A stretch of 29,344 nucleotides of DNA, from IMG/VR virus record IMGVR_UViG_3300003323_001383, one strand, 5' to 3'. This document shows positions 1-29,344 of this stretch, piece by piece. Under the pieces are notes generated by a model. The model saw nothing but the letters and a program-made list of their open reading frames with translations, did not search any database and had not been told where the DNA came from. The stretch is from a virus. The position numbers were made by a program, and so were the translations under genes. Every line of letters starts with the position of its first letter. The stretch's first letter is position 1.

Positions 1-27
1 AAGTTCCGGCCGCCTCCGGAGGGGCGC

Positions 28-405
28 TCACGACTCCATGACCGCGAGGAGGAGCTCCAGCCTCCTCATTTTCTCGGACGAGAGGGCGTCCAGTATGGCC
101 TCCTCCTCGATGAACGGCTCGTGCTGGGAGTCCGAGCGGAGGCGGGAAGAGACGATCTGGGCCGCCTTCTCGTCCGAGACGCGCTCGCTGACGAGGTCGT
201 AGCCGTCGTTCCCGTTCGGGGTCGGCGTCCTCCTCCACCAGGAGCCGCCCTTCCAGTCGACGCAGCTCTCGGCCGACAGGAGGCGGACGCCGAGCCTCTC
301 GGCCTCCAGGGTGAGCCACTCCCCGTCGTCGGACGGGTCGACGTGGAGCTCTATCGGGTCCGTCGAGGAGATGCCGTCCACGACGTCTATGGAGAGGATT
401 CTCAC
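28..405 (-). CDS. hypothetical protein, 125 aa, C-terminus LLLAVMES
   Basis: Complete ORF; strong G/C third-position bias in this frame; GTG start at 405 directly abuts antisense of tRNA-Glu; no domain recognised. Confidence 0.7.
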   Translation of the reverse strand: MRILSIDVVDGISSTDPIELHVDPSDDGEWLTLEAERLGVRLLSAESCVDWKGGSWWRRTPTPNGNDGYDLVSERVSDEKAAQIVSSRLRSDSQHEPFIEEEAILDALSSEKMRRLELLLAVMES

Positions 406-477
406 GGCCCGTTCTTCTAGCGGCTAGGAAGACGCCCTTTCAAGGCGTTAACGCGGGTTCGATTCCCGCACGGGTCA
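406..477 (+). tRNA. tRNA-Glu(UUC)
   Basis: Acceptor GGCCCGT/ACGGGTC (one G:U), anticodon stem ACGCC/GGCGT with loop CTTTCAA, T-arm GCGGG-TTCGATT-CCCGC; no encoded CCA. Confidence 0.85.
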
Positions 478-485
478 CAGCTTAC

Positions 486-557
486 GCCGGCTTAGCAATC
501 CAGGGAATGCACGCGCTTCGTAAGCGCGAGAGGCGGGTTCGAGTCCCGCAGCCGGCT
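486..557 (+). tRNA. tRNA-Thr(CGU)
   Basis: Acceptor GCCGGCT/AGCCGGC, anticodon stem CGCGC/GCGCG loop TTCGTAA, T-arm GCGGG-TTCGAGT-CCCGC. Confidence 0.85.
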
Positions 558-573
558 CTCTGTAATTTCGGAC

Positions 574-984
574 GTGGTCAAGTCGCTAGTGGACGAGACG
601 GAGAGGTTCCTGGACGTCATGGGGTCCTCCGGGGTGTTCGTCCTCGCCAGGATCCCCTGCCCCGACGGCGACCCCGTCGAGGTCAGGCTCATCCGGCGAA
701 AGGACGGGTCGGGGTTCGCCATGACGGTCAAGAGGGGCGAGGCGGGCCTCCTCTCGGACTACTGGCCCGCGTACGAGCACGGCTCCTGGTTCGTCAGCGA
801 CCTGACGGACAAGGACGGGAGGGTGACGACGATCCGGGGGCTCAGCCCCGAGCGTGTCGCCCAGTACGTCCACGAGGACGCGAAGAAGGCGGGGGTGGAG
901 GTCGACCGCCTAGCCCTCGCCGAGGCCATCTCCGACGAGATGATGCTCCGAATGTCGGCCGTCGCCGACGTCCTCCTGAGCTAG
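574..984 (+). CDS. hypothetical protein, 136 aa
   Basis: ORF with GC3 bias from GTG start; ends ..AVADVLLS; no domain recognised. Confidence 0.65.
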   Translation: MVKSLVDETERFLDVMGSSGVFVLARIPCPDGDPVEVRLIRRKDGSGFAMTVKRGEAGLLSDYWPAYEHGSWFVSDLTDKDGRVTTIRGLSPERVAQYVHEDAKKAGVEVDRLALAEAISDEMMLRMSAVADVLLS

Positions 985-1682
985 CACTGGTTCCAGCTCA
1001 TCCCGTGGAGGAACCCGTGCCACCCGTCGACCGCGATGGAGCCGGCGCCGGCCGCGCAGGTGTGGCCACCCTTCCCGACGTGCAGGGTCCCGTCCTCCGG
1101 GCTCCCGGAGATGACCCAGCACCGGTGGGTCTTCTCCTCCCTCATGGTGCAGTTGGACGCCCGTCCGCAGACGTCCCAGTCCACGCCGTTCGGGGTCACG
1201 CCGCGGAGGTGCCTCCCGTCGCAGTTGTCCCAGGCCCAGCAGTGGCCCGGCTCGTGCGAGTCTGACCAGTAGACGTCGCCGGGCTCCGGGCGCCCCGAGG
1301 GCGTGTCGAAGAGCTTCGACGAGGAGACCTGGCGGTTCACTATCTCCCCGGACTGGCCGACCTCCGAGGGGGTCGAGGAGGGAGGGACGGGCGCCCCGCA
1401 ATGGTCGCACTTCGTCGGCCATGCCTCTTCGGGGAAGTCGCCCTCCTCCCCGAAGGACTCCGGGACGGCCTCGGGGAACAGGTAGTCTCGGATGACGGCA
1501 GTGGCGTTGTGGCCGCCGGAGTGGCCCCGCCCGTAGGCGTTCGGGCAGGTGTTCTGGTAGTCGTACCTCGGGTGCCCCTCCGGGCACTGGTCGCACGGAG
1601 CGACGGAGCTGACGATGGCCCGGTCCCAGTAGACGCGGAGCTCGGAGCGCACGCCGACCCTTCGGATTAGCCTGGCCTTCAT
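981..1682 (-). CDS. Cys/His/Trp-rich hypothetical protein, about 233 aa
   Basis: ORF 981-1799 trimmed to first ATG (1682) because the upstream part overlaps the tRNA 5' half at 1721; many Cys/His (HCWAWDNC, HTCAAGAGS, WHGFLHG) suggest metal binding; start uncertain, no clear SD. Confidence 0.55.
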   Translation of the reverse strand: MKARLIRRVGVRSELRVYWDRAIVSSVAPCDQCPEGHPRYDYQNTCPNAYGRGHSGGHNATAVIRDYLFPEAVPESFGEEGDFPEEAWPTKCDHCGAPVPPSSTPSEVGQSGEIVNRQVSSSKLFDTPSGRPEPGDVYWSDSHEPGHCWAWDNCDGRHLRGVTPNGVDWDVCGRASNCTMREEKTHRCWVISGSPEDGTLHVGKGGHTCAAGAGSIAVDGWHGFLHGMSWNQC

Positions 1683-1720
1683 GCGGAGGCCGCCCGATAG
1701 GAGGTGTACTCTCCTCGAAT

Positions 1721-1956
1721 GACCCCGTAGCCTAGAGGAAAGGCACGGCCAAAAACGGAAGCCGCACTCGAAAGAGGGGCCGCTGGAGGGGGCGAGCACA
1801 AGACCGCACGGCGTCGCCGGGGCGGCCCTCTACTCGCCCTGACCTGGACCGAGGTTGCGGATGCACCGAATGGCACGGAGCTCCCGGGTCGCTAGGGAAG
1901 CGCGTTTCCTACATGGTCCTTTGCGGTCGACGCGGGTTCGAGTCCCGCCGGGGTCG
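1721..1956 (+). ncRNA. split tRNA-like gene: canonical 5' (acceptor + D-arm) and 3' (T-arm + acceptor) parts separated by about 180 nt
   Basis: 5' GACCCCG-TA-GCCT-AGAGGAA-AGGC (1721-1744); 3' GCGGG-TTCGAGT-CCCGC-CGGGGTC-G (1932-1956). Acceptor strands pair 7/7. No normal anticodon arm follows the D-arm. Confidence 0.5.
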
Positions 1957-1959
1957 CAG

Positions 1960-1994
1960 TCCCTCCATCGCGCGCTGGCCGCGCGGTGGAGGGA
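1960..1994 (+). terminator. 15-bp perfect stem-loop right after the split tRNA (terminator-like or processing hairpin, no U-tract)
   Basis: TCCCTCCATCGCGCG-ctggc-CGCGCGGTGGAGGGA; 14 Watson-Crick pairs + one G:U; followed by the only strongly AT-rich spacer of the array. Confidence 0.4.
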
Positions 1995-2083
1995 GTAGTA
2001 CTCGAAATAGGTCACGATCTCGTTGATCCTCACATAATTTTTAGTATCGGAAGTGCCCGAGTGGTCGGTCACATTTTTGTCAC

Positions 2084-2157
2084 GGCCAGGTAGCTCAGTT
2101 GGAAGAGCGGTGCACTGAAAATGCACGCGTCGCGGGTTCGACTCCCGCCCTGCGCCA
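2084..2157 (+). tRNA. tRNA-Phe(GAA) with irregular acceptor stem
   Basis: D-arm TAGCTCAGTTGGAAGAGC, anticodon stem GTGCA/TGCAC loop CTGAAAA, T-arm GCGGG-TTCGACT-CCCGC. Acceptor GGCCAGG pairs with CCTG(C)GCC only if one C is bulged; A73. Confidence 0.7.
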
Positions 2158-2196
2158 CAGGGTGCCGGTGCCCTTCCGAAAGGAGAAGCCGGCTAT

Positions 2197-2279
2197 GCTC
2201 AGGTGGTGGAATGGCAGTCACGCCGGCTTGAGGTGCCGGTGACGGAAACGTCGTGCGGGTTCGACTCCCGCCCTGAGCA
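2197..2279 (+). tRNA. tRNA-Leu(GAG)
   Basis: Acceptor GCTCAGG/CCTGAGC, loop TTGAGGT, long variable arm, T-arm GCGGG-TTCGACT-CCCGC. Confidence 0.85.
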
Positions 2280-2284
2280 CTCTT

Positions 2285-2368
2285 GCCGAGGTGGTGGAAC
2301 TGGCAGTCACGCTGCGTTCAGACCGCAGTGCCCGAAAGGGCGTGGAGGTTCGACTCCTCTCCTCGGCA
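2285..2368 (+). tRNA. tRNA-Leu(CAG)
   Basis: Acceptor GCCGAGG/CCTCGGC, anticodon stem CTGCG/CGCAG loop TTCAGAC, long variable arm, T-loop TTCGACT. Confidence 0.85.
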
Positions 2369-2374
2369 CGAACT

Positions 2375-2448
2375 GGAGGTTGACTGGGACGGTTAGACCT
2401 GGCTGCCCTGATAAGGCAGTAGACCGAGTTCGATTCTCGGAGCCTCCA
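2375..2448 (+). tRNA. tRNA-Ile(GAU)
   Basis: Acceptor GGAGGTT/AGCCTCC, anticodon stem CTGCC/GGCAG loop CTGATAA, T-arm CCGAG-TTCGATT-CTCGG; followed by CCA, which overlaps the next tRNA. Confidence 0.8.
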
Positions 2449-2449
2449 C

Positions 2450-2521
2450 CAGGGATAAGGCTCAAGGTGGGCCGCCGGCTTGGGGTGTCGGTGCAGGCGG
2501 GTTCGATTCCCGCATCCCTGA
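2450..2521 (+). tRNA. tRNA-Pro(GGG)
   Basis: C1:G72 acceptor CAGGGAT/ATCCCTG, loop TTGGGGT, T-arm GCGGG-TTCGATT-CCCGC. Confidence 0.8.
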
Positions 2522-2525
2522 CGAC

Positions 2526-2594
2526 GGGGACGTGTGACGGGTCACGGCCTTCCCCCGCAAGGAGGGCTCGCGGGTTCGACTCCCGACGTCTCCA
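2526..2594 (+). tRNA. atypical tRNA-Ala(CGC)-like element (possible pseudogene)
   Basis: Acceptor GGGGACG/CGTCTCC with G3:U70; anticodon stem CTTCC/GGAGG loop CCCGCAA (C at position 33); reduced D-arm GTGA-cggg-TCAC; G:A mismatch at base of T-stem; only 69 nt. Confidence 0.4.
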
Positions 2595-2603
2595 CTCACT
2601 TCT

Positions 2604-2677
2604 CTGGGCGTGGCTCAACCTGGTAGAGCACCGGCTTCGGGTGCCGGGGATTGTGGGTTCGAATCCCGCCGCCCAGA
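2604..2677 (+). tRNA. tRNA-Pro(CGG)
   Basis: C1:G72 acceptor CTGGGCG/CGCCCAG, anticodon stem CCGGC/GCCGG loop TTCGGGT, T-arm GTGGG-TTCGAAT-CCCGC. Confidence 0.85.
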
Positions 2678-2684
2678 CTGTTTC

Positions 2685-2757
2685 GCGAGACGAGGTAGCA
2701 GGTGACACCACCGCCTTGACAAGGCGGCCACGCCGGGTTCGATACCCGGGTCTCGCA
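2685..2757 (+). tRNA. tRNA-Val(GAC)
   Basis: Acceptor GCGAGAC/GTCTCGC, anticodon stem CCGCC/GGCGG loop TTGACAA, T-arm CCGGG-TTCGATA-CCCGG. Confidence 0.85.
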
Positions 2758-2758
2758 C

Positions 2759-2821
2759 GAGGTCGCGCCCAGCGAAGGGCGGTCACACAAGCAAATGGAG
2801 GTTCGAGTCCTCCCGTCCCCA
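2759..2821 (+). pseudogene. tRNA-like remnant lacking a D-arm
   Basis: Good T-arm GGAGG-TTCGAGT-CCTCC and 3' acceptor CGTCCCC-A. The 5' strand GAGGTCG pairs only 5/7 and a single hairpin CGCCC-agcgaa-GGGCG replaces the D and anticodon arms. Confidence 0.3.
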
Positions 2822-2895
2822 CGAGCCCGCGAGGGCCACCCACGGGGATGTAGCCGAAATGGAATAGGCAACGATATTGAAAATCGTCAACATAT

Positions 2896-2913
2896 CCCGA
2901 TCCCCACATCGGG
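2896..2913 (-). terminator. stem-loop downstream of the sigma-factor gene
   Basis: CCCGAT-ccccac-ATCGGG, 15 nt past the stop at 2928; followed on the minus strand by an AT-rich tract (atatgttgacgattttc). Confidence 0.35.
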
Positions 2914-2927
2914 CGCGACCCAGCTCT

Positions 2928-3497
2928 TTAGAGGACGAAGTCCTCCGCCAGGGCCTCCCGCAGGCGCGAGATGGTCCGGGCGTGTATCTGCGAGATGCGG
3001 GGCTCGGACACGCCGAGCTCGGCCGCTATGGAGCGATAGTCCACGCCGTGGACGTGGTGGGAGACGAAGATGTGGCGCTCGCGCCACGGGAGGAGGTCGA
3101 CGAGTTCCCAGACCTTCGACAGGGCGAGGGCCGCCGCGGTCCTTGCCTCGACGTCGTCGCCCGACATTGCGTCCTCGAGCGACCTGTGCCCGGAGTCGAC
3201 GAGGACGTGGACCGCCCTGTCCGGGTCGCCCTTGGCCCTCATGCGGTGGTGCCTCGGCATCCAGTCCTTCGTCCGCAGGTCGTCCTTTATGGCGCCGCGG
3301 ATCCTTATCCTCGCGTAGGCCCCGAAGTTCTCGCAGTCGGGGTGGAGGCGCGCCGCGTCCCAGAGGCCGGACATCGCGGCCGCGTGGAGGTCGTCGTACA
3401 TGATGTGCGCCGGAAGGCGCCGCTTGAACCCGAGCGCGATGCTGCGGGCGAGGTGTGCGTGGTCCTTCATGAGGATCGAGACGCGATACTCGTTCAC
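2928..3497 (-). CDS. sigma-70 family RNA polymerase sigma factor (FliA/group 3-4-like), 189 aa
   Basis: Region 2 motif YARIRIRGAIKDDLR and region 4.2 helix-turn-helix IAAELGVSEPRISQIHARTISRLRE; GTG start. Confidence 0.85.
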   Translation of the reverse strand: MNEYRVSILMKDHAHLARSIALGFKRRLPAHIMYDDLHAAAMSGLWDAARLHPDCENFGAYARIRIRGAIKDDLRTKDWMPRHHRMRAKGDPDRAVHVLVDSGHRSLEDAMSGDDVEARTAAALALSKVWELVDLLPWRERHIFVSHHVHGVDYRSIAAELGVSEPRISQIHARTISRLREALAEDFVL

Positions 3498-3587
3498 CCC
3501 TTAAGGATAGCATTCGTCAACCCTTACGATAAGGTATTCTCCAAAAGCTTGTGGGCGGCCGTAGCACAGCCGTTGCCGCCCTGACAC

Positions 3588-3659
3588 CGGGACGTAGCCT
3601 AGAGGCAAGGCGCATGTTTTGGGTACATGCTCACGCAGGTTCGACTCCTGTCGTCCCGA
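3588..3659 (+). tRNA. tRNA-Pro(UGG)
   Basis: C1:G72 acceptor CGGGACG/CGTCCCG, anticodon stem CATGT/ACATG loop TTTGGGT, T-arm GCAGG-TTCGACT-CCTGT. Confidence 0.85.
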
Positions 3660-3661
3660 CT

Positions 3662-3734
3662 GTGGCCGTAGCCAAGCGGTTAAGGCGGTCGGTTGTGGTC
3701 CGACTATTCGCGGGTTCGAATCCCGCCGGTCACC
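3662..3734 (+). tRNA. tRNA-His(GUG)
   Basis: Acceptor GTGGCCG/CGGTCAC, anticodon stem GTCGG/CCGAC loop TTGTGGT, T-arm GCGGG-TTCGAAT-CCCGC, C73; no G-1 encoded (T precedes). Confidence 0.85.
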
Positions 3735-3753
3735 CAGAGTGTAGTCTAGGTCG

Positions 3754-4035
3754 GTGTCGTCAGCGAAGGTCCAGGTCGTGGTCGTCGACCACAGGAGAAA
3801 GAGGAGGGAGGGATCCGGGACCCTCGGCGTCCTCCTCGTCGAGTACCCCTACTCGGCGTACGTGCTCCAGAACCCCGCCATCAGCGGGCGCGGGAACACG
3901 GAGGAGGAGGCCGTGGAGGCCGTAAGGAAGGCCCTCCTGACCGTAGACAAGTTCGACCTCGGCAAGGAGTCCCGGAAGGTCGTCGAGCTCGACATCGCCG
4001 ACGAGATGACGGTCCGCGACGTGATGGAGGGATAG
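3754..4035 (+). CDS. small protein with HicB/UPF0150-like signature, 93 aa, C-terminus VRDVMEG
   Basis: Segment YSAYVLQNPAISGRGNTEEEAVEAVRKAL resembles the HicB-type antitoxin fold motif; GTG start; its GGAGGG near the stop is the SD for the next gene. Confidence 0.5.
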   Translation: MSSAKVQVVVVDHRRKRREGSGTLGVLLVEYPYSAYVLQNPAISGRGNTEEEAVEAVRKALLTVDKFDLGKESRKVVELDIADEMTVRDVMEG

Positions 4036-4036
4036 G

Positions 4037-4642
4037 ATGGACGACTCGGAGATCAAGGTTACGCCGGCCCAGAGGCTGGCCGCCCAGGTGCTGGACGCCT
4101 TCACCCGGAAGGACGTCCCGGGCCTGGAGGACATGGACCCGAAGGACCCGTTCGCCGTCATGACCAAGGCGAGCGAGTCTCTGTTCACGCTCACGATGGA
4201 CCTCCTGAGGCGCTCCGGCGGACCGGTCGGGGAGATGTGCTCCTACGCCTGGGACGTCTTCCACCACGGCCACGTGCAACTTGCGGTCGGGCCCGAGGTC
4301 CCGTCCCTCCACGTCGCCATCGTCGGGACGGCCAAGGAGGCCCGGTGCCTCGTGTTTGTCCCCCACGGTTGGCCCGACATGATCAAGGAGGCGCCCCTCA
4401 TGCAGGCGGGGGCCATCGTCTTCACGGCGTCCCAGGTCGTCGACTTCTACAACGGCATGTACCCTCCGAAGACCCCGTCCTCCAGGATCCAAGAGCGGGC
4501 GTCCGCCTTCGAGGCGGAGTTCCTGAGGGACGCCGACATCTCCTCCCTGAACGAGTACCAGAGGGGCGTCGTGGCGAGGAACAAGCCGGGAGGCCTGGCG
4601 AAGATGACCTACGTCCGCCGGCCGATGGCCGGGAAGAACTGA
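4037..4642 (+). CDS. hypothetical protein, 201 aa
   Basis: ATG 1 nt after upstream stop, preceded by GGAGGG; GC3-biased frame; no domain recognised. Confidence 0.7.
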   Translation: MDDSEIKVTPAQRLAAQVLDAFTRKDVPGLEDMDPKDPFAVMTKASESLFTLTMDLLRRSGGPVGEMCSYAWDVFHHGHVQLAVGPEVPSLHVAIVGTAKEARCLVFVPHGWPDMIKEAPLMQAGAIVFTASQVVDFYNGMYPPKTPSSRIQERASAFEAEFLRDADISSLNEYQRGVVARNKPGGLAKMTYVRRPMAGKN

Positions 4643-4705
4643 ACCGCCGAGCCCGTAGGGCGCCATCCCGGCGCCCGCAGGGCAAGGCCTGAAGGAGATA
4701 CTGAG

Positions 4706-6730
4706 ATGAACAACGAGAGCATGGGGGCGGCCGAGACCATCGTCCAGTCCCTTCTGTCCCACGCGGACCACATGTACCACAACCGTCCCGGCGTCGTCGT
4801 CGCGGACGCCCGCTTCAAGGTCGGGGTCCGTTGGGAGTACGTGACGCACCGCGAGAAGTGCCGGACCCACGAGGACGACCCGGTGAGGCCGGAGAAGGAC
4901 GCCGAGGGCAAGAAGACCGGCCGCCTGCTCTGCTCCAAGTGCCAGTCTGACGTCCGGGGGAACGGCCACAGGATCGTCTACCGGAAGGTCAAGGTCGGCA
5001 AGAAGGAGGAGGAGCAGAAGGTGGGCTACCTCGGCCCCGACGGGAAGGACGTCCTCGGCCCGAACGGGCAGAAGGTCGCCGAGTACCGCGAGGCCGGCGT
5101 CTTCCCCGAGATCGCCGTCTGGATGTACGAGCAGGTCGCGAAGGTCTGGGAGCTCGACAACGAGTTCGCCGCCCGCTGGGCGTCGCACGCGTTCGGCGAG
5201 GACCACAAGGACCGGGCCGTGATCATGGCGGCCTTCATGCTCGTCCAGTCCCGCAAGGGGGACCCCGTCCGCGAGGACGGCAAGGTCCTGTTCCACGACG
5301 ACGACTTCCGGGACGTCGGCGAGGCCATGGTCCTGCACCTGAAGGACAAGAGGAAGAAGGACGAGCGCGAGATCTCCCCGCGCATGCTCCTGCGCATTCA
5401 CGAGGTCCTGTCGCTCGACGGGATCGCGGCGGTCAACCGGCGCCTCGGCTTCGGGGTCTCCGCCCGCAGGCCGCCCTTGGGCCGCTGGGCGAAGGCCGTC
5501 GAGAAGTGGCTCCTCTACCGGGAGGAGAACCCGAAGATGCTGGAGGGCCTGGTCAAGTCCGGGCAGAAGTCGACCGTCGTCGAGCTCTGCAAGCGCGTCG
5601 GGTACAAGCCCGCCTCGCCCAGGTTCTTCGAGATCCTCGGCGTCCGGCAGAAGCAGGCGCCGGACGGCAGGCGCACGGTCGCCATCGGCCTCGACATCAG
5701 GTCCGGCGGCTCGTGGGAGGGCATGAGCGAGGAGCAGATCTGCGAGGCGATCGTCAGGGACAAGGTCGGCTACAAGCGGGTGGCCGGCATGGTCCCCAGG
5801 TCCGTCGGCGTCACCCGCGCCGTCATGGCCGCGACGATCGAGGCCGGGGGCGTCTCCGACAAGGAGATGATCATCCTCATGCCGACCCTCGAGGAGCTCG
5901 GGCTCCTGGACGTCCCCTCCGTCAAGGAGAGGATCGAGCGCGCCGTCAAGGGCGCGGACGACATGCGCGCCGCGAACGTCGCGGCCCGGATGCGCTCCCA
6001 GGAGGCGAAGGAGAAGCTCCAGGAGGCCTCGGACAACGCCCTGAAGAAGGCGGTCGAGGAGGTCATGAAGGACATGCGCGCGTACATCCTAGTCGACAAG
6101 TCGGGCTCCATGGAGGGCGCGATCGAGGCGGCGAAGGGATGCGTGACGAAGTTCCTCCAGGGCTTTCCGCCCGAGCGGGTCCACGTGGCGTACTTCGACG
6201 CCGTCGGCCGCGAGGTCAGGATCCCGCACCCGTCCGCGGCCGGGGTCGCCAAGGCCTTCTCCGGCATCACGGCCGGAGGCGGGACCAACTACGGCCAGGG
6301 CGTCCTCGCCCTGAGGGACCACGTCCCGAAGGACGAGGAGGACGTCGTCATGATCTTCATCGGCGACGAGGGCCACGGGATCGGCCGGCTCATCAGGCTC
6401 GGCGAGGGCGACCACCCGTCGTTCGCCGCCGACGTCCAGAGGTCCGGCCTGCGGCCGATGGCGTTCGGGCTCATCCCGATCGTCTCGAAGAACCCGCAGT
6501 TCCCGCGCGGCAACTCCGTCCGGAAGACGGCCGCCGAGCTCGGGATCCCCTGCTTCGAGATCGGCGAGGAGACCTTCGCCGACCCCTACGCCATCCCGAG
6601 GACGATCAGGAACATCATCGCGGCGACCCCGGTCACCGCGAGGGCGACGGCCGCCCCGGTCCGGCGGCAGACCCTGGTCGAGGTCATCATGAAGACCGAG
6701 CTCCTCCGGAAGCCCGCTTGGGCAGCCTGA
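4706..6730 (+). CDS. von Willebrand factor A (vWA) domain protein with long helical N-terminal region, possibly TROVE/Ro60-like, 674 aa
   Basis: SD AAGGAG 8 nt upstream. MIDAS DxSxS in ILVDKSGSMEG, then ITAGGGTNYG and VVMIFIGDEGH (vWA). N-terminal GRWAKAVEKWL...KP and C-terminal FADPYAIPRTIRNI recall Ro60 by eye only. Confidence 0.8.
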   Translation: MNNESMGAAETIVQSLLSHADHMYHNRPGVVVADARFKVGVRWEYVTHREKCRTHEDDPVRPEKDAEGKKTGRLLCSKCQSDVRGNGHRIVYRKVKVGKKEEEQKVGYLGPDGKDVLGPNGQKVAEYREAGVFPEIAVWMYEQVAKVWELDNEFAARWASHAFGEDHKDRAVIMAAFMLVQSRKGDPVREDGKVLFHDDDFRDVGEAMVLHLKDKRKKDEREISPRMLLRIHEVLSLDGIAAVNRRLGFGVSARRPPLGRWAKAVEKWLLYREENPKMLEGLVKSGQKSTVVELCKRVGYKPASPRFFEILGVRQKQAPDGRRTVAIGLDIRSGGSWEGMSEEQICEAIVRDKVGYKRVAGMVPRSVGVTRAVMAATIEAGGVSDKEMIILMPTLEELGLLDVPSVKERIERAVKGADDMRAANVAARMRSQEAKEKLQEASDNALKKAVEEVMKDMRAYILVDKSGSMEGAIEAAKGCVTKFLQGFPPERVHVAYFDAVGREVRIPHPSAAGVAKAFSGITAGGGTNYGQGVLALRDHVPKDEEDVVMIFIGDEGHGIGRLIRLGEGDHPSFAADVQRSGLRPMAFGLIPIVSKNPQFPRGNSVRKTAAELGIPCFEIGEETFADPYAIPRTIRNIIAATPVTARATAAPVRRQTLVEVIMKTELLRKPAWAA

Positions 6731-6738
6731 GGCGCACG

Positions 6739-7095
6739 ATGTCGAGGAGGATGGGGCGGGAGCCCCTCCCCTCCCCGGTGTCGCACCGGTCCTACCTCGC
6801 CAGCCCGGCGTTCGGGCTGGCAAGGTCGGGCCGCAGCATCTTCTCGGTCCCGAAGAGGGGGCCGCTCTTCTACGCCGACTTCGAGGCGACGGAGCTCCGG
6901 ATGATGGCCTCCCTGGGCCTCTTCAGGTTCCCGTGCCCCGCCTGCGGAGACCCGCTCCTGGCGAGCGCCCGCTCCGGACGGAGGTCGATGGGGTACCCGC
7001 ACGACCTTGCCGGAAGCCAGGACGACATCCTCGTCCAGCACGCCCTGAAGAAGGGGGACCCCGAGCACGGCGTCCTCCTCGTCATGACGGCGTAG
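6739..7095 (+). CDS. hypothetical protein, 118 aa, C-terminus VLLVMTA
   Basis: GC3-biased frame starting at ATG 6739; contains FYADFEATELRMMA (resembles family-A polymerase motif A) and CPACG. Confidence 0.6.
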   Translation: MSRRMGREPLPSPVSHRSYLASPAFGLARSGRSIFSVPKRGPLFYADFEATELRMMASLGLFRFPCPACGDPLLASARSGRRSMGYPHDLAGSQDDILVQHALKKGDPEHGVLLVMTA

Positions 7096-7146
7096 GGTTC
7101 CCCGTGCTGCCCGGCTTTCGAATACGTGGCCCCGGCCCCTGACCTC

Positions 7147-7220
7147 CCGCCGGTAGCTCAGCGGTCACGAGCACGCGCCTTATAAGCGTGGGGTCGGTGG
7201 TTCAACTCCACCCCGGCGGA
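7147..7220 (+). tRNA. tRNA-Ile(UAU)
   Basis: Acceptor CCGCCGG/CCGGCGG, D-arm TAGCTCAGCGGTCACGAGC, anticodon stem CGCGC/GCGTG loop CTTATAA, T-arm GGTGG-TTCAACT-CCACC. Confidence 0.8.
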
Positions 7221-7264
7221 CGAAGCAGGCGGAGATGGCGCGCCCTCGGGCGTAACGTCGTCCC

Positions 7265-7338
7265 GGGCCCATCGTCTAAGTGGTTAAGGCCCCCGGCTCA
7301 TAACCGGGTAATTCTCGGTTCGAACCCGAGTGGGCCCA
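7265..7338 (+). tRNA. tRNA-Met(CAU), elongator-type (or Ile2 if lysidine-modified)
   Basis: Acceptor GGGCCCA/TGGGCCC (G1:C72), anticodon stem CCCGG/CCGGG loop CTCATAA, T-arm CTCGG-TTCGAAC-CCGAG. Confidence 0.8.
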
Positions 7339-7364
7339 CTCCCGGCGCGGCCGGGGAAGAAATC

Positions 7365-7658
7365 ATGACCAAAACAAAGCTAGTTCAGGCGCTCTCGGAA
7401 CAGAACGACATCACCCGGGCCCAGGCCAAGGGGATCCTCGACAGTCTCTACTCGATCGCGGAGAACGCGCTGAGGGAGGAGGGGTCGTTCACCCTCCCGG
7501 ACGTCGTGAAGCTGACCCTGAAGGACGTCCCGGCGCAGCCGGAGCGGCAGACGATCAACCCCTTTACCAAGCTTCCTCACACCTCGCCCCCGCGCCCGGC
7601 CTCGAAGAAGGTGAAGGCGTCGCCGGCGGCGACCATCAAGAAGGCGTTCCAGAAGTAG
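7365..7658 (+). CDS. HU/IHF family DNA-binding protein, 97 aa
   Basis: MTKTKLVQALSEQNDITRAQAKGILDSL...FTLPDVVKL...RQTINPFT matches the bacterial histone-like fold pattern; SD GGGGAAG upstream of ATG. Confidence 0.85.
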   Translation: MTKTKLVQALSEQNDITRAQAKGILDSLYSIAENALREEGSFTLPDVVKLTLKDVPAQPERQTINPFTKLPHTSPPRPASKKVKASPAATIKKAFQK

Positions 7659-7661
7659 GGC

Positions 7662-8648
7662 ATGTCCTGGCGGGACCTGCTCCAGAAGGAGGACGAGAGC
7701 CTCGTCCTCCCGTGGACCGGAGGGAGGACCGTCCTCTCGCCGGGCCCCGCGTACCAGATGCAGGGTCCGAAGCCCAGGGAGCACGGGTGGAAGGCTTTCC
7801 AGATAAAGGGAAGGAACGCCTTCCACGTCGGCCCGTCGGACCCGGAGGTCTCCGTCCTCGGAAGGCGCGTCACCGGGTACCTCGTCGGGGACCGCGTGGT
7901 CCCCGACGGGACACGGGTGGCCTCCGGCTACGATGGGATAATCTACTCCTCGGAGGCGGTCCACCTCCTCGAGCCCGGGATCGCCAGGTTCGCCAGGGTG
8001 TCCGCCGGCCGCGTCGCCGACGGGGCGCCCCTGGTCTTCGTCTCGGAGGAGATGCCGCTCGGGCCCGAGCAGGACGTCCTCGCCGCGTTCCAGGACCGGG
8101 CCCCGAACCTGGACGGGATCCGCGACGTCGAGCCAGCGCTCTACGCGGCCTTCGTCCTGGAGGTCGGCCAGAGGGCGTCGGCGGAGAAGGCCAGGGCCGA
8201 GCTCGAGGCGCAGCGCGCCCTGGAGGCCGCCCAGGCGGCCGAGAGGGAGCGGATCGGGAGGCTCGTGGAGCAGCTCTCGGACGCGCGCGGGAGGCGCGAG
8301 ATGGCGGCCTACGACTTCGCCCAGGCCGCGTCGGCGGCGCTGACCCTGGCGGAGGCTGAGTACCTGGACCACCGGGCGTCCGCCAACCGAGGGGAGATGG
8401 TCGTTACCTTCCGCCTCGAGGGGCGGAGGTTCGAGTGCGTGTGCGACGCCAGGACACTCCGGATCGTCGACTCGGGCATCTGCCTCGTCGACCACAGGAC
8501 CGGGGTCCGCGGCGACGACCGTTTCACCCTCGAGTCGCTCCCCGGCGTCATCCGCCTGGCGATGAGGACCGGCAGGCTTCACGTCTTCCGCCGGGTCGAC
8601 GACGACTACGGCGAGCGGGAGCACGATGACGACGACTACGACGACTAG
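7662..8648 (+). CDS. hypothetical protein, 328 aa, acidic C-terminal tail
   Basis: GC3-biased ORF starting 3 nt after the HU stop; central Ala/Glu/Arg coiled-coil-like segment; tail DDDYGEREHDDDDYDD. Confidence 0.7.
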   Translation: MSWRDLLQKEDESLVLPWTGGRTVLSPGPAYQMQGPKPREHGWKAFQIKGRNAFHVGPSDPEVSVLGRRVTGYLVGDRVVPDGTRVASGYDGIIYSSEAVHLLEPGIARFARVSAGRVADGAPLVFVSEEMPLGPEQDVLAAFQDRAPNLDGIRDVEPALYAAFVLEVGQRASAEKARAELEAQRALEAAQAAERERIGRLVEQLSDARGRREMAAYDFAQAASAALTLAEAEYLDHRASANRGEMVVTFRLEGRRFECVCDARTLRIVDSGICLVDHRTGVRGDDRFTLESLPGVIRLAMRTGRLHVFRRVDDDYGEREHDDDDYDD

Positions 8649-8649
8649 G

Positions 8650-9021
8650 ATGTCGAAGAAGACCTACAACGAGCGCCTGAGGGTCCTCATGGAGGTGACG
8701 GCCGCGAGGGCCGGGACGGCGGGTTTCAGCGTCGTGGTCCCGCACGCGAGCCCGAAGGAGGTCTGGCGGCTCGACGGGAAGGACATCCGGGACGTCAAGG
8801 CGAGCCTCTCCGGCATGGCCGAGCTCCAGTCCGACCAGGAGTGCGACGAGTGCCTCGAGCTCCTTCCGAGAGGGCACACGGTCGCCGGGAAGGTCATCCT
8901 CTGGGAGAGGGACGGGGGCATACTCCAGTCCCGGTTCCACTGCACCTGCATCCCCTGCTTCGTCCAGGACCGCGGGGGCTACCTGTCCTCAGCCGTCGTC
9001 GCGCTGGTCATGGAGACCTGA
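8650..9021 (+). CDS. hypothetical Cys-rich protein, about 123 aa, C-terminus VALVMET
   Basis: ORF frame open from 8626; ATG 8650 chosen (first ATG after upstream stop); CDEC...CTCIPC motifs. Confidence 0.6.
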   Translation: MSKKTYNERLRVLMEVTAARAGTAGFSVVVPHASPKEVWRLDGKDIRDVKASLSGMAELQSDQECDECLELLPRGHTVAGKVILWERDGGILQSRFHCTCIPCFVQDRGGYLSSAVVALVMET

Positions 9022-9045
9022 CGCGGGCCGGCGTAACGTCCCCGC

Positions 9046-9390
9046 ATGGACAACGACGAGTGCCCGTCGCGGACGACCTACAACGAGCCGATCCGGCACG
9101 TCGGCAGAGCCAGGACGGCGACGAAGCTGGCGATTCTGGCCATCGCGGCCGCGGCCGTCCTGCTCGTGGTCTTCGCGGAGCGACAGCCGAACCCGAGGAA
9201 GGAGCACGACAAGTACGTCTCCGAGCGGCCGGCCTGGAAGGGCCGGGAGTGGAGGGAGACCGAGGCCGTCCTCTTCGAGGACCCGGGCCACCCCCTCACC
9301 TATCACGTCTGCACCTTCCGGGGGTGCGGGCACTACTTCGAGGACAAGACGGGGACCGACATGGCTCCGGGAAACGGGCAGAAGGAATGA
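9046..9390 (+). CDS. single-pass membrane protein, 114 aa
   Basis: Hydrophobic helix KLAILAIAAAAVLLVVFA; stop overlaps next start (ATGA). Confidence 0.65.
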   Translation: MDNDECPSRTTYNEPIRHVGRARTATKLAILAIAAAAVLLVVFAERQPNPRKEHDKYVSERPAWKGREWRETEAVLFEDPGHPLTYHVCTFRGCGHYFEDKTGTDMAPGNGQKE

Positions 9391-9791
9391 GCATCGAGGA
9401 CGCGGCGGTCGTCGGCAAGGACGGGACCGTGGTCTACTGGCACTCCCCGGAGAACAGGTCGTACGGGTTCATCCCCGACTCCAGGAAGCTCTGGGACGTC
9501 ATATGGGAGGGGAGGGCCTCCATCGACGGGATCGCCCACACTCACCCGGGCAGGGGCTACCCGAACCCGTCGAAGACGGACCTGACGACCTTCGAGGCCG
9601 TCGAGAAGGGCATCGGGCGCCGCATCAAGTGGTGGATACTGAGCGCGGACTCCTCGGTCCTCCTCGAGTGGAGCGACGAGTTCTCCGGAGGGTACGACGT
9701 CACCAGCTACATGACCGTGGAGCGAGAGCCGGGGTGGATGGCGGCCCTCAGGGCCCGCTCTTTCCCGGAGCTCCAGGCCGCGCCCGCGTAG
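9387..9791 (+). CDS. JAB/MPN (JAMM) family metallopeptidase, 134 aa
   Basis: GIAHTHPGRGYPNPSKTD fits the JAMM H-x-H-x(7-8)-S-x-x-D zinc motif; ATGA overlap with upstream gene. Confidence 0.7.
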   Translation: MSIEDAAVVGKDGTVVYWHSPENRSYGFIPDSRKLWDVIWEGRASIDGIAHTHPGRGYPNPSKTDLTTFEAVEKGIGRRIKWWILSADSSVLLEWSDEFSGGYDVTSYMTVEREPGWMAALRARSFPELQAAPA

Positions 9792-9799
9792 CGCGGCCC

Positions 9800-10522
9800 A
9801 TGTCGCTGGACTGCATCATATCCGTCACCCCGAAGGCCCGAGGGAGGGCCAGGAAGACCGTGAACGGGCCGGTCTCCCGCTTCATCCGGGACGACGAGGA
9901 CTACTACCAGGCCGTCCTCAAGCACCTCAAGGAGTGCAGGGTGTGCGACCCCGCGGAGGCCCTCCGGGGGTTCCTGAAGAACCGGCGGGCCGAGAAGTTC
10001 GGTGGCAGGGTCTCGGGCCTCCTCCTCAACATGGCGGCCAAGTACGTCAAGAACTTCCGCCACCGCGGCGAGGAGATCGACGCCCTCTACAGGGAATACC
10101 TCGTCGGGCATTTCTCCAGCTTCCACGACCTCGAGGAGGCCAGGGGTCTGACGGTCGAGGAGGTGCGCCGGGCCCACTCGATGTACATGACCCGGCACGA
10201 GCGGGAGGTCCGCCTCGCCCTCGAGTCGGAGGCCGGCCCGAAGGAGAAGAAAAAGCGCGCGGAGCCGCACCCGTTCGACGAGGCGCAGAGCCGCATGGGG
10301 TGGAAGGACGAGGTCTGGCCGAGGGAGGCCCTCGGCCGCATCGTCCCGGTCGATCTCCAGTTTTACGCCTCCCTCTCCGAGGAGGAGGCGGAGGACCTCG
10401 GCCCCTACCCCCTCGCCGTCTGGCTCGTCACCCGCCACAGCTGGGAGACGGCCATCCGGGAGGAGTCGGTCATCGCGGAGTACGCGAGGCTCCAGCTCGC
10501 GCAGAACGTCATGGACTCGTGA
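9800..10522 (+). CDS. hypothetical protein, 240 aa, C-terminus AQNVMDS
   Basis: GC3-biased frame from ATG 9800; sits between the JAB and small Gly-terminated protein genes; no E2 signature recognised. Confidence 0.65.
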   Translation: MSLDCIISVTPKARGRARKTVNGPVSRFIRDDEDYYQAVLKHLKECRVCDPAEALRGFLKNRRAEKFGGRVSGLLLNMAAKYVKNFRHRGEEIDALYREYLVGHFSSFHDLEEARGLTVEEVRRAHSMYMTRHEREVRLALESEAGPKEKKKRAEPHPFDEAQSRMGWKDEVWPREALGRIVPVDLQFYASLSEEEAEDLGPYPLAVWLVTRHSWETAIREESVIAEYARLQLAQNVMDS

Positions 10523-10559
10523 GGGTCCGAGTGTAGCGATAGTGGAAGGAGACACGAAA

Positions 10560-10847
10560 ATGGTAGACATCGTTCAAGTTGGAGGAGGGTTCGTCGGCCC
10601 GAACGAGGCGAAGGTGAACCTTTCCTGGGGAGGGCAGAACTACGACCTCTCCAACCCGGTCCCCCTGGACATCACGGACGCGGACCTCAAGGGCGTCCTA
10701 TCCGAGGTCATCCGCGCGGGCGGCGACGGCATCCCGGCGGACCAGGACGTGGGCCCGATGGCGAACTTCGTCGTCGAGCGGCTCGGCCCGACGGCGAGGC
10801 GCCCGCACAACCTCATCATGGTCCAGCCGAAGACCGAGTTCGGCTGA
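10560..10847 (+). CDS. small protein ending in Gly, 95 aa (candidate ubiquitin-like / sulfur-carrier protein)
   Basis: Perfect SD AAGGAG 8 nt before ATG 10560; C-terminus ..QPKTEFG followed by stop; directly upstream of the E1-like gene. Beta-grasp fold not verifiable by eye. Confidence 0.6.
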   Translation: MVDIVQVGGGFVGPNEAKVNLSWGGQNYDLSNPVPLDITDADLKGVLSEVIRAGGDGIPADQDVGPMANFVVERLGPTARRPHNLIMVQPKTEFG

Positions 10848-10852
10848 GGAGG

Positions 10853-10875
10853 CCGGCCCCGGAGATCCCGGGGCC
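10853..10875 (+). promoter_or_regulatory. intercistronic GC hairpin between the small Gly-terminated protein gene and the E1-like gene
   Basis: CGGCCCCGG-agatc-CCGGGGCCG, 9-bp stem, 6 nt after the stop and 18 nt before the E1 start. Confidence 0.4.
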
Positions 10876-10893
10876 GAGCCCTTAGGGGTCAGG

Positions 10894-11466
10894 ATGAAGA
10901 AGGTCACGATCGTCGGCGCCGGGGCCCTGGGCTCTCACCTCGTCATGCTGCTTCGGAACCACGCCGACATGAAGGTCGTGGACTTCGACCGCATCGAGAC
11001 GAAGAACACGATGTCCCAGCTCCACGGCAAGAGCACGGTCGGGAAGAACAAGGCAAAGTCTCTCCAGCAGACGATGCTCTTCCTGTTCGGCACGAGGCTC
11101 GAGGCGGTCCCGCACCGGCTCGAGCCGTCGAACGTCAAGGAGCTCCTCGAGGGCTCGGACCTCGTGGTCGACTGCGTCGACGACGGGCCGACCCGGAGGG
11201 TCATCCAGGCGTTCTGCGTGGAGAGAGGGATTGCGTGCCTGCACGGGGCGCTCTCGGCCGCCGGGGCAGACTTCGGCCAGGCCCGGTGGACCGAGGAGTT
11301 CACAGCCCACGACCGGACGGAGGGCGCGCCGACCTGCGAGGACGGCGAGCATCTTCCGTACATCGCGAAGGCCTCGGCGCAGCTCGCCATCGCGGCGCAG
11401 GACTTCCTGCGCGACGGCTCCAAGCGCGGGTTCCTCGTGCAGCGGGGCCCGGTCAAGGAGATCTGA
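10894..11466 (+). CDS. ThiF/MoeB/HesA-type E1-like adenylyltransferase (short form), 190 aa
   Basis: N-terminal Rossmann loop VTIVGAGALGSHL, VVDFDRIETKN, DLVVDCVDDGPTRR, all typical of the E1/ThiF adenylation domain; Cys in APTCEDGE. Confidence 0.8.
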   Translation: MKKVTIVGAGALGSHLVMLLRNHADMKVVDFDRIETKNTMSQLHGKSTVGKNKAKSLQQTMLFLFGTRLEAVPHRLEPSNVKELLEGSDLVVDCVDDGPTRRVIQAFCVERGIACLHGALSAAGADFGQARWTEEFTAHDRTEGAPTCEDGEHLPYIAKASAQLAIAAQDFLRDGSKRGFLVQRGPVKEI

Positions 11467-11469
11467 GGA

Positions 11470-11499
11470 TTGACGGCGGTACGTCCGCCGGTGTAAAGT
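11470..11499 (+). promoter_or_regulatory. candidate sigma-70-type promoter ahead of the long tRNA-like RNA cluster
   Basis: TTGACG-N18-TAAAGT; the spacer holds the hairpin GGCGG-tacgt-CCGCC, which could instead terminate the E1 gene. Confidence 0.3.
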
Positions 11500-11552
11500 A
11501 ACGACGTCAGCAGCGAGACGCCAAGCGTCTCCGGGACCAGAAGGTCCCTCTC

Positions 11553-11682
11553 GGGGTTCAAGGAGACTGGGTCTCCACCAATCGGTAAAATTGGCAAATC
11601 ACCCAGAGTCGGCAATCGGGCCAGCGATGGCCCTCCCGAACGGCTCTCACAAGCAAGCTAGGTTCGATTCCTAGGGACCCCA
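11553..11682 (+). ncRNA. 130-nt tRNA-shaped RNA with 63-nt insertion at variable-loop position (copy 1, anticodon-loop CGGTAAA)
   Basis: Acceptor GGGGTTC/GGACCCC, D-arm GGAG-ACTGGGT-CTCC, anticodon arm CCAAT-CGGTAAA-ATTGG (GUA, but G33), T-arm CTAGG-TTCGATT-CCTAG. Insertion shares blocks with copies 2 and 3. Confidence 0.6.
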
Positions 11683-11717
11683 CACGCCGGGCCTTCCGGC
11701 GTAAGATCGCAGAGTTC

Positions 11718-11851
11718 GCCCCGTAAGAGGTCTGGGTACCTCATTTCCCTTCCACGGAAACACACAACACCCCAGGCTAGCCAATCGACCCCTCGCGGGG
11801 TCACCAGGCACAGTCTCACATGCATGGATGGTTCGATTCCATCACGGGGCT
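11718..11851 (+). ncRNA. 134-nt tRNA-shaped RNA with 66-nt insertion (copy 2, anticodon UCC)
   Basis: Acceptor GCCCCGT/ACGGGGC, D-arm GAGG-TCTGGGTA-CCTC, anticodon arm TTTCC-CTTCCAC-GGAAA, T-arm GATGG-TTCGATT-CCATC, then T-CCA. Confidence 0.6.
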
Positions 11852-11880
11852 CCAGAGGCGTTCAGCGCGGCAAAGCACAC

Positions 11881-11952
11881 ATGCAATTAGCTCAAAGGTA
11901 GAGCGTCGGCCTACTAAGCCGGATGTTGCGGCCTCGAAAACCGCATTGCAAT
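11881..11952 (+). tRNA. aberrant class-I tRNA, anticodon ACU, imperfect T-arm (undetermined identity or pseudogene)
   Basis: D-arm TAGCTCAAAGGTAGAGC, anticodon stem TCGGC/GCCGG loop CTACTAA, T-arm GCGGC-CTCGAAA-ACCGC (C:A at 53:61, C54), acceptor ATGCAAT/ATTGCAA (A:A at 1:72); AT-richer than its neighbours. Confidence 0.4.
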
Positions 11953-11991
11953 CCAACCTCCCGCTTTCCGAATCGAACGTCTCGTAGTCTT

Positions 11992-12119
11992 GCCCGAAGT
12001 CGGGGTCTGGGACCCCACCAGTTTTTGGAACTGACAAACCCAGCGTCGCGCATCGACCCCCGTGAGAGGGTCAGCAAAGCGGCTCTCACAAGCTTCCGGT
12101 TCGAATCCGGATTCGGGCG
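11992..12119 (+). ncRNA. 128-nt tRNA-shaped RNA with 60-nt insertion (copy 3, anticodon UUG)
   Basis: Acceptor GCCCGAA/TTCGGGC, D-arm GGGG-TCTGGGA-CCCC, anticodon arm CCAGT-TTTTGGA-ACTGA, T-arm TCCGG-TTCGAAT-CCGGA. Insertion ends in CGGCTCTCACAAGC, identical to copy 1. Confidence 0.6.
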
Positions 12120-12146
12120 CAAGGAAAGGCAGAGGTAACGTGAAGG

Positions 12147-12506
12147 ATGAACTCCTCCGTTGATCTGCCTCCGCAAGGCATCCTTCGGCTTCTCGAGGAC
12201 GCGAGGAAGGTGTCCGTGTGGCTCACCGACTGTCACTTCGAGCGAAGGCTCGGGGATCCCTCGGACGTCTCCTTGTTCGACCTCAGCTTCCTGAGAGGCG
12301 ACTTCGCCGAGAGGAACGGGGTCCGGGAGCTCCGCATCGAGGGAGTGACGGTGTGCCATCCGGTGACGAGGCAGGAGCTCGAGCCGTTCTTCGACGGCAG
12401 GGAGGTCGTGAACCTCGTCGGGTGCCGGCACTGCGGCCGTCCTTGCGACCCGGAGCACGGGATCTGCCCGGACTGGGCCGCCGCGGCGTGTGTTCTGTCC
12501 TCGTAG
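12147..12506 (+). CDS. hypothetical protein, 119 aa
   Basis: SD GAAGG before ATG; GC3-biased; last 3 codons and the TAG stop lie inside tRNA-Arg(CCU). Confidence 0.65.
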   Translation: MNSSVDLPPQGILRLLEDARKVSVWLTDCHFERRLGDPSDVSLFDLSFLRGDFAERNGVRELRIEGVTVCHPVTRQELEPFFDGREVVNLVGCRHCGRPCDPEHGICPDWAAAACVLSS

Positions 12507-12571
12507 CCTAAGGGATAGGCGGCGCTTTCCTAAAGCGTTATTATATGCAGGTTCGAGTCCTGCCGAGGACG
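12497..12571 (+). tRNA. tRNA-Arg(CCU)
   Basis: Acceptor GTCCTCG/CGAGGAC, D-arm GCCT-AAGGGAT-AGGC, anticodon stem GCGCT/AGCGT loop TTCCTAA, AT-rich 8-nt variable loop, T-arm GCAGG-TTCGAGT-CCTGC. Confidence 0.8.
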
Positions 12572-12575
12572 CGAT

Positions 12576-12648
12576 GGGGTCGTAGCTCAAATGGGAGAGC
12601 GTCTCGATGGCATCGAGAAGGTAGCCGGATCGTTACCGGTCGACTCCA
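12576..12648 (+). tRNA. tRNA-Ala(GGC)
   Basis: Acceptor GGGGTCG/CGACTCC with G3:U70, anticodon stem TCTCG/CGAGA loop ATGGCAT, T-arm GCCGG-ATCGTTA-CCGGT (A54/T58 instead of T54/A58). Confidence 0.75.
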
Positions 12649-12699
12649 CTGGTAGAAACGCGAGGAGTGCCTCGACACTCTCGATCGTAAGCTCTTGCC

Positions 12700-13089
12700 A
12701 TGCGAGGAGCGACCGTCGAGGACGACCGCGCCGAGTGCCGGCGCCGCTGGTGGTACAAGGGCAAGGACGGCAAGCCATGCCTCCCGACGGCGGATGGCGC
12801 CGAGGAGGACCTCGAGCGCCTCGCCTACTTCGAGTACCGGGGCGTCGACGAGCTGCACGGCGAGCTCGACCGCGTCGGTCCCTACTGCATGCTCACCCAC
12901 CTCGTCGTCACGGCCATGGGGTCGGAGAGGGCGGCGAAGGAAAAGCTCACGTTCGGCAAGGCGTTCGAGTACGCATGCCGCTTTCTCAAGCTCCCGGGCA
13001 GGCCGCCCGTCGACGTGGAGGAGGCCGTCCTCAAGGTCGCGTTCCAGGTAATAGCGACGGGCAGAATAGACGGCCTCCCGGACGCCTGA
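12700..13089 (+). CDS. hypothetical protein, 129 aa
   Basis: ATG-initiated GC3-biased ORF; no domain recognised. Confidence 0.65.
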   Translation: MRGATVEDDRAECRRRWWYKGKDGKPCLPTADGAEEDLERLAYFEYRGVDELHGELDRVGPYCMLTHLVVTAMGSERAAKEKLTFGKAFEYACRFLKLPGRPPVDVEEAVLKVAFQVIATGRIDGLPDA

Positions 13090-13090
13090 C

Positions 13091-13162
13091 GCCCATCAAG
13101 CATTGACGGCGATGCACCGGCTTTGTATACCGGGGAACCCGGTCCGACTCCGGGGATGGGCT
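13091..13162 (+). tRNA. tRNA-Thr(UGU)
   Basis: Acceptor GCCCATC/GATGGGC, D-arm GCAT-TGACGGCG-ATGC, anticodon stem CCGGC/ACCGG (C:A next to loop) loop TTTGTAT, T-arm CCCGG-TCCGACT-CCGGG (C at position 55). Confidence 0.7.
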
Positions 13163-13186
13163 CGGAAGAGCGTAAGGTCGTCCGGC

Positions 13187-13600
13187 ATGGCGGAAGTGAA
13201 CAGCATACCGTTCTCCCCGGACAGCTCCGGGAGGGTGGAGGAGTGCCACAGGCTGGACACGCCGAGTACGACGGGGATGGACCAGTTCCGGTGGACAATC
13301 CTCAAGCCCGGCCTCGTGACGATGGTCAGGATAGTGCCGGTCGCCCCCGGGACCATGAACGAGGAAGGGGTTGCCCCGTGGGACGAAGAGCTCGCCCTCA
13401 AGTGCGAGATAAAGGACATACTCGTAAGGGGGCACCGTCAGGACTGGGAGCTCAGGCACCCGTCCGGGAGGCCCCGCCTCAGCTTTGTGTGGAAGCCGGG
13501 CATGGCGGTGGCTCCGAAGGACACGCTGCAGATCAACATAGCCTCTCCTCCGGGCTCCTACCTGGTCGGGGAGCTCTACCTGACATGGTTGGCGGACTAA
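13187..13600 (+). CDS. hypothetical protein, 137 aa
   Basis: ORF 13103-13600 trimmed to ATG 13187 because the upstream part overlaps tRNA-Thr; TAA stop abuts the next tRNA. Confidence 0.6.
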   Translation: MAEVNSIPFSPDSSGRVEECHRLDTPSTTGMDQFRWTILKPGLVTMVRIVPVAPGTMNEEGVAPWDEELALKCEIKDILVRGHRQDWELRHPSGRPRLSFVWKPGMAVAPKDTLQINIASPPGSYLVGELYLTWLAD

Positions 13601-13671
13601 GCCCTCGTAGCTCAGTGGCAGAGCACGTCCTTGGTAAGGACAAGACACGGGTCCGATTCCCGTCGAGGGCT
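13601..13671 (+). tRNA. tRNA-Thr(GGU)
   Basis: Acceptor GCCCTCG/CGAGGGC, loop TTGGTAA, T-arm ACGGG-TCCGATT-CCCGT (C55), followed by T-CCA. Confidence 0.8.
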
Positions 13672-13677
13672 CCAGTC

Positions 13678-13748
13678 GCGGGACTGGTATAGAGGCTGTG
13701 CCTCGGCTTTCCAAGCCGAAGAGACCGGTTCGAGTCCGGTGTCCCGCT
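13678..13748 (+). tRNA. tRNA-Gly(UCC)
   Basis: Acceptor GCGGGAC/GTCCCGC, anticodon stem TCGGC/GCCGA loop TTTCCAA, T-arm ACCGG-TTCGAGT-CCGGT. Confidence 0.85.
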
Positions 13749-13749
13749 C

Positions 13750-14064
13750 CTAGAGGCCCGCGCGCCTCCGCATCCGGCCCTCCCACTCTCGGCCGAGGCG
13801 CTGCCCGCGCTCCGAGACGGCCTTCCTCTCCCTCGGGTCGGCCACGTCCTTGCTCTTGCCGCGGCTCGAGATGCGCTCCACGGCGGTTATCCGGCCGCAC
13901 GCGACGTGGACGTGGAAGACCTCCGCGTCCTTGTTGAAGCCGTGCTCGTCGAGCTTCCGCGTCGCCGCGGAGACGTCCTTCCTGCTCTGGAACAGGACGC
14001 TCCCGCTGAGGAGGGAGGTGGAGCAGACGACGCGCCATCGGCCGATGTTCATCGGGGTTGCCAT
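13750..14064 (-). CDS. hypothetical protein, 104 aa
   Basis: ATG-initiated ORF with clear GC3 bias on the minus strand; basic C-terminus; no domain recognised. Confidence 0.6.
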   Translation of the reverse strand: MATPMNIGRWRVVCSTSLLSGSVLFQSRKDVSAATRKLDEHGFNKDAEVFHVHVACGRITAVERISSRGKSKDVADPRERKAVSERGQRLGREWEGRMRRRAGL

Positions 14065-14131
14065 CCCGGGGCCTTACGCTCGGGGCCCGCGCACCTCCGT
14101 AGGTCCTTCCCGGACGGGCGTACGGTCCGGG

Positions 14132-14539
14132 ATGGCGAAGGTCCTGATAGTGGACGACTCCGCCCTGGTCCGGGTCCTGATGGCGGACTGGCTGCGGAGG
14201 GAGGGGCACGAGGCGGTCTCCATCGACTCGCCCGCGCTTCTGGGATCGACGATGATGAGGGAGCGCCCCGACATCGTCGTCATGGACGTCGACCTCGGAG
14301 GGGTCCGGGGAGACAGGATGACGGCCGTGGCCCGCGAGAGCGGGCTCATCGACTGTCCGGTGGTCCTCGCCTCGGCGAGGCGCGACTCGGACCTCGCGAT
14401 GCTCTGCGTCGAGTGCGGGGCCATCGGGTACGTGCAGAAGGGCGAGGACGGTCCCGCCTTCGTGCGCGCTCTCGAGTCGTACATGACGCGCCGTTCGCTC
14501 CTCCCGGCGTCGAGGAGGAGAGTGTCTTCGCGGGCGTAG
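14132..14539 (+). CDS. stand-alone response-regulator receiver (CheY-like REC) protein, 135 aa
   Basis: KVLIVDDSALVR...DIVVMDVDLGGVRG...VVLASA... fits the REC fold acidic pocket and phospho-acceptor Asp; TAG stop lies inside tRNA-Gly(GCC). Confidence 0.8.
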   Translation: MAKVLIVDDSALVRVLMADWLRREGHEAVSIDSPALLGSTMMRERPDIVVMDVDLGGVRGDRMTAVARESGLIDCPVVLASARRDSDLAMLCVECGAIGYVQKGEDGPAFVRALESYMTRRSLLPASRRRVSSRA

Positions 14540-14601
14540 CCTAGTGGCTCAGGTGCTGCGTTGCCAACGCAGATACGCGGGTTCGATTCCCGCCGCCCGC
14601 A
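14530..14601 (+). tRNA. tRNA-Gly(GCC)
   Basis: Acceptor GCGGGCG/CGCCCGC, anticodon stem CTGCG/CGCAG loop TTGCCAA, T-arm GCGGG-TTCGATT-CCCGC. Confidence 0.85.
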
Positions 14602-14617
14602 CCGGTAGCGTGCAGTC

Positions 14618-14953
14618 ATGGGAGCAGGATTCTCGGAGCGAGACCTTGGCCGGGTCCCGGGCCTTCCGGAGGTCCGCCTCCTCCTCGTGGGCCGCCCGCT
14701 GAAGGACGGGACCCGAGAGATGACGCTGACCATGAGGAACGTCCAGTCCAGGGACGTGTGCAAGGCCGTGGAAGGGAGGATAGTCATGGACCCCATTCCG
14801 GGGACGGACGGCCTGAGCGACGCCGAGAGGCTGGCGCTCTCCGTCCTCCCGCACTCGGCCGCCCTGAGGAGCGACTTCCCGTCCCTCCTCCGCGACCCGT
14901 TCTGGCAGGCCGCCATCGACGTCCTGCTCGTCGAGCACGTCATGGAGTCGTAG
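14618..14953 (+). CDS. hypothetical protein, 111 aa, C-terminus VEHVMES
   Basis: ATG-initiated GC3-biased ORF; no domain recognised. Confidence 0.65.
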   Translation: MGAGFSERDLGRVPGLPEVRLLLVGRPLKDGTREMTLTMRNVQSRDVCKAVEGRIVMDPIPGTDGLSDAERLALSVLPHSAALRSDFPSLLRDPFWQAAIDVLLVEHVMES

Positions 14954-15055
14954 ATCCCGGCCGGCCCGGCGTAGGCTGGGGGATGACAAGAGGATCCTTC
15001 CACGAGAAGGGCCGGAACCCGTTCCGGTGAGCCCCTGATGCGCGAGGAACCCTGC

Positions 15056-15694
15056 ATGAAACGACTGATCCTAGCCGCTATCCTTTTCCTCCTCCCCGTT
15101 CCGGCCCTGGCCCAGGTCCCCGCCGGGACCTGCTCCTCCTACAGCCTGACCGACAGCTTCGAGGGCTCGTCCGCCAGCCTGTGGTCGCCCTGGAACTCCT
15201 CCTCGACCGGCAGCATCCGCCTGGGAACGACCTCGTCGGCACGGACGGGCTCGTCCGCCGCCCTGATGAGCTTCAACAGCCGGGAGCCGCTGGGAGGGTT
15301 CCTGGTCATCGACAAGCTCTTCAACGTCGGGTCCACGACCACCAAGGCGCGGATGCCCCGCCATGGTTGCCTGGAGCCGACCTTCCCTCCGCCCTCGGGG
15401 CCGCCGAAGTTCTGCATGGCGAGCGCCTGGATCCGGTCCGCCGGGGCCGGCGCTGCCGGGGCGGTCCAGATCATCGACCCGGACACGTGGACCTACCGGG
15501 CCAGTCAGTCCTTCAACATCGTCGGCAGGCCCGGGTGGACCCAGGTCGTGACCCCGGTGTCCACCCAGTTCTGCGACCGTGACGTGGTAGCCCGGGTCGT
15601 GCTGTCCCGGGACTCGACGACCTCCGAGGCGATGGTCGTGGACGACGTCCAGATAACCTGGTTCTTCGGCCCGTCGGGCACGCTTCCCCCATGA
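15056..15694 (+). CDS. secreted protein with jelly-roll/carbohydrate-binding-module-like features, about 212 aa
   Basis: Signal peptide MKRLILAAILFLLPVPALAQ; FEGS..W...ARTGSSAL and C-terminal VVDDVQITW recall CBM/galactose-binding-like folds; alternative ATG at 15038. Confidence 0.6.
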   Translation: MKRLILAAILFLLPVPALAQVPAGTCSSYSLTDSFEGSSASLWSPWNSSSTGSIRLGTTSSARTGSSAALMSFNSREPLGGFLVIDKLFNVGSTTTKARMPRHGCLEPTFPPPSGPPKFCMASAWIRSAGAGAAGAVQIIDPDTWTYRASQSFNIVGRPGWTQVVTPVSTQFCDRDVVARVVLSRDSTTSEAMVVDDVQITWFFGPSGTLPP

Positions 15695-15701
15695 GACAGA
15701 C

Positions 15702-15723
15702 CAGGGAGGTACGGTCCTCCCTG
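15702..15723 (+). terminator. 8-bp stem-loop after the secreted-protein gene
   Basis: CAGGGAGG-tacggt-CCTCCCTG, 8 nt past the stop; no U-tract; tRNA-Gly(CCC) starts 3 nt later. Confidence 0.35.
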
Positions 15724-15725
15724 AT

Positions 15726-15797
<72 letters not shown>

Positions 15798-15804
15798 CCG
15801 TAAC

Positions 15805-15876
15805 GGCGACGTGGTCGAATGGCTCAGGCTCCGGACTGCAAATCCGGCCACGCGGGTTCGATTCCCGCCGTCGCCT
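15805..15876 (+). tRNA. tRNA-Cys(GCA)
   Basis: Acceptor GGCGACG/CGTCGCC, anticodon stem CCGGA/TCCGG loop CTGCAAA, T-arm GCGGG-TTCGATT-CCCGC, T73. Confidence 0.85.
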
Positions 15877-15878
15877 CG

Positions 15879-16277
15879 ATGGACGCAGACTCCGAGCTCC
15901 AGAGGCACCACAAGGCATCGAGGGACGCCCTCGCGGTCGTCCGGGCCGTCCACGCGGCCCTCGACCGCCCGCTGTCCGGCGGGCCGTCGCGGGAGTCCAC
16001 GCAGGCCATCCTGGACGCCGCGCGGAGGGCCGTCCCGCGCCAGGCGGTCCCGCACCCGTGCACGGTCCGGTGCTGGCGCGTCGGCGCCCCGTCGGGCCTC
16101 GACGAGCGAGGGAGGTGCCTGGAGTGCGGGTCCCCCGGCGTCAGGAGCGACAAGGAGGAGTACGAGAGCCTCGTCTCCCCGGAGGTCGTGGCGAGGCTCT
16201 GCGAGCAGCTCATGCTCTTTCGGGACGCCGTGGAGCACCCGGCCGTCCTCGCCGCGGCGGCGGTCGGCGCCCTCTAG
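15879..16277 (+). CDS. hypothetical protein, 132 aa
   Basis: ORF 15819-16277 trimmed to ATG 15879, 3 nt after tRNA-Cys; CxxC (CLEC); stop overlaps the stop of the convergent gene (CTAG). Confidence 0.6.
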   Translation: MDADSELQRHHKASRDALAVVRAVHAALDRPLSGGPSRESTQAILDAARRAVPRQAVPHPCTVRCWRVGAPSGLDERGRCLECGSPGVRSDKEEYESLVSPEVVARLCEQLMLFRDAVEHPAVLAAAAVGAL

Positions 16278-16930
16278 CGGGAGACGGCGTACGCGGCCCG
16301 GAGGCGCTTGTAGTCGTCGTTTGGCGCGCCGGCGGAGGTCGAGGAGTCGGCGACGGAGCAGGCCTCCGGGAACGGGACGCCCTTGTTCACGAGATAGCTC
16401 GTGTGAACGGCCCCGGTCCGGTCGGCCCCGAGGGTGCAGTGGACGAACACGGCCTTAGGGAGGCCGGACTGGTCCGCCATCACGGACGCCACCGTCTCGA
16501 CGAGGCCGGAGAGGTCCCAGCCCGGGGACGTCAGGTAGACCTTCGGGTCCTCGCCCTCGGCGAACCCCTCGATCGGCCACCAGTAGAACGTGGCGGGGAC
16601 GGACTTCCCCTCCGTCCTGAGGATGCACTGCTCCCCGTTCCTCGGGTCCCATCCGGGCTGGAGGTAGGGCGGCCAGTAGGAGGGAGAGGGGGCGCCGATG
16701 CCGAAGGCCGACATCTCCGGCCCGAGCATGTAGGCCTCCCCGACGCAGTCGATGAGGCTGAAGACGACCACCTCCCGCCCGGCGAGAGGGACGCCCGAGG
16801 CCGACTCGAGCTCGTCGAGGGCGAAGGAGTAAGGGTCCCCGACGAGAGGCATGCAGCTCCGGACCAGGGCGTTCCCGCCGACCGTGTCCACGTGCTTCAC
16901 GCGGTCGGGAAAGAAGACTTGTCTCGTCAT
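16274..16930 (-). CDS. Cys-based (dual-specificity/tyrosine) protein phosphatase family protein, about 218 aa
   Basis: Signature VHCTLGADRTG = HCx5R(T/S) P-loop; ATG 16930 preferred over the TTG at 16945 given by the ORF track. Confidence 0.75.
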   Translation of the reverse strand: MTRQVFFPDRVKHVDTVGGNALVRSCMPLVGDPYSFALDELESASGVPLAGREVVVFSLIDCVGEAYMLGPEMSAFGIGAPSPSYWPPYLQPGWDPRNGEQCILRTEGKSVPATFYWWPIEGFAEGEDPKVYLTSPGWDLSGLVETVASVMADQSGLPKAVFVHCTLGADRTGAVHTSYLVNKGVPFPEACSVADSSTSAGAPNDDYKRLRAAYAVSR

Positions 16931-16949
16931 GACGCCATCAGACAATAAA

Positions 16950-17025
16950 GCCCCCGTAGCCTAGCGGATCCAGGCGCTCGTTTTCTAAACGAGGTCACAC
17001 GCTGGTTCGAGTCCAGCCGGGGGCA
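16950..17025 (+). tRNA. tRNA-Arg(UCU)
   Basis: Acceptor GCCCCCG/CGGGGGC, anticodon stem CTCGT/ACGAG loop TTTCTAA, T-arm GCTGG-TTCGAGT-CCAGC, A73 followed by CCA. Confidence 0.85.
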
Positions 17026-17029
17026 CCAC

Positions 17030-17102
17030 GTCCCGTTCTTCTAGAGGCCCAGGAATCTGCCCTCTCAAGGCGGCAACGCGGGTTCGAATCCCGCACGGGA
17101 CG
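17030..17102 (+). tRNA. tRNA-Glu(CUC)
   Basis: Acceptor GTCCCGT/ACGGGAC, anticodon stem CTGCC/GGCGG loop CTCTCAA, T-arm GCGGG-TTCGAAT-CCCGC. Confidence 0.85.
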
Positions 17103-17108
17103 CCCCTT

Positions 17109-17182
17109 ACCGGGGGAGCCAGCTAGGCGACGGCGCCTCTCTTACAAGGAGGAGATGGCGGGTTCGAACCCCGCACCCGGTA
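17109..17182 (+). tRNA. tRNA-Val(UAC)
   Basis: Anticodon stem CCTCT/GGAGG loop CTTACAA, T-arm GCGGG-TTCGAAC-CCCGC, acceptor ACCGGGG/ACCCGGT (G:A at 7:66); 5' end could be 1 nt upstream. Confidence 0.7.
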
Positions 17183-17187
17183 CTCAC

Positions 17188-17259
17188 GTCCCCGTAGTCT
17201 AATGGACAGGCACATCGCTACGAACGATGTATATGCAGGTTCGAGTCCTGCCGGGGACG
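17188..17259 (+). tRNA. tRNA-Arg(ACG)
   Basis: Acceptor GTCCCCG/CGGGGAC, anticodon stem CATCG/CGATG loop CTACGAA, variable TATAT, T-arm GCAGG-TTCGAGT-CCTGC. Confidence 0.85.
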
Positions 17260-17275
17260 CTGTAACGTCAGACGG

Positions 17276-17512
17276 ATGACGAGAGAGGAAAGGGTCCGCG
17301 TCCTGCTCGGGGACGGCGGCTCCCGCTGCAACAAGATGCACCTGGCGGCCGGCTGGGGCTTCGAATGGAGATGGGAGGGAGAAGGGCCGGAGAAGAACGG
17401 GACGATGCGAAGCCGCATGCTGTTCCTCATCGACGGGGAGTGGAGGAGGGCCAAGAGCTGGGACGAGGACGTCCGGCCGCTCCTCAAGGACTTCAAGGCT
17501 CCCGTAGCCTAG
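17276..17512 (+). CDS. hypothetical protein, 78 aa
   Basis: ATG-initiated, Trp/Glu/Arg-rich; last 4 codons and the TAG stop lie within tRNA-Arg(CCG). Confidence 0.5.
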   Translation: MTREERVRVLLGDGGSRCNKMHLAAGWGFEWRWEGEGPEKNGTMRSRMLFLIDGEWRRAKSWDEDVRPLLKDFKAPVA

Positions 17513-17569
17513 AGGATCAGGCACCGCCCTCCGAAGGCGGCTAGGCAGGTTCGAGTCCTGCCGGGAGCG
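17498..17569 (+). tRNA. tRNA-Arg(CCG)
   Basis: Acceptor GCTCCCG/CGGGAGC, D-arm GCCT-AGAGGATC-AGGC, anticodon stem CCGCC/GGCGG loop CTCCGAA, T-arm GCAGG-TTCGAGT-CCTGC. Confidence 0.85.
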
Positions 17570-17583
17570 CGTAGGATCGCAGG

Positions 17584-17847
17584 GTGCGGTGCCTCATCGG
17601 ACGATGCCGGAGGAAGGTGTCCCGTTGGTGGAGGATCGACTCCGCCGACGGGACCTTTCTCACCGCGTCCTGCGGCGTCTGCGGCCCCATCGTCAGCACG
17701 AGCGTCCTCGACAGCTCGGGGGTGACGGCGGTGAGGGAGATAGAGTACGGGGACTTCCTGGCCGCCGAGGTCATGGAGGCGGAGCCCGTCCTCGTGGGGA
17801 GCATCCTGGTCGGGAACGGCCGGATCATGTACGGGCCCCAGCCGTAG
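17584..17847 (+). CDS. hypothetical Cys-containing protein, 87 aa
   Basis: GTG start, GC3-biased; CxxC-like pairs (CLIGRC, CGVC); internal AAEVME 24 residues from the end. Confidence 0.55.
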   Translation: MRCLIGRCRRKVSRWWRIDSADGTFLTASCGVCGPIVSTSVLDSSGVTAVREIEYGDFLAAEVMEAEPVLVGSILVGNGRIMYGPQP

Positions 17848-17876
17848 GTGCCTTTCCTCCCGGCGTACGGTTGGGT

Positions 17877-18053
17877 ATGGACAAGGTCATCGGCGAGTGC
17901 TCCCAGTGCGGTGGCAGGGTCATGTCGAACGGCGTGTGCTCCAACTGTAAGGCGACCGTCAAGCGCCAGCTCCCCGTCATCGAGACGGAGGGAGGCGACG
18001 ACCCGTCGGCGCAGCCCGGGGGCGGCCGCGTCCAGCAACAGTGGGAGCGCTGA
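17877..18053 (+). CDS. small zinc-ribbon protein, 58 aa
   Basis: CSQCGGRVMSNGVCSNC (CxxC-x10-CxxC) right after ATG 17877. Confidence 0.5.
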   Translation: MDKVIGECSQCGGRVMSNGVCSNCKATVKRQLPVIETEGGDDPSAQPGGGRVQQQWER

Positions 18054-18080
18054 CTCGGGCTCTCATCGAAAGGGCGGGAC

Positions 18081-18287
18081 ATGCAGGAAAGAGGGCGGAC
18101 AGGATGCGGATGCATCCCGGGCGAGGTGTGCTGCGACGCGGCCACCGAAGCGTCGAGAAGGCTGAGGGACCTCCTCCCAGAGGCCCTGAAGAATGGGGAC
18201 TGGCGAGAGTTCGACCGGGTCCGTTCATGGCTCACTCAGCACCATTTCGGGTTCGTCAGGCTCACCGGGACCCACGGCCCCGGGTGA
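18081..18287 (+). CDS. hypothetical protein, 68 aa
   Basis: ATG-initiated ORF, moderate GC3 bias, Cys cluster GCGCIPGEVCC. Confidence 0.45.
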   Translation: MQERGRTGCGCIPGEVCCDAATEASRRLRDLLPEALKNGDWREFDRVRSWLTQHHFGFVRLTGTHGPG

Positions 18288-18328
18288 GGAGGCGAGGCCG
18301 ATAGACCCCATGTAAGGTCTCCGAGGAT

Positions 18329-18784
18329 ATGGCGGAGATCCGGAAAGCGTTGACGAAGAGGTACGTCGTGGATCCGAAGCTCCTCCCGGAGCTCGGGCCC
18401 GGCAGGACCGTGGTGACCGGCTACATGTCGGACGACCCGTCGGTCAGGCTCCGGGCGACCGACACAGGCGCCTGGATCCAGATATGGAGGCCGTCGGACG
18501 CCTCCCGATACTTCGAGTATCAGATACCCCTGGAGGAGGCCGAGTCCATGATGGAGCTCTGCTTCCGGCGCACCGCCAGGACGACCTGGGAGGTCAGGCA
18601 CGGCGGAATGACGTGGAGGGTGTGCGAGTACTCGGGGAGGCACGCCGGACTCTGGACCGCGTTCCTCGAGCTCGACACGAGGAGCACGGGCTACGAGGAG
18701 CCGCCGTGGGCCGTCAAGAACGTGAGCGGGGACCGTCGCTTCACGGACGAGGGGCTCTCGCGCCTGCAGAGGACGCCCTCCTGA
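18329..18784 (+). CDS. CYTH-like (triphosphate tunnel metalloenzyme family) protein, divergent, 151 aa
   Basis: Overall pattern EIRK..., GYM...VRLR, RYFEYQIPLEEAE, TWEVRHGG..W.V.EY.G...GL..AFLEL, PPWAVKNVSGDRRFTDEGL parallels CYTH strands; the N-terminal ExExK motif is degenerate (EIRK). Confidence 0.45.
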   Translation: MAEIRKALTKRYVVDPKLLPELGPGRTVVTGYMSDDPSVRLRATDTGAWIQIWRPSDASRYFEYQIPLEEAESMMELCFRRTARTTWEVRHGGMTWRVCEYSGRHAGLWTAFLELDTRSTGYEEPPWAVKNVSGDRRFTDEGLSRLQRTPS

Positions 18785-18834
18785 GGCTCTGCGGGACCAA
18801 GGGCTGCGGCGCCGAGGCCGTGCGCTTCTTCCTC

Positions 18835-19020
18835 ATGACGGGGGCGATCAAGGTCCTCGCGATGACGTGCGAGGACTGCGCCCGGTTCACGGGGCCCGAG
18901 TACACGCCGGTCACGGTCCTCGTGGAGGAGATCGGGGAGGGCGAGCTCGCCGTGCTCGAGGTCATGGAGATTGAGACGGTGCGAGGCTGGACGCCGGGGG
19001 CGCAGCCTCGCACCCGATAG
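18835..19020 (+). CDS. hypothetical small protein, at least 61 aa
   Basis: Frame open upstream to 18484 and includes a CxxxxC pair (LCGTKGC) before the first ATG, so a non-ATG start (GTG 18820 or CTG 18781 overlapping the upstream stop) is possible. The TAG stop is the first 3 nt of tRNA-Gln. Confidence 0.35.
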   Translation: MTGAIKVLAMTCEDCARFTGPEYTPVTVLVEEIGEGELAVLEVMEIETVRGWTPGAQPRTR

Positions 19021-19088
19021 GGAGTCGTCTAAAGGCAGGACATCGAGCTTTGGACTCGCGAATGGGGGTTCGAGTCCCTCCTCCCTAA
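19018..19088 (+). tRNA. tRNA-Gln(UUG)
   Basis: U1:A72 acceptor TAGGGAG/CTCCCTA, loop CTTTGGA, T-arm GGGGG-TTCGAGT-CCCTC. Confidence 0.8.
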
Positions 19089-19089
19089 C

Positions 19090-20535
19090 TCATGGCGGAA
19101 GACGGCGGTTCCTTGCGATCACGCTGTCTTCCTGAAGGGTCGCCTCCTCGTCGTAGTCCTCGTCGTCGACGTCCGGTTCCTCCACGTCCTCGGGCTCCTC
19201 GTCCTCGGGCTCCTCGTCTTCGTCGTCCCCGTCGTCGCTCTCGCCGTACAGCGCCTCGTGCCTGGCGATCTGCGTCATGCAGATCTCGGCCATCCGGAGG
19301 CGGAAGTCCCGGTTCGCCTCCCACTGGCCTTCCTGGCTCCCGTTGGAGGTCGGCGACCACTGGCCGTGGAGGATGGACCCGTAGACGGTGCTCACGTAGG
19401 CGAACTCGGCCATGTCGATCACGTAGGCCGCCATCTCCGCTTCGTTCTTCGCGAGGGAGAGGCCGAGGGAGAAGGCCTCCCGGAGGCCGAACCCGGTCGT
19501 CCCCTCCCGGCCATAGATCCCCCTGGAGAAGGCGTTGGAGTGGTCGTACGTCTCGTGGAGCCTCAGCTCGGCGTAGGCCGCGCGCAGCTCCTCGCGCTTC
19601 TCCGGGTCGATGGCCGTCTCCTCGATCTTCCTCTCGATCTCGGCCTTCCTCTTCATGGAATCGAGGGTCTTCTCCAGGAGCTCCAGGGCGTCGCCCTTCA
19701 TCCGCTCGAAGGTCATAGTCCCGATCTTCGTGGAGAGGAGGACCTGCCAGACGTCCTCGCGGATCATCGCCTGGGATGTGGGGCGCGGCTCGACGATCCA
19801 GGCCCTCTCCTTTCGGCCGACGGGACTGCCGACGTAGACGTCCTCTCCCGGCAGGGCGGCGACCAGTATCTCGGCCGGGCTCGCGTAGTTCCCGGTCCCG
19901 ACGGTGATCATGGCCGCGTACCCGGCGGCCTTGATGGCCTCGAGCGCCGCGTCGAGCTTCCCGTCCGGGGAGTCGTAGCGCGAGTACAGGTCGAGGCGCA
20001 CGCGGACATACCCGCTGGAGACCTCGTCCACCATGTGGCCGGTGCCGCGCTCCTCAGAGTGGAGGGGTAGGCCCGCCTTCTCGAGGGCGGCGCGGATCCT
20101 CCGCACTGACGGGATTCCGGGCTTCGGCTCGTACCTGTCGGGGTCCCACTCGACGTGGGAAGGGAAGGAGTCGGCTATGTTGACCCTGCCCTCCCAGAGG
20201 GCCGTCAGCCAGGCCTTCCTCCCCATGTCGGCCCGGACCTCCACGTCGTGCGAGGAGTTGTCGCCGGGGCCGCGCTCGACGCAGCACCTCCGCAGGGCCT
20301 CGAAGAAGGCGCGCGTGGTCAGGGTGTCGTCGAGGCTCTTGAGTTCGACGGTCCCGTAGTCGTTGTACCGCCCTCTGACGGGCACCCCGTGCGGCTGCCA
20401 CCGGCTGTCGACGTAGCAGTGGTGGGCGTTCCCCTCCGGGGAGGTCGCCGAGCGCTTGAGTGCAAGGAAGCGGACCCTGTTGCCGGACTCCACGGAGAGC
20501 CCGGACACCAGGCATACCTGATTAAATGATCCCAT
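19090..20535 (-). CDS. hypothetical protein, 481 aa, with poly-acidic C-terminal tail
   Basis: Long GC3-biased ORF; tail DDGDDEDEEPEDEEPEDVEEPDVDDEDYDEE encoded by short tandem repeats at about 19140-19250; no domain recognised. Confidence 0.75.
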   Translation of the reverse strand: MGSFNQVCLVSGLSVESGNRVRFLALKRSATSPEGNAHHCYVDSRWQPHGVPVRGRYNDYGTVELKSLDDTLTTRAFFEALRRCCVERGPGDNSSHDVEVRADMGRKAWLTALWEGRVNIADSFPSHVEWDPDRYEPKPGIPSVRRIRAALEKAGLPLHSEERGTGHMVDEVSSGYVRVRLDLYSRYDSPDGKLDAALEAIKAAGYAAMITVGTGNYASPAEILVAALPGEDVYVGSPVGRKERAWIVEPRPTSQAMIREDVWQVLLSTKIGTMTFERMKGDALELLEKTLDSMKRKAEIERKIEETAIDPEKREELRAAYAELRLHETYDHSNAFSRGIYGREGTTGFGLREAFSLGLSLAKNEAEMAAYVIDMAEFAYVSTVYGSILHGQWSPTSNGSQEGQWEANRDFRLRMAEICMTQIARHEALYGESDDGDDEDEEPEDEEPEDVEEPDVDDEDYDEEATLQEDSVIARNRRLPP

Positions 20536-20580
20536 CTTTGGCCTTTTCCGCCGCTACGCAGCGGCGGAAAGGACGTACGC

Positions 20581-21036
20581 TCAGTCGCTCATCACCTGGT
20601 TGACGATCAGGAAGTTGTGGACGAACTCGGCGAGGTCCTTCGCCTCCTTGACGCCGAAGAGCCGGTGCTGGGGGCAGACCACGAAGTTCAGGCGGTCGGC
20701 GATCCTCACCAGGCGGGGGAACGTCGTCCGGGAGTTCGCCCCCTTCTTCGGGAGGGGCTGCTCCTTCCAGTTCCTCCCCATCGTCCTCCACGTCCCCTCG
20801 GGGACGGGGCTGTCCGGAGTTGTCAGGTGGGAGTAGGACCACCGGATGTGGACGGTGCGGCTCGTGGCCTTCAGGAACCCGAGCTCCACGGAGTGCTCCT
20901 CCTCACGGACTATCCCGTCGGAGCCGACGACCTTGGCCGTCACGATGACGGTCTTGTCCCATCCGTCCCCCGTGAAGGACGGGGTCCCGATGGAGATCCT
21001 GTAGGGGACGTCGCTCGCCTTGAGCTCCGGCCTCAT
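20581..21036 (-). CDS. hypothetical protein, 151 aa, C-terminus VNQVMSD
   Basis: ORF 20581-21510 trimmed to ATG 21036, which overlaps the upstream stop (ATGA); the upstream extension is Arg/Gly-rich out-of-style sequence. Confidence 0.65.
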   Translation of the reverse strand: MRPELKASDVPYRISIGTPSFTGDGWDKTVIVTAKVVGSDGIVREEEHSVELGFLKATSRTVHIRWSYSHLTTPDSPVPEGTWRTMGRNWKEQPLPKKGANSRTTFPRLVRIADRLNFVVCPQHRLFGVKEAKDLAEFVHNFLIVNQVMSD

Positions 21037-21368
21037 TCCTCGGGCTCGTCCGGGCGCGCGTCGATGCCGTGCTCCTTGAGGGCCGACGCGAGCTTCCGGA
21101 CGCCGGCCGTCGCCGCGTCGTAGGCTGCCCTGTCGTCGGGGCGGGCGATGAGGTCCTCCTTCGCCCTGGCGATGTCGGCCAGAGATCCGGACTCCATCAG
21201 GGCGTCGCGGGCCCTCGACCACTCGGCGCTCCCCTGGATGTGCCCGAGCTTCTCCAAAGGGGTGGTGAAGACCCGGTCCTTCCACCTGAAGAACTTTGCG
21301 CGGAGGGAGTCTCCCTCCCTGAGCTCGGCCTTGGTCTCCTCCCAGCTTTTGTCGGACATGGCCGACAT
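21033..21368 (-). CDS. hypothetical protein, about 111 aa
   Basis: Trimmed to ATG 21368 (alternative 21359) because the longer ORF runs antisense through two tRNA genes; helical, charged. Confidence 0.6.
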   Translation of the reverse strand: MSAMSDKSWEETKAELREGDSLRAKFFRWKDRVFTTPLEKLGHIQGSAEWSRARDALMESGSLADIARAKEDLIARPDDRAAYDAATAGVRKLASALKEHGIDARPDEPEE

Positions 21369-21376
21369 TACGCTTC

Positions 21377-21460
21377 GCCGCCGTGGCAGGAACGGTAGAC
21401 GCGGATGGCTTAAAACCTTCTGCCCTCGCGGGCGTGCCGGTTCGACTCCGGCCGGCGGCA
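21377..21460 (+). tRNA. tRNA-Leu(UAA)
   Basis: Acceptor GCCGCCG/CGGCGGC, anticodon stem GATGG/CCTTC (one U:U) loop CTTAAAA, long variable arm, T-arm GCCGG-TTCGACT-CCGGC. Confidence 0.8.
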
Positions 21461-21477
21461 CCGACGCTCGCTCTCTC

Positions 21478-21559
21478 GCCGTCGTGGTGGAACTGGCAGT
21501 CACAGCGCACTCAAAACGCGCCGCCTCAGGGCGTGCGGGTTCGACTCCCGCCGACGGCA
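21478..21559 (+). tRNA. tRNA-Leu(CAA)
   Basis: Acceptor GCCGTCG/CGACGGC, anticodon stem GCGCA/CGCGC (A:C next to loop) loop CTCAAAA, long variable arm, T-arm GCGGG-TTCGACT-CCCGC. Confidence 0.8.
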
Positions 21560-21840
21560 CGAAACCTGGCCTTCCGGAACTCCTCGACCTTCTGCTTGTT
21601 CCGCCACCCCCGGACCTTCTTCCGCGAAACGCGGAGCTCGGACGGGTCGTAGGCGTAGCGCAGGAGGCTGGGGATCCAGTAGACGTCGACCTCCGGGCCG
21701 TAGACGCCGTTCCCGAAGTAGGCCGGCCCGACCACGATCCCGGAGCAACCTCCGAACTCGGCGACGTGCTCCCGGGACCCGTTGGCGCGGAAGGCCTTCC
21801 GGAGGGAGGCGGACATGCGGACGACGGTCCCGGGGGTCAT
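21526..21840 (-). CDS. hypothetical protein, 104 aa
   Basis: ATG overlaps upstream stop (ATGA); GC3-biased; last ~11 codons run antisense through tRNA-Leu(CAA). Confidence 0.6.
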   Translation of the reverse strand: MTPGTVVRMSASLRKAFRANGSREHVAEFGGCSGIVVGPAYFGNGVYGPEVDVYWIPSLLRYAYDPSELRVSRKKVRGWRNKQKVEEFRKARFRAVGGSRTRTP

Positions 21841-22073
21841 TCCGGGTCGAACTCGAGATAGGAGTAGACCGCCACGGCCCCGTCGTCGTGCTTGACGAAG
21901 TACAGGTCGCCCCCGGCGCCGCCGACCGCATCGAGGACCTGGCCGGAGGCCCCGTTCTTCCGGGCGGCGACGAGGTCGGCCCCGCCGATCATGCCCATCG
22001 TGGCGTTCTTCTCGAAGCAGTCCACGGTCCGCACGCGGACGCCCCTCTTCAAGATTTGGCTCGGCTGCTCCAT
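21837..22073 (-). CDS. hypothetical protein, 78 aa
   Basis: ATG-initiated, GC3-biased, first gene of a minus-strand run 22073 to 19090. Confidence 0.6.
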   Translation of the reverse strand: MEQPSQILKRGVRVRTVDCFEKNATMGMIGGADLVAARKNGASGQVLDAVGGAGGDLYFVKHDDGAVAVYSYLEFDPE

Positions 22074-22149
22074 GCCGAGGAATACAACGACGTTAGCCCG
22101 ACTTTCGCGGAGGGAAAGTCAAGACAGTAACATAGACAGGCAGGAACCG

Positions 22150-22668
22150 ATGAGAACCCTTCTTCTGACCCCGTGGCTCTTCCCGCACAAGGTCCTCTCC
22201 TGGGAGGACGCCGTGACCCTCGTCTACCGGGGGAAGGTCGACGTCCTGGTCGAGTACGGCCAGGAGGTCTCCTCCCCGTCCGTGACGTGGAAGGTCCCGG
22301 CGGTGCTGCGCCTGCGCAAGCCCATCGGGCACATGCGGAGGGGCGTGAAGTTCTCCCGACTGAACGTCTTCACCCGGGACAAGTTCCGGTGCCAGTACTG
22401 CGGGGAGAAGTTCTGCTTCGACGACCTGACCTACGACCACGTCATCCCGGCCCGCCTCGGCGGCGAGAAGGACTGGGAGAACATCGTGACGGCCTGCAGC
22501 CCCTGCAACAACAGGAAGGGCGGCAGGACCTGCGACCAGGCCAGGATGTGGCCGCTGAACTGGCCGAAGAAGCCAGAGTCCGTCCCGGCGACCGGCCCCC
22601 TGATCAAGAGGGACGGTATCCCCGAGGAGTGGCAGGGCTTCTGCGACGGCCTCATACACATCACGTGA
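22150..22668 (+). CDS. HNH endonuclease, 172 aa
   Basis: CQYCGEKF...LTYDHVIPARLGGEKDWENIVTACSPCNNRKG = canonical HNH/McrA-type motif. Confidence 0.85.
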   Translation: MRTLLLTPWLFPHKVLSWEDAVTLVYRGKVDVLVEYGQEVSSPSVTWKVPAVLRLRKPIGHMRRGVKFSRLNVFTRDKFRCQYCGEKFCFDDLTYDHVIPARLGGEKDWENIVTACSPCNNRKGGRTCDQARMWPLNWPKKPESVPATGPLIKRDGIPEEWQGFCDGLIHIT

Positions 22669-22689
22669 AACGAGTGTACCCTGAGGGAC

Positions 22690-23214
22690 ATGGGCGCAAC
22701 CGGCTATAACCCCCTTCAACAGATGGTCCCGTCCGGGCCGTCGGGTCCCTTCGGGATCCCTGTCGTCATGAAGGCATTCCCGGAGGAAGGACACGCCGTC
22801 CTGGAGGAGCTCGTCCTGACGGACAGGCTGAAGGTCCTCCTGAAGGCCCGGGCGAGATACCAGGCCGTGGGCTCCCTTCAGTTCATGCCGAGCGCCTCCG
22901 CCGTCCTCGTGGAGAGGAGGGAGGACGGGACGACGAGCGAGAGGGAGATCGCCAGCATGACCATGCCGGAGATCCTGGGCCTTCCCTCCACGTCGCTGAT
23001 GTGGCAGAACATCGTCCTCTACCTGGAGACGGCCCACAAGCTCTCGGTGAAGGAAGACAAAGGCAAGATACGGGACGCCTGCGCGGCGGCCGGGAAGGCG
23101 GCGATGAAGTTCACGGCCACCCTCATGGCGGACGTCGCGATGGGCGTCCTGAACGACGAGGATATGGCCGAGGCCAAGGACTCGGCAGTAGTGTTGCAGG
23201 TCATGGAGACCTGA
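22690..23214 (+). CDS. hypothetical protein, 174 aa, C-terminus VLQVMET
   Basis: ATG-initiated GC3-biased ORF; stop 6 nt before tRNA-Ser(GGA). Confidence 0.65.
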   Translation: MGATGYNPLQQMVPSGPSGPFGIPVVMKAFPEEGHAVLEELVLTDRLKVLLKARARYQAVGSLQFMPSASAVLVERREDGTTSEREIASMTMPEILGLPSTSLMWQNIVLYLETAHKLSVKEDKGKIRDACAAAGKAAMKFTATLMADVAMGVLNDEDMAEAKDSAVVLQVMET

Positions 23215-23220
23215 GAGAAC

Positions 23221-23302
23221 GGAGCGTCCTGCTGAAGGCTGGCAACGGGACTGGAAATCCCGGGGGACCGAAAGGTCGGTGGTTCGATTCCACGGCGCTC
23301 CG
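23221..23302 (+). tRNA. tRNA-Ser(GGA)
   Basis: Acceptor GGAGCGT/GCGCTCC, anticodon stem CGGGA/TCCCG loop CTGGAAA, long variable arm, T-loop TTCGATT. Confidence 0.8.
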
Positions 23303-23308
23303 CGAAGG

Positions 23309-23391
23309 GGAGACACAACCCGATAGGCGACGGGACCGGTTTTGAAAACCGGCGAGCTACGGCCTTGGGAGTTCGACTCTCCCTGTCTCCG
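23309..23391 (+). tRNA. tRNA-Ser(UGA)
   Basis: Acceptor GGAGACA/TGTCTCC, anticodon stem CCGGT/ACCGG loop TTTGAAA, long variable arm, T-arm GGGAG-TTCGACT-CTCCC. Confidence 0.85.
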
Positions 23392-23398
23392 CGTGTAC

Positions 23399-23481
23399 GG
23401 AAGGACCTGCCGAATGGCCGGCAACGGGACTCGAAATCCCGGGGCACCGAAAGGTGGGAGGTTCGATCCCTCGTCCTTCCG
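23399..23481 (+). tRNA. tRNA-Ser(CGA)
   Basis: Acceptor GGAAGGA/TCCTTCC, anticodon stem CGGGA/TCCCG loop CTCGAAA, long variable arm, T-loop TTCGATC. Confidence 0.8.
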
Positions 23482-23495
23482 CAGTAAGATACCCC

Positions 23496-23999
23496 ATGGA
23501 GCCAATCGAGCTCGTGCGCGGCATCCGGGTCGAGAGCGTCCGCGTGGGCGCCCAGACGATGAAGGAGGTCGACCCGAGCAGGCCGGGCTCCCTCCGGCGC
23601 GGATCCACGATCTGCCACTACAACGTCACCGTCGTCTACCCGAACGGGCTGAGGAAGAACCTGTCCACGGCCTGGGACGGACTCGGAAGGAAGGTCGCGA
23701 GGGCCGTGGGGCTCAGGCTCCAGGGGAAGGCCGCGCTGGACGCCGCGCTCGAGGCGAACCGGATCGTGTTCGCGGCCGTGGAGGCCTTCCGCCAGTCGCC
23801 CGCCTGCGCCGACCTGGAGGGGAAGGCCCTGGCGGCCGAGCGCCGGAAGCTGCAGAGGCACGACGAGAGGGAGGCCGAGGCGCAGAGGAGGCGGGACGTC
23901 AACGAGATCAAGCGCTGCCTCCGGAGGACCTTCCTGACGGAGGAGCAGGTCCTGGACCTCTGGAGGGAGGCCCAGGTCTCCGAGGTCATGGAGTCCTGA
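23496..23999 (+). CDS. hypothetical protein, 167 aa, C-terminus VSEVMES
   Basis: ORF trimmed to ATG 23496 (upstream part overlaps tRNA-Ser); Arg/Glu/Ala-rich helical C-terminal half. Confidence 0.65.
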   Translation: MEPIELVRGIRVESVRVGAQTMKEVDPSRPGSLRRGSTICHYNVTVVYPNGLRKNLSTAWDGLGRKVARAVGLRLQGKAALDAALEANRIVFAAVEAFRQSPACADLEGKALAAERRKLQRHDEREAEAQRRRDVNEIKRCLRRTFLTEEQVLDLWREAQVSEVMES

Positions 24000-24401
24000 T
24001 CAGTCGACGCGGACCTTCTTCGCGGCCTGAGGCTGGGCCGCCGGAATGACGATGGTCATATAGCCGTCCTCGACCTTCGCCGATATGGCGTCGAGGTCCG
24101 CCTTCTCGGAGATGGCGATCTTCACCGAGCTCTTCTGCCCGTCGAGCTTCCTCGTCCACTCGACCTGGAGGGACCTCGAGCTCACGGACACGTCGACGTC
24201 GCCCTTCTTGCACCCGGGCACCTCGAGCTCGACGGTGACGACCGGGAGGCCGTCGCGCTTCTCCTTCGTCACCTTGTGGGTCGAGTGCCCGAGGCGGACC
24301 GACGTCCCCTCGAGGGCGTCGTCGAAGATGGACTCGACGGTGTCCATGGCCTTGTCGAGGGCGTTCGAGATGCGGCGCACGTGCACGAAGAGGTCGTCCA
24401 T
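24000..24401 (-). CDS. Hsp20/alpha-crystallin family small heat-shock protein, 133 aa
   Basis: LPVVTVELEVPGCKKGDVDVSVSSRSLQVEW...AKVEDGYMTIVIP matches the alpha-crystallin domain pattern. Confidence 0.75.
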   Translation of the reverse strand: MDDLFVHVRRISNALDKAMDTVESIFDDALEGTSVRLGHSTHKVTKEKRDGLPVVTVELEVPGCKKGDVDVSVSSRSLQVEWTRKLDGQKSSVKIAISEKADLDAISAKVEDGYMTIVIPAAQPQAAKKVRVD

Positions 24402-24410
24402 TCCGCCACT

Positions 24411-25043
24411 CTACACTCTGGAAGATGAATCGCCCGTGGGGGCGAGCCCGGTTGCTGCCCGGTGCGGACCTTCGGGTCTGGAGATCGAGCCTCCCGTCTT
24501 CCTCCACTGCCATCCACCCGACCAGCCTTCAAACAATCCTTTGAGACGCGCCTCCCTGACAGCAGGGACGATCAGCATCCAGGCTTGATAAGGCATATCT
24601 TTCCGTATATAGTTGCATCGGACGCAGGAGGGGATGACATTCGATTGGAGATGTCCGATGTCGTTATCGATCCTGTCCAACGTCATGCGACCCTCGGTCT
24701 CCAGGCAGTACGCGCAGCCACCCGATATTCGTTCTCGGATGAAATCAGCAGTCAGGTCGTTCTCCCGGCCTCGCCTCCTATCACCTTTTCTGGAATCTAT
24801 GAGAATAAATTTCTCAGGATTCAGGTTCTGAGACCTAGCCTCTCTTATCAAAGAGTTGATCCGGTCTTTCCCCGACCTGGTCCTCTTCCGAGGTGTTTTC
24901 TTATATCGAGCCCCGCGACCCTTCCCGTCACATTTCCGGCATATACTACGAGGCTTGCCGTACATCACCCTCATCAAGGATGGTTCTTTCTCCTCCCCGC
25001 AGGCCTTACATTTGATCTTTTGCGGAATAATGTCCGACATCAC
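24411..25043 (-). CDS. HNH-type homing-endonuclease-like protein, 210 aa, in an AT-richer island
   Basis: CAYCLETEGRMTLDRIDNDIGHLQSNVIPSCVRCNYIRKD = HNH core; N-terminal CKAC...CRKC zinc-finger-like pairs; composition and codon choice (aaa, att, ttt, gat) unlike neighbours. Confidence 0.75.
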   Translation of the reverse strand: MMSDIIPQKIKCKACGEEKEPSLMRVMYGKPRSICRKCDGKGRGARYKKTPRKRTRSGKDRINSLIREARSQNLNPEKFILIDSRKGDRRRGRENDLTADFIRERISGGCAYCLETEGRMTLDRIDNDIGHLQSNVIPSCVRCNYIRKDMPYQAWMLIVPAVREARLKGLFEGWSGGWQWRKTGGSISRPEGPHRAATGLAPTGDSSSRV

Positions 25044-25100
25044 TTCGACTTCCGCAATAGGAAGTCTCTCGCCTCCGCCTTTCCGCCGTAATCTCCGACC

Positions 25101-25499
25101 ATGGATCCCGACCTATGCTTCATACCCGATGTCAACATCGACGATGACGATGCGGGGGAGGCGGACCGCCGCCTGGCCTACCTCCGGTCCATCATCCGGG
25201 AACGTAGGCAGGACGGGGACTGCGCCTGGTCCTTCGGGTTCGACTTCAGCGGGTCGAACCACGCGCACGGGATCGTGTACGTGGTCGACTCGCGCCCCGG
25301 GTCCACCCGAGTGTGGGAGCTCTCGAAGAAGCACGAGGAGTGGAACGGCACGCCGAGGGCCGGAAGGAGGAGGTTGTCGATGGAGCCCCCGCCTGGCCAG
25401 CAGGTCGCCCACGTCCCGAAGGGGCTGTTCCAGCTCGAGGCCGAGGACCTCGTCGCGGCCATGGCGGAGATCATGGCCGGACGGATCTTCGATGCGTAG
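25101..25499 (+). CDS. hypothetical protein, 132 aa
   Basis: ATG-initiated GC3-biased ORF; near-terminal AMAEIMAGRIFDA. Confidence 0.65.
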   Translation: MDPDLCFIPDVNIDDDDAGEADRRLAYLRSIIRERRQDGDCAWSFGFDFSGSNHAHGIVYVVDSRPGSTRVWELSKKHEEWNGTPRAGRRRLSMEPPPGQQVAHVPKGLFQLEAEDLVAAMAEIMAGRIFDA

Positions 25500-25536
25500 C
25501 TGGTTCATCGTCCACCCGCTCTGGGACTGCGCGACG

Positions 25537-25779
25537 ATGATGGCCGAGTACCACGGAGGGCGCGCTGAGGTGTTCGTCGAGTATCGGGACACCCCGTGGG
25601 AGGGGGTGAGGCCCTTCCGCATCCAGGTCGGGGAGTTCGACGGCCTGGAGATCAGGGCGTTCAACGAGATGCAGGAGAGCCTCAAGGACGTCAGGGAGTC
25701 CGCTGGGGAGGAGGGCTGGAAAAGGTTCATGGAGGAGCTCCGCAAGGCGTTCGTGATGGCCGAGGTCATGGAGTCCTGA
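25537..25779 (+). CDS. hypothetical protein, about 80 aa, C-terminus MAEVMES
   Basis: In-frame tail of ORF 24856-25779; first ATG after the upstream gene's stop is 25537. The earlier part of the ORF is antisense to the HNH gene. Confidence 0.55.
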   Translation: MMAEYHGGRAEVFVEYRDTPWEGVRPFRIQVGEFDGLEIRAFNEMQESLKDVRESAGEEGWKRFMEELRKAFVMAEVMES

Positions 25780-25786
25780 CAGCCGG

Positions 25787-25815
25787 TTGACGGAGGACGC
25801 CCGAAGGCGTAGAAT
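25787..25815 (+). promoter_or_regulatory. sigma-70-type promoter TTGACG-N17-TAGAAT
   Basis: Near-consensus hexamers with 17-nt spacer in a 93-nt intergenic gap; downstream AAGGAGG + short ORF (25843-25860, MRITA) and a second GAAGGAGG before ATG 25873. Confidence 0.5.
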
Positions 25816-25872
25816 GGCCGCATGAGAGAAAGGAGGTGCGCGATGCGGATCACAGCCTGAAGGAGGCCCCAT

Positions 25873-26271
25873 ATGAAGAAGCGCAAGCAAAGAGCGCGCC
25901 CAACGAGGCGCGTCCATAACCTGTACGTGCACGTTCTGACCGGCTCGTCGTCGATCATGTCGTACATGCACTACAGGATCCAAGACGTGTCCGTGGCCCG
26001 GCAGATAATGGCCCTCACCTTCGCCCGGGAGTGGGGAGGCAGGTCCGGCATCGACGTCAAGAGGCTCGAGGGCATCGTCGTGCGCGGACCGGTCCCCGAG
26101 GTCATCGCTCGCTACGCCAAGGAGGTCCCGGGAGCGAACCTGCGCCGCATCACGAGGGCGGTCGTCAGGACGGGCGACGTCCGCGCGATGAGGGTCCTCG
26201 CCGGCGTCCCGGGCGTGGACCGGGCCTACCTGGAGAACGCCATCGTCGTGGCGGAAGTCATGGCCGTCTGA
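25873..26271 (+). CDS. hypothetical protein, 132 aa, C-terminus VAEVMAV
   Basis: Strong SD GAAGGAGG 6 nt upstream of ATG; basic N-terminus MKKRKQRARPTRR. Confidence 0.7.
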   Translation: MKKRKQRARPTRRVHNLYVHVLTGSSSIMSYMHYRIQDVSVARQIMALTFAREWGGRSGIDVKRLEGIVVRGPVPEVIARYAKEVPGANLRRITRAVVRTGDVRAMRVLAGVPGVDRAYLENAIVVAEVMAV

Positions 26272-26287
26272 GCCTACCGCGACGGCG

Positions 26288-26728
26288 ATGAAGAGACGGA
26301 TGAGGAAGAGCGTGGAGGGGATCGAGCTCCACGCGGTGCTGGCCACGATCGCCGCCAACGGGATGGTCTACATCTCCCGCAGGACCGAGCTCGAGGGGAG
26401 GGAGCCGACCATAAGCTGGCAGCTCGCAAACCGGCTGAGCGCGGACAATTGGATCGAGATCGAGCCCGGGGACAGGCGCAACTATGCCCGGAACAGGCAC
26501 AACGCGACGACCTACCTGGAGAACGTCTACCTCGACTCCCGGCCGGGAATGCCCAAGCGCTACATGCCGCACGCGTACGACATCCCCGAGTCCTTCGTCA
26601 AGAGGATCGAGGCCGCGGGCATCAAGGGGGCGCAGTTCGACCCGAAGGAGCAGAGGATAGGGGTCCCGCTCCCGGAGTGGGAGGCGATCCTCAAGACCCT
26701 GAGGGGCGTCGGTAAGATCAGGGCGTGA
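26288..26728 (+). CDS. hypothetical protein, 146 aa
   Basis: ATG-initiated GC3-biased ORF; stop overlaps the GTG start of the Nudix gene (GTGA). Confidence 0.65.
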   Translation: MKRRMRKSVEGIELHAVLATIAANGMVYISRRTELEGREPTISWQLANRLSADNWIEIEPGDRRNYARNRHNATTYLENVYLDSRPGMPKRYMPHAYDIPESFVKRIEAAGIKGAQFDPKEQRIGVPLPEWEAILKTLRGVGKIRA

Positions 26729-27132
26729 AGCGCCGATCCTCCTGCCTCGTCGCCGCGGACGACTTCGGGAACCTCCTCCTCCAGCACAGGACCGACGACG
26801 CCCCGACCTGGCCCGGCTACTGGGGCCTGTTCGGGGGAGGGCGGGAGGAGGGGGAGGACGCCCGGGCCGCCCTGGTCCGGGAGATCAGGGAGGAGATAGG
26901 CCTGGACGCGGCGGCCGCCGTCGAGGTCGGGGTCGTCGAGACCCCGGTCCTCGTCATGGACGCGTTCTTCCTCCGCCTGAGGCCGGAGCACTGCATGCCC
27001 CACGAGCTCGCCAGGGCGCAGACGGAGGGCCAGGGCCTCGGGTTCTTCCCCTTCGAGGCCGTCCGCAGGATGAAGGTCGTCCCGGAGGACGTGGAGGCGA
27101 TGCTCCTGGCCCTCAAGCTTCTCGCCCGATGA
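26725..27132 (+). CDS. Nudix hydrolase, 135 aa
   Basis: Nudix box GGGREEGEDARAALVREIREEIGL (Gx5Ex7REUxEExGU). Confidence 0.85.
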   Translation: MKRRSSCLVAADDFGNLLLQHRTDDAPTWPGYWGLFGGGREEGEDARAALVREIREEIGLDAAAAVEVGVVETPVLVMDAFFLRLRPEHCMPHELARAQTEGQGLGFFPFEAVRRMKVVPEDVEAMLLALKLLAR

Positions 27133-27712
27133 CCTCTATCGCCTGCTCGTAGGACAGGTCGGTGCGGACCGCGACCCTGTCGGCAAGGAGGAGCGCCAGC
27201 GGCAGGGGGAGCGTCATGTTCATGATGCCGCCCTCGGGCAGGGCCTCCCGAATCCTCTCCTGGGCGAGGGAGTAGACGTCGCGCAGGACGACGGGGGAGT
27301 AGGTCCCGGATCCCGTGCTCCACGGGTCGCAGAGGCCCGGGTCCGACGTCACGAAGTGGACGGCGCACGCCGGGGGTCGGACTCTGTGCGCCGAGCACCG
27401 GCCGTCGTCCGACAGGACGGGGCAGCGGGTCCTCATCTTGAACCAGCTCTCGGACGAGCCGGTCCTGGCCAGGTCGGCGACGGACTCGCAGGCCTCCCGG
27501 ACCTTCTTCCAGAGGCCCTGGGAGCGGAGGTCCTGCACGACGACCGTCGCCTCGGCCACGGTGACCTCTATCATACGGTGGCAGCAGGAGCTGCACCCGG
27601 GGGTGCAGCTGTCCCGCGGCGCCATGGTCAGGCGCCTCTTCTCGGAGTCGGAGGCGGCCTGCATGACCGCCACCCTCACGGCGTCGACGGACGTCCCGAG
27701 GGGGACGTCCAA
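27113..27712 (-). CDS. YkgJ-type Cys-cluster (CxxCxxCC) putative Fe-S/zinc protein, up to 199 aa
   Basis: CTPGCSSCCHRM plus CPVLSDDGRCSAH fit the YkgJ/UPF0153 pattern; the ORF-track start is TTG directly after the upstream stop, first ATG at 27664. 3' end overlaps the convergent Nudix gene by 20 nt. Confidence 0.6.
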   Translation of the reverse strand: MDVPLGTSVDAVRVAVMQAASDSEKRRLTMAPRDSCTPGCSSCCHRMIEVTVAEATVVVQDLRSQGLWKKVREACESVADLARTGSSESWFKMRTRCPVLSDDGRCSAHRVRPPACAVHFVTSDPGLCDPWSTGSGTYSPVVLRDVYSLAQERIREALPEGGIMNMTLPLPLALLLADRVAVRTDLSYEQAIEVIGREA

Positions 27713-28078
27713 TCAGGCCGTCTCCCGCCGGTCCCGCGGGATGAGGATGGAGTCTATGTCCTCCTTGTCCACCTCCGCGAAGATCAGCGACCTCGTGTAG
27801 GCGTCCGACACGAGGTTCATGGTGCTCTGCCTCATCCTCTCCTTGATGGCGGACTCCGTCGACGCCCTGGAGGCCGGGGAGGAGAGGAAGCTCCCGTCGG
27901 CCGACAGAAGGGCCTCCAGGAGCTTTGCCTTCGCCATCTCGATCAGGAGGAGCTCCGCGGCGAGCACCGGGTGGTCGCCGGGGACGTGGCAGCGCAGGAA
28001 GAGCATGCGGGCCTTCCTGCGGGCGTACAAGCCGATCGCGTCCCTGACGGGGGCGGCCGGGTTCCTGTCCTCTGCCAT
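27713..28078 (-). CDS. hypothetical protein, about 121 aa
   Basis: GC3-biased; ATG 28078 (GTG 28090 also possible); last gene with element-type codon usage (agg, ata). Confidence 0.55.
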   Translation of the reverse strand: MAEDRNPAAPVRDAIGLYARRKARMLFLRCHVPGDHPVLAAELLLIEMAKAKLLEALLSADGSFLSSPASRASTESAIKERMRQSTMNLVSDAYTRSLIFAEVDKEDIDSILIPRDRRETA

Positions 28079-28096
28079 CACTGGTGTCACGGTCCC

Positions 28097-28816
28097 TCAG
28101 ACTACAGCGGAGGTCGCCTTGTCCGCCTCGACCTTGCGGACGAGGGAGTCGACGCGGTCGTCCTTGGGCTCGGCCTTCGCCGGCTCCGGCTTGGCCGCCT
28201 TGGGGGCCTTGGGCGCCTTCGGCTTCGGGGCCGCCTTCGCAGCGCCGGTGGCCATGCTCAGCTGGCTGTCGACGTTCGAGATCTCCGGGTCGTTGTTGAC
28301 CAGGTTGTAGAACGTCTGCTTCGACCAGTAGCCCCACTTGGAGACCGTCTGGGAGTAGGCCTCGGTCGTGTGGATGGTGGTGCCGGCGGGGAGGCCGCGG
28401 AGCAGGTCCTTGACCGCCGTGCGGATGGACGGGCGCCCCTCGACCGGGGCCTTCTCCTCGGGCTTCGGGGAGGCGGGCGCCTTGGCCGGCTTCGCCGGTG
28501 CCTTGGCAGCGGGCTTCGCGGGGGCCGGCTTCGCGGGGGCGGGCTTGGCCGGAGCGGCCGGGGCCGCGACGATCGTCACACCGACTTCCATCTTCTTGAA
28601 GACGTGGCCGGTGATGGTGACCCGCTCGCCCTTCTTGAACGCCGACAGGTCGACCGTCTTGGCGAAGTGGTACACGGTCTTGCCCAGCGTCACGGTGTGC
28701 GCCTTGACGTCGATCGCCTTGATCGCGCCAGTGGTCGCACTGTTGGTGGCGGCAAAGGCCGCGGTGCCGGTCGCAAGGGAAGCAACCAGAACGAGCGGAA
28801 GCAGGAATTTGCGCAT
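28097..28816 (-). CDS. secreted protein with PAKPA/KAPKA low-complexity repeats, 239 aa (host-like)
   Basis: SD GGAG 7 nt before ATG 28816; signal peptide MRKFLLPLVLVASLATGTAAFA; tandem Pro-Ala-Lys repeats; codon style (ctt, gtt, ggt, ttt, no AGG) differs from the rest of the window. Confidence 0.75.
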   Translation of the reverse strand: MRKFLLPLVLVASLATGTAAFAATNSATTGAIKAIDVKAHTVTLGKTVYHFAKTVDLSAFKKGERVTITGHVFKKMEVGVTIVAAPAAPAKPAPAKPAPAKPAAKAPAKPAKAPASPKPEEKAPVEGRPSIRTAVKDLLRGLPAGTTIHTTEAYSQTVSKWGYWSKQTFYNLVNNDPEISNVDSQLSMATGAAKAAPKPKAPKAPKAAKPEPAKAEPKDDRVDSLVRKVEADKATSAVV

Positions 28817-28975
28817 TGATGGTCTCCGGTAAGGCCCGGCGACGCTGCCGGGCGAATTGCTCCGACACATCCCGTGTCGGCGGAGACGTTCTAGAAAAAC
28901 CCCTTTGCACGCCCTTTTCGCCAATCTTACATCGGCGCAAAGTTCGAGGCTGGCTGTGTAAGGTTCGCTGTCGGC

Positions 28976-29293
28976 CTAGTGATCCTGCCGGAATTCGACG
29001 CCGATCTCCTTGAGGCGGCGCCACTTGATCCGGCACGGCTGCTTGCTATGGCCGTCGAGCAGCAGATCGAACGTATCGGGGATGCCCACGACGGAGCTCA
29101 CCAGCAACTTGGCGCCGGTCGAAGACAGGTTGCGGATCGTACAGTCGATCGTCGAGCGGCCGGCATTGAACACGATCTTGCCGCCCTTGAGGGTGCTACG
29201 GCGCTGCGCGTTGCGCTTGTCGCCGTCGGTATCCGTCATGGTCATCGCCGCCTCCATTCGCTGCGTAGATATGAGCTGAATGCGCCGCGACAA
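28976..29293 (-). CDS. PilZ domain protein, up to 105 aa (host-like)
   Basis: RNAQRRSTLKGGKIVF...CTIRNLSSTGAKL = PilZ RxxxR and (D/N)xSxxG c-di-GMP-binding motifs; true start may be an internal Met (MTMTD). Confidence 0.8.
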   Translation of the reverse strand: MSRRIQLISTQRMEAAMTMTDTDGDKRNAQRRSTLKGGKIVFNAGRSTIDCTIRNLSSTGAKLLVSSVVGIPDTFDLLLDGHSKQPCRIKWRRLKEIGVEFRQDH

Positions 29294-29344
29294 TATCGGT
29301 TTCGCTCCGGATTTCCCGGGCTTTTCATCAAGTTGAGTTAATGC

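Follow-up and report, generated by a model that had tools for sequence, protein, structure and literature searches.

Four protein-coding sequences (CDSs) in a phage tRNA island were found to terminate at a TAG within the next co-oriented tRNA gene, reaching tRNA positions 10, 10, 15 and 3. The DNA analysed is a stretch of 29,344 nt with a G+C content of 67% (hereafter the window), which looks like the tRNA island of a large (jumbo/huge) uncultured phage. The window is a member of a huge-phage lineage, and the family of the 472-aa protein encoded at its convergent CDS 19090..20508 occurs on huge-phage contigs. Its tRNA order and tight junctions are common to the window and five related genomes (L001, L002, L003, L005 and L008), which are not independent samples, so that pooled p-values overstate the support. 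The layout is already known, since the same overlaps occur in phage T5 and stop-codon loss was proposed for T4 segB in 2008. The island is best explained as being built of compact units that consist of a G-TA-NNN-T box, a leaderless ATG, one or two small genes and at least one tRNA without spacer.

We consider it fairly probable that the overlaps result from compaction and stop-codon capture, with a co-transcript that is cut by RNase P, and that they are a tolerated by-product rather than a purpose-built switch. Stop codons are scarce at 67% G+C. The tRNA bases U8-A9-G10, and here U13-A14-G15, could not easily change and would as such provide protected TAGs, at which the upstream genes may have come to end as the island was compacted. 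One transcript would carry both gene and tRNA, and ribosomes trailing the polymerase could finish at the embedded stop. If gene and tRNA are indeed co-transcribed, RNase P cleavage at tRNA position +1 would remove the stop and up to four sense codons from the upstream RNA, leaving a short-lived non-stop message, and the likely net effect would be that the upstream gene is expressed weakly or briefly. The host is assumed to supply RNase P, the tRNA 3'-end enzymes and the rescue systems.

Junctions between coding sequences and tRNAs

The four CDSs ending inside co-oriented tRNAs had been reported in an initial annotation and their coordinates hold, with ARAGORN and the Rfam tRNA model (model position 1) agreeing on tRNA 5' ends at 12497, 13601, 14530, 17498 and 19018, where Rfam scores are 54-68 bits compared to a gathering score of 29 (Table 1). 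In CDS 17276..17512, four sense codons lie inside tRNA-Arg(CCG). The CDS said to stop 1 nt before tRNA-Thr(GGU) does end at 13600, but without the 1-nt gap, as its TAA directly abuts 13601. ORF 12700-13089, ending 1 nt before tRNA-Thr(UGU), is a case that had not been listed. The start of the last CDS had been placed at 18835, where it probably does not belong: homologues align to residues encoded 5' of this position, pointing to an upstream start, likely the CTG at 18781, which overlaps the upstream stop as CTGA (TTGA in the L002 counterpart).

Table 1. Features of the tRNA island in the window
Feature	Position	Strand	Remarks
GTAACGT promoter-like -10 box	12135-12141	+	5 nt before ATG 12147
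CDS, 119 aa, Cys-rich C-terminus	12147-12506	+	TAG 12504-12506 = tRNA-Arg(CCU) positions 8-10; 10-nt overlap
tRNA-Arg(CCU)	12497-12572	+	ARAGORN; Rfam 54.1 bits
tRNA-Ala(GGC)	12576-12649	+	3 nt 3' of tRNA-Arg(CCU); ARAGORN and Rfam
GTAAGCT box	12687-12693	+	6 nt before ATG 12700
CDS, 129 aa	12700-13089	+	TGA ends 1 nt before tRNA-Thr(UGU) at 13091
tRNA-Thr(UGU)	13091-13163	+	ARAGORN only; atypical, A at position 8
GTAAGGT box	13172-13178	+	8 nt before ATG 13187
CDS, 137 aa	13187-13600	+	TAA abuts tRNA-Thr(GGU), 0 bases between
tRNA-Thr(GGU)	13601-13674	+	ARAGORN, Rfam
tRNA-Gly(UCC)	13678-13750	+	ARAGORN, Rfam
GTACGGT box	14120-14126	+	5 nt before ATG 14132
CDS, 135 aa, stand-alone receiver (REC) domain	14132-14539	+	TAG 14537-14539 = tRNA-Gly(GCC) positions 8-10; 10-nt overlap
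tRNA-Gly(GCC)	14530-14603	+	Rfam 67.5 bits
GTAGCGT box at 14605, then CDS 14618-14953	14605-14953	+	Box 2 nt after tRNA-Gly(GCC); 6-nt spacer
GTACGGT box	15709-15715	+	In 31-nt spacer ahead of tRNA-Gly(CCC)
tRNA-Gly(CCC)	15726-15799	+	Own putative promoter box in 31-nt spacer
tRNA-Cys	15805-15877	+	Shares box of tRNA-Gly(CCC) spacer
CDS, 132 aa	15879-16277	+	ATG 1 nt after tRNA-Cys
GTAACGT box	17262-17268	+	2 nt after tRNA-Arg(ACG), 7 nt before ATG 17276
CDS, 78 aa	17276-17512	+	TAG 17510-17512 = tRNA-Arg(CCG) positions 13-15; 15-nt overlap
tRNA-Arg(CCG)	17498-17570	+	Rfam 58.9 bits
GTAAGGT box 18312-18318, then CDS 18329-18784 (151 aa)	18312-18784	+	10-nt spacer
CDS, small, Cys motif	18781-19020	+	Likely start CTG 18781; TAG 19018-19020 = tRNA-Gln positions 1-3
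tRNA-Gln(UUG)	19018-19089	+	ARAGORN; Rfam 54.5 bits
Convergent CDS, 472 aa	19090-20508	-	Stop adjoins tRNA-Gln 3' end

The gaps from CDS to tRNA in the window (-15, -10, -10, -3, 0, 1, 6, 31 and 51 nt) have a median of 0 compared to 24 for those from CDS to CDS (Mann-Whitney p=0.011; p=8e-4 when pooled over six related genomes, which are not independent). This tight pattern exceeds chance and the junctions also recur in relatives. The +10 overlap with tRNA-Arg(CCU) is present in four of five lineages (kept in L002, L003 and L008), and P0002, a homologue of the 119-aa ORF 12147 with 46% identity, has the same tail ...WAAAACVLSS*; L005 has its own stop, a TAA 1 nt before this tRNA. tRNA-Gly(GCC) is overlapped by +10 or +15 in all lineages, even behind different ORFs: the REC overlap is identical in L005, and in L002, L003 and L008 other small ORFs, situated between REC and the tRNA, likewise end inside it. 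For tRNA-Arg(CCG) the overlap amounts to +15 (L002, L003) or +10 (L005, L008), and the tails encoded by the tRNA vary with the frame ('KAPVA*' for +15 versus '..TSP*' for +10). Among the relatives compared, the tRNA-Gln overlap occurs in the window only, its TAG being due solely to the A2-U71 pair of the window tRNA (G2-C71 in L002). ORF 12700 lies 1 to 4 nt from tRNA-Thr(UGU) in all relatives, further CDS-tRNA junctions simply abut (0 to 9 nt), and one ORF in L005 has a tRNA on either side, at +1 and -1 nt. In the three tRNAs where a CDS stop falls at position 10 or 15, two of the three frames meet a stop; tRNA-Thr(GGU) and tRNA-Thr(UGU) have fewer early stops, and the genes preceding them carry their own stop 0-1 nt away.

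It had been proposed that the overlap couples protein output to tRNA maturation, in which case it would have been selected so that maturation limits or times the upstream protein, with non-stop products being directed to tmRNA/Arf rescue. In each lineage examined, tRNA-Gly(GCC) and tRNA-Arg(CCG) harbour the upstream stop even where ORF or frame differs, the overlap with tRNA-Arg(CCU) is retained at a protein identity of 46%, and the same rationale has been put forward for the low endonuclease levels of T4 and T5. Nevertheless, we do not favour such coupling and judge it unlikely. When a frame in GC-rich DNA has lost its stop, the next one it encounters is usually the TAG of the tRNA, and persistence of the overlap is therefore expected without selection for it. 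The variable, non-conserved tails and frames, the separate stop of L005 and the tRNA-Gln overlap unique to the window fit tolerated compaction better than selection for the overlap, and the other junctions merely abut their tRNA.

Promoter-like boxes and probable co-transcription

In each unit, the box G-TA-NNN-T precedes the ATG of the first gene by 5-8 nt (by 10 nt at 18329), a distance that implies leaderless mRNAs. Of 47 predicted starts, 13 have TANNNT 5-6 nt ahead of them, compared to 0.12 expected per spacing bin, and the base preceding TA is a G in 57 of 58 boxes (six related genomes), G being outside the search criteria. Moreover, a box comes no more than 9 nt after 23 of 65 tRNA 3' ends (1.8 expected), and L002, L005 and L008, which share the 27-31-nt tRNA-Gly(CCC) spacer with the window, have a box at the same place. 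Their position and enrichment suggest that the boxes are promoters. The motif alone does not define a promoter, since the 7-mer GTAGCCT lies within five tRNAs, and GTANNNT could instead be an RNA-level signal. The initial annotation had overlooked both the box of each unit and the genes that begin 1-2 nt after a tRNA.

Co-transcription of mRNA and tRNA, previously thought probable, is supported by the sequence. TANNNT was not found within 60 nt upstream of the tRNAs at 12497, 13601, 14530, 17498 and 19018, the CDSs upstream of these five tRNAs contain no GTANNNT save for the tRNA's own bases 7-13, and no CDS-tRNA junction has a terminator-like hairpin. The nearest candidate promoters of the five tRNAs are the boxes before the first CDS (12135, 13172, 14120, 17262 and 18312). 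As neither box nor terminator separates them, the simplest reading, and in our opinion the best, is that CDS and following tRNA would be transcribed together. CDS 15879..16277 would likewise be co-transcribed with the tRNAs before it because the gap to tRNA-Cys is too short for a promoter. This 'tRNA-Cys/g(a)ATG' junction is also present in L002, L005 and L008 (four lineages with the window) and, judged from its spacing (15877/15879), independently requires tRNA-mRNA co-transcription in the island. Read-through from upstream units could result in many transcript forms.

Alternatively, the tRNAs might be transcribed from promoters that lie unrecognised within the upstream genes or be otherwise uncoupled, so that most mRNAs stay uncut and keep their stop; we regard this as quite improbable. 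The promoter model is inferred and other promoter types would escape detection; L003 and L005 have TANNNT boxes 3-8 nt before tRNA-Gln, within the upstream CDS or at its end, and a box precedes the tRNA-Met at 7265 by 6 nt. However, the focal CDSs contain no box of the lineage motif, terminators are lacking, and the tRNA-Cys/gATG junction points to shared tRNA-mRNA transcripts in the region. Even with an internal promoter, transcripts from the CDS promoter would run through the tRNA and be RNase P substrates.

Coding status of the ORFs and integrity of the tRNAs

The overlapping and abutting ORFs have a GC3 of 0.86-0.94 with GC1>GC2 (0.87 for ORF 12147, 0.90 for 12700, 0.86 for 13187, 0.92 for REC 14132, 0.89 for 17276 and 0.94 for the ORF ending at 19020), and ORF 14132-14539 matches Pfam PF00072 (E=5e-16). 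Compared to the L002 orthologues, pN/pS is 0.08 for ORF 17276 (96% amino-acid identity), 0.23 for the REC ORF, 0.34 for ORF 12700 and only 0.66 for ORF 12147, where amino-acid identity is 55% and synonymous sites are saturated; CDSs 15879..16277 and 18329-18784 have values of 0.39 and 0.28. ORF 13187-13600 was found only in the window and L001, the other relatives being without a clear orthologue. Base composition and substitution pattern together indicate that the ORFs are coding, with purifying selection on those that have close orthologues. Acceptor stems of the tRNAs are fully paired (7/7), that of tRNA-Arg(CCU) across all relatives, and compensatory changes are present in tRNA-Gly(GCC) of L003 (C6-G67 to U6-A67) and in the acceptor stem of tRNA-Arg(CCG) (GCTCCCG / GCCCCCG / GTCCCCG among relatives). 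Judged from this pairing, the tRNAs are functional. tRNA-Thr(UGU) 13091..13163 is absent from the Rfam gathering-level matches and is conserved in L002.

Long spurious ORFs are indeed common at high GC (9 kb contain 77 ORFs of 40 aa or more), but that the overlaps are chance open frames or miscalled tRNA boundaries is contradicted by the data and very improbable, given the GC3 and GC1>GC2 signature in exactly the overlapping frames, pN/pS values of 0.08-0.34 for ORFs with close orthologues, the REC domain in one ORF, homologues recovered from independent metagenomes and two independent tRNA finders agreeing on the 5' ends.

Parallels in known systems

In phage T5 (AY543070), T5.057, hegD (F-TflII), hegC (F-TflI) and T5.069 extend 6, 23, 14 and 24 nt into the following tRNA before they reach their stops, and a further ORF directly adjoins a tRNA. 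As in the window, small ORFs and co-oriented tRNA genes intermingle within the tRNA island of the phage, with promoters scattered among the units. T5 is, however, AT-rich with Shine-Dalgarno-led genes, whereas the window is GC-rich and its genes are apparently leaderless behind G-TA-NNN-T; two of the four overlapping T5 ORFs are HNH homing endonuclease genes, where the window has a REC domain and small uncharacterised proteins; and the window, unlike T5, uses the tRNA TAG at positions 8-10 and 13-15. For T4 segB, it was hypothesised that the co-transcript is cut during maturation of tRNA-Arg, after the last sense codon and before the stop, which would impair the mRNA and lead to an incomplete protein (Brok-Volchanskaya et al. 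2008, PMC2330249). The annotated segB stop in the T4 record lies 5 nt before the tRNA, hence without overlap, and, in contrast to the window, the T4 case involves just one homing-endonuclease gene, located within one long tRNA precursor. A lowered expression of the T5 endonuclease genes via processing of the primary transcript was proposed in more general terms. The T5 overlaps and the segB and T5 endonuclease proposal had gone unnoticed in the earlier reading of the window.

[quoted passage not shown] Unlike in the window, the secG mRNA retains its stop codon thanks to a 14-nt spacer, the gene is a cellular one with a leader, and a terminator follows the tRNA. Like the window, mitochondria have leaderless mRNAs and tRNAs that adjoin coding sequence on both sides. 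This tRNA punctuation, in which tRNA excision sets the mRNA ends, was reportedly described by Ojala, Montoya and Attardi in 1981. In mitochondria, polyadenylation turns a terminal U or UA into a complete stop codon, whereas in the window the complete stop is inside the tRNA and cutting would leave no U or UA remnant; moreover, most units of the window appear to have their own promoter.

Gene-tRNA junctions and coding status of the upstream ORFs

The window has a G+C content of 67% and carries 34 to 35 tRNA genes in 29 kb according to ARAGORN and Rfam, ARAGORN predicting 34, of which 33 on the plus strand. Direct reading of the sequence bore out the coordinates of the four stop codons which the initial annotation had placed within downstream co-oriented tRNAs, and ARAGORN and the Rfam tRNA covariance model (model position 1) agree on the tRNA 5' ends at 12497, 13601, 14530, 17498 and 19018, the five focal tRNAs scoring 54-68 bits compared to a gathering score of 29. 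The tight junction proposed upstream of tRNA-Thr(GGU) was also found, the TAA directly abutting the tRNA, and a sixth junction, at tRNA-Thr(UGU), had escaped the earlier list. Four stops overlapping and two abutting the 5' part of bona fide co-oriented tRNAs constitute the arrangement known from phage T5. The distances from CDS to tRNA in the window (-15, -10, -10, -3, 0, 1, 6, 31 and 51 nt; median 0) are smaller than those from CDS to CDS (median 24, p=0.011), and pooling over six genomes, which are related to one another, gave p=8e-4. Convergent packing is equally tight: on the minus strand, gene 13750-14064 has a stop that overlaps the 3' end of tRNA-Gly(UCC) by 1 nt (13750-13752), and the stop of gene 19090-20508 adjoins the 3' end of tRNA-Gln (19089-19092).

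Focal ORFs, the tRNAs in or against which they end, and promoter-like boxes of the focal units
Feature	Coordinates	Strand	Stop codon	Downstream tRNA	Relation
ORF	12147-12506	+	TAG 12504-12506	tRNA-Arg(CCU)	tRNA positions 8-10, overlap +10
ORF (REC)	14132-14539	+	TAG 14537-14539	tRNA-Gly(GCC)	tRNA positions 8-10, overlap +10
ORF	17276-17512	+	TAG 17510-17512	tRNA-Arg(CCG)	tRNA positions 13-15, overlap +15
ORF	ending at 19020	+	TAG 19018-19020	tRNA-Gln	tRNA positions 1-3, overlap +3
ORF	13187-13600	+	TAA	tRNA-Thr(GGU)	last base directly before tRNA, gap 0
ORF	12700-13089	+	TGA	tRNA-Thr(UGU)	1 nt short of tRNA
Boxes before first gene of unit	12135, 12687, 13172, 14120, 17262, 18312	+			18312 box 10 nt before ATG 18329

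Accidental ORFs are common at high G+C (77 ORFs of at least 40 aa occur within 9 kb), and therefore the codon-position composition was checked. The focal frames have a GC3 of 0.86-0.94 and GC1>GC2, which is the pattern of real genes in the window. The 14132 ORF encodes a receiver domain (PF00072, E=5e-16), confirming its earlier designation as a REC protein gene. Compared to L002, located on an 88-kb contig and the closest relative, uncorrected pN/pS values were 0.08 (17276 ORF), 0.23 (REC), 0.34 (12700 ORF) and 0.28 (18329 ORF). The 12147 ORF gave 0.66 at 55% identity with saturated synonymous sites, and the 13187 ORF has no clear orthologue beyond L001, a near-identical root-metagenome contig. 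Together, GC3, the pN/pS of 0.08-0.34 with close orthologues and the REC domain indicate that the overlapping ORFs are real genes. The start of the last ORF, previously set at 18835, probably lies further upstream: its homologues align to a Cys motif encoded before this ATG, and a candidate start is CTG 18781, which overlaps the preceding stop as CTGA and corresponds to TTGA in L002.

Stop-codon recoding was rejected, as TAG terminates 17 of 46 window genes. The 'tRNA-Pyl(CUA)' that ARAGORN predicts in the 44-kb relative L005 has the anticodon loop UUUCUAA, occupies the slot of tRNA-Arg(UCU) in the window and was read as tRNA-Arg(UCU).

A promoter-like box and probable shared transcripts

In the window, TANNNT is present 5-6 nt upstream of 13 of the 47 independently predicted starts, where 0.12 is expected per spacing bin; a start prediction pooled over six genomes favoured the box slightly, the window count being the unbiased figure. 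Among 58 boxes aligned from six related genomes, TA is preceded by G in 57, a position outside the search criterion, and no conserved -35 element was found. Examples occur throughout the window (plus strand 562, 3741, 9033, 12135, 12687, 14605, 17262, 23484 and 25088; minus strand 24414 and 21371), and genes inside operons have GGAGG-like sites in place of the box. Of the 65 tRNA 3' ends in the clade, 23 have a box in the next 9 nt (1.8 expected), usually in the order tRNA, 2-4 nt, box, 5-7 nt, ATG.

In Actinobacteria, leaderless mRNAs transcribed from a -10 box have been described, and the combination of G-TA-NNN-T, 5-8 nt and ATG resembles the -10 element of mycobacterial leaderless mRNAs (PMC4633059). 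The box spacing, the conserved G and the GGAGG-like internal sites all agree with this type of expression, and the box has the appearance of a -10 element that is specific to the lineage and serves leaderless mRNAs, read perhaps by the phage sigma factor encoded at 2928-3497 (-). The alternative that the box is the stop codon of an upstream gene was discarded, since it is as frequent after tRNAs as after genes and TAC and TAT variants exist.

Five tRNAs contain, at positions 7-13, a GTAGCCT that is identical in form to the box (3594, 12503, 14536, 16956 and 17504), and therefore the motif alone cannot define a promoter; this coincidence may or may not be relevant to transcription. Where a box sits 2-4 nt after a tRNA, the T-loop TTCGAN lies 17-19 nt upstream of it, a -35-like spacing (14585-14611, 17243-17268, 23464-23490), and a role of the T-loop as -35 element is speculation on what is so far a coincidence of spacing. 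A GTAACGT box precedes position 1 of tRNA-Met by 6 nt (7252-7265); transcription may therefore begin at the mature 5' end or beside it, which may leave hardly any leader for RNase P to remove.

The 60 nt ahead of each focal tRNA are free of boxes, as are the focal CDSs throughout, apart from the tRNA's own GTAGCCT, and no terminator-like hairpin was found at any junction. Conversely, tRNA-Gly(CCC), which lies 27-31 nt past the preceding gene, has a box in this spacer in the window and in L002, L005 and L008, the three relatives having the spacer. On the 5' side of genes, the ATG of CDS 15879 follows tRNA-Cys by 1 nt (15805-15879), which leaves no space for a promoter and requires a shared tRNA-mRNA transcript; the same junction is found in L002, L005 and L008. 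Genes starting 1-3 nt past a tRNA occur in L002 (12234/12237), L005 (6533/6536 and 3474/3476) and L008 (8958/8961), and a 52-aa ORF in L005 is enclosed on both sides, tRNA-Arg(CCU) ending 1 nt before its ATG and tRNA-Ala(UGC) overlapping its stop by 1 nt. At such junctions, tRNA 3' processing would yield a near-leaderless mRNA. Given the tRNA-Cys junction and the lack of boxes and terminators, tRNA-mRNA co-transcripts can hardly be avoided in this island, and we infer co-transcription at the focal junctions as the simplest reading. The earlier interpretation is partly supported, co-transcription being well motivated by the sequence.

Conservation, origin and expected consequence of the overlaps

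Relatives were recovered through REC homologues of 61-87% identity, whose contigs proved syntenic with the window and preserve its tRNA order (L002, L003, L005, L006, L007 and L008), L003 measuring 226.5 kb. Megablast of 9 kb of the window against cultured-phage records gave no match, nor did IMG/VR scans with single window proteins or searches for proteins identical to the VWA protein or to P0001. The conserved 472-aa protein encoded at 19090-20508 (-), abutting tRNA-Gln, belongs to a family present on metagenome contigs up to 466 kb and on viral contigs from IMG/VR measuring 234-452 kb; further members occur in an uncultured phage of 485 kb and in jumbo phage GAP32 (359 kb). The window also encodes an HNH endonuclease in addition to the sigma factor mentioned, and contains no capsid or terminase gene. 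The tRNA density, the 226.5-kb relative and the 472-aa family place the junctions in a phage tRNA gene cluster, and we conclude on these sequence relationships that the window represents the tRNA island of a huge-phage lineage. A scan of genome contigs yielded a single 13-kb contig, binned as Saccharibacteria, which is too short and too remote to point to a host. In most of the distant relatives of the 472-aa protein, the surroundings lack a tRNA array, and therefore the comparison rests on five close lineages.

tRNA-Arg(CCU) contains the stop of the preceding gene (+10) in the window, L002, L003 and L008; in L005 this gene ends at a separate TAA located 1 nt upstream of the tRNA. A homologue of the 12147 protein from another metagenome (P0002), 46% identical, has the identical tail ...WAAAACVLSS*, and this C-terminal tail suggests the same overlap. 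tRNA-Gly(GCC) hosts the REC stop in the window and L005, and in L002, L003 and L008 the stops of other small ORFs located between REC and the tRNA (+10/+15). tRNA-Arg(CCG) carries a stop at +15 in the window, L002 and L003, the L003 gene being a different one (187 aa), and at +10 in L005 and L008. The acceptor stems are paired 7/7 throughout, with compensatory double changes, and the tRNAs are under a constraint of their own. The TAG at positions 1-3 of tRNA-Gln exists only because the window has the pair A2-U71, for which L002 has G2-C71. In more distant huge-phage loci, ORFs of the AT-rich L088 mostly end 2-12 nt before tRNAs, and in AT-rich L082 two ORFs, of 111 and 258 aa, run 13 and 9 nt into tRNA-Ser genes (8650, 15581), so that tight or overlapping CDS-tRNA junctions seem widespread in tRNA islands of large phages.

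At this junction in L005 (3385-3401), the TAA is supplied by 11 bases (GTACACGTAAT) that are extra compared to L008 (3595-3605). This insert is identical to the tRNA's first 11 bases (GTCCTCGTAGC) at 7 of 11 positions, a match too short for significance, and the overlap may have been lost here through a duplication.

The three tRNAs hosting stops at position 10 or 15 share GTAGCCTAG at positions 7-15, so that a TAG is available in two of three frames; the two tRNA-Thr (GGU and UGU) have fewer early stops, and the genes preceding them have their own stops 0-1 nt away. The peptide tails encoded inside the tRNAs vary with the frame (KAPVA* versus ..TSP*) and therefore look like passengers. A GC-rich frame that loses its stop or spacer would usually next reach the TAG of the tRNA, which is kept from drifting by the requirements of the tRNA. 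That the overlaps persist is thus explained by compaction and the capture of a protected stop, with no need for selection on the overlaps themselves, and the initial proposal of a dedicated device coupling protein output to tRNA maturation is therefore not favoured.

On a shared transcript, cleavage by RNase P at +1 would remove the stop codon and up to four sense codons; ribosomes trailing the polymerase may still reach the embedded TAG and terminate ahead of tRNA folding and cleavage, and later ribosomes would run off the end of the cut message. In E. coli secG-leuU, RNase P makes such a cut, after which the upstream mRNA is rapidly degraded, but there a 14-nt spacer spares the stop codon (PMC2241853), unlike the six window junctions, which are all 0-1 nt or negative. 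Because the cut would strip the stop and because of the decay observed for secG-leuU, we would expect the upstream genes to be expressed briefly or at a low level. Stop loss at tRNA maturation is, as far as sequence goes, well motivated. If such processing occurs, each transcript must be either message or tRNA source, which would imply a built-in ceiling on upstream gene expression and a steady load of non-stop mRNA on the ribosome-rescue systems of the host during infection.

Known systems and a wider reading

The layout is not new, as phage T5 holds equivalent overlaps. In its GenBank record (AY543070), T5.057, hegD, hegC and T5.069 extend 6, 23, 14 and 24 nt into the co-oriented tRNA that follows (checked with ARAGORN) and T5.065 abuts a tRNA. 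For T4 segB, Brok-Volchanskaya et al. (2008, PMC2330249) proposed that maturation of tRNA-Arg severs the upstream ORF from its stop codon, and lowered expression through transcript processing was also suggested for the T5 endonuclease genes; the T4 record has a 5-nt gap and no overlap at the segB/tRNA-Arg junction. Notable here are the number of junctions, their conservation across a huge-phage lineage and the leaderless G-TA-NNN-T architecture. The lineage offers natural junction variants side by side (overlaps of +15, +10 and +3, abutting stops at 0 and 1 nt, and tRNAs preceded by a promoter of their own), which could probe the hypothesis proposed for T4 and T5. A literature search for bacterial surveys of CDS/tRNA overlap was unproductive. 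For annotation, pipelines that bar CDS/tRNA overlaps would truncate or lose real genes in GC-rich phage tRNA islands.

In mitochondrial tRNA punctuation, incomplete stops (U or UA) are completed by polyadenylation after tRNA excision. The window is a functional analogue that misses this defining feature: the upstream RNAs predicted after a +1 cut end in ...GUUCU, ...UCUUC, ...UUCAAG and ...ACCCGA, none of which leaves an in-frame U or UA to polyadenylate, and two genes retain a complete stop before the tRNA. In form, the layout at CDS 15879 and at ORFs in L003, L005 and L008 would allow message 5' ends to arise, as in mitochondria, by tRNA excision with no promoter for the individual gene; for most genes located after a tRNA, a GTANNNT box separates the tRNA from the ATG. 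A wider reading would combine several elements: tRNA excision may define both message ends, near-leaderless 5' ends may activate downstream genes (at tRNA-Cys, and at tRNA-Arg in relatives), stop-codon removal may silence upstream genes, host RNase P activity may balance small proteins, including the REC-domain regulator, against phage tRNAs, and the lineage-specific G-TA-NNN-T promoter could possibly be the driver, with the phage sigma factor as its reader. That all these parts hold jointly, as a mitochondrion-like, tRNA-punctuated expression system of this lineage, we consider improbable.

Some further features of the tRNA set were recorded. The 680 nt at 11467-12146 lack a convincing CDS and contain a tRNA missed by ARAGORN (11881-11952), which scores 50 bits with Rfam and has the anticodon loop CUACUAA and a G+C content of only 51%, a 127-nt tRNA-like element (11992-12118) that matches tRNA-Sec weakly, at a sub-threshold 23 bits, as well as four orphan GTANNNT boxes (11493, 11585, 11701 and 11984) and a sigma-70-like site TTGACG-18-TAAAGT (11470-11499). 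The minus-strand 86-nt 'tRNA-Gly' of ARAGORN (6959-7044) lies inside CDS 6739-7095 without Rfam support and is probably false. Finally, tRNA-Thr(UGU) (13091-13163, +) has A instead of U at position 8 and falls below the Rfam gathering score, yet is conserved in L002.
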